From an uncultured cyanobacterium (GTDB lineage Bacteria > Cyanobacteriota > Cyanobacteriia > Leptolyngbyales > Leptolyngbyaceae): DNA of 64,000 nt. The position numbers were made by a program, and so were the translations under genes. This document shows positions 1 to 64,000 of the stretch, one piece after another (within the stretch, counting starts at the first letter, position 1; each line of letters starts with the position of its first letter). The stretch spans positions 1-64,000 of the forward strand of contig CAVYAN010000063.1 of assembly GCA_963766075.1 (NCBI GenBank), read 5' to 3'. Under the pieces are notes generated by a model, which did no database searches, was not told where the DNA came from, and saw nothing but the letters and a program-made list of their open reading frames with translations.

Positions 1-1
1 G

Positions 2-658
2 TTGATCTTGACCGGGTGGGCTAACCTGCCGGATGCGGTGGAACTGGAGATCATTGGGGATTACGGAGCACGGGCCTTTGTCAATGCCCGGATTATCCGC
101 GCTGTGCCGATTGATGACGCCCAGGTGCGCTTGGCGATCGACTTTTATGACTTAACGAAAGCTCAGGCAGATGCCCTGTGTGTCGTAATCTACGCCGACG
201 TCCGCCAGTGGTACTCCCAAACCCGAGCGACTTCGGATGCGCCTTTCCAGTCTCTCCGATTTATTGCCGCCAGTTTGCTGCGATCGCTCAACGATCCCAA
301 ACCCGCCTCCACGGCAATTAAAGTGCGAAAGCATATTCGGGCCGATGCCCAACTGTACTGGGATAGCCAGTTCTATGCCGCCACAGCCACCGAAATTGGC
401 AGTCAAAGCTTGCGCCTCGAACTCAACCCACATCTCGCAGGAATGGATCAAATGCCGCACTCCAATGCTCTGGTCGGGCTACTGTTTAACCCGAGCGAAA
501 CGGCAGTTCCCGCTCAACGATTGCTTGCACAGGTCGAAACCGTGGAAACCCTGGATGACACCGCTGGCACCCGCCTGGTCGTTGAGCTCCAGTTTCCAGA
601 CAAGGCCATGGCACGGCAAGCAGCCCGCATCAAAACCCTAATTCAGCACTTGAATTAG
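2..658 (+). CDS. bcsA: C-terminal part of a cellulose synthase-like glycosyltransferase (tandem PilZ-like domains); 5' end outside window
   Basis: ORF open from the window edge; 'VVIYADVRQWYSQ' and 'KVRKHIR...ATATEIGSQSLRLEL' resemble the PilZ tail of cyanobacterial cellulose synthases. Confidence 0.65.
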   Translation: MILTGWANLPDAVELEIIGDYGARAFVNARIIRAVPIDDAQVRLAIDFYDLTKAQADALCVVIYADVRQWYSQTRATSDAPFQSLRFIAASLLRSLNDPKPASTAIKVRKHIRADAQLYWDSQFYAATATEIGSQSLRLELNPHLAGMDQMPHSNALVGLLFNPSETAVPAQRLLAQVETVETLDDTAGTRLVVELQFPDKAMARQAARIKTLIQHLN

Positions 659-662
659 CAAA

Positions 663-706
663 ACGAATTCCGCACAACGAATTCCGCACAACGAATTCCA
701 CACAAC
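663..706. repeat. 14-nt tandem repeat (acgaattccgcaca) x3
   Basis: Directly visible just after the stop codon at 658. Confidence 0.85.
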
Positions 707-922
707 AATGGAGAAAAATCCGGCCTCAGCCGCCGGGATTGCAGGGCTAGTCCAGAGCCTCTGCCCCGGCATGGCTTTAGCCATCGCCATACCGCCAACC
801 AATGCCTGGAAAGTTAACCAGAACTTATCCTAAAATTAACGAAACTGCTGAATAATCACTGCGGAAGTGTCACATGGGCACTGAGGCACTGAGGGGGTTT
901 ACCTGTAGTAAAAGTGAGGCAG

Positions 923-1029
923 AGTCGGGAGGATGGGAAATGATGCGGGCGGGGAGTGATTACAGCGTTTGGCATAATTAATTACCACCTACAAGTCAGG
1001 AGGATGAGAAACGATGCAGGCGGGGAGTG
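923..1029. repeat. Two 36-nt imperfect direct repeats (923-958, 994-1029) separated by 35 nt
   Basis: agtcgggaggatgggaaatgatgcgggcggggagtg vs agtcaggaggatgagaaacgatgcaggcggggagtg, 4 mismatches. Confidence 0.85.
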
Positions 1030-1183
1030 GCGAACAAAATCTGTGTTTCAACAAAAGATGAAACAGCTACAATGGCACCATTGGGCTATCTAAAACAGAT
1101 GAACTTGAAAAGATTAAGGGCATTCTTAGTTGTGTAAAGGTCGATCAAAGCCCTCTGGAAGTCAGTTATTTGGGGAGAAAAGT

Positions 1184-1951
1184 ATGCGTCAGTTTACCGT
1201 TGTGGCTATAGCCGGGGCGATCGCAGTAGCAATTTCGAGCTGCTCTAGTGAAGAGGCCAGTGTTGCCCCAAGTCCTAGCCCTTCTGCCAGCGCAGCAGCA
1301 ACAGCTCCAGATGCGGCATCCAAGGCTGCGGGGACCCAAAAATTCTCTACGCCGCTGGTTGCCCAAAAACCTGGCGCCGTGGGTACAGTGCCGGGATTGA
1401 TTCAATCGACAAATGGCGACGAACGGGCCAAGCAAGTTCAGACCGCCATCAATGCCACTAAGGCGGGCAAAGATCCCTTTACCGGACTACCGCCCTTGCT
1501 GCCTAAAATTAATATTACTGCCCGTAACCCAGTTCCGGTACCGTCCGCTCCCGCTACGAGTGGCCGGAGTACTTCTCCCAAGATTGGTTTCAAAGCCCCC
1601 ACGGTGCCACCCCGCGCCACATTGACACCAACAGCGCCCACGCCTCCTTCTACAACCTTGGCCAGTGCCGTGGAGGTTTCTGGGGTGGTCACGGTGAATG
1701 GGGTCACCCAGGCCATTATTAAAGCGCCCAACGAAGACACCAGCCGCTATGTGAGCGTCGGTCAACGCCTCTCGAATGGGCAAGTGCTTGTCAAGCGTAT
1801 CGATACCTTCCCCGGCTCAGATCCCGTCGTGATTCTGGAGCAAAACGGCGTGGAAGTAGCGCGAATCGTTGGCGATAAGCCCATTGCAGCATCGGGTGGC
1901 AATACCCCACAGGAAACCCTGCCACCGCCTACTAAGAAGCCCACCGTCTAG
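1184..1951 (+). CDS. Lipoprotein, PilP-like (type IV pilus alignment-complex candidate)
   Basis: GGGGAG SD before ATG 1184; lipobox AISSC; Pro/Ser-rich linker with GKDPF; C-terminal beta domain VEVSGVVTVNGVTQAIIKAPNEDTSRYVSVGQRLSNG. Confidence 0.6.
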   Translation: MRQFTVVAIAGAIAVAISSCSSEEASVAPSPSPSASAAATAPDAASKAAGTQKFSTPLVAQKPGAVGTVPGLIQSTNGDERAKQVQTAINATKAGKDPFTGLPPLLPKINITARNPVPVPSAPATSGRSTSPKIGFKAPTVPPRATLTPTAPTPPSTTLASAVEVSGVVTVNGVTQAIIKAPNEDTSRYVSVGQRLSNGQVLVKRIDTFPGSDPVVILEQNGVEVARIVGDKPIAASGGNTPQETLPPPTKKPTV

Positions 1952-2022
1952 TCCCTAGCTGCTGTATCTTTGGCTCCTGCTCTTTGGCTTACTATTTGAT
2001 CAGCCTATGTTTGGCAAAAACG

Positions 2023-2066
2023 TTGGCCATCATTTTTTGGATAGAAAACGATGGCCAATGCTTTTG
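2023..2066. terminator. Hairpin between convergent genes, probable bidirectional terminator
   Basis: ttggccatc (2023-2031) / gatggccaa (2050-2058) inverted repeat, A-rich upstream and T-rich downstream. Confidence 0.6.
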
Positions 2067-2088
2067 TTAGCGCTATTGGCGGCGGAGA

Positions 2089-2877
2089 TTAGCTGGGGCG
2101 ATCGCGCATTCGCTGAGCCATGCGCAGCATCTGTCCCGCTAGCATCGCCGCCCCAAAGCCATTGTCAATATTGACCACACCAACTCCAGCCGCACAGGAA
2201 TTGAGCATAGAGAGTAGAGCGGCAAGACCGTTAAAGCTGGCCCCATAGCCAATACTGGTGGGCACGGCAATGACTGGACAGTCGGCGAGTCCGGCAACGA
2301 CGCTGGGCAGCGCACCTTCCATGCCCGCAACCACGATCAATACATCGGCTTGAGCTATGGCATGGCGGTTATTCAGTAAGCGATGAATTCCAGCAACGCC
2401 CATGTCCCACAGACGATTGACCTGAAAGCCGCACAATTCAGCAGTGACAGCGGCTTCCTCAGCCACGGGCAGATCGGCAGTGCCAGCAGAGAGTAGACCA
2501 ATAAGGCCGGGAAACGGCGGGCGAGACGGCGGAGATGCAGGATGCAGGGCACAGATTTTTGCCAGGGCATAGTAGCGGAGGTCAGGAACCTTGCCTTTGA
2601 GTTGGATATAAACTTCCGGTTCAATACGCGTGGCCATGACGACATCCGTGCGATCGCGCATAACGTTCATGATTTGAGCAATTTGGTCAGGGGTTTTTCC
2701 CGGCCCCCAAATCACTTCAGGAAATCCAGTACGAATGGCGCGGTGGTGATCGATGTTCGCAAAATCATCGACGGGTTCATAGGTCAGATACTTGAGTTTA
2801 TCGAGGGCCAAGTCCGGACTGACTTGGCCCTGGGAAACGGCATGGAGCAGGGCGCGAATGGCTTCGGGTTGAGTCAC
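2089..2877 (-). CDS. larB: LarB / CpmA (PurE-like AIR carboxylase family; circadian phase modifier)
   Basis: DHHRAIRTGFPEVIWGPGKT, AGTADLPVAEEA, VVAGMEGALPSVVAGL, NIDNGFGAA motifs. Confidence 0.93.
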   Translation of the reverse strand: MTQPEAIRALLHAVSQGQVSPDLALDKLKYLTYEPVDDFANIDHHRAIRTGFPEVIWGPGKTPDQIAQIMNVMRDRTDVVMATRIEPEVYIQLKGKVPDLRYYALAKICALHPASPPSRPPFPGLIGLLSAGTADLPVAEEAAVTAELCGFQVNRLWDMGVAGIHRLLNNRHAIAQADVLIVVAGMEGALPSVVAGLADCPVIAVPTSIGYGASFNGLAALLSMLNSCAAGVGVVNIDNGFGAAMLAGQMLRMAQRMRDRPS

Positions 2878-3046
2878 TGGGCAAAAAATGAAGAGCTAGG
2901 TTGATTTTAACGTTGATCTACAGGCAGCCTGCGATACAGGCAGCCCGCAATACAGCAAAGCCCGCGATACAATCAGCTCGCAGGCTGGCACAGTCCCAAG
3001 ACGCAGACAACCCTTGCATCAAGGGAAATACCATGGCGGCTTGAGA

Positions 3047-4003
3047 TCAGAAATCAACCTTTGGCAGAGAGGCCCGGACTTGCGCCTCGGACAATCCCAA
3101 AATTTCACAGATCTGAGGCATCGTCATACCCGATGCGAAAAGGCTCTGGGCAGCCTGACGAAGTTGAGCTTGTGCCTGTTCTTTTTCGAGGCGTTCTTGT
3201 TCGGTGTCTGTCAGCAACCAGTTGCCAGCCTGATCGCACCAGCGCAGCCAATGGCCAGGAACATCTTCAAACTCTCCCTCCCAAATACTTAATCCAATTT
3301 CTAAGTCCGATAACCAGATGTGCGGAGAGGAACGCTGGAGTGGTTGCTCTTGGTAGCGTCCGCCCTCCAGCTTGAAATAACGCAACTGCTGGGTGTAACG
3401 GCTATACACAATGTAGTGGGGAACGCGCAGATAGTGCTCGTACACCGTAAACTTGCCCGGTGGCTTTGTCCGTTTCTGCGGTTGCGATACTGTTGTCCCG
3501 TTGGTCTGAGGATCAGCACCTGTCAGTGCCGACTCTTCCTGATGACCGCGATCGCGGTCAGGCACAGCACCAGACTCCGGGACGTTTGAGGTTAGGTTGT
3601 AGAACCGTCCTAAATCTTCTCGCTCTGTGCCTGGGGACAAAAATTCCACAATCACGTAGGGGGGCGCGCCTTCTTGCCAAATCACATAGCTACGCCGCAG
3701 ATCAACGCCTTCGTAAAGGCGGGGAACATCTAGGACAAGAAACCAATCAGGCCGTTTGTGCCACACGGGGTGCTTGACATCGTAGTACAGGTTGAGATCA
3801 GAGGCACTAAAGTAGTTGGCGCGGGAATAGTCTGTCAGTTGCAGGGTGCGACTCAGCAGTTGCGGCTGGAGATCGTGGAATTCATCGGGCAAACCGGGTT
3901 CCTCCGGATCTTCACTGGGTAGGTCGTACATTGTGGGCAGTACATCTTTGGCCGATCGCGGTGGATCGACTTGGGGAATAGTCGGGTAGGAAATGTCAGC
4001 CAT
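3047..4003 (-). CDS. Uma2 family PD-(D/E)xK endonuclease
   Basis: LPTMYDLPSEDPEEPGLPDEFH, KRPDWF, IVEFLSPGT, WLRWCDQAGNW; GGAGG SD before ATG 4003. Confidence 0.92.
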   Translation of the reverse strand: MADISYPTIPQVDPPRSAKDVLPTMYDLPSEDPEEPGLPDEFHDLQPQLLSRTLQLTDYSRANYFSASDLNLYYDVKHPVWHKRPDWFLVLDVPRLYEGVDLRRSYVIWQEGAPPYVIVEFLSPGTEREDLGRFYNLTSNVPESGAVPDRDRGHQEESALTGADPQTNGTTVSQPQKRTKPPGKFTVYEHYLRVPHYIVYSRYTQQLRYFKLEGGRYQEQPLQRSSPHIWLSDLEIGLSIWEGEFEDVPGHWLRWCDQAGNWLLTDTEQERLEKEQAQAQLRQAAQSLFASGMTMPQICEILGLSEAQVRASLPKVDF

Positions 4004-4032
4004 AACTACCTCCAATACGGATGAACGTGCGG

Positions 4033-4087
4033 CAATTTCCTTGCGTCAGTCAATTTCCTTGCGTCAGCCAATTTCCTTGCGTCAATT
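4033..4087. repeat. 18-nt tandem repeat (caatttccttgcgtcagt) x3
   Basis: Directly visible upstream of the Uma2 gene. Confidence 0.85.
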
Positions 4088-4180
4088 TTACTGCGCAAAC
4101 CTCTCCGGGAGAACGGTGCCGGCTTCGTGCCCTTGCTCAAGCCCAAAAAGCCCAAGTCCCAAAAGCCCATTAAAAGCCCA

Positions 4181-4837
4181 TTACCAAAAGTCCGTGATGT
4201 CGTGTCCCAGTTCCGCCAGCATGTGACGCAGCAGGGGGAGACTGAGCCCAATGACATTCGTATGGCAACCTTCAATCTGTTCAATAAAAGTCCCGCCCTT
4301 ACCCTCTAACGCAAAGCAGCCCGCACAGTAGAGGGGTTCGCCCGTGGCCACATAGGCAGCAATTTGGCGATCGCTGACGTTGGCAAAGTGCACCCGGGTG
4401 ACTTGACTGCGCAGCAGCGTGCGGAGAATCGCCGGCTGTGGGCTGGATGTTAGTAACGAAGGCGTAAGCTGGAGCAGGGCGTGGCCACTGTAGAGGTGCC
4501 CCACCTGGCCGCGCATTTGCTGCCAGCGGGCGATCGCCTCGGCTGGATCGGCGGGTTTACCGTGGATTTCACCGTGGATCGCTAAAACGGAATCACAGCC
4601 CAAGATCACGGTTGGATGGTCTACGCCTTGCTTCTGCAATGGCAGGGCGATCGCTTCGGCCTTTCGCAGGGCCAAGGTTTTGACCAGCAGACTGGGTTCC
4701 GCGCTCTGCACCTGAGACTCGTCAAAATCGCTGGGGCGGACAATTGGATCGATGCCCACGCCCTGGAGCAGGCGACGACGGGCTGGAGAGGCGGAGGCGA
4801 GAATGAAGGAAATCGGCATGGGAGAATCAACCATCAA
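4181..4837 (-). CDS. maf: Maf family nucleoside triphosphate pyrophosphatase
   Basis: [40 protein letters not shown]. Confidence 0.95.
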
Positions 4838-5376
4838 TAGACCGAGAAGGATTTGATGCTTTCCTCCAGAATGGCCTTCATTTTGCCCCAGCGCTCTTCC
4901 GAGGTGGAGGCGTTGAAGGTATACAGTTTGCCTCGGCTAATGGCCACACTGGCGATGTTGTGGCGCAGTCGATCGCCGATTTTGACCGCGTATTCCAACA
5001 GATAATAGGTTTTGTCGCCAATCTCGCGCGATTCCGCATTCACCAGCTCAGCGGTACGTCCGGATCCTTCCGGGGCGATCGCACTTTTGCCTAACTTATA
5101 GCCCACTTGCCCCGGATCGCCCAGATCCGCCAGGGTTTTCTGGCCAGAGACGGGGTTGATGACAACGCTGACATTTTCCGACTGATGAATAATGTCGTGG
5201 AAAACAGCATCGGCACCGCTGGACACACTGACTTGTACCCAGCCGTTGGGATAGAGGAACTGGTAGCCGTCAATGCTGTCCACAAAGCTCTTGAGTCCGG
5301 CAGCCGGGGTGACTGCACATCCAGAGACGCTTAAACTGAATACCATAAGTGCGATCGCCAAAATTCGTTTAAGCAT
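4834..5376 (-). CDS. psbP: Photosystem II PsbP (CyanoP) lipoprotein
   Basis: Lipobox [32 protein letters not shown]; overlaps the maf start. Confidence 0.93.
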
Positions 5377-5568
5377 GAGTGTTCATTCCCCTCGGTTGCA
5401 ATGGGCATCAGTCCAGACCGGGTGTAGTCCAGAAATAATCTTCTCTATTTTCTCATCTCTGTGACAAATTGTTACTTGATACAGCGACTTGATAGGGCGT
5501 TTTAATCCGGCATTATTCCTTATTTCCCCATTCTTTATTTTCCCATTCCTTAATTTCCCCACTTTCCT

Positions 5569-5979
5569 ATGCTCCACGGTTTGCTTTGGTTCCCGCTATT
5601 GTTCTTTTTCATTTGGCTGGCGGGTGCCGGTTGGAACGAGTTTCAAAAACTAGAGACTTACAAAGTTTGGGCTGTGCACTATACACGGGCCAAGTATGAC
5701 ATTTATGCCGTGCTGGGCCAGCAGGGACGGGATCTAACCTGGGGCATTCCCACCCGCAAGGGGCCTGTGAATATGCAGACCTTTTCCCTAGATGGCATAC
5801 AAGCCATAAACCTCTGGGTAAACGGGGCATTGGTGGATTTGGCGGATCCACCGCGGCGTGGCAAAGCCGAGCTGGAGTTTGTTCCCAACAGTGGCCATGC
5901 TGGAATGCGCGTGCCCTTTACCGATCCAGAGTTAGCCGCTCGGTGGGGCCAGGTATTGCAAGCCGAGGTGCACCGTTGA
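5569..5979 (+). CDS. Hypothetical membrane-anchored protein of cyanobacterial type
   Basis: N-terminal TM (GLLWFPLLFFFIWLA) followed by KYDIYAVLG..LTWGIPTR. Confidence 0.8.
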   Translation: MLHGLLWFPLLFFFIWLAGAGWNEFQKLETYKVWAVHYTRAKYDIYAVLGQQGRDLTWGIPTRKGPVNMQTFSLDGIQAINLWVNGALVDLADPPRRGKAELEFVPNSGHAGMRVPFTDPELAARWGQVLQAEVHR

Positions 5980-6086
5980 ATTTATATGCCGCTGCGGCCC
6001 GGTTGGAGAAAAAGGGGGCAGAATGGAGAACATTCAGCGGCCCCGGTCAGAGACGAGCGGGATGGGCATAGGAGCAGCGGCAGGAT

Positions 6087-8414
6087 ATGCATGGACAGCG
6101 GTGGGGCAAGCAGTTCAAGTTTCCGAGATTACGGCTAATTTCACCCCGAGCGGGCTCAGGGCTGGTATTGGCGATCGCGGCCTCTGGCGTAGTGGGTTCC
6201 GCATGGCTGGCAACGCAATTGATTGTGAATCCCCAGTCGGTGGCTTGGCTAAACCGACTAGTGCCCAATTGGGTACCGCTGCCCGTCACCGGGCTCAAGC
6301 CACCGCAAACTCTGGCAGCCATTCGGGCTGAAATCACACAAGCGGGCCAGATGCCCGGGACACCCCTGTGGCTGAGTCCAGCAGCGGCTCGGACCACGGG
6401 GGGCAAACAGTCCGATATGCTGTTTCCCGTGTTGGAGCAAATGCCTAACTGTGCCGGAGACTGCGAGCAGATTGCGGAGTTGCGGATCTACCAGGCAGTG
6501 CCGGGACAGGGAAAGTCAGGGACAGAGCAATTTCAACTGATGGATCAAATGGCCGTGACAGGGCCAAGTGAAACAACGGTGATTTTGCCGTTGATGGAGG
6601 GAAAGGCAGCAAAGCCAGGGACGGTGCGATCGCTGCCGTTGCGCGCTGTCACTCGGTTTGAGGGGACGGGTTCCCTGCCTGGAGTCTGGCTGAATTTGGT
6701 GGGTTGGCTTGTGCGGGGCGATCGCACCATTGCCTACGGGCAGGTGGTGCATTTGAACCCTTACCCAATGCGCCTGACGCCCTTAGTGGAGTGGAGCAGT
6801 CCCCCAGGCACCGAACCTCAGTGGCAAGAGATCACGGGGGCAGGAGATCCCGAACTGATTGTGGATCAAACCCTGGGCCTAGAGCCAACGTTCAAAATCT
6901 ATCAGGTCACAGGCAGACCGGGCGATCGCTCCCTCTGGCCCAATGGCCAAACGCCACCGCCTAAACTCACGCCCATTTCCCTTGGGGTATCTGCGATTCA
7001 GCACCCCACCTACATCAACGCGCTCCTGCTAGCTCGCAGTGGGCTTTGGTCCCCAGCGTTGGCTCGGCTAGATCTGTTCAAACAGCAACGGACGGCCCCG
7101 TGGACAGCAGCGGCCCAAGCACAGCGGGATCTGATTCAGCGCCATGCTCAAGTAACCCAAGCGCAGGCGGCTCGGACTTGGGCCAGTGCCAACCAGCAGG
7201 TGCTGGTCAACCTTCTGGATGGACGCTGGGATGCCGCCCTGAAAATATTTCAGGAAAAGCCCGAAACCCGCCCCGACATCGCCGATTTGCTGCGTTCCGA
7301 TGCAGGTCAGATTCAAAACCGAGTGGATGCGGCGCTGAAGGTGACCCCCAATCAATTGGCGGCCAAGGCGTGGGGCGCATTGCTGGCTGCTGTCCAAAAA
7401 GGGGGCAAGGCCGGGGCGATCCTGTGGCTGCGCCAACAGCCACTCACCCCCGCTGCTGATATGAAAAAGATTCTGGCGGTGGTCAGTCGGCTCCACTCTG
7501 CTCCCGTTGGGGGCCAAACGGAACCCTTCCTAGGCAACGAGCAAGTGATTGGTTCGGCCCAGGCGATCGCTGAAATTAATCCCCAGGATTGGCTGACCCT
7601 GGCGATGAGTTCAGCCGGTAACTCGGCCCCATCCTTGAAACTGGAGGGCCAGCAGACGTGGTACCGGGTGCGGGTGTTCCGAATGTTTGACGGGAAACGG
7701 TGGCGATCGCCCCACGATCTGGGCCTCGACCTTGCCCCCCAGACCCTCCGGAAACGGCTGAGTTTTGCCACAGATGCCTTTTTACAAGTGGTACTGTGGG
7801 CCGCTGATGGCCAACCGCAAACGCTATCCGTCAACATTAAAGCCGTCCGCTGGGGGGGCAATGGGCTAGAATTTTTGGCGGCGGGGGATGCCTTTCCCCC
7901 GCAGAAAATGCCATCTGAACGAATGCCACGGGCTTTAGCATTTAGTGACGCGGCGGTGCAGTGGTTCACTCCCACCCCATCCACGTTGGCAGACCTCGTC
8001 CAACAGCAACCGACATGGGCCAAGCGTTCCCTGCCCATTCTGGTCCGTGAACTGAAGGCGATCGCGGCGCTGCCACCCGATACGGCACCGACGTGGACGG
8101 CGTTAAAAGCCTTGGGCCTAGGCAATTGGCCCGTGCAGCTCGCCCCCATTACTCACCCCACCCAGCCGGATGTAGTGCTAACCTGGGCTCCAGAATTGTT
8201 GTCCCCCGCCGCAGCCGCCGCGAGCAGGCCCCAAACGCTGATCTTCTCGGCAGCAGGCCAATTGCTATACAGCGAGATTTCAGAGGATGCGGGACAGTCC
8301 TATCGCGCGATCGCCACCCTGGGCAGCACTGGATCACTCGCCCTTGTCGTTGCCGCTGCCAACCATTACGAGCTGCTCCGCTGGTCGCCGAAAGAGCGGC
8401 GGTTCCGGGACTAA
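6087..8414 (+). CDS. Large hypothetical protein with N-terminal membrane anchor
   Basis: 775-aa ORF with TM near the N-terminus and a helical central region; true start may be downstream. Confidence 0.8.
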   Translation: MHGQRWGKQFKFPRLRLISPRAGSGLVLAIAASGVVGSAWLATQLIVNPQSVAWLNRLVPNWVPLPVTGLKPPQTLAAIRAEITQAGQMPGTPLWLSPAAARTTGGKQSDMLFPVLEQMPNCAGDCEQIAELRIYQAVPGQGKSGTEQFQLMDQMAVTGPSETTVILPLMEGKAAKPGTVRSLPLRAVTRFEGTGSLPGVWLNLVGWLVRGDRTIAYGQVVHLNPYPMRLTPLVEWSSPPGTEPQWQEITGAGDPELIVDQTLGLEPTFKIYQVTGRPGDRSLWPNGQTPPPKLTPISLGVSAIQHPTYINALLLARSGLWSPALARLDLFKQQRTAPWTAAAQAQRDLIQRHAQVTQAQAARTWASANQQVLVNLLDGRWDAALKIFQEKPETRPDIADLLRSDAGQIQNRVDAALKVTPNQLAAKAWGALLAAVQKGGKAGAILWLRQQPLTPAADMKKILAVVSRLHSAPVGGQTEPFLGNEQVIGSAQAIAEINPQDWLTLAMSSAGNSAPSLKLEGQQTWYRVRVFRMFDGKRWRSPHDLGLDLAPQTLRKRLSFATDAFLQVVLWAADGQPQTLSVNIKAVRWGGNGLEFLAAGDAFPPQKMPSERMPRALAFSDAAVQWFTPTPSTLADLVQQQPTWAKRSLPILVRELKAIAALPPDTAPTWTALKALGLGNWPVQLAPITHPTQPDVVLTWAPELLSPAAAAASRPQTLIFSAAGQLLYSEISEDAGQSYRAIATLGSTGSLALVVAAANHYELLRWSPKERRFRD

Positions 8415-8458
8415 GGTTTCGTACATAATCCGGTTCAGGGCAATCAGGTTCGAGACGA

Positions 8459-9770
8459 TCAGGTTCGGGGCAAGAGCTTGCGGGTGATGTATTTTCCCAC
8501 CAAAGGCGGCAGGGCAAAGAACATGCAGGTTTCATCGGCACTGCGCTCAATCAAGCAGCGGCGATCCAAAGAGGACAAGGCTTCGAGAAATTCCGCAAAG
8601 GAAATCTCCGATGCTAATTCCGCTTTTAGCGCTTCGAGGGGCAGGGGGATTGCCCGCTGTGCCAACGTGTAGAGCAGCGATCGCTCCACCGCCGACAAGC
8701 GCTGAACACTTTCAGCAATTACATGATCCACCAATTCTCGCCCCACCAACGTCCCGGTTTGCAACGCCTGTCGAATGCTGCCGTTAAAGAAATCCTGGAT
8801 CACCACCGCAACGATATTCAGGGCCAAGGGATTGCCCCGATAAAGCTGGATCAAGTCGGTGCGTGCTTCTGGCTCATCCCGCAGGTGCTTGTCCTGGAGA
8901 AGCGCATGGGCTGCATCTCCCAGTCCGGCCAGCTTCAGGGACTGTGTACAGGCACTGCGACTTTCCAGCAACGTCATGATTTCAGGTTTCTCGCGACTGG
9001 TGATGACAACACAACTGGCATGACGATGGGCACTCACACAGTGCAACAGTTTGCCATAGGACGCATATTCTGGGAGTAATTGTCCGGCCCGATCTCCCCC
9101 CAAGAGGGTTTCCCATCCGTCTAAAATAATCAGCGATCGTCGATGCTGGATCTGGTGCAGAAATACATCCAGCAGAGCTTCTATTTCGATACCTGCGCTG
9201 AGGCTGAATTCAGGATTTAATTCATGAAGTATTTCAGGCAAAAGTTTATCTAGCGCGGGAGCCGTTTGGAGCGATCTCCAGATCACGATCTGAAACTGGG
9301 ATTGCACCTGTTCTACCAGTTTTATAGCCAAAGCAGTTTTTCCGATGCCTCCCATGCCCCAGAGCGTCAGGAGTCGGCAGCGATCGAGGGTGACCGATTG
9401 GATGAGCGTGGCGAGTTCGGCAGTACGCCCATAAAACGTCGCCATATCGGGAAGTTGCATGAACACAGCGCGGGGAAAAGGCGCAGGAGAGGGAGGGCGA
9501 TCAACAACTTCTTCCCACGGGAGATCAAGAACGTAGCAAAATGCTTTGAAAGCGGGCGTGGCGACAGACTGTTTACCCATGAGGAAGCGTTTCCAGGTCG
9601 CTTCGGAAATACCCGGAGCGAACGGGCCGGATTCGTGCCATACCACTGTCGGGACCAAAACTTGACTGGCAGCCGTCAACCACTCGGGGATCATCAATGG
9701 TCCAGCCGCGTTCGATCCGCTGCTGTTTGATGCGGGTAAGTCCAGTGGGGGAAGCTTTAAGAGTGGCCAC
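8459..9770 (-). CDS. NB-ARC/STAND NTPase with N-terminal HTH-like domain; frameshifted near 9686
   Basis: FYGRTAEL, Walker A GMGGIGKT, LIILDGWE, VITSRE, GNPLAL. N-terminus MATLKASPTGLTRIKQQRIERGWTIDDP (start 9770) is in another frame and joins EWLTAASQ at a C4 run. Confidence 0.85.
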
Positions 9771-10071
9771 AGAATAGAGTCACGCAAGTAGAGACACAGG
9801 GTAAATCACATGTTTAACATCACGCAGGTTAACGTCACGCCATACAGGGGGCCTGAGGCCGAGACTGGCTCGAAATTGGTGGTCTCCCGACCATCGCGAC
9901 ATCCCACTATCACGCCATCCCGCTATCACAACATCCCACCGTTATCAGAAGGCTCCATTGTCAAGCTCAATTCTAGGTCACTTTTGGGAGCTTAGGACTG
10001 AGCCTCGGGTGAACTGGATCATCCACCAGGAATTCGGTTGAATGATTATGACAATTTACCGACATACCATC

Positions 10072-10548
10072 ATGGCCCAGAAAAACGACACGGCTACGCT
10101 AATGATGGCATTTTTTCTAACCACAACCCTGGTGGGCGGAGGCATTTGGGGATTGGGACAGCGTTGGCTGATGGACGGGGACCTTGGGCTTCTCGCCTCG
10201 ATCGCGGGTTCACCCAGCCCCACCCCACCCAGCCGAGTGAGCCTCGGCGAAACCATCTTAATTCTGGCCGATGCACCACCGGAGAAACAGGCTGGAGCCT
10301 CGGCCTATCGGGCAGGCCAGCACTCCACGGCGATCGCCCAATTCCAAGCCACCCTCCAAAAACACCGCAACGATCCAGAAACCCTGATCTATGCCCAGGC
10401 TCTGCACAGCAGTTCTTTTGCCGCTACGGGCGCAGGGGGTAAGATTGCATTCTCACCCACGGGCGATCGCGTCGGTGCACCCGTCCTGGTCCAGGTACAG
10501 TCGGGAGGGCCAACAGGCTACAACTTTGTGCCGATCCCGTCCCCTTAA
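10072..10548 (+). pseudogene. Internally deleted paralog of the adjacent LivJ-like substrate-binding protein
   Basis: N-terminus parallels the next gene up to NDPETLIY, then jumps in frame to a C-terminal-type segment (GAGGKIAFSPTGDR...GYNFVP). Confidence 0.7.
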
Positions 10549-10579
10549 CGCGGCTTCACCAATCTGCTGGAGACAAATC

Positions 10580-11977
10580 ATGGCTCAGAACAAAGACACA
10601 ACCACGCTGGTGATTTCTCTCGTGATCACGATTGGATTAGTGAGCGCGGGGAGTTGGTGGCTGAGTCAGCGTTGGGGTTCATTGGCTTCCCGGCTAGCGT
10701 CACCCCAGTTATCGTCCGATCGCATCAGTGAAGGACAAAAGATTTTGCTGCCCAGCGAACAGCCCACACCCAAGCAACAGGCCGCCGCCGCACTCAAAAC
10801 GGGCGATCGCGACGCCGCCCGCACGTACTATACTGCTGCCCGACAGGCCGACCAGAATGATCCAGAAACCCTGATTTACCTGGCAAACACACAGATTTCC
10901 GGTCCCTTTCGGGCCATTGCCGTCAGCGTTCCCATCGGCACTGACAGCAATGGTGCCAAGGAAATCCTGCGCGGGGTAGCCCAAGCCCAGGCCGACGTAA
11001 ATGCCAATCTCGATGTGTCCAACGCCCTGAATACCGGCACAACCCGACTACCGCTCAAAGTGATCATCGTCAACGACGACAATAACCCGGAAACGGCACG
11101 CCAACTGGTTCAGCAGTTGATTCAAGATCCGGAGATTCTGGGCGTTGTCGGGCACTATGCCAGCACCGTGACTCTAGCCATGGCCCCTCTCTACACCGAT
11201 GGTCACCTACCCGTCATCTCGCCGATTAGTACCAGCACCCAAATCGCCAATATCAGTCCCTATGTCTTTCGCACAGTGCCTAGCGACTACGTTGCCGCCC
11301 GCAACCTCGCCGATGCCCTCACCCTCAAACTCAAACTCAAAAAAGTCGCCGTTTTCTACAATCCCCAAAGTGCCTACAGCCAGTCGCTCACCACTGAATT
11401 CAAAACCGCCGTCACCTTACTAGGTGGGGAAGTGGTGAACTCAGTGGATCTGGCGGCGGCAAATTTTAATCCCCAATCGGCATTGCAGGCTGCCAAAGCC
11501 CAGGGTGCCCAGGCATTGTTATTCGCAGGCAATACCGCCACAATCGACGCGGCGCTACAGGTGGCTCAAGCCAATCGCGGGGAGATTCCCCTACTGGCGG
11601 GGGATGATTTCTACTCGCCAAAGACCCTAGACGTCGGGCGCAAATCCGTGCTGAATATGATACTGGCAATTCCCTGGCTCAGCGATCGCAATCCTGCCTT
11701 TGCCACCCGCGCCCGCGCACTGTGGCGGGGAGAGGTGAACTGGCGTACCGCCACGGCCTATGACGCCACGCGGGCCTTTGCCGCAGCCATTCAGCAATCC
11801 CCCACCCGCACCGGAATCCAGGAGATCTTGAGATCAGGCAAAATTCTGGTGGAAGATGGAGCCCTAGGACCTGTGCAATTTTCCGCTTCCGGCGATCGCC
11901 CCATTTCAGCCCAACTGGCCCAGATTGTGGAAAATTCGCGGTCGGCTTCAGGCTATAGCTTTGCTCTCGTCAAGTAA
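10580..11977 (+). CDS. Membrane-anchored branched-chain amino acid (LivJ-like) substrate-binding protein
   Basis: TM anchor; EILRGVAQAQ, ILGVVGHYAS, VFRTVPSD, VNWRTATAYDA. Confidence 0.9.
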   Translation: MAQNKDTTTLVISLVITIGLVSAGSWWLSQRWGSLASRLASPQLSSDRISEGQKILLPSEQPTPKQQAAAALKTGDRDAARTYYTAARQADQNDPETLIYLANTQISGPFRAIAVSVPIGTDSNGAKEILRGVAQAQADVNANLDVSNALNTGTTRLPLKVIIVNDDNNPETARQLVQQLIQDPEILGVVGHYASTVTLAMAPLYTDGHLPVISPISTSTQIANISPYVFRTVPSDYVAARNLADALTLKLKLKKVAVFYNPQSAYSQSLTTEFKTAVTLLGGEVVNSVDLAAANFNPQSALQAAKAQGAQALLFAGNTATIDAALQVAQANRGEIPLLAGDDFYSPKTLDVGRKSVLNMILAIPWLSDRNPAFATRARALWRGEVNWRTATAYDATRAFAAAIQQSPTRTGIQEILRSGKILVEDGALGPVQFSASGDRPISAQLAQIVENSRSASGYSFALVK

Positions 11978-12036
11978 GTCAAAATGGCCAGTCAGTCAAA
12001 ATGGCCAGTCAGTCAAGATGGCCAGTCGGTCAAGAT
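11977..12036. repeat. 17-nt tandem repeat (agtcaaaatggccagtc) about x3.5
   Basis: Directly visible at the stop codon of the substrate-binding protein gene. Confidence 0.85.
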
Positions 12037-12053
12037 GATCAGGGGTTAAGAGC

Positions 12054-13457
12054 GTGAAACAACCTGTATGGGCTGTTGTCTGGACACTATTTAGTGCGAT
12101 CGGGACTGCGATCGGATTTGGCGTCACGGCCCAGGCCCAATCTCTACCCACAGACGTTCAAATTAGGGCAATTCTGCGCCAATACATTGATCAAGAGCAA
12201 CAAAGCACCGGCATCGTTGTCGGTGTGATTGAAGAAAAAGGCAACCGCATCATTGCCTACGGCACCCTGGATCAGACAACACCTCGGCCAGTAAGTGGCG
12301 ATACGCTGTTTGAAATTGGCTCAATTACCAAGGTGTTTACGGCTCTGCTGCTCATGCAGAGGGCCGAACAGGGCAACCTCTCGCTGGAGGATCCCATTGC
12401 CAAGTTTTTGCCCCAGTCCGTAAAAATGCCTACGCGCAACGGCAAAGCCATTTCCCTACGGAATTTGGTGACACATACATCTGGGCTGCCGCGCTTACCC
12501 GATAACTTGGCCCCCACCAACGTGGCCAATCCCTATGCCGATTACACCGTCGAGCAACTCTATGCCTTCCTCTCCAGCTACCGATTGCCGCGAGATATTG
12601 GCACGCAATACGAATACTCAAACCTCGGGGCGGGACTACTGGGACACATTCTGAGCCTGAGCACTGGGGTGGATTATGAAACGTTGGTAAAAACCCAAAT
12701 TGCTCAACCCTTGCAGATGCATGACACCCAGATTCATCTGACCGCAGAACAGCGATCGCGGTTTGCCACCGGACATAATGCCTTGGGTAAACCAGTTCCC
12801 TACTGGGACTTGCCGACCCTGGCTGGGGCCGGAGCGCTGCGCTCCACAGCCAACGATCTGTTGAAATTTTTGGCGGCGAATTTGGCATTAACCCCATCCC
12901 CACTGAGGGCAACCCTGCAAAAAACCCATACCATCCAGCAGCAGACGGGCACTCCAGGTATGGCGATCGCCCTCGGGTGGCATAGCCTAAACCGGACTGG
13001 CTCGGAAATTATCTTCCACGATGGCGGTACGGGCGGATTTCGCAGCTTTATTGGCTTTGTGAAGCAAAAACGGTACGGAGTCGTGGTGTTATCGAATTCC
13101 GAAAATAATATTAATGACATTGGGCTGCATCTGCTGGATCCTCAGATCCCTTTAGCAAAACGCCAACCCCCCAAGCACCGGCAGGAGATCGCCATTGATC
13201 CCAAAGTATTGGCGCTCTATGTGGGTCGCTATGAACTGGCTCCCAACTTTATTCTCACCATCACCCAGGCGGAAAATCGCCTCTATGTCCAAGCCACGGG
13301 CCAGCCCAAAGTGGAATTGTTTGCAGAAACAGCCACCCAATTTTTTCTCACCGAAGTGGATGCCCAAATCACATTTATCCGGGAACCACAGGGCACCGTA
13401 AACCGCCTCATTTTGCACCAGGCCGGTCAAGACATTCCTGCCCAAAAATTGGATTAA
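12054..13457 (+). CDS. Serine hydrolase, class C beta-lactamase (AmpC) family with C-terminal DUF3471-like domain
   Basis: Signal peptide; FEIGSITK (SxxK), YEYSN, HDGGTGGF; C-terminal YVGRYELAPNFILTI. Confidence 0.92.
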   Translation: MKQPVWAVVWTLFSAIGTAIGFGVTAQAQSLPTDVQIRAILRQYIDQEQQSTGIVVGVIEEKGNRIIAYGTLDQTTPRPVSGDTLFEIGSITKVFTALLLMQRAEQGNLSLEDPIAKFLPQSVKMPTRNGKAISLRNLVTHTSGLPRLPDNLAPTNVANPYADYTVEQLYAFLSSYRLPRDIGTQYEYSNLGAGLLGHILSLSTGVDYETLVKTQIAQPLQMHDTQIHLTAEQRSRFATGHNALGKPVPYWDLPTLAGAGALRSTANDLLKFLAANLALTPSPLRATLQKTHTIQQQTGTPGMAIALGWHSLNRTGSEIIFHDGGTGGFRSFIGFVKQKRYGVVVLSNSENNINDIGLHLLDPQIPLAKRQPPKHRQEIAIDPKVLALYVGRYELAPNFILTITQAENRLYVQATGQPKVELFAETATQFFLTEVDAQITFIREPQGTVNRLILHQAGQDIPAQKLD

Positions 13458-13598
13458 GGGACTTCCATGAAAATAAACTGCCCGTGAATCCGGTTTCGAC
13501 TACGCTCAACCTTCAGCCAACGCAGGTTGAACGTAGTTTTAGCTTGCTTCCCGCAGAGTCACCCAACCTCCGGGGATGATTTTTTGTTTGTAAGTCCC
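13458..13598. mobile_element. 141-bp MITE with terminal inverted repeats and TAA target duplication
   Basis: TAA|GGGACTTccatgaaaataaa ... tttttgtttgtAAGTCCC|TAA; internal REP-like inverted pair ggtttcgactacgctcaacc / ggttgaacgtagt. Confidence 0.75.
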
Positions 13599-13657
13599 TA
13601 AAGCCCCCTTCACGCAACACGATTCACTTTGGGCACCCTAGGCAAACCGCCCTAAAC

Positions 13658-13801
13658 ATGGCTCTATCCATGTCGAAAATTTCCCAATTGCACCTCGTGT
13701 TTTTTACTCTGATGGCGATCGCCCTCCTGATGATCGAATACCAAAAAGCCCAGAACTCGCCAGTCCCAGCCCCAGCCCATCGGGCACTGCCCCATGCTTA
13801 A
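13658..13801 (+). CDS. Putative 47-aa small single-pass membrane protein (below the ORF-track cutoff)
   Basis: MALSMSKISQLHLVFFTLMAIALLMIEYQKAQNSPVPAPAHRALPHA*; one hydrophobic helix. Confidence 0.45.
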   Translation: MALSMSKISQLHLVFFTLMAIALLMIEYQKAQNSPVPAPAHRALPHA

Positions 13802-13851
13802 GCTCGCCTGCACACTCTAGAATCATCGGTTAGGTTCCCGGCAGATCTCCG

Positions 13852-15681
13852 TTGGGGGATAATAGCAGCGATCGCCCCACCGCCCCCTGGGTTACCATGC
13901 CAAACTTGCCAAGTCCCAAATTACCCAGTCCCAAATTAGCCCCCTGTCATGCTGTCCAGTCGCTGTTGTGCGTGCTGATCGGCTTCTCCCTAGCCCTCAA
14001 GGCCCAGGCATCCCCTTACTCCGATCGCGGCACCCAGGGCCTCGTCACCTCGGCCCATCCCCTCGCCAGTGAAGCCGGTATCAAAATGCTGCACCAAGGC
14101 GGTAATGCCGTAGATGCCGCCGTTGCAACCACCTTTGCCATTTCCGTTGTCGAGCCCTTTTCAGCAGGAATTGGCGGCGGGGGCTTTTTGCTGCTACGGG
14201 TAGGAGCAACCGGGCAGATCAAAGCCTTGGATTTTCGGGAACGGGCACCGCTGGCGGCCACTCGCACCCTCTATCTGGATGCCCAGGGCAAGGTGCGTCC
14301 CCAGGCCAGTACAGATGGTCACTTAGCCGTCGCCGTTCCGGGAACGGTGGCAGGGCTCTATGAAGTGCATCGGCGCTATGGCAAACTGCCCTGGAAACAG
14401 GTGGTGGATCCGGCCATTCAACTGGCCGCCCAGGGATTTCCCGTGAGTTGGCGGTTGGCCGCCGCCACCGCGAGCCAAAAAACGCTGCTCAGCCATAGGG
14501 CAGGACGGCAAATTTTTACGCGCAATGGCGTGCCCTTGGGATTGGGCGATCGCCTGATCCAAACCGATCTGGCCCAAACGCTAACCGCCATCGCCGCCGA
14601 TCCCCAGAGCTTCTATACCGGCAAGGTAGGCACCGCGATCGTGCACGATATGGCCGCTAACGGGGGCTTAATTACCCAAAAGGACTTGCAGAACTATCGG
14701 CCAATCTGGCGCGAACCCGTCTGTGGCAATTTTCATCAAACCCGCATCTGTTCCATGCCACCGCCCTCATCCGGAGGGGTGCATCTGCTGCAAATGCTCA
14801 ATATTATCGACCCCGACCCCAAAGATCTGCCCAAAAACACGCCCAGCAATTTCGCCACCCTGGGCTGGCACAGTCCCGATGCCCTGCACCTGTTGATCGA
14901 AGCCATGCGGATTGCCTATGCCGATCGCGCCGAATACCTGGGCGATCCGGCCTTCGTGTCGGTACCTGTGACCGCCTTGATCAGCCCTGCCTACGCCAAG
15001 TTACGCCGTCAAGAAATTGATCCGCAAAAAGCGCGCCCTTCCAGTCGCGTCACGTTTGGGGATCCCCACCTGATTCAACGCCTGAATACCGCCAAAGAAT
15101 CCTCTGAAACCAGCCACCTAAATGCCGTCGATGCCGCCGGCAATGCCGTCAGCCTCACCTTTACGATTAACCTCGGCTTTGGGGCGGGCGTGGTGGCGGC
15201 GGGCACCGGCATCGTCCTCAATAATGAAATGGACGATTTTGCCATTGCCCCGGATGTGCCCAACGCCTTTGGCTTGGTGGGACGGGATGCCAATGCGATC
15301 GCCCCCGGCAAAACCCCGCTGTCCAGCATGACCCCAACCATCGTGACGGAAAATCAGCACATCCGACTGGTCACTGGCTCTCCTGGCGGCAGCACCATCA
15401 TCACCACCGTCCTGCAAATTGTCTTGAACGTGCTCGTCTATGACATGCCCATAGACAAGGCCGTCGCGGCTCCCCGATTGCATCATCAGTGGTTGCCCGA
15501 TCGCACCCTAGTTGATCGGTGGGGCTTTGATCCCTTAACCTTGGCCGAACTGCGCCGTCGGGGGCATCAATTCACCGAGCGCGAAGGCTGGGGCAATGCC
15601 AACGCCATCGTCCGCCAGCCCAATGGCCTCTTTGTTGGGGCCGCCGATCCGCGCGGGGAAGGGGCCGCGATCGGATTTTAG
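13852..15681 (+). CDS. ggt: Gamma-glutamyltransferase
   Basis: GGNAVDAAVA, DFRERAP, ETSH (autoprocessing Thr), LNNEMDDF, PLSSMTP, GSPGGSTI, ADPRGEG; start may be ATG 13897. Confidence 0.96.
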   Translation: MGDNSSDRPTAPWVTMPNLPSPKLPSPKLAPCHAVQSLLCVLIGFSLALKAQASPYSDRGTQGLVTSAHPLASEAGIKMLHQGGNAVDAAVATTFAISVVEPFSAGIGGGGFLLLRVGATGQIKALDFRERAPLAATRTLYLDAQGKVRPQASTDGHLAVAVPGTVAGLYEVHRRYGKLPWKQVVDPAIQLAAQGFPVSWRLAAATASQKTLLSHRAGRQIFTRNGVPLGLGDRLIQTDLAQTLTAIAADPQSFYTGKVGTAIVHDMAANGGLITQKDLQNYRPIWREPVCGNFHQTRICSMPPPSSGGVHLLQMLNIIDPDPKDLPKNTPSNFATLGWHSPDALHLLIEAMRIAYADRAEYLGDPAFVSVPVTALISPAYAKLRRQEIDPQKARPSSRVTFGDPHLIQRLNTAKESSETSHLNAVDAAGNAVSLTFTINLGFGAGVVAAGTGIVLNNEMDDFAIAPDVPNAFGLVGRDANAIAPGKTPLSSMTPTIVTENQHIRLVTGSPGGSTIITTVLQIVLNVLVYDMPIDKAVAAPRLHHQWLPDRTLVDRWGFDPLTLAELRRRGHQFTEREGWGNANAIVRQPNGLFVGAADPRGEGAAIGF

Positions 15682-15718
15682 CAGTGGCCATTTTAGCGGT
15701 GAATATTTTAGCAGTAGA

Positions 15719-16216
15719 CTATGTGCCGATTACGTATTTTCGCCACTCTTGGTTCACGCCATTTTTGACATACTTACTCACCTCAAAATACAGGCCGCTG
15801 TGGGGACGGTGCGGCGCTACATCCAACAACATGCCAGCTTCCTTCGGCGTGCGGTTGCCTTTTTTGACATTGCAGCGCACACAGGCCGTCACAATATTTT
15901 CCCAACTGTCGCCGCCCCCACGCGATCGCGGCACCACATGATCGAGCGTCAGTTCATCGCCGGTGTAGCCGCAGTACTGGCAACTATGGGCATCGCGATG
16001 CAAAAGATTGCGGCGAGTCAGGGGAATTTCTTTGTAGGGCACCCGCACATAGTGCCGCAGCCGAATCACCGTCGGCAAAGGGAAGCCCGAATAAATATAC
16101 TTACCGTTGTGTTCAACCTGCTCTGCTTTGCCTTTGATTAGCAGAACGACGGCCCTACGCCAGCTTGTAATGTTCAGCGGTTCGTAGGAGGCATTGAGCA
16201 CCAAAACCTTGCCCAT
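15719..16216 (-). CDS. HNH endonuclease (McrA-like)
   Basis: VLVLNASYEPL, CQYCG, LTLDHVVPRSRGG, CVRCNVKKG. Confidence 0.95.
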   Translation of the reverse strand: MGKVLVLNASYEPLNITSWRRAVVLLIKGKAEQVEHNGKYIYSGFPLPTVIRLRHYVRVPYKEIPLTRRNLLHRDAHSCQYCGYTGDELTLDHVVPRSRGGGDSWENIVTACVRCNVKKGNRTPKEAGMLLDVAPHRPHSGLYFEVSKYVKNGVNQEWRKYVIGT

Positions 16217-16316
16217 GCTAATTCAGTTAAGAGAATTGTTACCCAGATACTAGCATATTCGTTCTAGGGGAGCAGTCTCCCGACTGTCGGTCTTTTCCCC
16301 ACTGGTTTTTAATCGG

Positions 16317-16718
16317 CTACAGTTCTTCTAAGCGGGTAATATCATCCTCGCCCAAATACTCGCCGTTCTGAACTTCAATCATCACCAGGGGAATTACCCC
16401 AGGATTTTCTACCCGGTGGGGAGTACACATGGGCACATAGGTGGATTGCTTCTGGATCAGCACGGTTTCTTTACCATCACAAACCACTTTGGCCGTACCG
16501 GAAACCACGATCCAGTGTTCGCTGCGATGGTAATGCATCTGGGTCGTAATGTGCTGCCCAGGGGCCACTTCAATGCGGTTAATGCGGTAGTGGTTACCTT
16601 CCTCCAGCAGCGTCACTCTACCCCAAGGGGGGGTACGAATCGGATCGGGAGTGACGGTGCAGGAGATGCGATCGCCCACCGCTACAGAATCTTCGGTCAA
16701 TCCATTGCCAGCACTCAT
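16317..16718 (-). CDS. Cupin protein, mannose-6-phosphate isomerase type II C-terminal-like
   Basis: PWG, QMHYHRSEHWIVVSG, HRVENPG, IEVQNGEYLGEDDI. Confidence 0.92.
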   Translation of the reverse strand: MSAGNGLTEDSVAVGDRISCTVTPDPIRTPPWGRVTLLEEGNHYRINRIEVAPGQHITTQMHYHRSEHWIVVSGTAKVVCDGKETVLIQKQSTYVPMCTPHRVENPGVIPLVMIEVQNGEYLGEDDITRLEEL

Positions 16719-16883
16719 AACGTTGACTCACGATAAAGTTCAGGATGATCACCCAAAGCACCGCAGTGCTTGTTCCAGGGTATAACCTCTCGGGCCAATG
16801 CAAAGTTCACTCGGAACGCCTCTGCCTTAATTCTTAATTTAATTGTAGCGCTGCCTATAGGATCACCAAGGTCACTAGAGTGG

Positions 16884-17360
16884 TCACGAGGAGTGGGTCG
16901 GCGGTTTGCTAAAAATTCCCAGCAGTAGGCAACCAATGCCTACATTAATAAACACATCCGCCAAATTGAAAATGGGAAACTGGATCAGGCGAAAGTCTAA
17001 AAAATCCACCACTTGACCCAGGATAAAGCGATCGATGCCATTGCCCAAGGCCCCCGACAAAATAAAACCATAGCCCGCCTGTTCCCAACGACTCAGCTTG
17101 GGTCCAAACCACGCCATCAGCAACAACACCACACTCACGCCCAAAGACAACCAGCGCAGCCAGCCCACCCCCTGGTTAAATAGGCTAAACGCAGCCCCGG
17201 TATTCACAACGTAGGTCAAGTGAAACACACCGGGAAGCAGGGGCAAGGTCGCCGGCGGCACAGTCAGGGTAAAGGTATACACCACCAAAAACTTAGACAG
17301 GCGGTCCAGCACCAAGCCCAAAAAGGCAAACAACCAAAAATATCGATTTGTCTTGAACAT
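16884..17360 (-). CDS. lspA: Lipoprotein signal peptidase II
   Basis: NTGAAFS, GALGNGIDR, VVDFLD, FNLAD. Confidence 0.96.
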   Translation of the reverse strand: MFKTNRYFWLFAFLGLVLDRLSKFLVVYTFTLTVPPATLPLLPGVFHLTYVVNTGAAFSLFNQGVGWLRWLSLGVSVVLLLMAWFGPKLSRWEQAGYGFILSGALGNGIDRFILGQVVDFLDFRLIQFPIFNLADVFINVGIGCLLLGIFSKPPTHSS

Positions 17361-17531
17361 GGAGCCTACTATTTGGGATTTGGGATAGCGCTGCGCGCCG
17401 ATAGACTAAAGGATTTTGGTACCAGTGCCGATCGCACCTTCCCCTCAGCACTGACGGCCTCGCGCCACGACCAAAATCACCCATCCAAACGCCAATACCG
17501 CACGGTCCATAGCATCACGGTCCATAGAATT

Positions 17532-18128
17532 CTAATAAAACAAGGCATGGCGCAGTACAAAGGCAATCACTGTCGTGCAGCAGATCATCGCGAACTGTCC
17601 CGGCAGGGGATACACAGAATATTTCAGCACGGCTTGCAGGAGGGGCAGTTTGCCAGTGGTCAGCCATCCCATGGAGGCACTGGCCACTAGATAACCAATG
17701 CCAACGCCGTGAATGCTAAGAAGGCCACACAGGCAGCTAAACGCCAGAGACTCCAGGCGGGGCAGAACATTGAAGGCTAAAAAACCGCAAATCCAGGCCC
17801 CTGGGATAAAGCCGAGTAAGTAGCCAAAGGTGGGTTGGTGCAGGTAGCCCATGCCACCGCCCTGCGCAAAGATGGGAAACCAACTGAGTCCCAACAAGAT
17901 ATAGGCAATTTGAGAGAGGGCCCCGGCAGTACGCCCCCCCAAGCAGCCCACGAGCAGGACCGCGCCCACCTGATAAGTTACTCCGAGAGGATAGGTGTGG
18001 ACACCGGGCGGGGTCAAGCTACCACTGGGAATTGCCACAAAAGCATCTAGGAATGTACCCCCAATCGTGAGGAACAACCCAATTAATGCCCACAGCAACT
18101 CACTGGAGGTAGCCATTACATGTATCAA
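17532..18128 (-). CDS. bioY: Biotin transporter BioY
   Basis: Multiple TMs; QIAYILLGL..PIFAQGGG...PTFGYLLGF. Confidence 0.92.
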   Translation of the reverse strand: MIHVMATSSELLWALIGLFLTIGGTFLDAFVAIPSGSLTPPGVHTYPLGVTYQVGAVLLVGCLGGRTAGALSQIAYILLGLSWFPIFAQGGGMGYLHQPTFGYLLGFIPGAWICGFLAFNVLPRLESLAFSCLCGLLSIHGVGIGYLVASASMGWLTTGKLPLLQAVLKYSVYPLPGQFAMICCTTVIAFVLRHALFY

Positions 18129-18211
18129 ATCCGTTGCTGCCTTTGATGGGAGAGGATCTGGGGGCGATCGCCAACTCAGGAGGGAATTGTAACACTTGAA
18201 CGTGATCCGGC

Positions 18212-18634
18212 TTACTCGATTTCGGCTGGCCGTTGGTGGGTCACTTCAATTACCGTATGGACGTTCCCTCGGGGGGTAAAGTCGCCCTTAATGTGCATTT
18301 CTAGAGGGTCACAGGCGGCAACCAAGTCATCCAGAATTTGATTAATGGATTCTTCATGGGAAATGTAGCGATCGCGATAACTATTGATGTACAGCTTAAT
18401 CGCTTTCAACTCCACCACCCGCAGGTGCGGCACATAGCGAATCGAAATCGTCGCAAAGTCCGGATACCCTGAAAATGGGCATTTACAGGTAAACTCCGGC
18501 AGCGTAATGCTAATGCTATAGCAGCGGCCCACCCGAGGATTGGGAAAGGTAATTAGCCGACCTTCGGTAATCAATCGTTCGCCATATTTCTCATCCTGCG
18601 CGGGTGCAGTGTCTGAAGGTGTAGTTTGGCTCAT
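18212..18634 (-). CDS. queF: preQ0 reductase (7-cyano-7-deazaguanine reductase)
   Basis: PEFTCKCPFSGYPDFA, VELKAIKLY, SHEE, FTPRGN. Confidence 0.96.
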   Translation of the reverse strand: MSQTTPSDTAPAQDEKYGERLITEGRLITFPNPRVGRCYSISITLPEFTCKCPFSGYPDFATISIRYVPHLRVVELKAIKLYINSYRDRYISHEESINQILDDLVAACDPLEMHIKGDFTPRGNVHTVIEVTHQRPAEIE

Positions 18635-18826
18635 GAGGCAGGGCAGCGCAAATTTTTGCTGTCTAATTTTTGACTATCTCATCTTAGGGCAAACCTCACC
18701 CCTAGACCTGCCGGTCTTTTCACCCAGTCTAAAGAAATCCCTCTTTTTCCCACAAAACTCGTGCGCTTTTTCTGATTTCGGCTATCCTGAGCGTACTTTC
18801 TGGACGCTCAGCCGACAATTCGGACT

Positions 18827-19435
18827 ATGCCACCCCACCTTAATTCCCAACTGAATATGCCAACTGCTCCCGTTTCGAGTTTTTCTGGATTGCCCACTGT
18901 GAATAACTCTTCTTCCAATCATTATTCACCCTCTGTTCCCATCTCCGTCTATCGGGAACTGGCGGCTGAACTGAGTTCTACCCGCACCCAGATGCAAACC
19001 TACAAATTCCAAAATCAGCAGCTTGTGGAGCAGAACCAAAAACTGCGCCTAGAAATTGAGCGGGTGGTCCAGTCTGCGCTGTATCTGCGCCAGGTTGCCG
19101 ATGGCCAGGGCACTAATTATCCTGGGGCTAACTATCCTGGACCTGACCCGTCTGGCTCCGATCAGCCTGAACTGGATTATCCCATGCCTTCCCTAGCGCA
19201 TCCGGTGCCTGCGCCAACCGCCCCCCGGAAACGTCCAACCACTCTGAAGCGAGCGGCATCGGAAACACCGGAGCGCTTGGTCACCGAACAACAGGAACCG
19301 CAACCGCGGCGGTCGAACAGTCGGCCTGCCTCGGGACTCAATGGCGGCTGGCTGATGCTGATTATCAGTGTCATTGTCATCACCGCCTTTGGAACGGGGT
19401 TTCTGATTGTGCGGCCACTTTTGCCCACGCGCTAG
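18827..19435 (+). CDS. Hypothetical coiled-coil protein with C-terminal TM anchor
   Basis: SVPISVYRELAAEL coiled coil, Pro-rich linker, C-terminal hydrophobic helix. Confidence 0.8.
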   Translation: MPPHLNSQLNMPTAPVSSFSGLPTVNNSSSNHYSPSVPISVYRELAAELSSTRTQMQTYKFQNQQLVEQNQKLRLEIERVVQSALYLRQVADGQGTNYPGANYPGPDPSGSDQPELDYPMPSLAHPVPAPTAPRKRPTTLKRAASETPERLVTEQQEPQPRRSNSRPASGLNGGWLMLIISVIVITAFGTGFLIVRPLLPTR

Positions 19436-19753
19436 ATTAAGCCTAGCTCCGGTATGGCCAATCTTCCTAATTGTGTCTGATTAACGGGGAGATAGCCCCG
19501 CTTTCCGGCTCAGACTGGAAAGAATTCTTACGGAAGCGGAAGAGTTCTGCAAGGCATCGCATAATAAATGCGGAACATGAGTTGGCTACCTGGCCGCTAC
19601 TGCTGGGGATTTTGCTGGCGCGTCTGGGCCTGTATGTCTCGAAATGTATATCCCAGAATGTATATTTAGCTGCAACATGCGTGTCGGCGATTGCTCTACA
19701 TAATGACAGGCTCAATACCTGATCTCAGTAGCCGATGTCAGGAGCCGATATGA

Positions 19754-20137
<384 letters not shown>

Positions 20138-20239
20138 GGGATGCTTGCGGAGCCTGTAATCTCCGTGCAGTTTTAACTTCTGTTTCTGTTCAGTTTTAAT
20201 TTCTGTTCAGTCTTAATTTCAACAAGACGACTGAACTGG

Positions 20240-20276
20240 GGCACTCCTGAATTTAATTTTAGGAGTGCCTTTTGTT
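20240..20276 (+). terminator. Intrinsic terminator downstream of glnB
   Basis: ggcactcct / aggagtgcc stem followed by ttttgtt. Confidence 0.75.
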
Positions 20277-20359
20277 ATAGAGGCTAGGGTTGTGAACGCC
20301 AGTCTCTAATTTCGTGTGATTAACTTTCGTGTGACTAACGCTGAGGTGGAAGGGCGGGG

Positions 20360-21241
20360 CTAATTATCCACAGCCCTGGGAATGATGCACTGGATGCGGT
20401 TAAAGGGCTGTTCGGCAGTGGCCAGTTCCACAACATCAAGTCGCCCCTGCATCAATGCCAACAGGGTGTGAATGGCTAAAAAGTTGAGCCCCGGCGTCGG
20501 GATATCCAACGCTTTAGGTAGGTCGCTATGCATCAGGTCGATCGCTTCCTGCCATGCGGTGGCGGGGCGCTGGTCTTTCAACTGAATCAGCACCGTGGCA
20601 GCGGTGGGGGACGATTGCACGGACAGGTGAATACTGCCTTGATCCATGTGGGCGATCGCGCCGTCAATTAGCTTGACTAAAACCTGGCGCAATGAACGGG
20701 GATCCGCTAGAGCGTAGAGGTCGGGATCCGGCGGGGAGATTTCCAGTTGCAGGTTGCGGTTTTGGGCTTGCAGGTGAGTCAGCAGATGGACTTCCTGGAA
20801 CAAGTGGGTCAGTTGGAGGGGCTGGGTGTGTAAGGGTTGGGTCCCGTAATCTGTGCGGGCAACGGAGAGCAGATTGTCCAGCACGTCCACCATGCGCAGG
20901 GCAGCGGCATTGGCTTGGGCGACAAAGTCTCGTTCTTCCGCTGGGTCGTCACACAGGTCAGAAAGGATCAACTGGTGCATGCCAATCATGCCATTCAGGG
21001 GCGATCGCAGTTCATGGGAGGTTCGCGCCAAAAATCCCGCCTTGAATTGGCCCATCTCCGTCATTTGCTGATAGGCCAGTTGCAACTGATACAGGCGATC
21101 GCGCAACTCCTCCTCGACGCTCCGATCCGGCGTTGACTGCGCCACAGGAGTCGCCGACAAAGACCGCCGCCGATACCCCCAGCGGCCCAGAGCAAACCCG
21201 ATCCCCACCCCAATCCCCACTCCCAAAAGGTTGCTCAACAT
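20360..21241 (-). CDS. Membrane-anchored histidine kinase-like protein (HisKA intact, ATPase domain degenerate)
   Basis: H-box FLARTSHELRSPL; N-box reads QVLVKLIDGAI; canonical G1/G2 boxes absent. Confidence 0.85.
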   Translation of the reverse strand: MLSNLLGVGIGVGIGFALGRWGYRRRSLSATPVAQSTPDRSVEEELRDRLYQLQLAYQQMTEMGQFKAGFLARTSHELRSPLNGMIGMHQLILSDLCDDPAEERDFVAQANAAALRMVDVLDNLLSVARTDYGTQPLHTQPLQLTHLFQEVHLLTHLQAQNRNLQLEISPPDPDLYALADPRSLRQVLVKLIDGAIAHMDQGSIHLSVQSSPTAATVLIQLKDQRPATAWQEAIDLMHSDLPKALDIPTPGLNFLAIHTLLALMQGRLDVVELATAEQPFNRIQCIIPRAVDN

Positions 21242-21245
21242 GGCT

Positions 21246-21878
21246 CTATCCTAAATCCAGCACTACTGCACCCTGTCGCAAAATTGTCCATCCGTTTTCC
21301 GTCCAGCGCAAGACTGTGGAGGGAGTCCCCGAAGTAACAATCGCTCCGGATGCTGGCACTGCCCCTAGCGACCCATCTAAGGTGCCCAGTTCTTCAGACG
21401 TAAGAGTCAAGACTCCGGGAAATTGCTGAATGACTTCATCCAGGCTTAATAGAGTGGGCTGTCCGGACAAATTAGCGCTTGTGGTAGCGAGGGGACCAGT
21501 TTGACGCAGAATAGCTCGCGCCAGAGCATGATTGGGGACACGGATGCCAATGGTACTGGGATTTTGGGGGTTCAAGGCCGGGGGAACGCGATCGCTAGCT
21601 GGTAGGACTAAGGTTACGGCTCCGGGCCAATAGGAACGGGCCATATCGCGCCAAACAGCGCGTTCTGCGACGGTACCGGCTACATAGGCCCACAGATCAT
21701 CAACTTCGCCAGCCATCAAAATCAACGGTTTGTCCGGGCTCCGTTGTTTGATGGCAAATAGGCGATCGGCACAATCCGGACGAACAGCAAGGGCGGGCAC
21801 GGTATCAGTGGGAAAACTAGCCACCGCCTGCCCTGTGGCAATGCCAGCAATAAGATCGGGAAGAGAAACGCGGGGCAT
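21246..21878 (-). CDS. tsaC: L-threonylcarbamoyladenylate synthase (Sua5/YrdC/TsaC)
   Basis: FPTDTV, KQRSPDKPLIL, WPGAVTLVL, IGIRVP, PLATTSANLSG. Confidence 0.93.
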   Translation of the reverse strand: MPRVSLPDLIAGIATGQAVASFPTDTVPALAVRPDCADRLFAIKQRSPDKPLILMAGEVDDLWAYVAGTVAERAVWRDMARSYWPGAVTLVLPASDRVPPALNPQNPSTIGIRVPNHALARAILRQTGPLATTSANLSGQPTLLSLDEVIQQFPGVLTLTSEELGTLDGSLGAVPASGAIVTSGTPSTVLRWTENGWTILRQGAVVLDLG

Positions 21879-21963
21879 GGAGCAGGGGTTAAGGAAAGGT
21901 AGGGGTTAACGGAAAGAAGTGGCTAAGGGAAAAGAAGTTGGCCGGGAGAGCCATGGATGAAAG

Positions 21964-24900
21964 CTATTTCTGAGCAGCCATTTTCTGATAGGTCTGGATA
22001 GATTGCCATGCGCTGTTCAGGTTGCCTTGCAAGAGGGCGGCAATCCCCTTGAGCGCTTGGAGTTCGGGAAGGGTAGGAGAAAGTTGCAGCGCCGTGTTGA
22101 GCGGGGCTTGGGCAGCAGCAGGCTGCAACGCATAGAGGTTGAGGAGGGCTAGGTAGGCATAGGGGTAGGGGTTTTGGGGATCAAGCTGGGCCAGGGTCTG
22201 GAAGGTAGCGATCGCAGACTTTACGTCCTTTTTCAAAACCTGAGCCAGGGCCAGGGTGTAGGTAAAGTTGCGGTTCTGGGGATCCTTCAGCAAGCGGTAG
22301 CCCATGGCCTGCTGCGCTTGGGTCAGGTAGTCCTGGCCGGGATTGTACTGATTCATCAACTCTACGGTTTGAAAGAGTTTGTCTAGGACTTTTGGGCCTT
22401 GGGGCAAAGTCGTGGCCAACAGCCGGAGACGGGTTAACAGGTCGAGATCCAAGGGCGTTAGCATGGGCGCGGCAGCAGGATCAAGGGTGAGGCGAACCGG
22501 TGGGGCAGCGATCGCCACGGTTTCTCCAGTTTGACGATTCTGATAAAGCACTTCCAGGGTATAGGTGCCAGGGATGGCCCGCTCAGGGGGCAGCATGGCC
22601 AACCGCTCCGTAAGCTGGAAGTCGGAGGTGGCCGTCATCCAGGTGGGCAGACCGGGTTGCAGGTTACCGTTGGCAATAGCATGGTCATGAATCCAAGTTG
22701 TGACTGTGGGTTGACCGGGCTTGGGTTTGCCGAAGGCATCCAGTTCGGGGGGCACAGGCACGGTGCTGGGATCCAGTTTCCAGTTGATTAAGACCAATCC
22801 AGGTTGCAGCGACTTCCAGGGTCCAGACCAGGTGTAGGTAATCGGAATCGGTTTGCCCGGAGGAGCAAGATCAGGCACCGTGACCTGAGTCAATTGAATC
22901 GGCGCAGTCAGGGGAGGGGCAACGGCTCCGGGCGACGCCGTAGCCGTGGGGTTTGGGCTGGGGGCGAAACCTGGAGGCGTAGGGGTGGGATTAGGCCCAG
23001 TCTGTCCGATCGGTAAGGTTGGCAGAGGCTTGATCTCAACGGCGGCGGTGCGCCGCTGGTAAAGGCTAAACTGGCCGCGATCTGCCGAGATCCCAGGTTT
23101 TGATCCGCTGGAACAAGGGGGAATTGAGGCGTTGCTCCAGCCGTTGTTCCGCAATGCTTTTCGGCGGCATGGGACCACCCGTTTGGGCCAAAAACCAAGA
23201 CAAAGCCCGCACTTCGGCCTCGACTCGATCCGATTTTTTACCGACATCACGGGCATATACCTGAAAGTTTTGGCGCAGTCCAGCGTAGGTGAGATTGTGC
23301 TGATTCAGCTCAGGGCTGGAGGTCAACAGCCCCAGGGTAGATTTTTCGTAGGGATCGGCTTGCACCACCGCATCCACAATTTCGTTTAGGGGAAACTCTG
23401 GGCCAGTATACGCTCGTCGGGTGGCAAAATCGGTTTGTTGGTGAAGGGGCAACGGAGCGCTCAGTTGATTGGGAAAGAGGTGATACACCGTCATGGCCAA
23501 GGACAGGCCAATCAGGCCCCACCGCAGAAACACACCAGGAATATTCCAGCGCCAGAGCCGCCAGCGCTTGGGAAAGAGGGTCCAGCCTAAAGCCACGAGC
23601 AGGGCAAAGGCCGGGAGCATGGGCATAACGTAGCGCAGGTCTTTGTTGGGATTGAGGGCATTCAGGACATACCCCCCCATCAAGAACAGGCTGAGCCACA
23701 GCAGCGATCGCCGCGCGGATTGATACACCCGCAATCGCCCCTGCGACGACTGTGATCCCTCACGCCCCAGCCAGTCTCGGCTGAGGGTGGACCGCTTCCA
23801 ATAAAACACCAACCCCAATAGAGGTAGCAGCCAAATCCAGGACACGAGCTTAGGCAATCGCCACAGATAATACAGCCAACTCTCGATGGATGTGACGCTA
23901 GGGTCGCCCTCAGCCAAGGCCGGTTCCACGGTAGAACTTTGCACCGAGGTCAAAATCAACAGCCAACTGGCGCTAAACCATGGCCAGACCATCAGGGCAG
24001 CGACAGCGAGGGCCAGAGCCAGTTGCAACAGTCTCCCAGAGCCAGTTGCCGCAGAGCCACGAGAACAATCCACAGCAGGGGAAACAGGAAAAACAAGAGG
24101 GCGGTTTGTTTGACCAACAGGGCCAGCCCGAGACTGATACCAAAGGCGATCGCCCAAATCCATTGCCACAAAAACTGCGTCAGGGAAAAGCGCCATGGCA
24201 GCCGTGGGGCGGCGCGCGACAACTCGGGAAGGGGTTCGGGCCGTGGTTCAGGCCGTGGGGCCTCGGTGGGTTCAGCGATCGCGACCCAGACATTCTCCCC
24301 ACCACCGCCCGTCGCACTTTCACCCACCGCACCTTCACCTGCCGTACTCCCAACACTCCCAGCCACGCCACTCCCACCCTCTACAGGCGTCTGTAAGGCA
24401 ACGCTAGCCTCAGCGATCATCAGCGGCCCACCCAACCCGTCCCGGTGGGCAAACTGCCATTTCCCCTTCGCTTTGCCCCACCACACCGTCAGGCAAAAGA
24501 AACTTAGCGTCACCAACGCCACCAGCGGATAGTCAATCAAATAGTCCAGCCGAATACGATAGAGTCCCGGCATTACCAAGCAAATCAGTGCGGCCACCAA
24601 CCCCACGGTCACCGTAAACAGGTAACTCCCCAGCCCATACACCGCCAGGAGCAAAATGGCGCTAAACAACAGATTAATCAGCGTCGCGGTATCAAAACTC
24701 GTGCCCAAGCCGTTGAACAGCGGCACCGTCAGAGCATAGACCAACGGAGGATACTTGGTAGACGCCGTCCAAAAGCTGTACCACCAGTCACCGGACAGCC
24801 AATTGGCTTGCTGTACCAAGCGCCAGTACATCATGGCGCGGGTAAGATGCCCGCCTTGATCCCACCCGGGCACAGAATGATCCAAGGAAAACCAGAGGCG

Positions 24901-24984
24901 ATCGCCCGCCACCACCAATCCCCATAGCACCCCAATCCCCGGTAGCCCTACCAGCCACCACCCCTGTTGTCTGCGTTCAACCAC
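21964..24984 (-). CDS. GT-C (PMT/GT39-like) lipid-carrier glycosyltransferase with C-terminal TPR; split over three frames by two frameshifts
   Basis: WDQGGHL, KYPPLVY, DYLIDYPL, LVKQTALLF, NKDLRYVMP, C-terminal TPR. Frame junctions near 24035 and 23085. Confidence 0.85.
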
Positions 24985-25124
24985 CTAGCCTGCCTGTAGT
25001 CATAACTCGACCTTGATTGTGGAGTCGCCGACGATTATTGACTCCACATCCTACACCCTAGATTAGTTTTCAGGCCATGGTTAATCACCTGAATCCATCC
25101 ACTGGGGATCACCCAAAGTCATTA

Positions 25125-27710
25125 CTAGGCCACCACAAAGTTGACTAATTTCCCCGGCACAACGATCGCCTTTTTAATTTCCTTGCCTTGAATAAATTTC
25201 TGAGCAACCTCCGACTCCCGCGCCAAACGTTCCAAATCCGCCTGGGTAGAGGCGGTAGGCACCTGAATGGTCCCCTTGGTTTTCCCCAAAATTTGAATCA
25301 CCAGGGTCATTTCATCGGCCACCAGTGCCGCTGGATCCACAAGGGGCCAGGATTGGCGGTGGATTGATTCGGTTTGCCCCAATCCCTGCCAAAGTTCATC
25401 GGCCAGATGGGGGGCAAAGGGGGCCAGCAACAGCAGCAAGGTAGTAATGCCCTCGGCATACACCGGCGACTGTTTATCACTGGCATCGCCCAGGGCATTG
25501 CTCAGCTTCATCAATTCCGAGACTGCCGTGTTGAATTGATTGTCAGTCAAATCCCCGGTAATTTCTTTGATAGCGATATGTATGGCCCGCCGTAACTCTT
25601 TTTCTGGCTTCGTCAGGGTTGCCGGATCCCGAGTAGTCGGGGGCAATGCCATCCCCTGAAATTCCGTCACCAAGCGCCATACCCGGTTCAAAAAGCGAAA
25701 TTGCCCTTCCACGTCCGCATCTTCCCACTCCAGATCTTTTTCCGGTGGGGCCTTAAACAGAATGAACATGCGGGCGGTGTCGGCCCCATACTTGGCGATC
25801 ACTTCGCCGGGGGCAATCCCGTTGTGCTTGGATTTGGACATTTTCTCATAGACCATTTCCAGGCGATCGCCCGTTTCGGGATCAACCGGATTGGCAAAAT
25901 CCGTGATGGCTTGCGGCATTACATACTTGCCCGTTTTGGGATTCTTATAGGTTTTGCCCTGGACCATACCCTGAGTCAATAGGCGCTGAAAGGGTTCATC
26001 GCACTGCAAATAGCCGCGATCGCGCATCACCTTCGTAAAGAAGCGGGAATACAGTAAGTGTAAAATCGCATGTTCAATCCCCCCAACATACTGATCAATC
26101 GGCATCCAATCTTTGGCAATGGCGCGATCAAACACCTCAGCCGCATTAGTAGCGTCGGGATAGCGCATATAGTACCACGACGAACAAATGAACGTATCCA
26201 TTGTATCGGTTTCCCGTTTCGCAGGCTGACCGCACGTAGGGCACGGCACATTGATCCAAGACTCCAACTTGGACAAGGGCGACGGCCCCCGTCCCGCAAA
26301 TTCCACCTCTTCCGGCAACTGCACGGGCAATTGGTCATCGGGAACGGGCACTGCCCCACAATCTGGACAATGAATAATCGGAATCGGACAGCCCCAGTAA
26401 CGCTGCCGGGAGATCAGCCAATCCCGCAGTCGATAATTGGTGGTGCCCGTCCCCTTGCCCTGGGCTTCTAACCAAGCAACGGCTTGTTCGACGCTCTGGC
26501 CTTTTTCTTTGCCTGCGGGCACGCCATCCAACGGCCCCGAGTTGACCATTACCCCATCCCCCGCGTGGGCCGCTGTCAGGGTGGCACCCTCTACCGGGTG
26601 GTCCGCGGGGCGATCTGCCGGTTGCACCACCACCTGAATATCTAAGCCAAATTTTTTGGCAAACTCAAAATCGCGCTGATCATGGGCCGGAACCGCCATG
26701 ATCGCCCCAGTGCCGTAGTCCACCAGCACATAATCGGCAATCCAGATGGGAATCTGCGCCCCATTGACAGGATTGGTGGCATAGCTGCCGGTCCAGACGC
26801 CGGTTTTCTCGCGACCTTCGGCGGTGCGATCCATTTCACTCAGGTTAGCGGCAGCCGCTTGGTAGTCGGCGATCGCCACTTGCTGCGCGGTGGTGGTTAA
26901 TTTATCGACTAAGGGATGCTCTGGCGACAACACCATAAAGGTGGCTCCCCACAGCGTGTCGGGGCGGGTGGTGTAGACGGTGATTTTGTCCCCTGTGGCA
27001 GTGGTGAAGGTGACATGGGCCCCCGTAGATTTGCCGATCCAGTTGGCTTGCATCAGCTTGACGCGATCGGGCCAGCCCCCCAGTTGGTCCAGATCCTGCA
27101 ACAACTGCTCGGCATAATCGGTAATTTTGAAGAACCACTGCCGCAGCAAGCGGCGCTCGACCTTGGCCCCCGATCGCCAGGATTTGCCTTCGCTATCCAC
27201 TTGCTCGTTGGCTAAAACGGTTTGGTCAATCGGATCCCAGTTGACCGTGGCGGATTTTTGGTAGGCCAAGCCCGCCTGGAAAAATTGCAGGAAAATCCAT
27301 TGTGTCCAGCGGTAATAGTCCGGCGAACAGGTGGTGACTTCTTTGTCCCAATCGAAGGAAATACCCAATTGGTCAAGCTGCGATCGCATCTGGGCAATGT
27401 TGGCATAGGTCCAGGTAGCCGGGGGAATCCCTCGCTCGATCGCGGCATTTTCTGCGGGCAAGCCAAAGGCATCCCAGCCCATAGGATTCAGAACGCGATA
27501 TCCCTGCATTCGCTTCAGACGGGCAATCACATCCACGATAGTGTAAACCCGCACATGCCCCATGTGCAGGTTACCGGAGGGATAGGGAAACATCGACAGG
27601 GCATAGAACTTCGGCTTGCTGCGGTCTGTTGATGTAGTATGCAGACCCTGCGCGATCCAAGCCTGCTGCCATTTTTCCTCAATCGTGCCGGGGGTATAAC
27701 GGGACTCCAC
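25125..27710 (-). CDS. leuS: Leucine--tRNA ligase
   Basis: [32 protein letters not shown] start (VESRY) preceded by AGGAG. Confidence 0.99.
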
Positions 27711-27847
27711 GGGTGTCTCTCCTGCCAAAGGGTGCCTAACTCACCTCTCATTCTAGAGGCTGGAGGGTATTGTAGCGGTCGGTAAAGGCGTTTTGCGATC
27801 CACTCACAATGTATCCCGCGCATTCCCGCCAGTAGCCCTGCCCAAAA

Positions 27848-28057
27848 TTAAGCCCAAAAAAAATCAGGAGGTGCAGGGCTGCTGCCTCCTGATTGATTGG
27901 ATCCGTTAGGATCGAGATGATTCGATGCGTCTTTGAGCTTTTGCCGGAGCATTTGCAGTTGTTTTCGGCGTTGGCGCTGACGGGCCGATCCGCCCTTGCC
28001 TTTGGAGTTCCGTCCTTCTTGGCGGGGCGACTCCCAGCGTTTGAGTTGGCGAGCCAT
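27848..28057 (-). CDS. Small basic protein with KGKGGS motif; candidate ArfA/BrfA-like alternative ribosome-rescue factor
   Basis: Strong SD (AGGAGGActtATG); 15 K/R in the first 42 aa; terminator inside the ORF. The ORF is well supported, the function is inferred. Confidence 0.6.
   Translation of the reverse strand: MARQLKRWESPRQEGRNSKGKGGSARQRQRRKQLQMLRQKLKDASNHLDPNGSNQSGGSSPAPPDFFWA
27856..27894 (-). terminator. Intrinsic terminator inside the small basic ORF, upstream of its stop codon
   Basis: Perfect 10-bp stem aatcaggagg/cctcctgatt with an 8-T run on the minus strand (27863-27856); stop codon at 27850-27848. Confidence 0.85.
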
Positions 28058-28223
28058 AAGTCCTCCTAGTGAACCTCTTTCTCCATTGTGACACAGACTA
28101 TTTTGGAGTGTGGGTCTAGAGATGCCAGGGATTTTTAGAAATTCCCGGCATCTGAACGTAAAGAAATCTGGCGGGTCGGGGGCCGGAGGGGAGCATTGGC
28201 GCTAAGGTGGGGGAAAAGGCGAT

Positions 28224-28737
28224 GTGACGTGGACTATGGTTACTCTATCCAGTGAAAATTCGGTCAGTGAAAATCCGGCCAGTGAACCCTTGGCAAATCT
28301 ATCTCCGGGCGACAGTTCTAGGGCGCAGTCTAGCGCTGTGGTGGACCTGATTGAAACTGTCATTGATAGTCTTGATAGTGACAATACCGCCATGGTCAGC
28401 CATGGTGATGGTGGCTACATTTGGAAATTTAAGTACGGTAGTGTAGAAGTGTTGGTGCAACTGACGGGAACCACCGACGATGATACGCTGACGGCATGGT
28501 CGGCAGTTATGAAACTGCCCGCGAAAGACGAAGTTCAATTGCTCCGCCAGTTGTTGGAGATGAACTGGACCGACACACTGGAAGCCCGGTTTGGCATTCT
28601 AAATGGGGAGATTGTGGTCCTGTCTCGAGCAATCGCTGGCGGAACTGTCTCCGGGGGAAGTCTCCCGCGCTATTACCCTCGTTGCCACACTGGCCGACGC
28701 CCATGATGAACGCCTCCAGGAAACCTTTGGTCTATAA
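28224..28737 (+). CDS. YbjN/CesT-like domain protein; frameshifted near 28630
   Basis: WKFKYGSVEVLVQLTG, LLEMNW...EARFGI; continues in another frame as SLAELSPGEVSRAITLVATLADAHDERLQETFGL*. Confidence 0.85.
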
Positions 28738-28840
28738 ATTGCTCTATAAACTAGGTGTATAACCTGGGTCTATAAACCTCGGAAAACGGGGTCTATAAAC
28801 AAAACATCGGGTCTCCCAAAATGGAGAGTAGGAATTTAAT

Positions 28841-29587
28841 TTGACGACTTGGCGGTTGATTCCTCCATTAGAGGCATCCGGAGCGGTGCAGATGGCCGTA
28901 GATGCTTGGTTGCTAGACCAGCATCGCCAAGGACTACAGCCGCCGACTCTACGGTTTTACACCTGGAGTCCTGCCGCGATTTCCCTAGGCTATCACCAGC
29001 GACACTTGCCGGATCACTGGCACCACTTGCATTGGCACGACCAACCGATTGATTTGGTGCGGCGAGCCACCGGAGGACGGGCCGTGCTGCACCAAGGCGA
29101 CTTAACCTATGCCCTAGTAACGTCTGGCCTCAGCGGTCATCGGGTGCAGGTGTATCGATCGCTCTGTGAATTCCTGATTGTAGGCTGGCGATCGCTGGGG
29201 GTGGATCTCCAGTTTGGTCAAGCAGGGCGGGGTTATATCCACAACCCCAATTGCTTTGGCACAGCCACCGATGCCGATTTAGTGCTTGCTGATGGCACAA
29301 AATTGGTGGGCAGTGCCCAGGTGTACCGCGATGGAGCCATTTTGCAGCATGGCTCCATGCCCCTGCAAATGGATACTGAACTATTTCGCCAAGTGTTTGG
29401 CGTGGAGCCCAGGTTACCCCAACTGCCGGAATTTCAGCATGCCCCGGGGAGGGCACGGGCGATCGCCACCCTGACCCAGGCTGCCCAGGATTGCTTTGGC
29501 ATCACCTTTCAGGAAGCCAGCCTCTCTTCAGCCGAATGGAATGCGGTGTTGTCCGTTAGCCCGCTCGAATTAAAAATTAGAAATTAA
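28841..29587 (+). CDS. Lipoate-protein ligase A family
   Basis: QMAVDAWLL, LRFYTW, VRRATGGRAVLH, KLVGSAQ, LQHGS. Confidence 0.92.
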   Translation: MTTWRLIPPLEASGAVQMAVDAWLLDQHRQGLQPPTLRFYTWSPAAISLGYHQRHLPDHWHHLHWHDQPIDLVRRATGGRAVLHQGDLTYALVTSGLSGHRVQVYRSLCEFLIVGWRSLGVDLQFGQAGRGYIHNPNCFGTATDADLVLADGTKLVGSAQVYRDGAILQHGSMPLQMDTELFRQVFGVEPRLPQLPEFQHAPGRARAIATLTQAAQDCFGITFQEASLSSAEWNAVLSVSPLELKIRN

Positions 29588-29613
29588 AAAAGCCTGCCGC
29601 CGTTAAAGTTGCG

Positions 29614-29633
29614 GGTTTCGGCTACGCTCAACC
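29614..29633. repeat. Second copy of the REP-like unit found inside the 13.5-kb MITE
   Basis: ggtttcggctacgctcaacc vs ggtttcgactacgctcaacc (13492-13511), 1 mismatch. Confidence 0.7.
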
Positions 29634-29808
29634 CGCCGGACTTCAACCCGCCCGACTGCATGTCGATAGCTCGTCAGCCTCTGGGCGAGTAGGACTCAAA
29701 ATCGCTATCGGCTCGTAATGCACCGCTTCCATCTCGCCGATCTGAGCATCTTTGAATAGCACTCCATGCCACATTGCTAGAGCATTTTTAATTTTTAATT
29801 CAGTTACT

Positions 29809-31038
29809 TCAGCCCTTGGCCGAGGGCAAGGTATCCGTCATCGACTGGACAATCGCCCCCAACTGCAATCCAGAGGGATAGCTGCCTTCATCTTTGATTT
29901 GTTTAATCAGGGCTTCGGGTAAGGGCGTTTTCATCTGTTGGCCCAGGGCGCGCACCACATCGCCCCGATCAATGACGCCCGCGATCGCTCCTGCCGGGGT
30001 TAGTACGGTAATCCGCCGTAGCTGCAAGCTTTCCATCGCTTGAATCACATCAACCAGGCCGTCTGCTTCTTTCACCGTGGGAATGCTGTCCAGCGGCTGC
30101 ACAATCTGCATCAAGGTCTGCTGGTCCCAAAGCTCGCGCTCAATCCGATGCAAATCTTCCACCGCCACAATGCCCCGATAGCGTCCCTCAGAGGCGGCAT
30201 AGTAAACCGCTGTCCGCTGCGTGTCCAGCACATAGGTTTCACTGAACTCCCTCAGGGTCATCTTGGCGTCCACCACGCGATACTCGCGCGTCATGGCGTC
30301 ACTAGCTTTCAGCTTGAGTAGCGATTCTTGCAGATCGGTGACCCGGTCATAACTACTGGCATTGTTCACGCCAAACCAGCCCAGCAACGCTAGCCACAGA
30401 CCACTGGGGTTCGATCGCAACAGAAAGCTGGTCACGCCCAAGCTAATCGCCAACCAGCCCAATAATTTGCCACTGCGAGCCGCCCAGTGCACTCCTTGAA
30501 ATCGGCTGCCGGTGATTTTCCAGACAATCGATTTCAGGATTTGGCCCCCATCCAGGGGCAATCCCGGCAGCAGATTGAAGAGGGCCAGCACCAGATTAAT
30601 CATCGCCAAGTTACTGGCGAGAACATTCAGGGGAGCGCGCGTCCCCGGAATCGCCACGGTTAAAGCCGCCAACAGCCCAAAGAGACCGATGCTGACGAGT
30701 GGGCCAGCGATCGCCACTTGAAATGCCTGTCCCGGTGTCTTGGATTCCTGCTCAATCGACGCCACACCGCCAAACAAAAATAGCGTAATGGATGTGACCT
30801 TGATGCCCTGGGATTTTGCCACCAAGCTATGCCCCAGTTCGTGCAACAGAACTGAGGTAAACAGTAACAGCGCCATGGCCCCGCCGACCCCAAAGGCAAG
30901 GGGCATGCCCCACTCGGGATAATTTGCCTTGAAAAAAGCCCCTTGAGTCATGATGACCAGGATCAAGATAAGTATCCAGGAAGGGTCAATATAGAGGGGA
31001 ATCCCAAATAATGATCCGACCCGCCAACCAGATTGCAT
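29809..31038 (-). CDS. Site-2 protease (M50) with CBS domains
   Basis: LLHELGH, AIAGP, FNLLPGLPLDGG, C-terminal CBS pair. Confidence 0.95.
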   Translation of the reverse strand: MQSGWRVGSLFGIPLYIDPSWILILILVIMTQGAFFKANYPEWGMPLAFGVGGAMALLLFTSVLLHELGHSLVAKSQGIKVTSITLFLFGGVASIEQESKTPGQAFQVAIAGPLVSIGLFGLLAALTVAIPGTRAPLNVLASNLAMINLVLALFNLLPGLPLDGGQILKSIVWKITGSRFQGVHWAARSGKLLGWLAISLGVTSFLLRSNPSGLWLALLGWFGVNNASSYDRVTDLQESLLKLKASDAMTREYRVVDAKMTLREFSETYVLDTQRTAVYYAASEGRYRGIVAVEDLHRIERELWDQQTLMQIVQPLDSIPTVKEADGLVDVIQAMESLQLRRITVLTPAGAIAGVIDRGDVVRALGQQMKTPLPEALIKQIKDEGSYPSGLQLGAIVQSMTDTLPSAKG

Positions 31039-31309
31039 ACAGACTCCTTGGTGCCCTTTTCTCTAGTGTAGTATCTGGATTGCCTGATCCACGCGCTGTC
31101 AATTCGGTGCGGCATCTCCGGGAGTTTTTTGCCGTTACTGTTGGATTTTTACCGTGGGATTTTTGCCCGGGATCTGCTGGGACACGGCGATGGCTGTCAA
31201 CCGGCGGGACTGAGCCTACAAATCCCGTACTTTCCGAGTACTTTCCTAAAAATTCCAACTTATTGTTACTATGTTTGCCTACTTGTCCTATCGGAAACTC
31301 CCAGATTTC

Positions 31310-32386
31310 GTGCGTAAACAGACTTCGTTAATGGTATGCCTGCTGCTGGCGTTGAGCTGCGCCCCCCAAATCGTCCAGGCGCAAGCCAACTCGTCGATTG
31401 ACGATCGGGTGACAGAGTTGCTGCAGGAAGGGCGCAAGTTGGTCGATGCTAAGCAATTCGATCGCGCTTTAGCCACCTATCAACAGGCCGGACAACTGGA
31501 TAACCAGAATCCCAAAATTTTCTCAGGGATGGGCTATCTGTATGCGAATCAGGGCAACTTCCGCGAGGCGGTGCGAGCCTACGAGCAGGCGATCGCCCTG
31601 GATCCCAAAAATGCGGATTTTCAGTACGCCCTGGCCTACAGTCTGGGGAACCTGGGGCAAAACGATGCCGCGATCGCCGCTTACCGCCGAACCATCGAGC
31701 TGAATCCCCGCTACTTAAATGCCCACTTGGGCGTTGGTGTCCTGTTAGGGCGTATGGGCCAGCAGGAAGAGGCCCTCGCCGCCTATCGCCGTGTGGTTGC
31801 CCTGGATCGGAATAATGCTGGAGCCTATGCCCTGATCGGTGCCACATTGCTACAGCAGGGTCGCCCTCGGGAGGCGATCGCACCATTGGAACAGGCAGCG
31901 GAGCTGGCCCCTCGGGATGGCAGCATCCAAGTGCAATTGGCCGCCGCTTGGCTTTCCCAGGGCAATGAGACCGCTGCCTTTCCAGCGCTGCGGCGGGCCA
32001 CACGACTCGATCCGCGCAATGCCCTAACCCAGCTTAAAATTGGCAAGCTGTGGCAGGCGGCGGGGCAACCGGACAATGCCCTGCCCGCCTTTCAACGGGC
32101 GGTCGCCGTCCGCCCAGATTTGGCCGAGGCCCAGGCTGGGGTGGGGGAAATTTATTTAGAGCGGGGTAATTATCTCCTGGCGTTTGTGGCTTGGCGCGAG
32201 GTTGTTTCCCTAGATCCCCAGAATGCCGAAGCCCACTTCAAGCTAGGGCAGGCATTGCGGGGTCGCGTGCGGACCCAAGAGGCGATTGCTGCCTTTGAAC
32301 GGGCCAAATTGCTGTATCAACAACAGGGCAATTCTGCCCAGGCCAACATCGTAGACGCTGCTTTGAAAGAATTAAAGCAAAACTAA
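31310..32386 (+). CDS. Exported tetratricopeptide-repeat protein
   Basis: Signal peptide followed by a run of TPR units (e.g. AYEQAIALDPKNA); GTG start likely. Confidence 0.9.
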   Translation: MRKQTSLMVCLLLALSCAPQIVQAQANSSIDDRVTELLQEGRKLVDAKQFDRALATYQQAGQLDNQNPKIFSGMGYLYANQGNFREAVRAYEQAIALDPKNADFQYALAYSLGNLGQNDAAIAAYRRTIELNPRYLNAHLGVGVLLGRMGQQEEALAAYRRVVALDRNNAGAYALIGATLLQQGRPREAIAPLEQAAELAPRDGSIQVQLAAAWLSQGNETAAFPALRRATRLDPRNALTQLKIGKLWQAAGQPDNALPAFQRAVAVRPDLAEAQAGVGEIYLERGNYLLAFVAWREVVSLDPQNAEAHFKLGQALRGRVRTQEAIAAFERAKLLYQQQGNSAQANIVDAALKELKQN

Positions 32387-32436
32387 CGCGGGTAGCCCAA
32401 TCATCGTCACCCCAATCATCGTCACCCCAGTCATTG

Positions 32437-33120
32437 TTACCCCAGTCGTTGGCGCAAAATGAACGCGGCGATCGCCAAATCCATGGGGGTCGTCACTTTC
32501 AAATTCGTTTCTTCTCCCGGCACAATTTTGACAGGAAAGCCACATTGCTCAAACAGCATGGCATCGTCGGTGACTTCCCATCCCTCTTGCTTGCCCTGCC
32601 AGTGACAGGCTTTCAAGGTCTCCACCTGAAAACCTTGGGGGGTTTGGGCGGCCCAGAGTTGGTCGCGATTGGGAGTAGCCGTAATCCGCCGCTCCGCGTC
32701 AACCACTTTAATCGTGTCCTTGACTGGGATCGCGGCGATCAGGCCGGGGCAGGTGAGCAAGTCAGCCGCACACCGATCAAACAGATCTGGAGTCGCGAGA
32801 CAGCGGGCTCCATCATGAACCAAAACCTGCTGGGCCTCCGGCGGCAATGCCTGTAAGCCATTAAATACCGATTCCTGGCGGGTGCTGCCACCTTTGATAA
32901 ACTGCAAAGGTTGGGGCAGGTTGACAGCGGCGGCGATCGCCTTGAAATCGGGAAAATCCTGGGGCTGTCCAATAATGCCAACCCAGCGAATCGTAGTGGA
33001 GGCTTTGATGGCAGACAGGGTCCAGGCCAGCACGGGCTGGTGTAACAGGGGCAGCAGCAGTTTATTGCGATCGCTGCCCATGCGACGCCCCGAACCCGCA
33101 GCAGGAATGAGTAAGTACAA
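32437..33120 (-). CDS. ispD: 2-C-methyl-D-erythritol 4-phosphate cytidylyltransferase
   Basis: LLIPAAGSGRRMG, GGSTRQESV, VHDGAR, AQTPQGF, NLKVTTP. Confidence 0.96.
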   Translation of the reverse strand: MYLLIPAAGSGRRMGSDRNKLLLPLLHQPVLAWTLSAIKASTTIRWVGIIGQPQDFPDFKAIAAAVNLPQPLQFIKGGSTRQESVFNGLQALPPEAQQVLVHDGARCLATPDLFDRCAADLLTCPGLIAAIPVKDTIKVVDAERRITATPNRDQLWAAQTPQGFQVETLKACHWQGKQEGWEVTDDAMLFEQCGFPVKIVPGEETNLKVTTPMDLAIAAFILRQRLG

Positions 33121-33392
33121 AACAGTCCTCAATCTACAGAACACAGTATCAGCCCCTATTGGAGCACATCTTTTCCCCCATTCATAGTCCGATGCATGGT
33201 CCTAGCCCCCAGCAGCCTGTGCCCCATTTTTCTCCCAACGCCGAGGAGTGATCCCCATCAGCCGGTGACCGCCTTGCCTGCCAATTTCTCAAAATTCTAT
33301 CCCCCGGTGTTTCATGAAACGCCAAACTTGTCGGTATCTTCCCCTAAAATGCTGAAGAAGCGATTTAGCCTAGCGACGTAAAACTACTAATT

Positions 33393-34346
33393 ATGCGAAT
33401 CATAGCCTTAGTCCCTGGAGGAATTGGCGATCAGGTCCTATTTTTCCCGACGCTGGATGATCTGAAGCAGGCCTACCCCGATGCCTGGATTGATGTGGTG
33501 GTGGAGCCGCGATCGCGGGATGCCTACCGCGTTTCTAAGTCCATCCATGAAACGATTCCCTTTGATTTCAAGGCGCGGAATAGCTTGGCGGATTTTGGCA
33601 ATTTGCTGGGAACGCTGCGCGATCGCGAGTACGACATTGCGATTACCCTCGGGCAACGGTGGTCCGTGGCATTTTTGCTATGGCTAACCGGTATCCCCAC
33701 GCGGGTGGGCTACGCGGGCAATGGGGATAGTCTCCTAACCGTCACCGTACCCTTGAAAAAAGATCAGTATGCGGCAGCCATGTATCACGATCTACTCAAG
33801 GGGCTGGGCATTACCGATCCCTGTCCAGAGGTAGCCGTTGGGGTGCCAGCTAAGGATCTCGATTGGGCCGATGGCGAACGGAAGCGTCTAGGGGCAACGG
33901 GCTATGTGCTGATTCATGGCGGCTCAAGCACCCTGGCCAAACAGAAGGGCATCGATAAGATTTATCCCGTCGAAAGCTGGAACGGCATTATTCGCGATTT
34001 TGAGCAAAAACAGCCGGATTTGCCCATTGTGGTCGTTCAGGGTCCCGATGATGCGGACTTTGTGACGGCCCTGGTACAGGCAAATCCTAGGGTCAAAGTG
34101 ACAACACCGGGGGATATTGGCAAATTGACCGCCATGATTGCTGGGGCGAATTTGATGCTGTGTACAGACAGTGCGCCGATGCACTTGGCGGTGGCCGTTC
34201 AGACCTATACGCTGGCGTTGTTCGGACCAACGGATCCCACAAAGCTGTTGCCAGACAGCCCCCGCTTCGTGGGGATTAAGTCCCTCACCGGAAAAATATC
34301 GGATATTTCGCCCAACACCGTGATGGAAAAAGTCTGGGGCGGCTAG
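33393..34346 (+). CDS. Glycosyltransferase family 9 (heptosyltransferase-like)
   Basis: GGIGDQVLFFP, CTDSAPMHLAVA, ALFGPT. Confidence 0.93.
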   Translation: MRIIALVPGGIGDQVLFFPTLDDLKQAYPDAWIDVVVEPRSRDAYRVSKSIHETIPFDFKARNSLADFGNLLGTLRDREYDIAITLGQRWSVAFLLWLTGIPTRVGYAGNGDSLLTVTVPLKKDQYAAAMYHDLLKGLGITDPCPEVAVGVPAKDLDWADGERKRLGATGYVLIHGGSSTLAKQKGIDKIYPVESWNGIIRDFEQKQPDLPIVVVQGPDDADFVTALVQANPRVKVTTPGDIGKLTAMIAGANLMLCTDSAPMHLAVAVQTYTLALFGPTDPTKLLPDSPRFVGIKSLTGKISDISPNTVMEKVWGG

Positions 34347-34413
34347 TGCCGCGCGGGTTACACTGCCAACTTCTTTACCGTCTATTTTTCACTGCCGATT
34401 TGCATGTGGATCA

Positions 34414-34764
34414 CTATTTCCAGTCATGCTGAGCTTGGTCGAAAACATAGGCGGCCAGGTTGGCAATCTCGGTAGCAGTCAGGCGATCGCCATAGGCTGA
34501 CATTAGGTTGCCCTTGCCCTGGGTAATCAAAGTTGCGATCGCCGCCACCGTTTCCACCTGATTCCGCTGCAACGCCTGCAATTTCAAGGTCTTGTTGCGG
34601 CGGACAATATTACCGCCACCCACATGGCATCCAGCGCAATGCAGCGCAAAGACCTCAGCGCCATTCGCTAAGTCAGGCGATAAATCCGCCGCCACAACAG
34701 GTGCGGTGATCCAGCCTGTCCAGACCATAAAGGTTAACAATAATCCGATCATCCATGCCTTCAT
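34414..34764 (-). CDS. Cytochrome c6-like protein (c6B/c6C type likely)
   Basis: Signal peptide, CAGCH heme motif, GGGNIV, axial Met in GNLMSAY. Confidence 0.9.
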   Translation of the reverse strand: MKAWMIGLLLTFMVWTGWITAPVVAADLSPDLANGAEVFALHCAGCHVGGGNIVRRNKTLKLQALQRNQVETVAAIATLITQGKGNLMSAYGDRLTATEIANLAAYVFDQAQHDWK

Positions 34765-34869
34765 GCCTGAGTCCTTAATGCTTAATCTCAACACTTCGAA
34801 CCTCAACGCTTATCATCCCCGCATTGAGTATTTTGAGGGGTATGCACTCACGCCTTACCACCACAACTC

Positions 34870-35835
34870 CTAACGTCGTTTCCCAGGCTTGATGCCACTC
34901 AGCTTCAGCACATCGAGAAAAGTCTCACAATAGATCGGCAAATCAAAACTGGCGGGATTAAAGACGTATTTGTGGGTGAAATGGCGATAGTTCATGGAGA
35001 AGCGATCCCAAGCCACCACTTGGATCCGAAATACCGCAATCAGCACATCGGCCAGTTTCGCGGTGAGGGGAATCCGGAAATAGATGCGTCGGTTTAGATA
35101 AGCACAGGCTTCAGTAATCGCCTGATCCACCGTCATCCGCTGATTGCCCAGCACCAAATCCCGCGAGGCATCGCCTTGGGGCGGATGCTCCACCAAATGC
35201 CGCACAATTTGGGCAATATCTTGACTGTGAATAAAATGAAAACTGCCATCCGCCCGGAAGAAGCGCAATAAGCCGATCCAGCGGAGCACTTGGGGAATAC
35301 CTGCAGAAATATGCGACATCGGCTTGGTGCCATCACCGCCCAGGAGCAGAGTCGGAAATAACGTCGTAATTTTGGACGTAATGGCCAGTTTGCCCAACTG
35401 TTGATAGCACTCGTATTTAGACCGGATATAGTCGTGCCCAATCTCGGCAGCTTCCTTCAACAGTTGGTTGTCACGATTCAAAATACTGGCGGTGGAAAAA
35501 TAGATCACCTGCTCGCAGCGCTGGGGATCCAAAAAATTCATTAACCGAATAGTTTTCCGGACATTGGTATCAAACACTTCCTCGGTGCCACCCCACGCTG
35601 TCGCAATCAAAATAGCAACATCTATGGTGCCGAGCAAATCCGCGTACTGATCGACATCACGCATGTCCCCATGCAACACAGTAATGCCGGGACGGGCGTT
35701 GTAGTCCAGCTTCAGCTTATTTGGATTTCGGACCAGCAAGTAGAGGTCGTGATCGGTTTCCTGAATCAAAGTTTCGACCACATAGTGACCAATACAGCCA
35801 CTTGCGCCAGTCACAAAAATCCGCTTGGAGGTCAT
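34870..35835 (-). CDS. NAD-dependent epimerase/dehydratase family
   Basis: IFVTGASGCIG, FSTAS, YIRSK. Confidence 0.92.
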   Translation of the reverse strand: MTSKRIFVTGASGCIGHYVVETLIQETDHDLYLLVRNPNKLKLDYNARPGITVLHGDMRDVDQYADLLGTIDVAILIATAWGGTEEVFDTNVRKTIRLMNFLDPQRCEQVIYFSTASILNRDNQLLKEAAEIGHDYIRSKYECYQQLGKLAITSKITTLFPTLLLGGDGTKPMSHISAGIPQVLRWIGLLRFFRADGSFHFIHSQDIAQIVRHLVEHPPQGDASRDLVLGNQRMTVDQAITEACAYLNRRIYFRIPLTAKLADVLIAVFRIQVVAWDRFSMNYRHFTHKYVFNPASFDLPIYCETFLDVLKLSGIKPGKRR

Positions 35836-36019
35836 CGGGGTTTAGAAAGGTATCAGATCTGGATGTTGCGTGGGCGGCAGCCAGGGCGATCGCGAACAGT
35901 TCGGTAATGTTACAGTATCACCTGTTGGGCAGTCTATGAACGAAGGAAACCGGGGGATGAATACTGAGAGACCCATGGTTAGGGGTAAACTCCGTGCTCA
36001 CCCCCATCCCCTGCTTGCC

Positions 36020-37084
36020 TTAAGCATGTACGGCCAGCAGTTCGTTCACGTGCTTACCCGTTTCAAAAAAGAAGGCCGCATTCTCTTCCGGAGTGCCCGG
36101 AAGAATACCATGGCCCAGGTTAAGAATATGCCTATGGCTACCGGCTTTGCGGACGGTGTCCAGAATGCGATCGCGAATAAAGTCCTGGGTGCCAAACAGC
36201 ACGCCGGGATCAACATTACCCTGCACTCCAAGGTCGGAACCCAGACGGCGGCGGGCATCGGCCATATCCACAGTCCAGTCAACACTGACAATATCCACCC
36301 CAGACTGCCCCATGCGTTCCAATACCCCGGCACTGCCACTAATGTAAAGAATCAGCGGTGTATCGGGGTGAGTGGCTTTTACCTGATCAATTACCTGCTT
36401 TTGGTAAGGCAGGGCAAAGGTGTCGTAATCCTGAGGACTGAGGTGCCCCGCCCAGGAATCAAACATTTGCACGACCTGTGCGCCCGAATCGATTTGGAAC
36501 CGCACGTAGGTGGCAATAGCATCGGCAATTTTACCCAACAGTGCGTGCAGCATTTGCGGCTCTGAAAACGCCATCCGCTTGATCACCGCATAGTCCTTGG
36601 AGCTTTTACCCTCGATCGCATAGGCCGCCAACGTCCAAGGCGCACCAACAAAGCCCAAAACTGCTGCCTGATTGCCCACTTCCTGCCGCAGGGTTTTCAA
36701 CGTCGTTTTGACAAAGGGCAGCGCCGTCTCCGGATCCAAGGGCTGCAATGCGGCGATTTGGGCCATTGAGCGAATCGGCGGATCGATAATTGGACCTCGG
36801 CTTTCGATGATGTCAAAGGGAATGCCGATGCCGGGGAGCGGAGTCAGAATATCGGAAAACATAATCACGCCATCCGGCTGAAAAGCCCGCCACGGCTGCA
36901 AGGAAATTTCAATGGACAGGTCAGCATTTTCCGAGCGCTCTCGAAAAGACGGGTGCTTGTCGCGCAGATCACGATACACCTTCATGTAGCGCCCTGCCTG
37001 CCGCATCATCCACACTGGCGGACGCTCAACTGTTTCGCCCCGCGCAGCCCTGAGCAATAATGGAACCTGGTTTACCCCCGTCAT
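36020..37084 (-). CDS. hemE: Uroporphyrinogen decarboxylase
   Basis: [34 protein letters not shown]. Confidence 0.98.
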
Positions 37085-37270
37085 CTCAACTCCCTCGCGT
37101 CCTATAGATATTTTTAGAGTATTGGCTAGCTTACCATTGCAAGAGGACGCGCAGAGAAAGGATCATTTCAGGGAGAAGGGATGGGGGGATCCGTCGCGGT
37201 TCAGGGTGAACTGCTGAGTCGCAAGGGCCATAGATTTACCGCGGACTCAGGTTTACCGCGGACTCAAGCG

Positions 37271-39226
37271 CTAAGGTTTGGCGGGCGGCGTTGGGTTTTT
37301 GGCCTGGGGCAACTGGGCTTCCGCTAAGGCATACCAAACCTGTCCGTTCGTTTTGGGATTTAGAGGTTTGCCCTGGAGGTCGGGAAAGAGTTCGACTAAG
37401 CGTTTGTCGGCCAGGGCATCCAAGGTAGGACTAGACTTGCCCGTTTCGCCCAAGTCCAATAACCATTCTTGATAGTTCACCGGCTTGTAGGTGCCTAATT
37501 TCCGCCGCAACGCGGGGCTGAGGGTTTCGAGCTTGTCCATCACAGTATTGGCGATCGCCATCCATTCCTGCCGCATGGCCGCTTGGGTGGAACTATTGTC
37601 CAGCTTTTTTCCACGCCACTGGGGATGCTTGGCATAGAACACTTCATCGACAAAATCTGCCAAAAACCGATAGTCAATCCCCAGATTGCGCCGTCGCACC
37701 ATCGCTGCCTGGGCATCAGGCTGATCATTCCGCGATGTCACTGCCCCGGAGGACTGAGGAGAGGGCGATGGGGCGGTGAGGGGCGAATTCGTCGGGGAAC
37801 TAGTAGAACTGGCGGAGCCAGAGGTGTCTGCCGCACCGGAGGCCGTAGTGCTATCCTGCTGGGTCTTCAAAAAGGAAAAAACTCGCCAGGAAACCACGAG
37901 GCTGAGGGTGACAAAGCCCAGCAACAGAATCAAAGAAGCGAGATCAATGCGGCGATCGCCCGCTGATTTGGGTCCAGCAGAGGCTTTTGGGGGGGATGGC
38001 ACCGCTGCCGACTTGGTCAAAATGGCCTGGGGTATTACACCATCCCTATTCCCCAGGGAATTTACAGACGACGTGGCCATGGCCGGAGAGGCGACAGGCC
38101 GAGGTAGCCCGGATTGGACAGTGGCCGACTCGACGGTGGCCGACTCGACAGGTACGGACACAGACACAGGTTGAGCGCCCCCAGACTGGGCAGTCCTAGC
38201 GGCGGATTCTCCCGGCGCTGGGCGAGGTGCAGCAGGCAACACGGGGTCTCTATCCGCAGACAACGGCGGAGCGGAAGAGGCTGCCACCTGGGCTGCTGCC
38301 ATCGCAGCGACTCCTGCCGCAAAATCGTTGCCCGCCGCAGAGGGAGTGGGTTTTGGTGCGGAGGAACCGACCGGGTCAGCCACCCTGGGCAGTCGTTCAA
38401 GGGTCTGGAGCACCTCAGCCGCCGAGGCAAAGCGCCGCTGGGGATCGGGATGCAGCATGCGGCGCAAAACTTGGACGAGGGCCGGACTCGCAGAAACCCA
38501 GGGCTCCCAGTCTATTACCCGATCCACTGGGTGATAGAGGGCTTCCGGTTCCTTGCCGGACAACAGGGCGATCGCCGTCATCGCTAGGGCATACAAATCG
38601 CTACTAGGAAACACTAAACCGGACTGCAACTGCTCCGGTGGCGCAAAGCCCCATCGCCCGTAGACCTCCGAGTCGTCATCAATAGGGTGCAATTGCAAGC
38701 GGGCCACCAATTCCGTTACTAGTCCAAAGCTAATGAGTACGGGCAACTGGTCTTTTTGGCGAAAGATTAGACTGTCGAGGGAGATATTCCGGTGAATGAC
38801 CGTTTGACTATGCAAGAAGTGCAATACAGGCAAAGTCACCTTGAGGAAATCCACCACTTCCGACTCGGAAAAAATTTTCCCCTGGGCTTTTCGCTCATCC
38901 AGCAGCACACCGTAACTCTTGCCTTCTATGTATTCACGCACCCAGTAAAATCGCTGCTCCTCATACACCATGAATTGATAGCTGGGCACTTGCCCATGCC
39001 GGAGGTCGTAAAGCACACCAGCCCCCTGGGCAAACTGCTGCTGCAAGCTTTCTAGAATGGCGGGGTCCCGAACAATGGGAATAAATTCCTTCAGCACACA
39101 CAGCTCATTGAGTCGTTTTTGGTCGCGGGCCAGGTAGGTTTGGCCAAACTGTCCCTGCCCTGCTACCCCAATAATTCGGTAGCGGCCCTGCAAAAGAGTT
39201 CCTGTGGCGATAGGCGGAGCTTGCAT
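37271..39226 (-). CDS. Membrane Ser/Thr protein kinase-like protein (degenerate catalytic motifs)
   Basis: GQGQFGQTY, VLKEF, HRNISLDS, ISFG, FAPPEQ, SDLYAL; TM and extracytoplasmic domain. Confidence 0.9.
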   Translation of the reverse strand: MQAPPIATGTLLQGRYRIIGVAGQGQFGQTYLARDQKRLNELCVLKEFIPIVRDPAILESLQQQFAQGAGVLYDLRHGQVPSYQFMVYEEQRFYWVREYIEGKSYGVLLDERKAQGKIFSESEVVDFLKVTLPVLHFLHSQTVIHRNISLDSLIFRQKDQLPVLISFGLVTELVARLQLHPIDDDSEVYGRWGFAPPEQLQSGLVFPSSDLYALAMTAIALLSGKEPEALYHPVDRVIDWEPWVSASPALVQVLRRMLHPDPQRRFASAAEVLQTLERLPRVADPVGSSAPKPTPSAAGNDFAAGVAAMAAAQVAASSAPPLSADRDPVLPAAPRPAPGESAARTAQSGGAQPVSVSVPVESATVESATVQSGLPRPVASPAMATSSVNSLGNRDGVIPQAILTKSAAVPSPPKASAGPKSAGDRRIDLASLILLLGFVTLSLVVSWRVFSFLKTQQDSTTASGAADTSGSASSTSSPTNSPLTAPSPSPQSSGAVTSRNDQPDAQAAMVRRRNLGIDYRFLADFVDEVFYAKHPQWRGKKLDNSSTQAAMRQEWMAIANTVMDKLETLSPALRRKLGTYKPVNYQEWLLDLGETGKSSPTLDALADKRLVELFPDLQGKPLNPKTNGQVWYALAEAQLPQAKNPTPPAKP

Positions 39227-39288
39227 GGTGTTCCAACGACATGAGGGGATACTTTAAAGTACTCGGTGTTATCGATTTCGGACCCATT

Positions 39289-39326
39289 AAATTATAGTGT
39301 TTATGTAAAATTATAGTGTTTATGTA
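39289..39326. repeat. Perfect 19-nt tandem duplication in a divergent promoter region
   Basis: aaattatagtgtttatgta x2. Confidence 0.9.
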
Positions 39327-39432
39327 CTATATTATTCGATTTGTTCATGAATGGTTTTATTGACTGTCAAGCCGCAATCCGCCATATTTTGTTGTCAGCA
39401 ACATAATGTTAAAAACCATCCCGGTATAACGG

Positions 39433-40473
39433 ATGGACGCTCAAACGCTATTGCGAGCCTATGCCCAAGGGCATCGAGACTTTAGCCATGCTGACCTCCA
39501 CCAAGCAGATCTATCGCGGGTAGATCTGATCTAACAGGAGTGGGATTGCAGCAAGCCAATTTGGCCGGAGCGAACCTGGCCGGAGCGAACTTACACCAGT
39601 CAAATTTGCGGCAAGCCAACTTGTCTGGGGCCAACTTAACGGGCGCTAACTTGGCTGGCGCTAATTTGCGACGTGCCAACCTAACAGCAGCCACCTTAAC
39701 GGATGCACGACTCGATGGAGCTGTGCTGCTGGGGGCTATCCTACCCGATGGCGTTCGGGTCGAAGCACCGCCCCTGGAGCATTCGCGCACTCCACCGAAG
39801 GATAATCCTGGACACGGAGAACCCGCGATCGCCGTTGGCGCTACTCCCCCCCTGCGGGCTTCGGCACTCAAAACGCCGTTGCCCTGGGCCTCCCTTTTTT
39901 TCCTGGGGATGAGCTACCTCTGTTTTGGGATCATTCTGGGAGTGCAGCAGGGTTCGCCGCTGCTGTGGGCGATCGCGCTGAGGCAGCGCCTTGATCGGAC
40001 AGATTGATGAATCCTTGACGCTGTGTATTCCTTTGGTGGCGGCAATCACAACGGTTTTCACTGACATTCACACGCTGCTGGGGTCGTTTGCCATGGGGTT
40101 GGCTGGGGCCGCCACAATGGCCACATTCATTGCGTTTAAGGGAATCATGCATCGTTCTTGGCTAGCGGCCCTGCGGGATAGCGGGGTAGTCGGGGCTTTA
40201 CTGGCGATCGCCAGTAAAGCCTATGTGTGGCTATTTGAGGCCAAGGGAAACTATGCTTGGGGGCCTTTGGCTGCCCCCGAGTTGAGTTCAGCCTACTTGA
40301 CGGCACTGCTAATCCTGGGCGTGGTGTGTGGGGAGTTAGGGGCGATCGCCAGTCTGCAAATGTACAATGAACATTTCAGCCGTAGACAAATTGCCGGAAC
40401 TTATCTGGGCATAGCGGCGCTTGGACTCCTTCTTGGTAAACTGGTGGCTGTTACCCTCAGCTTTACGGCCTAG
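39433..40473 (+). CDS. Pentapeptide-repeat protein with multi-TM C-terminus; two frameshifts
   Basis: MDAQTLLRAYAQGHRDFSHADL then ANLAG repeats; 5-nt duplication gatct-gatct near 39525 and an extra base near 39981. Confidence 0.8.
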
Positions 40474-40485
40474 GCATCCCCTGTT

Positions 40486-40767
40486 TTAGGCATCTCCCGT
40501 CTTTGGCAATATCCATGTGCTAGGCGCACTGGGTTCTGAAGGTTCTCGTCCTGGAGATTTCACACAATAGCTGGAGAAAGAGCGACAGTTGACGGGCCAC
40601 TTCAAGAAATCCCATCCACTGTAGCGCTGCGATAAATTGATCCCGGCGGCGGTTTTGATCAAATACAGCAGGTAAAGACCCAGCAAAATCAGCAAAATAC
40701 TTCGGAAGCGCATCAAACCTGACTCCATCAAAACGTATGGGATCCTCTGTGAGCAACCGTGACTCAC
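40486..40767 (-). CDS. Small hypothetical membrane protein
   Basis: MRFRSILLILLGLYLLYLIKTAAGINLS; start probably the internal ATG. Confidence 0.6.
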   Translation of the reverse strand: MSHGCSQRIPYVLMESGLMRFRSILLILLGLYLLYLIKTAAGINLSQRYSGWDFLKWPVNCRSFSSYCVKSPGREPSEPSAPSTWILPKTGDA

Positions 40768-40851
40768 GTTATTTCGACAAAAATCTGGCCCCAGGAGAAG
40801 CTGGCCTATTCAGAAAGTTCGTTGCAGCGACTCCAAAACGCAGTAGCACCA

Positions 40852-41754
40852 TCACGCTATCGCTTGTAACCAGGTTAGCAAATCGTCCAGGCTAGCAAAG
40901 TCTAGTAGGGCTGTTCCCAGAGCTTCCAGTTGCGCCATAGAACAGGATTCAATCTGCGATCGAACCTCGGGCGTCAGTTCTCCAACCCGCCGAGTTAATT
41001 GCTGCAGAATCAGCGATCGTTGCCCGCGTTCTTCGCCAATCTGCCGTCCGCGTTCTTCGCCAATCTGCCGTCCGCGTTCTTCGCCAATCTGCCGCCCGCG
41101 TTCTTCGCCAATCTGTTGATTTTCCTGGGCAATTTCTTGATAAATCACGGACTCTCGCATAATTCCCCCTCGAAACATCCGATAGACTGTTTCCTTATCG
41201 TACTTCAACCCTGCGATCATCTGCACGTAGGCAGCCACTTCTCGCTGTTGGGGCGTTTCAGGGATCTGCTCCACGCGCTGAACCACACGGTGCAAAAGCT
41301 GTGCGGCATTCTGCGTCCGAGCCAACGTTGCCAAGGGCAGCAGGGCTAAATCCTGCAAAAACACCTCTGGCTCTTGCTCCCACATTTTGACAACTTGAAA
41401 ACTATGGCGGGTTTGCTCCAATTCAAAAATGGTTTCGATCTCGGCATTCGCCTGTGGCGGCAGTAACACAACCACAACCTGGGTTACGGGGAGACGATAC
41501 AGGCGATGTAGCCGCACCCAATAATCCAGCAATCGCAGCGGCATCGGTGGATCCGACTGCCACAGGGTTTGGAATTCTAGATGGAGAATGCGCCCATTGG
41601 CTTGCAGAAAGGTGACAGAATCCGCACGAATCGGCTCAATACTCAACTCAGATTTCAGCACCTCGATCGCCCGGGGCACTTCTCCTAAAAGCCAAGCAGC
41701 AAACCGATCAGGATATTTTTCAGCCAGTAGCTTACAGAGGTTATCAAACGCCAT
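40852..41754 (-). CDS. Rpn/YhgA-like PD-(D/E)xK protein with DUF4351-like C-terminus
   Basis: FDNLCKLLAE, PIRADSV, LHLEFQT, MRESVIYQEI, (QIGEERGR)x4, LEALGTALLDF. Confidence 0.9.
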   Translation of the reverse strand: MAFDNLCKLLAEKYPDRFAAWLLGEVPRAIEVLKSELSIEPIRADSVTFLQANGRILHLEFQTLWQSDPPMPLRLLDYWVRLHRLYRLPVTQVVVVLLPPQANAEIETIFELEQTRHSFQVVKMWEQEPEVFLQDLALLPLATLARTQNAAQLLHRVVQRVEQIPETPQQREVAAYVQMIAGLKYDKETVYRMFRGGIMRESVIYQEIAQENQQIGEERGRQIGEERGRQIGEERGRQIGEERGQRSLILQQLTRRVGELTPEVRSQIESCSMAQLEALGTALLDFASLDDLLTWLQAIA

Positions 41755-41875
41755 GGGAAAAGATGATGTCCAGCGCGATCGCCCCAGTTTAACAGGCCGA
41801 ATCCAGGTTCTGAGGACAACAGTTAACCTCTAGAGCCGAGTTTACGACATCAGAAAGTAAGCCTAGAGATTGAAC

Positions 41876-42691
41876 CTAGAGACTCCCCTTCCCTTTGGTC
41901 ATCTCTAGGTTAATAAACGGCAACGCCCCACTCCCACCCATGACTTGGGGAAACTTGCCATCCCATTTTTCGATCGCTTGCTTCTGCAACAACTCCGGTG
42001 TCAGAGATTCCCGCAGCAATCGCTGAGCTTCGGCTTGGCCCTTAGCACGATTGACATTGGCTTCGGCTTCCTGCTCGGCCTCTTGGGCAATGTAGACCGC
42101 CCGCTGAGCCCGCTGTTCAGCAATTTGCTTTTCTTCCACCGCTTTGGAGAATTCCGTTGAAAACTCTAGGTCAACAACGCTGGTATCGAGAATGATAATG
42201 CCATATTTTTCTAGCCGCGCCCCCAAGGCAGTATCAAAATCTTGCTTCAGTTCCTCCCGCTTAGTAATGGCTTCTTCCACGGTGCGGCGGGCAGCAGCCA
42301 CTTTGAAGGATTCTTGGGTTTGGGGTGCAATGATTTTGGCTACGATGTTTTGCAGAGAACCCTGGGTGCGGCGGATGTTGACGACTTGGCTAGAATCCAG
42401 TCGAAAGTTAATGGCAAAGCTGGCGGTTAACTGCTGCAAATCCTTCGTAGAACTTTGGGCCGGGACTTCAAACTTTTGGACAGTGAGGTCGTAGACATCG
42501 ACGGTGGAAATTAAGGGCGGCTTCAGATGCACACCTTCGAGAAGCACACCATCTTGGGCTTTTCCGAGGACGCTGAGAACAGCAGCCTGTCCGGGGTTAA
42601 TAATGACGACACCATTGATGCCGATTAGGGCAGCGATCGCCACCAGGGCCAGTACTAAAGAGGTACGCCAGTCGAGACCTTGATTGTTCAC
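41876..42691 (-). CDS. Prohibitin / SPFH (band 7) family protein
   Basis: TM anchor; STKDLQ, AVEEKQIAEQRAQRA, KWDG. Confidence 0.93.
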   Translation of the reverse strand: MNNQGLDWRTSLVLALVAIAALIGINGVVIINPGQAAVLSVLGKAQDGVLLEGVHLKPPLISTVDVYDLTVQKFEVPAQSSTKDLQQLTASFAINFRLDSSQVVNIRRTQGSLQNIVAKIIAPQTQESFKVAAARRTVEEAITKREELKQDFDTALGARLEKYGIIILDTSVVDLEFSTEFSKAVEEKQIAEQRAQRAVYIAQEAEQEAEANVNRAKGQAEAQRLLRESLTPELLQKQAIEKWDGKFPQVMGGSGALPFINLEMTKGKGSL

Positions 42692-42854
42692 GGGAAATGA
42701 TTGCTCTGAAACGTTACCCCTTGAGCATAGACGACGCGATCGGCAAATGGGAAATCAAAGGGCTGAGGCGTTTACCGCTGGCCCACAGCGCTGATTCTGG
42801 GATGGGCTGATTCGTCCAGCCACTATTTTTCTACCGACCACTACTCTCCAGCCA

Positions 42855-43568
42855 CTATTCTTCCATCCACAACGGCACGCGATAGCGCGCCTCCCGCAGA
42901 TTGTCGTCCAACTGTTGGTAGTTCGCTTCATGCTGGCTAACCAAGGCCCAAAACTGCTTGGAGTGGTTGAGGTGAATCGTATGGCACAGCTCATGCACAA
43001 ACACGTAGCGCACTACAGCAGGCGCAAGAAACATGAGTTTACTGTTGAGGCTAATGGTTTGACGAGAGGTACAACTCCCCCAGCGGGTGCGCTGTTGGCG
43101 AATGGTGGCGGTGGTGAAGGGGAGAGCAACTTCTTGACTCACACTGCGCAACCAAGGAATGAGGTGCACACGAGCCTTTTGGGTCAGCCAGCGCTGGAGG
43201 GCGGTTTTGCAAAGACGAATATCACTAATCTCGCCAAGGAGCGTGAGTTGGTGTTCGGACTGTTCGACAATCCGGATACCGCGCAGAGGCGTTTGGGTAT
43301 AGTGGATGTGCCAGGTTTGGGCGATCGCCTGTAACTCCACCTCCGTGGGCAAGGCAACCCCAAAACCCTGCTGATGATATTCGACTTTTTGCAATACCTG
43401 GTTAATCCACCGCTGCTTTTTCTTGACAATGGCAGGGATTTGTTGCCGGTCGAATCCAGGGGGGACCACGATTTCCAGCTCACCCACGGGAGAAATCTTG
43501 AGGGAAACATGCTTGGCGCGGCGACTTTCCCGAACGGTATAGGTAGGCGACATGCGCAGTCTAGGCAA
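42855..43568 (-). CDS. YgjP/DUF45 M48-like metal-dependent hydrolase
   Basis: QRTRWGSC, YVFVHELCH, NHSKQFW. Confidence 0.92.
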   Translation of the reverse strand: MPRLRMSPTYTVRESRRAKHVSLKISPVGELEIVVPPGFDRQQIPAIVKKKQRWINQVLQKVEYHQQGFGVALPTEVELQAIAQTWHIHYTQTPLRGIRIVEQSEHQLTLLGEISDIRLCKTALQRWLTQKARVHLIPWLRSVSQEVALPFTTATIRQQRTRWGSCTSRQTISLNSKLMFLAPAVVRYVFVHELCHTIHLNHSKQFWALVSQHEANYQQLDDNLREARYRVPLWMEE

Positions 43569-43682
43569 CGATTGACACTTCTAATCATGCCCTAAGATGC
43601 CATTGTTGCGACGATCTCAAACCAATCAGTTAGACGGTGACCATAGGGCAATGGCCTATGAAATACGATGCGGTTATACCCC

Positions 43683-43698
43683 TGTGATCAGCATCACT
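43683..43698. promoter_or_regulatory. CRP (SyCRP1)-like binding site
   Basis: TGTGA-tcagca-TCACT, 9/10 match to TGTGA-N6-TCACA, in a divergent intergenic region. Confidence 0.45.
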
Positions 43699-43799
43699 AG
43701 AGAAACCATGCAGAATCACAGCAGATCAAGTCTGTGGATCACGCGGTTGCCAATTCAGAAAATTCATAATAATCCTGTTGAGTTGATCGGCATCCACCT

Positions 43800-44009
43800 A
43801 TGACTGCCCCTGTCATCGCCCCTGCTCCGCTACCAAGCCCCCCCTCCCCTCTGCAAGAAGTTGTGGCTCGCATTATTACTTCTCGTCGGATTACCCGCAT
43901 TGATCAATGCCTATTACTGGCATTGGGTGGGTCTAGTTCAGATGATCAGCATTTGATCAACCAAGTGTTTGATTGCCTGCGCCAAGGCCGCTTGCGCGTG
44001 GTAGAGTAA
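43800..44009 (+). CDS. Small hypothetical protein of cyanobacterial type
   Basis: LQEVVARIITSRRITRIDQ...INQVFDCLRQGRLRVVE. Confidence 0.75.
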   Translation: MTAPVIAPAPLPSPPSPLQEVVARIITSRRITRIDQCLLLALGGSSSDDQHLINQVFDCLRQGRLRVVE

Positions 44010-44078
44010 CCCGGCAATGGCTTCCGCAGAACATCAGACTTTTGAGTCAATTTTCTGAATCAATTTTCCCCTACTGAA

Positions 44079-45620
44079 CTAACTTTCTGACGAGGCTCGG
44101 TGAATCGGCAACAGAACGTTAAAAGTTGAACCTTCGCCCTGACGGCTTTTCACGGAAATTGATCCCCCGCAGTACAACAGCAACTGCTGCACAATGGTTA
44201 AACCCAAGCCCGCACCAATATTTTCTTCAGTGACTTGGCGCACCCGATAGAAGCGATCAAAGATTTTAGGAATTTCGCTGGGGGCAATGCCAATGCCCGT
44301 ATCCCGCAATTCAAGCTGAACATAGTCGCCTTGCTGCTTAGCCTTGACCCATACCTGGCCGCCACTGGGGGTAAACTTGATGCCATTGTGCAGCAAGTTA
44401 ATCACAATTTGCCGCAGCCAGCTTTTAGCACAGGACACGGCAGGCAAATCCTCTGGAATGGTGTAGGCCATCATAATGCCTTTTTCTTCGGCTAGGGGCT
44501 GATAAGTACTGACAAACCCGGGGACTGTTTCGCAAAGCTTGATGGGTTCAATGGACGTTTGCTCGGCGGTCTGATCCAGTTGCACCAGATCCAACAGGCT
44601 GGTGATCAGGGAACTCTGGCGATCGCATTCCTTCGCAATCAACTCCATATAGCGCTGTCGTTGCGGTGGCTTCAGACTCGGCGAATTCAGCAACGTTAGG
44701 GCGGTTTTAATCGTCGTGAGTGGTGTCCGCAACTCTTGCCCCACGTTACTCAAAAAATCATCCTTGAGTCGTACAGAACTCACCAATTCCTCATTTTGCC
44801 GCTGCAACACCGCCGCCGTTTCCGCTTGTTTCCGCACCGCCGCATAACGTTGCCATAGGTCGTCTTGCTTCTGCATTTGCCGGGTAAATAGGCTACTCAC
44901 CACATGAATATCCGAAGGCAACGCGGGCAAATCGGCCAATAACCCTTGCCATTGGACAACCGGATTCACACGGTCTTCGCTGGCTACACCCCCCGGCGTA
45001 GCGAGAGCCTGCCCCACCCCCCGAATCAAGTCCGCAACGAGGGCCGAATCAAACGACACAAAGGTCAGCAAGGTTTGTTTTTTCTCAGCGCTGTCCTCCG
45101 GAGCAGCATCGGTGGGCAGCCCCTGATCGGGCTTCACGGCTCGTGGACGATGGGCCAGGATAATGCCCTGAAACTCAGCAGACCAGACAATCAGAAAATA
45201 CTCGCGCCGCAGCAGACTGCTGGACTCCAGGGCAATGGGCACGACGGGACTGCCGCCATTCAACGCACTATGGCGCAGAGATAGCGTACTGTTGGTAAAG
45301 ATCGGCGTCGGCAGCGATCCGGAGTCGGCGATGCCCGCACTGACGTCATCCCCCTGCTCTTCTTTGAGGGATTTGAAGTTATAGATGGCCTTGGGTAGCC
45401 CAGGCAAAGCACTATAGCGATCCACTTCCGCCTGCCAAGAATCCCCCTTGGGGAGCTTTGCCCAGACGATCGCCCCAACCCGATTTTCCACCAGGCGATC
45501 AATCAACGCACTGACAGCGGACTTGAAGGTGGCCGGACTGAGCTGAGAAACAACAGGAGGGCGGACCGATTGAATCGCTAACTCGTACAAAGACATATCA
45601 GAGAGCAGCGTTGCATTCAT
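44079..45620 (-). CDS. DICT-domain histidine kinase-like protein lacking the phospho-acceptor His
   Basis: DICT-like LRREYFLIV; H-box reads FLSNVGQELRTPL; intact N/G1/F/G2 boxes. Confidence 0.88.
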   Translation of the reverse strand: MNATLLSDMSLYELAIQSVRPPVVSQLSPATFKSAVSALIDRLVENRVGAIVWAKLPKGDSWQAEVDRYSALPGLPKAIYNFKSLKEEQGDDVSAGIADSGSLPTPIFTNSTLSLRHSALNGGSPVVPIALESSSLLRREYFLIVWSAEFQGIILAHRPRAVKPDQGLPTDAAPEDSAEKKQTLLTFVSFDSALVADLIRGVGQALATPGGVASEDRVNPVVQWQGLLADLPALPSDIHVVSSLFTRQMQKQDDLWQRYAAVRKQAETAAVLQRQNEELVSSVRLKDDFLSNVGQELRTPLTTIKTALTLLNSPSLKPPQRQRYMELIAKECDRQSSLITSLLDLVQLDQTAEQTSIEPIKLCETVPGFVSTYQPLAEEKGIMMAYTIPEDLPAVSCAKSWLRQIVINLLHNGIKFTPSGGQVWVKAKQQGDYVQLELRDTGIGIAPSEIPKIFDRFYRVRQVTEENIGAGLGLTIVQQLLLYCGGSISVKSRQGEGSTFNVLLPIHRASSES

Positions 45621-45888
45621 GGGATGTTAAGGAGAGTGTTTTAATGATAAGAGTCGCTGTTGACCGCTCAACCTGATCGCAATCGATGCCCAGAGATAAT
45701 GCTCCAGTAATACCCAGTGAATACAGTGCTGGCGTTAGAGGCACTGGGTTCCGGCAGACCCTACCCTAAAATGACAAACAGGTTTAGCCCGACAACATAA
45801 ATATAGTCCCTATATCCTCTCCCATACGGACGCAATTCCGCCTACGCGATTCCCCCTAAGTATGCACCAAAATTTTCTGAAATGGCGC

Positions 45889-47049
45889 TTAGGCGGGAGG
45901 CCGATCCGTAGTCCTGCGGAGAACGGAGGCATTGACAGCATTGGGATAGCGTCCACCGGATGCGGAAGGCAGAGAAAATTGAAAGCTGCTGCCCTGGCCT
46001 AGGATGCTGGTGACCGTAATAGTCCCGCCCTGAAGCTCGACAAGACGGCGGCAAATGGCCAAGCCAACCCCCGTGCCGCCCGAGTGGCGATCGCGGGAGC
46101 GATCGGCCCGCCAAAACCGCTCAAAAACATGGGGCAAATCCTCTGCCGCAATCCCTTGGCCCGTGTCCACCACGGCAATCCAAATCTGATCGGCGGTTTC
46201 CCAGGCCCGCAGGGTAATTGTCCCCGTGAGCGTATAGCGCAGAGCATTGCCTAAAAGATTGATGAGGACCTGTTCCACCCGCTCTGGATCGGCCCACGCG
46301 GGAGCTAAATCCTCGGGGCATGCAACATGCAGAACGGGACCCTCTTCCGTCAACTGGTCAGAAAACTTGGTCCGCAGCGATCGCAATAGAGCCGGGACAG
46401 GCAGCACCTCAGCCCGAATCGGCAAGTACCCGGCCTCCGCCTGGGAAAGCTCCTGCAAATCATTCACCAATCGCCCCAACCGTGCCGTTTCCCGGCTCAG
46501 CCGTTGGTAAATCTCCGGCGTGGCCTCAATCGTGCCATCCCCTAGCCCTTCCAGATAGCCCTTCACTACCGTTAACGGGGTCCGCAACTCGTGGGTTAAG
46601 TCCCCAATCAACTCCCGCCGCCGCTGCTCCACCCCTTGTAAGTCCGCCGCCATCCGGTTAAAGCTGGTTGCCAGTTGGTTTAACTCAGGAATGTCGCTAC
46701 TGGGCAACCGCTCCTCTAGGTGCCCTGCGGCTACTTTCTGGGTGACCTGCTCCATCTGCTCCAGGGGCTGCATAATCCGCTTCGAGACCAGGTAGCTCAG
46801 CCCGCCCGCAGCAGAACCGCCAACGGCCACAGACCAAAGGGTGCCTCGGCTCCAGGTCGAGTCAAACACCTCCACGAGCCGCTGCCGCACCAAAAACAGA
46901 TTAACGCCCCGGCCCTCCAATTGCCGCAGAGACAGAACGAATAGCCGGGGCGTATAGAGTTTACTCACCGTCAGCAATGTGCTCAACCCCACCACCATCA
47001 CAATCAAGTGCGACAGAAAGAGACGAGCCCGGAGTCCAAGCTTAGGCAT
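45889..47049 (-). CDS. HAMP-domain sensor histidine kinase (BaeS-like)
   Basis: Two TMs, HAMP, LTHELRTPL, NLLGNALRY, DTGQG, GGTGVGL. Confidence 0.94.
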   Translation of the reverse strand: MPKLGLRARLFLSHLIVMVVGLSTLLTVSKLYTPRLFVLSLRQLEGRGVNLFLVRQRLVEVFDSTWSRGTLWSVAVGGSAAGGLSYLVSKRIMQPLEQMEQVTQKVAAGHLEERLPSSDIPELNQLATSFNRMAADLQGVEQRRRELIGDLTHELRTPLTVVKGYLEGLGDGTIEATPEIYQRLSRETARLGRLVNDLQELSQAEAGYLPIRAEVLPVPALLRSLRTKFSDQLTEEGPVLHVACPEDLAPAWADPERVEQVLINLLGNALRYTLTGTITLRAWETADQIWIAVVDTGQGIAAEDLPHVFERFWRADRSRDRHSGGTGVGLAICRRLVELQGGTITVTSILGQGSSFQFSLPSASGGRYPNAVNASVLRRTTDRPPA

Positions 47050-47219
47050 AGTGTTTAACCTGCATTGCGGCACCGTTCCAGCATAGCGGCACCCTCGTCA
47101 AGAAAGCCTGCGGCAGTGAGCCAGTAGTGAGATTATCGAGACGGCAAAGACAGACGGCAAAAGTCATAGTCACAGGCTTTGCCGCCACAGCGATGTGCGC
47201 TTTTGTAACGGATTTCAGC

Positions 47220-47927
47220 TCAAACAACAGCATCCTCGAACTTGTAGCCCACGCCGATCACGGTTTTGACGAAGGTAGGGGTGGACGGGTCGGGTTCGAT
47301 TTTTTTACGAAGGCGAGCAATATGAGTATCAACGACGCGCTCATCGCCAAAGAAGTCGCTGCCCCAGAGTTTATCAATGAGTTGGGTCCGATTCCAAACG
47401 CGCCCAGGGTGGCTCATGAAGGTAATCAGGAGTTCAAATTCAAGGGTGGTTAAATCAAGGGTTTCCGGCGCGTTAGCATCCAAGTGGCGCTGTGCCGATC
47501 GCTGATCGACATCAACGGTAAAGCTTTGGGTGCGGTAGTTTTGGGTTTGGCCGCCTTGGCGTAGGGTGCGGCGCAGAAGCGCCCGGACACGGGCGACCAG
47601 TTCTTTAGGGCTAAAGGGCTTGACCATATAGTCATCGGCCCCGGTGGATAGGCCAATGATGCGATCGAGCTCTTCGCCTTTGGCAGTCAGCATTAGAATG
47701 TAGGGATCCTTGGTGCCCGGTTTTTGGCGAATCCGGGCACACACTTCCAGGCCATCCAGGCCGGGAATCATCAGATCCAAGATGATGAGATCGGGGTTCT
47801 GCTCCTGAAAGGCCCTTAACGCGCTAATACCATCGCGACAGTGGCGACAGGTAAAGCCTTCCTTTTCCAGGTAAAGCTGAATCAGTTGGGCGATTTCGAT
47901 TTCGTCTTCGATGATCAGAATATCCAT
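47220..47927 (-). CDS. OmpR-family response regulator
   Basis: IIEDE, ILDLMIPG, GADDYMVKPF, winged helix RVVDTHIARLRKK. Confidence 0.96.
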   Translation of the reverse strand: MDILIIEDEIEIAQLIQLYLEKEGFTCRHCRDGISALRAFQEQNPDLIILDLMIPGLDGLEVCARIRQKPGTKDPYILMLTAKGEELDRIIGLSTGADDYMVKPFSPKELVARVRALLRRTLRQGGQTQNYRTQSFTVDVDQRSAQRHLDANAPETLDLTTLEFELLITFMSHPGRVWNRTQLIDKLWGSDFFGDERVVDTHIARLRKKIEPDPSTPTFVKTVIGVGYKFEDAVV

Positions 47928-48065
47928 AGTGAACCGGTGACAAAAGTTGAGGAGCGAAAAGTGTGGCGTTTGTAGATTTCGATGATACCGTTACCTATCT
48001 AGTGTGCTGTGGGCTGACTGGCAGAATCGCTCCGGTTAAATAGGCTGGCTCTATCGTCTGGGTTA

Positions 48066-50255
48066 ATGCAGATCGGGCTGGACGCATGGGACACTCCCTT
48101 TATTGTAGAGACTCGTAAATTTTGCGATCGCCTGATGTGTGCAATGGAATCCACCCTTTCTACCAACCAATTGACCGCCCTGGCTGAGCACCTCCAGAGC
48201 CATCTGCACCAAGAGCATCAGACCCAGTTTGAGACGCTACAGTTGCACGTGGTGCCGCTCCAGATTTATTGCGTGCTCAAGGGCAAGGATTTAATGGTAC
48301 TTGGGCAACATCGCCCGGACCAACCCCCCGATGCGGCGCAGATATTTCCCAGTCTGGAGAGTGCGATCCACACACTGCCGCCGGAATTGATGGCCAGCAT
48401 TTTTGATCCGCAAATGCTGCCCTGCCGCATCCAGGTGAAACTGTATTTGCGATCGCAGGGACAAAAGCAACCCTACGCCATGCATCCGTTTACCTTTGTG
48501 CCGGTCTTTATTCCCTCTCTGGAAGACCTAGAGCAAGCGTTGGATCGCCCCGATCCACTCCCTGAAGAGCCAAGCCTATCGCATCTCTCTTCAGAGAATC
48601 TATTCCAGGCCGATCCAGACCAGGCCGCTACAGCACCAGTAGGATCAGCCTATGCCGCTGTAGCGATCCAAAATGGAGTGCCTGAGAAGTGGCCCCATGC
48701 GGATGCCACACCGGAGGATTTAGGCGAGGATGCGTTACCCCTGAACGTCATGCAGCAGCAAGAAGCGATCGGGCAGCAGGCGTCGTCTGAAGCTGAATCT
48801 CTGCACACACCAGAATCTCTAGACACACCAGAGTCTTTATCCTCCCCAGAGTTCTCATTCCCAGATTGGGTTCCCGATCCGGTTGAACCAGGTTTTTCAG
48901 TCCAGCCCACGGCACTAACGGTGACAGAGGTGCCGCCGCCTGACCCCGAACCCGAGTTAGAGGCTCCCCTCCCCTGGCGGGCGATCGCCGCTGTGGGGGG
49001 ATTAGCGGCATTACTGAGCGGCTGGTTCGTGATGACCCGGCCCTGTGTCATCGATACCTGCCAGCCCTTACAAACGGCAACCCGGCTGAACTGGGAGATG
49101 GTTCAAACAATGGAATCCGCTCAATCGGTAGCCGATCTCAAGCGCGCCCAAGCCCATCTCGCGCAAATCAATCAGCAATTGCAACAGGTACCGCGCTGGT
49201 CGGGACGGTTTAGCAATGCCCAGGCCCTATTGCAGCGATCGCAAACCCAAGCCACGGAACTGGATCGGGTGATCGCTTCCCTGGATAAGGCCGACCAGGC
49301 CAATCGGGCGGCAGAACCAGGCGCATCATCGGGATCTGGCAAAGGGGATGTGGAAGCTCAGAAAACCCTATGGCAAAGCGCGATCGCTCAACTGGAAACG
49401 ATTCCCACGTCTAGCCTGCTCTATGGGTTTGCCCAGGCCCGGCTGACCGAATTCCAAGGCAACTTGAGCGCATTGGAACGCCAGGGATTATCCACGGCAC
49501 AGGCCAAGCAGCGGTTGTTGGCGGCCAAGGCTGCTGCCCAAAAGGCCCAGGAACGTCAAGATGCCGCCCAAACCCAAGAAGACTGGCAATTGACCCAAGC
49601 CACCTGGCTAACCGCAGTGAAAGCGCTCCAGGAAATTCCCCCCACCGCCGACAGCTATGGCGAAGCACAGCAACTGCTGCCCACCTATCGGGCGCAGGCC
49701 ACCGGGGTAGGCGATCGCTTGGTCCAGCTCCAGCAAAGCTACCAAGCCTATACCCAAGCCCTGGCGATCGCTGATCGTGCCCGCGCCCTAGAACAACAGA
49801 ACCAGTGGACCATGGCCGTGGTGACCTGGCGCAATGCCCTCAGCCGCGCCCAGCAGGTTCCGGCTGATTCCCCGGATGCTGCCCAAGCCCAAACGCTGAT
49901 CACGGCCTATAGCAGTGCCCTCAGTCAAGCGGAGGGGCAACTGCAAGCGGCGATCGCCCAACAGCGCATAAAAACCGATTTGGAAAAAGCCTGCACCGGA
50001 TCGGTCAAGATTTGCACCTTTGCGATCGCGCCCGAGGTCATTCGTCTACAACTCACCCCGGCCTACGAACAGGCCCTCAGCAAAGCCTACGCCGCCGGAC
50101 AATCTGCCGATCCTAACACCTACAACAAGACCTTGACGCATATCGACACGCTGCAAACCGCCCTGCAAACTATTTGCAACAATGCTGGCATTCCCCTACA
50201 GGTCTATAGCGCCAATGGCAGCGAACTGGTCGGCTCCTTTGATCCCCAGGGCTAG
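48066..50255 (+). CDS. Hypothetical single-TM protein with helical (TPR-like) extracytoplasmic repeats
   Basis: Acidic Pro-rich linker, TM, repeated W..A...L..IP motifs. Confidence 0.8.
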   Translation: MQIGLDAWDTPFIVETRKFCDRLMCAMESTLSTNQLTALAEHLQSHLHQEHQTQFETLQLHVVPLQIYCVLKGKDLMVLGQHRPDQPPDAAQIFPSLESAIHTLPPELMASIFDPQMLPCRIQVKLYLRSQGQKQPYAMHPFTFVPVFIPSLEDLEQALDRPDPLPEEPSLSHLSSENLFQADPDQAATAPVGSAYAAVAIQNGVPEKWPHADATPEDLGEDALPLNVMQQQEAIGQQASSEAESLHTPESLDTPESLSSPEFSFPDWVPDPVEPGFSVQPTALTVTEVPPPDPEPELEAPLPWRAIAAVGGLAALLSGWFVMTRPCVIDTCQPLQTATRLNWEMVQTMESAQSVADLKRAQAHLAQINQQLQQVPRWSGRFSNAQALLQRSQTQATELDRVIASLDKADQANRAAEPGASSGSGKGDVEAQKTLWQSAIAQLETIPTSSLLYGFAQARLTEFQGNLSALERQGLSTAQAKQRLLAAKAAAQKAQERQDAAQTQEDWQLTQATWLTAVKALQEIPPTADSYGEAQQLLPTYRAQATGVGDRLVQLQQSYQAYTQALAIADRARALEQQNQWTMAVVTWRNALSRAQQVPADSPDAAQAQTLITAYSSALSQAEGQLQAAIAQQRIKTDLEKACTGSVKICTFAIAPEVIRLQLTPAYEQALSKAYAAGQSADPNTYNKTLTHIDTLQTALQTICNNAGIPLQVYSANGSELVGSFDPQG

Positions 50256-50309
50256 GTAATCTTGGGAATGAGGAGTGATTGAATGCGGAATCTATTGGCT
50301 GCGTAATCT

Positions 50310-50801
50310 TTAGAAGGGAATATCGTCAAAATCCGCTGGAGAAGCCGACTTGGCAGGGGCTGTAACTGCTTTGGTGGCTTTGGGTTTTGCCTGGGACGTG
50401 GAATCGGGTTGCCATCCGGATTGGCTGGCAGGGGCGGCGGTAGGGGGAGTAGGCGCTGGGCCAGCAGGGGCAGGAGCACTGGCAGCCATTGGCACGTCGC
50501 TGCCCAGGGCATGAATGCGCTGGGCCGTGAGTTCCGCGCGCTTTTCCTTGAATCCTTCGGGACGATCCAAGGTATTCATGCCCAAACGCCCCTCAATGAC
50601 GATGCGATCGCCCGTATGGTATTTCTCCTGAATTTCCTGGGCCAAATTGCCCCAGCCAACGACCTTGAGCGTGGCAGCGGGATCCTCCGGACGCAGCCCC
50701 GGAAACTGTACCAGCATTTCGGCGATGGGGGTTTGCGTGTCCGAGGTATAGCGCAATTGCGGATCTTGGATGACTTCGGCGAGGAGGATGCAGTTATTCA
50801 T
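50310..50801 (-). CDS. ssb: Single-stranded DNA-binding protein (cyanobacterial SSB-like)
   Basis: MNNCILLAEVIQDPQLRYT, VIEGRL, acidic tail DFDDIPF. Confidence 0.92.
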   Translation of the reverse strand: MNNCILLAEVIQDPQLRYTSDTQTPIAEMLVQFPGLRPEDPAATLKVVGWGNLAQEIQEKYHTGDRIVIEGRLGMNTLDRPEGFKEKRAELTAQRIHALGSDVPMAASAPAPAGPAPTPPTAAPASQSGWQPDSTSQAKPKATKAVTAPAKSASPADFDDIPF

Positions 50802-51086
50802 AGAAAAATAGCGCTAGAAGTGGAGGAACAATTTGTCCCATTTTACGGTTTCCTGAGAGAAGTCGGGCTCCCCTGCCTTCCCAGGGCTTTATTCTACAGG
50901 TTCCTTGCCAATAGACTTCAAGCCATGAGAATCCATGGCAACTGTCGTCCAAATACCCGGACTTGAATTCTTGAAAAAGTGAAATAAATTGCCCCGGCGC
51001 ATCTGGAATGGGCTGGCTTTTGGAGTCTAGCCCCACTGCCAAACCCCCATCCAGGCCCACTGTCAGACCCACTGTCAATACAATTT

Positions 51087-53627
51087 TCAGTACAGGCTTT
51101 CTACTCTGGCGTCTTCCATCGCTTCCATGTGGTCCACAAAGTCCTGGACATAGAGACGATATTCGCGTAGGGTTTCGTCTACCCAGGCGCGATCGCCGCT
51201 GTTGGCAAAGATATGCACCATGGGTTCCCCGGCATCGGGCAGAATCAGCACCCAACTGTCGTGGGCGGGATTAAAGATTTTCACCCCATCAATCAGCTCT
51301 AAGCGCTCAACGGGATGGGTTTCCACCAGTTGGCGCATCAGAGAACCCTTAGCCGTCCAGGGACAGCGAATGGTGGAAGACTTATGGTAAATGCGGGGAA
51401 TGTCAGAACGGATCTGGCCCAGCGATCGCTCCTGAATCGTCAGCATTTCAATCAGCTTGGCAATACAGAACATGGCATCAAAGCCGGGATGGAGTTGCGG
51501 AAAGATAAAACCCATGTCGCCGCTGCCACCTAGCACCGTATTGGGATTGCCCTGACAGGCTTCCATCAGTGCCGTGGGGTTCGACTTGGTGCGCATGACC
51601 TTGCCATCGTGGCGGCGGGCAATTTGCTCCACGGCACTCGAGGCATGGACCGGCACCACAATCGTGCCACGCGGGTGGTGGGTCAAGACCATATCCGCCA
51701 TCAGGGCCGTCAGCACTTCGCCACGAATCGGACTGCCCACATCATCAACCAGAATCATTTGTTCGCCATTGGCGGAAACTTGGACACCAAAGTTGGCTTT
51801 AAGGGCTTCCACCACATGCCCAAGCTGGTTGAGCAGCAGTTCGCGATCGTTGAGGGTGATGGTTTTTTGGCTGAGGCTCGCATTTAAAACGACGGCATCG
51901 CAGCCAAATTTGGCCAACAGCTGCGGCAAGACCGCCCCGGAAACAGCGTAGGCGTAGTCAATAATGATTTTGGAGCTGCTATTGCGAATGGCTTCCACAT
52001 TCAGGTGGCGCTCGAAACTGGTGCCGTAGATATCCAGGACTTGGTTAGCATAGGCAACGTTACCAATTTCGTTGATTTGGGCGCGGCGAAAGTCTTCTTT
52101 AAAGTAGGCTCCCTCAATCTTCTTTTCCTTGGATTTGGAAATGTTGATGCCTTTGTTATCAAAAAATTCGATCAAGATGTGGTCGGCACGCTCGGGGTGG
52201 ACCCGCACATGGATGCCCCCCGCCACGGACAGGGTGGGCACCAGGGTGCGGGCCACAGGGATGGCGGTGGCTTCCAGGTTTTGCACATTGATACCAACGG
52301 ACATCAGGCCCGCAATCAGCGATCGCGACACCATGCGGGAAATACTGCGCTGATCCCGCGATACGGTGACATTTCCCCCCGGCTTCAGCGTGGAGCCGTA
52401 GGCCGCCCCCAATTTCACGGCAAATTCCGGGGTAATGTCAATATTGGCCAATCCCGAAACGCCCCGCTGGCCGAACAGATTGCGCTGGGCCGCCTGTCCC
52501 CAAATCAGGTTGATGTTGAGGGTGGCTCCCGGTTCCACCTTTTTGCTGGGCCAGACCCGCACCCCTGGATTCACCTGCGCCTCTTCGCCGATCGCCGACA
52601 GCGGCCCAATGATCGCTCCCTCTAGCACATGGGCACGGCGATCGACGCGGGCACCCCGGGCAATCACACAGGCGCGCAGGTGCACCTCTTCGCCAATGAT
52701 CGCCCCATTCCAGATGATCGGGCGCTTGAGATCCGCATCGGGGCCAATCGAGACGTTATCGCCGATGATGGTCCCGGCATCAATGGTCACGCGGGGGGCA
52801 ATGCGGCAATTGCTGCCAATCAGTACCGGCGCTTCTAGGGTGACGGTGGGATCAATAAAGGTATTTTGGCCAACCCAAATTCCGGGCGATCGCTGATCAT
52901 AGGCAAATTCCAGATAAACCTTGCGCTGCAAACTGTCGTACTGGGCATCGCGATAGGCATCCAAATGGCCCACATCACACCAATAGCCTTCGGCTACGTA
53001 GCCGTACATCGGCTCCCCTTTATCCAACATCAGCGGAAACAGGTCCTTGGAAAAATCCGACTCCTCCTCAGCGGGTAAGTAATCCAACACCTCCGGCTCC
53101 AAAATATAGGTGCCCGTATTGACCGTGTCCGAAAACACCTCACTGGTAGACGGCTTTTCCAGAAAGCGATTAATGCGGCCATCCGAGTCGGTAATCACCA
53201 CGCCGAACTCGATCGGATTGGGCACGCGGGTGAGAATCAGGGTGGCTTTGGAGCGCCTTTGCCGATGAAATTGAATCGCCGCCGTTAGGTCAAAATCGGT
53301 AATGCTATCGCCGCTGACCACCAAAAACGTGCCATCGAGGAGTTCAGCAATGTTCTTGACACAGCCCGCCGTGCCAAGGGGCTGGTCTTCCTCCACGGCA
53401 TAGGTCATCTGCACGCCAAAGTCACTGCCGTCCTGGAAGTAGTCGCGCAGGGCGTCGGGCAGGTAGTGCAAGGTGGCGATAATTTCGGTAATGTGGTGGC
53501 GGCGCAGCAGATTAATAATGTGCTCGGCGATCGGGCGATTCAGGACGGGCACCATTGGCTTGGGCAGGTCGCAGGTGAGGGGGCGGAGGCGGGTGCCAGA
53601 GCCGCCTGCCATAAGTACAGCACGCAT
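51087..53627 (-). CDS. Mannose-1-phosphate guanylyltransferase / phosphomannomutase fusion
   Basis: MRAVLMAGGSGTRLRPLT, LPKPMVP, PLGTAG, hexapeptide repeats, PGM/PMM-like C-terminal half. Confidence 0.95.
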   Translation of the reverse strand: MRAVLMAGGSGTRLRPLTCDLPKPMVPVLNRPIAEHIINLLRRHHITEIIATLHYLPDALRDYFQDGSDFGVQMTYAVEEDQPLGTAGCVKNIAELLDGTFLVVSGDSITDFDLTAAIQFHRQRRSKATLILTRVPNPIEFGVVITDSDGRINRFLEKPSTSEVFSDTVNTGTYILEPEVLDYLPAEEESDFSKDLFPLMLDKGEPMYGYVAEGYWCDVGHLDAYRDAQYDSLQRKVYLEFAYDQRSPGIWVGQNTFIDPTVTLEAPVLIGSNCRIAPRVTIDAGTIIGDNVSIGPDADLKRPIIWNGAIIGEEVHLRACVIARGARVDRRAHVLEGAIIGPLSAIGEEAQVNPGVRVWPSKKVEPGATLNINLIWGQAAQRNLFGQRGVSGLANIDITPEFAVKLGAAYGSTLKPGGNVTVSRDQRSISRMVSRSLIAGLMSVGINVQNLEATAIPVARTLVPTLSVAGGIHVRVHPERADHILIEFFDNKGINISKSKEKKIEGAYFKEDFRRAQINEIGNVAYANQVLDIYGTSFERHLNVEAIRNSSSKIIIDYAYAVSGAVLPQLLAKFGCDAVVLNASLSQKTITLNDRELLLNQLGHVVEALKANFGVQVSANGEQMILVDDVGSPIRGEVLTALMADMVLTHHPRGTIVVPVHASSAVEQIARRHDGKVMRTKSNPTALMEACQGNPNTVLGGSGDMGFIFPQLHPGFDAMFCIAKLIEMLTIQERSLGQIRSDIPRIYHKSSTIRCPWTAKGSLMRQLVETHPVERLELIDGVKIFNPAHDSWVLILPDAGEPMVHIFANSGDRAWVDETLREYRLYVQDFVDHMEAMEDARVESLY

Positions 53628-53957
53628 AGGGAATGTCCTGTGGGCAGTGGGTTGAAGCGGTGGGGGATGAAATGGAAGCGACTCCTCTTCTAGTTTCCTA
53701 TGGGGTTGGATTTTTCGGGGATGAATCTCAGGATTCAGCGAAGAATTCATCCTTCCGGCAAAAACCCTGGAAATCGCTCCAAATGCCTTTCTAGAATCCG
53801 CGCCCTGGGTAGACCATCTGCTCCGCTAATATGACCGTTCACATAACCGTTCACATCAATGTCCCATGCCGAGCGGGTTAGGATAGAACTGTAATTAAGC
53901 TACTCTGCCTTGTATCTAGAGTTAGTTTCCTACCTTACATCTGAAGGAATTTTCACA

Positions 53958-54137
53958 ATGGGCGGTCTAATTACTCTCGTGCTGGTCATCGTTTATGGAG
54001 CGGGTGCATGGAAGTTCTGGGGCGGCTTTCGCCGAACTAATTTTAGCCAGGGCAAAGTGGTTCTGGGCTTGGCGTGGCCGATTCTCGTGTTTAACAAATC
54101 CTATCGCCAGAACTTTCAGAAAGCCCTGAAAGGGTAA
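53958..54137 (+). CDS. Small membrane protein
   Basis: MGGLITLVLVIVYGAGAWKFWGGFRRTNF...SYRQNFQKALKG. Confidence 0.75.
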   Translation: MGGLITLVLVIVYGAGAWKFWGGFRRTNFSQGKVVLGLAWPILVFNKSYRQNFQKALKG

Positions 54138-54288
54138 CGTTTTGTATTAATTTGCGCAGAATCGCGGGATATAGCGGATGGCGATCGCATGATGTAGAAA
54201 CCCAGGAACGCTGGGAATCAGCATCCTGGGTTCAACAGATCCGCCTGCTAAAGGCCATCCGCTATTCTTTGCCCATTATTTCCCAGAA

Positions 54289-55041
54289 ATGGCTAAATCC
54301 CAACCGAAATCCCCCAAGCCCGATTCAGCGTTTGCCACCGACAGTTTTTTTGGCTCCCTAGCCCAGCCCCAGGATTGGCAAACGGATATTGCAGCGGTGG
54401 CGGTCCGTTTTAACCGCGACTATCGGGGCGAAAAACCCGATGTGCCCAACGAAGTCAAGGCCATGCCCATCTACCAGGAATATGCCGCTGGCCTCCTGCA
54501 ATCCAAGCTGGTGTCGAACTTTTGGGACGTGGCCCAGCCCCAAAAAAATCAGCGCTGCCTGGATCTGGGTTGCGGAGTCAGTTTTCTGATTTACCCATGG
54601 CGGGAATGGGAAGCGTACTTTTATGGGCAGGACATTAGTGCAGTGGCCCGAGATATTTTGGTGGCGCGCGGCCCCCAACTGAACTCGAAATTGTTTAAGG
54701 GCGTTGTCCTGGGGGCCGCCCACGAGCTGGAGTATGGGGCAGGACAGTTTGACTTGGCGATCGCCACAGGGGTGAGTTGCTACTATCCGCTGGCCTACTG
54801 GGGCGAAGTGCTAGCCGCCGTCAAAAAGGTGCTGAAACCCGAGGGCTATTTCGTATTTGATGTCCTAGACGAGACAAATCCCATTGCCGAAAATTGGGCT
54901 ATTTTAGAAACCTATTTGGGCACCGAGGTGTTTCTAGACTCTGCCGAAAGCTGGAAAAAAGCCATTCAAGCCTCGGGCGGCAAAATTGTCAAAATGCTTC
55001 CTGGAGAGCTATTTACCTTATACAAGGTCAAGTTCGACTAA
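54289..55041 (+). CDS. Class I SAM-dependent methyltransferase
   Basis: CLDLGCG, FDLAIATG, VLKPEGYFVFD. Confidence 0.92.
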   Translation: MAKSQPKSPKPDSAFATDSFFGSLAQPQDWQTDIAAVAVRFNRDYRGEKPDVPNEVKAMPIYQEYAAGLLQSKLVSNFWDVAQPQKNQRCLDLGCGVSFLIYPWREWEAYFYGQDISAVARDILVARGPQLNSKLFKGVVLGAAHELEYGAGQFDLAIATGVSCYYPLAYWGEVLAAVKKVLKPEGYFVFDVLDETNPIAENWAILETYLGTEVFLDSAESWKKAIQASGGKIVKMLPGELFTLYKVKFD

Positions 55042-55099
55042 TACGATGTTTTGAAAGTCCTACGCGCATGCGGCCCTAACGCCGTGATCAGCCTTCCAT

Positions 55100-55645
55100 T
55101 TACTCTTTTTTACGATCGCTTTCCGGCACGCTAATGCTGGGTCTAGGGATCAGATTTGCCATCATGGCTTCGCCAATCTGGGACATTTCCTGATCTTTTT
55201 TCTTTAAAAGTTCGTATAGGAGTGCCCCTTTTCGGGGTTCATCCGACTCCGCCTGAATTTTGCCCAAATCAATCATCAAATCTGTCTTCCAGTTGCAGAG
55301 AATGATCAGAATTTCTCCTGCCGAGACACAGCGCTCGTAGGGCTTCAAAATCGCAATCACAATCGTCAGAATTGTTAGAAACAGCCCGAGGGCTCCCAAA
55401 ATACTCCGGGATGGCACGAGATCATTACTGACCACATAGGTGTAGAACGCCGAATAAATCGGAATCAAAAAGGAAAGGGTGTAATGGGAATTCCTAAAAA
55501 AGACGTGGTTCTTGCGCGCAATGGAAACATGGTAGTCATACCGACCATAGGTATCAATGAGGAGTTGACTTAAATATTGATCAGGAATTGTCGTTACGGT
55601 TTCCAGGATTAATTCTCTTAAGCTTTTTTCATGAATTTTAGGCAT
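55100..55645 (-). CDS. Two-TM protein, SLATT/DUF4231-like
   Basis: Amphipathic helix, TM hairpin, then KPYER and a helical tail; lower GC than neighbours. Confidence 0.55.
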   Translation of the reverse strand: MPKIHEKSLRELILETVTTIPDQYLSQLLIDTYGRYDYHVSIARKNHVFFRNSHYTLSFLIPIYSAFYTYVVSNDLVPSRSILGALGLFLTILTIVIAILKPYERCVSAGEILIILCNWKTDLMIDLGKIQAESDEPRKGALLYELLKKKDQEMSQIGEAMMANLIPRPSISVPESDRKKE

Positions 55646-55967
55646 GGGCTCTCCGGGCAGTGAGTTGGTGCGTACCAAATATGAAATATTACAATGACCA
55701 CCTAAATTACGGTTCATTGTCGATCCGCTGTGATCGTGGACATAACAAATCCCTCCGCGCTTGAGGGCAACGAGAGGGATTAATAAACTATTCACATATT
55801 CGGAACAAAATAATCAATCTATGGGATTATTGATTGTCCGCACAAAATTATCCGGACTGGGAAAACCTGCGGCATGCCAAGGGGTAATGCCGTTTCGGGC
55901 GATCGCCCCAGGCAAAACAGCCAGTCCCCCACCGGATTGCCCCCTACAGACAACTTCAGCACACGGG

Positions 55968-56201
55968 TTAGCGAGGAATTAACCGGGTCCGCTGCCCCAC
56001 ACCGGGGTTTACCATGGCCGCCACTTCATGATCAGACAAGTGGGTCAGGGATTCTGCTAAATTTTCTGTAGTAAAGCGGTAGCCGTGCCGTGCCGCAATA
56101 TTCACAAAAGCTTCCGCATTTTGGATCGCCACTTTTTTGAATTTGCCCGCCTGGGATTGACATACTGCCTTAAATAGTTCCGCTGCATGACGCTCTTGCA
56201 T
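55968..56201 (-). CDS. Nif11-like leader peptide family protein
   Basis: AEAFVNIAARHGYRFTTENL...LSDHEVAAM pattern; GGAGG SD. Confidence 0.8.
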   Translation of the reverse strand: MQERHAAELFKAVCQSQAGKFKKVAIQNAEAFVNIAARHGYRFTTENLAESLTHLSDHEVAAMVNPGVGQRTRLIPR

Positions 56202-56314
56202 AACCGATCCTCCAGAGAACTTGCTTACCTACCAGCTTAGAAACACTCCAGAAAATGTAATCTAAATAACAGTAAAGTTTACGAGCCTGTGTATAAAGAT
56301 TAATCAAACACCCT

Positions 56315-56917
56315 ATGCCCCCTGAAGACGCCTCGAAACCTGCCTCGCCTCTTTTATCTCCCGTAACACCCACTCCTACGCCTCCGGCGCGCTGGCGGGC
56401 GTGGTGGGACAATATCCAGCTTTTGGTCGTCGCCTTGATTCTGGCGCTGTTGATTCGCACCTTTGTGGCGGAACCTCGCTTTATTCCCTCAGACTCGATG
56501 GTGCCGACCCTGCAAGTGGGCGATCGCCTCGTGATCGAAAAACTGTCCTACCACTTCCACCCGCCGCAGACTGGCGATATTGTCGTGTTTGATCCGCCGC
56601 CCCAGTTGCAACTCCTGGGTTACGCCAAGGATCAAGCCTTTATCAAGCGGGTGATCGGTACGCCAGGGCAAATGGTTCAAATCGCCAACGGTACAGTCTA
56701 CGTGAACCAACAGCCCCTACGAGAGCCCTATATTGCCGAGCCACCGGAGTACAACTGGGGACCCCAATCGGTGCCGGAGGGCGCTGTTTTTGTCATGGGC
56801 GATAACCGCAACAACAGCAACGATTCCCACGTCTGGGGATTTTTGCCCCAAACCAACATCATCGGGCGCGCCTGGATCCGCTTCTGGACGCCAGAACGGA
56901 TTGGTATTTTGTCCTAG
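56315..56917 (+). CDS. lepB: Signal peptidase I
   Basis: IPSDSMVPTL, FIKRVIG, GDNRNNSNDS. Confidence 0.96.
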   Translation: MPPEDASKPASPLLSPVTPTPTPPARWRAWWDNIQLLVVALILALLIRTFVAEPRFIPSDSMVPTLQVGDRLVIEKLSYHFHPPQTGDIVVFDPPPQLQLLGYAKDQAFIKRVIGTPGQMVQIANGTVYVNQQPLREPYIAEPPEYNWGPQSVPEGAVFVMGDNRNNSNDSHVWGFLPQTNIIGRAWIRFWTPERIGILS

Positions 56918-56925
56918 GGAAAGAA

Positions 56926-56992
56926 CGCAGGGGCCAGAGGCAGGAGACAGAAAGCAGGAGGCAGTAAGCAGGAGACAGAGGGCAGGAGGTAG
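56926..56992. repeat. Short tandemly repeated (STRR-like) purine-rich tract
   Basis: gcaggag-acagaaa-gcaggag-gcagtaa-gcaggag-acagagg. Confidence 0.7.
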
Positions 56993-57009
56993 CGGAAATT
57001 TTCCAAAAG

Positions 57010-57032
57010 AAAGGGGGCGACGCGCCCCCTTT
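57010..57032. terminator. Bidirectional terminator between lepB and DUF1517 gene
   Basis: aaagggggcg-acg-cgcccccttt. Confidence 0.8.
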
Positions 57033-57093
57033 GATCATTTCAGCCTCATTTCTTTAGTCTAGAGTTGATGCACAAGCGGCTCGGTATCGGCCA

Positions 57094-58062
57094 CTAGATC
57101 AAGCGCAGGTTCGCGTATTCCACGAGCAGGTCTTCGCTAGTTAGGACATCGCCGGTGGCTTGAGGTGTCCAGAGAACTTCGAGGGCCAGTAGGCGATCGC
57201 CCGCAACACCACCCAACCGCTGCAACGCCGCTTTCAAATCACTAGAGGTCTTCACCTCCGGCAGATCGAGTGACCCACTGGTCCCCACCAGCAACGTGAC
57301 CACAATGTACTCTCCCGGCTCGGCAACTAGCGCGCCCCCCGTCGCCACAGTCAAGGCATCACTGGACGCCTGCTTAATCTGACTACCCACATTGGAGAGG
57401 GTTTCCCGACTAAATTTGCTGCGCTCGGTCAAGACCAGTCGGTTGAATTCCGTTTCCGCTGAGGCCAAGCCGGTTTTCTTCAGGCTAGAACCCGCGTAGG
57501 CCCAGTATTCCGGATGGCGCAGCAGCGCCAAAGTAGTTTCTTGGAGCACATTTGCCAATCCAGCGGTGGAACTGGTGTCGGCCTTCAGCGCCAACGTGTT
57601 TAAATCAGCTTGAAGTTCACGCGCATTGGCCAGCAACCCAACCTGGACCCGTGCCACAGAAATCGTGGAATTGTCCACTGGGCTTAGGCCATCCTCGCCT
57701 CGAGCATTGCGGAAGCTTTGCACCAGGAAGTTCGCCACGGCGATAAAAATCAGGATGGTAAATAGGCCGCCAAATCCGCCCCCAATTCCCAAGAAGGGAA
57801 AGATAAACGGAAAGCCAATACCACCGCCGTAGCCATAGCCACCGCCATAGCCACCCGGCGCATAGGTACGCGGAGCGCTGTAGGAACGGGGAGCACTATA
57901 GCTACGGGCGGGAGCCCGAAAGGAACCGCCGCCCATGCGACCGCCACCTGCACTTGCGGCCAGGGCATCCCCACCCTGACTCAAGGTAATGCCGAGAACA
58001 AGGGCGATCGCCACCAGCGCTTTCAGCCAGGGTTTAATAAATGAAGTGATTTTTTGACGCAT
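57094..58062 (-). CDS. DUF1517 (FLAP1-like) protein
   Basis: Signal peptide, GGRMGGGSF Gly-rich tract, TM, LALLRHPEYW, LEVLWTPQ. Confidence 0.92.
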   Translation of the reverse strand: MRQKITSFIKPWLKALVAIALVLGITLSQGGDALAASAGGGRMGGGSFRAPARSYSAPRSYSAPRTYAPGGYGGGYGYGGGIGFPFIFPFLGIGGGFGGLFTILIFIAVANFLVQSFRNARGEDGLSPVDNSTISVARVQVGLLANARELQADLNTLALKADTSSTAGLANVLQETTLALLRHPEYWAYAGSSLKKTGLASAETEFNRLVLTERSKFSRETLSNVGSQIKQASSDALTVATGGALVAEPGEYIVVTLLVGTSGSLDLPEVKTSSDLKAALQRLGGVAGDRLLALEVLWTPQATGDVLTSEDLLVEYANLRLI

Positions 58063-58409
58063 CTGTTATGCCTACCGGAACATTTCAAAATGACAGGTAA
58101 CCTGTCAGTTATCGTTTTTAACGCTGATCTTTAACGTTGATCGCTGCGCACATTCTGCGACCACTCCAGAATGCTAGATTCCCCGAGGCGATCGCCCCAG
58201 CACCGCAACCCCAAACCCAGTCTATAAACAATTTGGGTCACTCTACAATTTATAAGAAATCGCTAGGGTCACCTGGAACTGGAGCAATTTTATTAAGAGT
58301 TGTAACTGAATCTTCTAATACTGTATCGCGTCTTCCCAGTCCTGAAAATCTCGTCGGAGGCCATTCTCAGGACGGATCACCGTACAGGCCGACAGGAGAG
58401 CCACACCCA

Positions 58410-59225
58410 TTAGTCTTGCAGGTGCGAGAACTGGTAAGCCCCGATCGCCGCCAACACTCCAGCGACGGCCATCAGAATGGGAATCGAATACCAGGGGAAT
58501 TGAGCCAGGGGCAAATAGGCTGCGGACCGCAGGGCGATCGTGGTGTAGGTGAGCGGAATTAAGTACACCAGCACCTTGAGCGCAGCGGGCAGCGTGGCCG
58601 GATCAAAAAAGGTCGCGCCGAGGAACGACATCGGCACAATCAGAAAGTTGTTATAAATGCCAACGCCTTCTAGCGACTTGACATTCAAGCCCACAATCAC
58701 GCCTAGGCCAGCAAAGACGGCGCAGTTCAGCACCAAGACCAGCAAAAAGAGCGGGTGCAAAAAGCTCCAAACTTTCCCCGTGCAGAGAATCGCAACCCCA
58801 ATCACCGAACCAGCGGTCAACAGGCCCCGCACCACCCCCGCCATCATTTTGCCCAGATGCATGGCCAAGGGATGGACTGGCATCAGCAGCATTTCTTCAA
58901 AGGTTTTAGAAAAGAGGCGATCGCCACAAATGGAAAACGTGGTCCCACCAAAGCTAATCACCATGGAAGACAGGGCCACCATTCCCGGCAAAATAAACTC
59001 TAAATAGCTATCGCCCACAGCGGGCTTGGGCAACGAACTGCCCAGGCCCAAACCAAACGCCACAATATAGATTAGCGGTGAGATTAACCCAGACGCAGCC
59101 ACCTGGACTACCCGTACCCGCAGCTCCAACCAATCCCCCCACAGCACCGTCACACTATCCTGCCACAGCGTCGAGAGGCCAGATTCATTACGGAGGGACC
59201 GGGGCGCGGCAGGGGCATGATTCAC
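58410..59225 (-). CDS. ABC-2 type transporter permease
   Basis: YLEFILPGMVAL, TFEEMLLMPV, PMSFLGATFF; GTG start inferred to avoid overlap with the next gene. Confidence 0.9.
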   Translation of the reverse strand: MNHAPAAPRSLRNESGLSTLWQDSVTVLWGDWLELRVRVVQVAASGLISPLIYIVAFGLGLGSSLPKPAVGDSYLEFILPGMVALSSMVISFGGTTFSICGDRLFSKTFEEMLLMPVHPLAMHLGKMMAGVVRGLLTAGSVIGVAILCTGKVWSFLHPLFLLVLVLNCAVFAGLGVIVGLNVKSLEGVGIYNNFLIVPMSFLGATFFDPATLPAALKVLVYLIPLTYTTIALRSAAYLPLAQFPWYSIPILMAVAGVLAAIGAYQFSHLQD

Positions 59226-59388
59226 GGTTTTACAGGGATAACGTTGCTTGGATATTGTACCGGGTGGTGGGTGGCGGGCGACGTGAATGGCCTGTGGAGT
59301 GGCATCTAAGCCCACTCTCCCCTCAGCCCTTCGTCTCCCATCCGGGCAATCATGCGGCATACTGGGACAGAGAATGTAGCGCACCACC

Positions 59389-60009
59389 ATGAAACGTAAA
59401 CCCAAGTACGGCTCCCGCAAAGATTTCGATCGCAATGATCGCGACTTTAATCCCGAATTTGACCGGGGTTATGACGACATGCCGCCAACGGAGCCGTCGC
59501 CCCAGCGGGGCAAATCAAAAGCCGCTTCGGCGTTTAACACGACATCGCTGTTTATTTTGGCGGGGGTCTTCATTTTGGGCATTGGCATTGGCCTGGGGCT
59601 GAGTTCCGTCAGCAATTCTGGCGATCCGGGCAAAATTGTTAGCGTCAGCGAGTTGGATAGCAAAGTGCCCAATGCGGAAGTCTGTGTGGCCTACGGATCG
59701 AGTGCGATCGTGATGGATACGCGGGTGTTTGTCACTTTGAGTCCGATCAACGTATTTGTCTCCCAGCCCACAACCCGACCGGGCTGTGTCCTTCGTACCA
59801 ATAACTGGTCCGTTTTGGAACAGCGGGGCCTACTCAAGGGCGAGCAAGTGCGGGAATGCAAAAATCGGATGAACACCTTTGGCTTCACCGGGCAGTTGGA
59901 AAGTAGCCCCGAAATTGATTGCGTCTACCAAAACGACGCCGCCAAAAACCTCTTCCTGAATCAACCGGGCACCGTGGGCGCACCGCCACCGGAAAACCAA
60001 AAGTTTTAA
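59389..60009 (+). CDS. DUF3172 family protein
   Basis: TM followed by CVAYGSSAIVMDTRVFVTL, PGCVLRTNNW. Confidence 0.85.
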   Translation: MKRKPKYGSRKDFDRNDRDFNPEFDRGYDDMPPTEPSPQRGKSKAASAFNTTSLFILAGVFILGIGIGLGLSSVSNSGDPGKIVSVSELDSKVPNAEVCVAYGSSAIVMDTRVFVTLSPINVFVSQPTTRPGCVLRTNNWSVLEQRGLLKGEQVRECKNRMNTFGFTGQLESSPEIDCVYQNDAAKNLFLNQPGTVGAPPPENQKF

Positions 60010-60132
60010 GGCAAACCAAGCGTTCACCTTCCGGCATGAGCGGCATTTCCTGCCGAAACAGACGCACGGCGGGCCATGGCTTGCAGGGTAGAACTGTCCA
60101 GGAGGCCGGATGTCAGTCCCGATGCTATTCCT

Positions 60133-62181
60133 CTAGCGCAAATCTTCGAGCAGCCGCACTTGGAGCATTTGCCCCGGAGCAATATTGGCGGTTTTAGGGG
60201 CCGTTAAGTAGGTGAGAGCCGCTCCCGCAACAGCTCCCCCCGCCGCTCCCGCCCCGGAACCCCCGCCCAACACACCACCCGCCACCGCGCCAATGCCGGA
60301 GTTGATCGCTAGGTTAGAACTTTTAATGGTGCGATCGCCCGCTAAGACCTCTGACTCGGCCCGCAGGGGCACATTTCGGCCTTGCATCGCAATCGCTTGG
60401 GTAATAAAGCGACTGCCCGCATTCTGGGTTTCAAAGCGGCCAATCACCAGACTGTCCACTGGCAAGAGCACACGCCCTAGACTATCCCGCACTTCGGTTT
60501 GCAGCAGCAGTACTTCTTGCTGGGCAGTTGTCGATCGCAGATTTAGGGTGTCGGTGCCGGGATAGCGAAGATTCAGCAGCGTACCAGAAGGCAGCACGAC
60601 ATCGCCCGGATTTTTACTGGCGCTCATCAGTACAGCGCTGGGTAGTACAGTGCTGGGTTGAGCGGTGCCCAGGGAGAGGGGGCTCAGGGGAGCGAGACTC
60701 GGGGGCAAGGGTTGGCCAAATTCAATGATGGGGATGGGCGGAACTGCCGGTTGATTCGGGACGGGCTGCACCGCAACCGGTTCAGGACGGGGAGGCAGGG
60801 GGGCGATCGCCGCTGGATTATAGACGGGCTGACTGCTAGAGACGCCCAGAGGCGCGAGCGGTGGTACCGTCACCAACGGCGCATCCACCGCCTGACTGCT
60901 CGCCATCTGACCCGCCATCTGACGATTCGCGAGCTGACCATTGGTTTGAGGCGGTTCTGCTGCCTGACTATTGCCCACAGGTCGTTCGAAGGACAGGCCG
61001 GGGGGGGTGGAGTCCAGGGCGAGAGTGGCCACTTGAATCACGGCAGACGGGGGCGGATTTGTTGCGCCTAGTGGATTCGTTGCGCCTAGTGGATTCGTTG
61101 CGGTTACGGGAGGCTGAGAGCGGGTGGGGGTGCTGGCCCCTGTAAAACGAGCCACCGCTGAAGGTTGTGGCGAACCATTTACAGACGAAACATTCACGGG
61201 CGGAACATTCGCAGGCAGAGCATTCACAGACGCAATACTTGCGGGCGGAACATTTACGGGCGGAATACTTACGGGCGGAATACTTACGGGCGGAACATTT
61301 AAAGACGGGACATTGACAAGCGGGCTAGGCTGGGAGGGACTAGGCTGGGAGGGCCCAGAGTCAGGGGATCCAGAGTCGGGCGCTGCCGGACTAATCGGGG
61401 TCGGTGCAGCGATAGATATGGCGGGCGGCGTAACGGCAGATCCCGCCGTCGGTCTGGTGGGAGACTGAAGGGCCACGGGAACTTTTGGCGCGGGCACATC
61501 GGGAAGCGCGATCGCAATAGCGGGGCTGGTTTGAGGCAGTTTAGATGGCAGCGGGGGCGGCGGCGGGGCGATCGCCTCGGAGATTAGCACGCTGCCGGGA
61601 GGCGTGACGGCGGGCGGCGCGGGGAGGGCTGAGACTTGCGGGATTGGGGCCGGGGGTACAGCGGAAGCATTGGGGGGGGAGACGGCTTCGCCAGGTTGCA
61701 CCTTTGGCAGCAAGCGACCGGCAATCAAGGGCTGCAAGGCCCAGCGAAACCGATTGGGTTCGACGTTGCCTTCTAAGAGCTTCAGCGCCACCTGTTCCGG
61801 GGCCAGAACAGCATCAGGGGCCAGTTCCAGCACTAGGCGCGTCAGTTCGGGTTCGGGTTGGGACACCTGCACGCGGCGCACGGCCCCGGGATAATCGCCT
61901 AGGATCCGGCCTGTGCCTAGGGTGGTGCCGGGGAGATCGAGGACGACGCGGGCGGGGCGGGCCATCAGGTAGTAGCGGGGTTTGGTGTCGCCTGTGAGGC
62001 TAATTTCCAGAAAGTTGGTGCTGGGTTCAAAGGTCCATTTGGTGAGGATGGGGTTGGCCTGGGCGGGGGCGATCGCCGCCCCGAGGATCACGAGGCCCAT
62101 GGTTCCCGCTTGCACGGCCCGCTGGACTAAAGCCGTCCCGATTACAGACCGAAATCCGATATCACTGTTGTGGCTATGCAT
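60133..62181 (-). CDS. AMIN-domain exported protein with long Pro-rich linker
   Basis: PARVVLDLPGT, VQVSQPEPELTRLVLEL; C-terminal glycine-zipper-containing domain. Confidence 0.85.
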   Translation of the reverse strand: MHSHNSDIGFRSVIGTALVQRAVQAGTMGLVILGAAIAPAQANPILTKWTFEPSTNFLEISLTGDTKPRYYLMARPARVVLDLPGTTLGTGRILGDYPGAVRRVQVSQPEPELTRLVLELAPDAVLAPEQVALKLLEGNVEPNRFRWALQPLIAGRLLPKVQPGEAVSPPNASAVPPAPIPQVSALPAPPAVTPPGSVLISEAIAPPPPPLPSKLPQTSPAIAIALPDVPAPKVPVALQSPTRPTAGSAVTPPAISIAAPTPISPAAPDSGSPDSGPSQPSPSQPSPLVNVPSLNVPPVSIPPVSIPPVNVPPASIASVNALPANVPPVNVSSVNGSPQPSAVARFTGASTPTRSQPPVTATNPLGATNPLGATNPPPSAVIQVATLALDSTPPGLSFERPVGNSQAAEPPQTNGQLANRQMAGQMASSQAVDAPLVTVPPLAPLGVSSSQPVYNPAAIAPLPPRPEPVAVQPVPNQPAVPPIPIIEFGQPLPPSLAPLSPLSLGTAQPSTVLPSAVLMSASKNPGDVVLPSGTLLNLRYPGTDTLNLRSTTAQQEVLLLQTEVRDSLGRVLLPVDSLVIGRFETQNAGSRFITQAIAMQGRNVPLRAESEVLAGDRTIKSSNLAINSGIGAVAGGVLGGGSGAGAAGGAVAGAALTYLTAPKTANIAPGQMLQVRLLEDLR

Positions 62182-62346
62182 TGCTTTAGGCCAAACCCAT
62201 GCGGTTGGAGCGAATTGAGGATTCTAGGATAGTCGCAACGGCCCATTTTGCACGAATAAATTGGAAGAAATTTAGGCTGGTTTTAGGCGGGAAGCACGGG
62301 GGCGGCTAGCAGCGTTGGGAGCATTGAAAGCGGGTCATTAAGCGGA

Positions 62347-62538
62347 TCATTAAACAATGTCGATCTGGTCGTGCTAAGCGCCTGTGAAACTAGATTAGGT
62401 GGCAAGTTTGGCAATGGTGAAAAAATTTTAGGGCTGGGCTATCAGTTTCAGAATCGGGGAGCCAAAGTCGCGATCGCCCGCGACCCCAGCCATCCCTACT
62501 ACTGAGCACCGTTTATTCTGATTAGCAATGGGTTGTGA
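62347..62538 (+). pseudogene. Remnant of a CHAT (caspase-like) domain gene
   Basis: One frame reads LNNVDLVVLSACETRLGGKFGNGEKILGLGYQFQNRGAKVAIA-RDPSHPYY*APFILISNGL*. Confidence 0.8.
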
Positions 62539-62597
62539 AAGGCGATCGCAAAAACTCGCTACGATCAGGTTAATCCGCCTTAGTTTTGTCCTATGTC

Positions 62598-63351
62598 GGC
62601 GTTGCATAATAGTGCTATGAATTGAGGCTAAATCTGATGCAATGTCCCGAATGTGGCTCCGGTCATATCCGTAAGAATGGTAAAATGAGAGGTAAACAAA
62701 ATCACATTTGCGTCGATTGTGGTCGGCAATTTATTGATGTCTATACGCCGCCCAAAGGATACTCAGATGAAGTCAAAGCGCAATGTTTGAAAATGTACGT
62801 CAATGGCATGGGATTTCGAGGCATTGAACGCGTCACAGGCGTGCATCACACCACCGTGATTAATTGGGTTAGGCAAGTCGGAGAACTCCTACCTGATGCT
62901 TACGACCCAGAGACCATTCCCCAAGTCGGAGAACTCGACGAACTGGAAACGTTTGTGCGCTCAAAAAAACAAAATCTGGCTCTGGACAGCCGTTGACCAC
63001 TTTAAGCAAGGGATTTTAGGCTGGGTATTAGGTGACCACAGTGCCGAAACCTTCAAGCCTCTATGAGCCATTGTGGCAACTTGGAAATGCTATTTCTACG
63101 TCACAGATGGCTGGTCAGTCTATCCAGGATTTATTCCAGACGGCGACCAGATTGTTAGCAAGACTTACATGACACGGGTAGAAGGTGAAAACACTCGGTT
63201 GCGACACTACTTGGCGCGACTGCATCGCAAGACACTTTGTTATTCCAAATCAGAGAAAATGCTGAGACACTCGATTCGCTTGCTACTGCACTACCTCAAA
63301 TTCTGGGATGTTCCGATTCCTCATTGATTCATAGCTTCATTCAGCAACGCC
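62598..63351 (+). mobile_element. IS1-family insertion sequence (inactivated)
   Basis: Terminal IRs ggcgttgcataatagtgctatgaat / reverse complement ggcgttgctgaatgaagctatgaat; insA/insB-like ORFs. Confidence 0.92.
62637..63327 (+). pseudogene. IS1 transposase (InsA zinc finger/HTH plus InsB DDE via -1 frameshift), with nonsense mutation
   Basis: CPECG...CVDCG; slippery A7C at 62963-62970; in-frame TGA at 63064-63066; TDGW, RVEGENTRLRHYLARLHRKT. Confidence 0.88.
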
Positions 63352-64000
63352 GGAAGTTCTTTAAGTGCTAATCTGGTGCTGCCAGAACAGTTTTCTAACT
63401 TGGCATTCCCTGGTCAAGGCCCCATAGTCGGGCTCAATTTGGTGAAAGCGAAGGCGACTTTTCCCCGTGCAGTCTTTATCGAGATCAATAAAGTCGAGGT
63501 GGGCGAACATGCTGCCTTCACCGCTGGCTTTGCCAACCCTGCCAAAGGACTGCTAAAACGGTATGTCCCGGCCTTTCGTGAGCAGCATGACCCCCTGGCG
63601 ATTGTAATGACCAATGTGTTCAGCCCCGGGATTAAACAGGTCATGGATTCGGCTCTCTTCTCAACCCTGGGGTCGGGCTTCTCAACACCGCGATCGGGTG
63701 CAGTCCTGCCCGTACCGCTGAGGACTAACCCGCCTGAAAAACCTCTGAGTGATGCCGAAAAGCTCCAGTCGTCATCGCTCTTTCGGTTGAGCTATGAGCA
63801 GCAGTGGGAGCATGACAGTCGTTTGCTGCCGGATGACCAATTACAGCGGCACATGCATGAGTTAAGCCAATGCGTTCAGTTACTAACGCAGGCGGGGGTG
63901 CGGGTGGTTTTTTATGAGATGCCCACCAGTCCGTTGCTGGAGTCTACGCCGCGCAAAAACCAGGTGCGGCAGGCTTTTGCGAGATACTTCCCTCCGGAAA
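63352..64000 (+). pseudogene. 5'-truncated SGNH/DltD-like hydrolase-fold ORF starting at the IS1 right end
   Basis: Stop-free frame from 63352 to the window end: GSSLSANL...NLAFPG...VFIEIN...GVRVVFYEMP; no start codon at its 5' end. Confidence 0.55.

Follow-up and report, generated by a model that had tools for sequence, protein, structure and literature searches.

The window analysed here, a 64,000-nucleotide stretch of DNA from an uncultured cyanobacterium, carries on its minus strand a 69-codon open reading frame (ORF; 27848..28057) for a 69 amino acid protein of an unnamed family, delimited from the ORF list and from its homologues. As an earlier note on this DNA had claimed, a Shine–Dalgarno-like AGGAGG (28062..28067) lies 4 nt 5' of the ATG; the strong signal to which the note drew attention is particular to this locus, with many homologues showing none. 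The very basic N-terminal half that had been claimed is also there, with 15 lysine or arginine residues versus 2 aspartate or glutamate residues within the first 42. Homologue conservation and structural modelling place a very basic conserved core (pI about 12) at residues 5-41 (27935..28045), comprising an extended N-half and a predicted helix that begins at residue 24. Beyond the core, on the same strand, are a variable, hydrophilic linker without in-frame stops (27895..27934), a terminator hairpin that is read in frame (27862..27894) and a run of eight U residues (27856..27863) that marks the predicted 3' end of a stop-less transcript. The first in-frame stop, a TAA (27848..27850) whose position varies among homologues, is found 5 nt past the U run.

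The hairpin has a predicted folding energy of -22.5 kcal/mol (z -3.2), with one of 200 shuffled sequences folding equally well. The arms of its 10-bp outer stem (27894-27885 and 27871-27862, minus strand) are separated by 13 nt that include a 3-bp inner helix, and for this reason a simple terminator scan misses it. The element had been described as a textbook terminator: the 10-bp stem, the U8 run, the in-frame position and the TAA 5 nt further on all stand, but the long interior is not quite textbook. The 202 nt from the ATG to the end of U8 contain no in-frame stops, and a transcript terminating at the U run comprises 67 codons and no stop codon. A contig from a related strain (sequencing run X3) covers the ORF and differs from it by substitutions, no indel being listed within the frame; runs X1 and X2 gave no coverage of it. 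In P0002, a metagenome protein with 94% identity, the frame likewise passes through this hairpin and extends to 98 amino acids. The layout is therefore not an assembly error, as the earlier note had feared it might be, and the TAA just past the U run is incidental.

The neighbouring genes are leuS (25125..27728, minus strand), a downstream neighbour in this genome only and without conserved partnership according to gene calling and locus clustering, and upstream a divergent gene for a YbjN-domain protein (28224..28706, plus strand), recognised by gene calling and domain search. A reading of the ORF as a leuS attenuator or leader was rejected, leuS being downstream at just one of the clustered loci. 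In the gap that separates the terminator from leuS there is a TACAAT with a second, weak hexamer upstream of it (27800-27770, minus strand); it fails a consensus scan but is a possible promoter for leuS itself. Further along the minus strand, two overlapping ORFs (23992-24984 and 23066-24196, spanning 23066-24984) and another at 21964-23256 look like the frameshift-split pieces of a single membrane glycosyltransferase-like gene.

A cyanobacterial family with a conserved core

Searches for related proteins returned 379 relatives of similar length, those with names being cyanobacterial hypothetical proteins. A profile search of 1.84 billion representative sequences gave 454 matches, and in the best 150 of these the alignment covers the core in every case. 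The family is present in 86 of 301 genomes sampled from the phylum, all of them from the same class as the window genome, and is absent from 173 genomes of the last nine families sampled, whose listed members belong to other classes. With a broader profile it is found in 236 of 401 genomes of the class, nearly always as a single copy, and in none of the 46 genomes of one family of small genomes. It is absent from 72,556 plasmid records and from annotated phages.

Across 123 unique core sequences, variation is highest at third codon positions (0.43 versus 0.18 and 0.09), with 120,169 synonymous versus 57,377 non-synonymous codon differences. Since variation in residues 5-41 is concentrated in this way, the family is, as judged from its codon-position pattern, a real protein under selection. 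Its extended N-half follows the pattern LK.[WH]ESPR..GRN.K, and the motif KG[KR]GG is found at 177/186 cellular loci and 5/22 viral loci (replaced at 9/186 and 17/22, respectively). AlphaFold2 predicts a confident helix at residues 24-46, an extended N-half of low confidence and no beta-strand; the model as a whole is a single helix with a pTM of 0.40. Neither Foldseek with this model nor a search of PDB sequences gave a match, and no Pfam, NCBIfam or PHROGs family scored above its cut-off, Pfam giving only DUF6800 and Syntaxin below it. The ESM Atlas returned unnamed clusters at 0.86-0.90 and no named match. The protein has no GGQ motif. At one locus (L232, genome G350) a premature TAG interrupts the core whilst the linker and terminator are intact, and this gene is either a pseudogene or a sequence error.

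A gene for tRNA-Leu(CAA) is located upstream on the same strand at 24/86, 17/46 and about 20/59 loci, mostly 21-84 nt from the start codon and often behind one conserved protein gene. At two of these loci (L050 and L021), inspection by eye shows a sigma-70-like promoter ahead of the tRNA, and tRNA and ORF are not separated by a terminator, so the gene is there probably a tRNA trailer. The tRNA gene is found directly 5', at about 20-85 nt and with no intervening terminator, at L039, L041, L047-L050, L052-L054, L056, L057 and others; in many lineages the family gene resembles a tRNA 3' trailer. In the window genome itself, tRNA-Leu(CAA) sits on another contig. The genes downstream vary, with the nearest ORF being convergent at 61 and co-directional at 62 of 123 loci, and the clustered loci have no conserved partner protein gene on that side.

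The Nostoc PCC 7120 homologue has left a trace in the literature. Row 18 of Table S3 in PMC4734099 lists a predicted sRNA (chromosome 179863-179662, reverse) whose 201-nt segment starts at a mapped 5' end, finishes at a predicted terminator, is represented by 8 reads and has 42 homologues in 89 genomes; the comment in the table reads 'putative peptide according to RNAcode'. We find that this segment encodes a member of the present family and, by eye, has no in-frame stop. The text of PMC4734099 makes no mention of the entry, of the missing stop codon or of a function. The entry shows weak transcription of a family homologue, its 3' end being a prediction. A search for three peptide motifs in a Nostoc proteogenomics paper (PMC8557916), covering 10 of its supplements, found none; a protein so rich in lysine and arginine yields very short tryptic peptides.

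Terminators within the reading frame

The scan of all 86 loci of the phylum sample asked for a U-rich run preceded by a hairpin at least as stable as -7 kcal/mol. In this unbiased sample the U run begins ahead of the first in-frame stop at 81/86 loci, where shuffling leads one to expect about 21 open frames, and the stop ends past the eighth base of the U run at 80/86. Of the five others, L092 and L107 have an in-frame hairpin by eye, L127 is cut by the end of its contig, and L091 and L131 stop right after the core. Forty-six named loci, which partly overlap the phylum sample, behave similarly: 42 pass the scan and another does so on inspection by eye, whilst one is cut and two of Pseudanabaena type stop at 46 amino acids. 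A second sample of 59 loci was deliberately chosen for short frames and divergent families; here the terminator is inside the frame at 43 loci, 12 are core-only genes of 41-47 amino acids with a normal stop, and of the remainder one has a premature stop, one is a fragment and two are long frames that give no strict match. The earlier note had argued for a nonstop layout from one sequence, and the comparison of homologues upholds it: the first ~41 amino acids are conserved, the tails are variable and the terminator comes before the stop at the great majority of loci. Neither of the sequence-level findings that it had named as telling against the layout, an indel or homologues stopping upstream of their terminators, was encountered.

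Several controls bear on these counts, whose statistical weight is overstated by the inclusion of non-independent kin. When the sequence from the core end to the U run is shuffled, the frame stays open with a mean probability of 0.24. The other two frames contain stops at 15/81 and 61/81 loci, the second figure being inflated by the asparagine-rich linker. Applied to 1659 long ORFs of the window genome, the same scan gives a match within the last 150 nt in 197. The U run occurs in all three frames (39/23/19), with the in-frame stop following 5-250 nt past it, and tail lengths resemble off-frame distances on 100 unique hairpins (p 0.16) and in the named set (p 0.71); the figure for the 81 loci (p 0.04) includes close kin whose tail overlaps a convergent gene. 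At L083, L101, L105, L110-L114, L116, L119, L121 and L129 the read-through tail overlaps a convergent gene that by eye looks MerR-like, and this overlap accounts for the long, similar tails of this group.

The comparison of homologues shows a putative nonstop mRNA segment made up of a conserved basic core of ~41 amino acids, a stop-free linker and an in-frame terminator-like hairpin with its U run. The linker measures 26-152 nt, the total frame 58-159 amino acids and the predicted nonstop product 50-94 amino acids, with a median of 63. Hairpins of different lineages look unrelated in sequence by eye, so that it is the layout that appears to have been kept rather than one element, and this points to selection on the nonstop layout itself. 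We regard it as highly probable that the layout is a nonstop, tmRNA-controlled one. The signature of a terminator before the stop, together with its controls, offers a general way of finding such genes.

The same core is found in viruses. IMG/VR contigs yielded 23 loci, of which one partial match (L199) was dropped to leave 22 (L177-L198). Seventeen of the 22 consist of the core alone and end at a normal stop, the other five, which are closely related, carry an in-frame terminator, and at 13 GKGG has given way to SPKR. Neighbouring genes encode baseplate, tail, anti-repressor, 2OG-Fe(II) oxygenase, DNA ligase and HNH proteins, and one 119-kb contig carries two copies (L175 and L176). At L187, L189, L190, L197 and L198 a TTGACA lies inside the in-frame hairpin, about 138-158 nt from the start codon, and may also serve the following promoter as its -35 box. 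Amongst cellular members, a Gloeobacter morelensis protein (P0484) is a core-only form of 44 amino acids, and at L091 (G182) a 43 amino acid core-only gene has, no more than about 15 nt past its stop, an ORF that by eye resembles rimM, a ribosome maturation gene. Since some lineages and most viral loci have only the core and a normal stop, the switch is dispensable: it is an optional addition to a core that makes up the entire functional unit.

A candidate back-up rescue factor and its rivals

A published survey of 162 cyanobacterial genomes lists no ArfA or BrfA homologue, with RqcH in 161/162 and ArfB in 90/162 (PMC11633108, Table 1). The window genome has SmpB, RF1, RF2, ArfB and RqcH. No tmRNA gene was found above cut-off in this 85% complete assembly, smpB being present; tmRNA was found in 8/8 genomes of the same family, and the gene is probably unassembled here. 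By hand count, 39 of 128 genomes of the class carry both the present family and ArfB, 47 the family only, 19 ArfB only and 23 neither, so there is no complementary distribution of the two across these 128 genomes; the 23 in which these searches found neither may depend on RqcH or have a further factor that has escaped recognition.

On the analysis as a whole, the family probably serves oxygenic cyanobacteria as a back-up ribosome-rescue factor that arose independently of ArfA and BrfA yet is wired in the same manner. Transcription would very probably end at the U run to give a stop-less mRNA, on which the ribosome would reach the 3' end carrying a chain of ~63 amino acids (67 at this locus). 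Very probably too, tmRNA–SmpB would tag this chain for degradation, and the protein would accumulate only when trans-translation is limiting. By analogy with known factors, protein that escapes would use its basic helix (residues 24-46) to bind ribosomes whose mRNA channel is empty, the helix perhaps entering the channel as the SmpB tail does, and the extended N-half would help a class I release factor, most likely RF2, to hydrolyse peptidyl-tRNA. Without a GGQ motif the family protein should not be able to carry out this hydrolysis alone, and release factor-dependent rescue is, in our estimate, the likely mode of action. On this view the switch would be missing from core-only genes, which end at a normal stop.

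A fuller account can be offered more tentatively, and we would not put it at even odds. On this account the family would be a new, independently evolved class of release factor-recruiting proteins that is confined to oxygenic cyanobacteria, has a helical tail like that of SmpB and often occupies the 3' trailer of tRNA-Leu(CAA). Its tmRNA switch would have been rebuilt from unrelated hairpins in different lineages, and cyanophages would have acquired the gene, mostly without the switch, so that during infection host ribosomes stay active even if tmRNA is saturated or RNA is cut by host defences. Counting against rescue, no rescue factor showed a significant link to the family in sequence or fold, the KH motif is all but absent, RqcH and often ArfB are already there (both in this genome), the family and ArfB are not complementary in distribution, the switch is missing from some lineages and most viral loci, and no tmRNA was found in this assembly.

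A ribosome binder under tmRNA control need not recruit a release factor. It might instead protect, silence or split stalled ribosomes, or feed the RqcH pathway, when trans-translation is overloaded. The in-frame terminators fit such a protein equally, RqcH is nearly universal in cyanobacteria (PMC11633108), the tRNA-gene link suggests co-expression with the translation machinery, and the family has a long basic helix in place of the ArfA loop and no predicted beta-strand. The low confidence of the N-half model, however, means that the missing strand says little, and both of the small basic proteins of this layout that have been studied experimentally in the papers cited here, ArfA and BrfA, recruit RF2; we consider this alternative rather unlikely. 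Were the protein a sensor of tmRNA load with a non-ribosomal target, such as a regulator that binds RNA or DNA, or an inhibitor of growth whose level tagging keeps down, its very basic core, the low read count in Nostoc (8 reads; PMC4734099) and the phage copies adjoining anti-repressor genes would be accommodated. Most carriers nevertheless have a single chromosomal copy, the plasmid records contain none, no partner protein gene is conserved downstream, and constitutive core-only versions in cells argue against toxicity, making this reading improbable.

It is also conceivable that this is an ordinary small ribosome-associated protein, resembling cS24, that is expressed by read-through of a leaky or incidental hairpin, for example an old terminator of tRNA-Leu(CAA) or of a convergent gene. 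The frequency of tRNA-Leu(CAA) upstream, the convergent ORF at about half of the loci (61/123) and the existence of normal-stop versions are compatible with this idea, but the hairpin is in frame also where no tRNA is nearby, this window included, and where the next gene is co-directional (62/123). Such an account leaves unexplained the stop-free linker and the random tails, and cS24 (COG5794) is another family; we judge it distinctly improbable. That the RNA is the functional product, as an sRNA or tRNA trailer in which the frame is secondary, is hardly credible: the gene is indeed often a tRNA trailer and is listed among the predicted sRNAs of PMC4734099, but that same Table S3 flags a putative peptide, and the codon-position pattern and excess of synonymous differences show selection on a protein.

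Returning to the rescue reading, if it is true then the family would represent a new class of rescue factor and its use by phages; otherwise it would have a different tmRNA-controlled function. Reviews predict that there are more small rescue factors that escape sequence searches (PMC8012679), and the family is a concrete and widespread candidate: one of its loci lies in Nostoc PCC 7120, a tractable model, the switch is present in some natural variants and missing from others, and phages carry copies. The earlier note knew of no described cyanobacterial ArfA-type factor, and none was found in the literature by a search that lay outside subscription journals and bioRxiv supplements.

Comparison with known rescue factors

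A close parallel in layout is B. subtilis brfA (YqkK), in which the same arrangement ends transcription inside the gene and leads to SsrA-dependent degradation (PMC6881298). Like the family, BrfA has about 70 codons (71), is very basic, has a rho-independent terminator inside its coding region, gives a nonstop product of ~62 amino acids, lacks GGQ and has a narrow phylogenetic range (PMC6881298). BrfA and ArfA both recruit RF2 (PMC6881298, PMC8012679), and low interspecies compatibility has been reported for BrfA. BrfA differs in having N-terminal helices and a KH motif, where the family has an extended N-half and a single C-terminal helix, and the family profiles A1 and A5 gave no match at E<=10 to PDB chain sequences, BrfA included.

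E. coli ArfA (YhdL, PF03889), with 72 codons, resembles the family in size and charge, in having about 46-48 ordered residues, and in being made from a nonstop mRNA by way of an internal stem-loop with a poorly conserved, dispensable tail (PMC8012679). Its sequence contains the KGKGS motif on which the earlier note had relied, and ArfA N.KGKG....R aligns in register with family residues 17-26. As an argument this is weak. The motif is kept at nearly all cellular loci, but the hhalign alignment to ArfA, whose profile holds close enterobacterial relatives only, has a probability of 9.6%, with 8 of 200 column shuffles scoring as high; the alignment vanishes with the viral profile, and the motif is replaced in most phage members. 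The PF03889 profile matched neither the ORF protein, nor 40 family members, nor anything in the genome, and was found in the E. coli control. The tail of ArfA forms a loop whereas that of the family is predicted to be helical, and the KH motif common to ArfA and BrfA, which binds the mRNA entry channel (PMC8012679), is found in just 1 of 186 family cores.

ArfT of Francisella tularensis, which recruits RF1 or RF2, is of core-only size at about 40 amino acids and has a charged helix but no GGQ of its own (PMC6514570, PMC8012679). Unlike the family, ArfT belongs to a repeat family spread over many phyla (Burroughs and Aravind), and the accounts of it cited here describe no nonstop control; in Pfam and NCBIfam, no match of the present family to a named one rose above cut-off. 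Identity with ArfB (NF006718) was rejected, as the family has no GGQ domain and no profile similarity and the genome has a separate ArfB; no similarity was found to the SmpB or ArfB of this genome. cS24 (Ssr3189, COG5794) is likewise a small basic cyanobacterial protein with a conserved N-half and a variable tail, and is ribosome-associated (PMC13640635). Identity was again rejected, the two being different genes in Stanieria PCC 7437 (3204 and 1591 versus 4311); unlike the family, cS24 is found in picocyanobacteria and algae and is abundant, with no nonstop layout described in that source.

By sequence, then, the family does not appear to be a member of ArfA, BrfA or ArfB. What it shares with ArfA and BrfA are traits of functional class: a conserved terminator within the ORF, a small basic N-terminal part, a non-conserved tail and no GGQ. 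What is new here is the frequent trailing of tRNA-Leu(CAA) and the existence of core-only versions with a normal stop.
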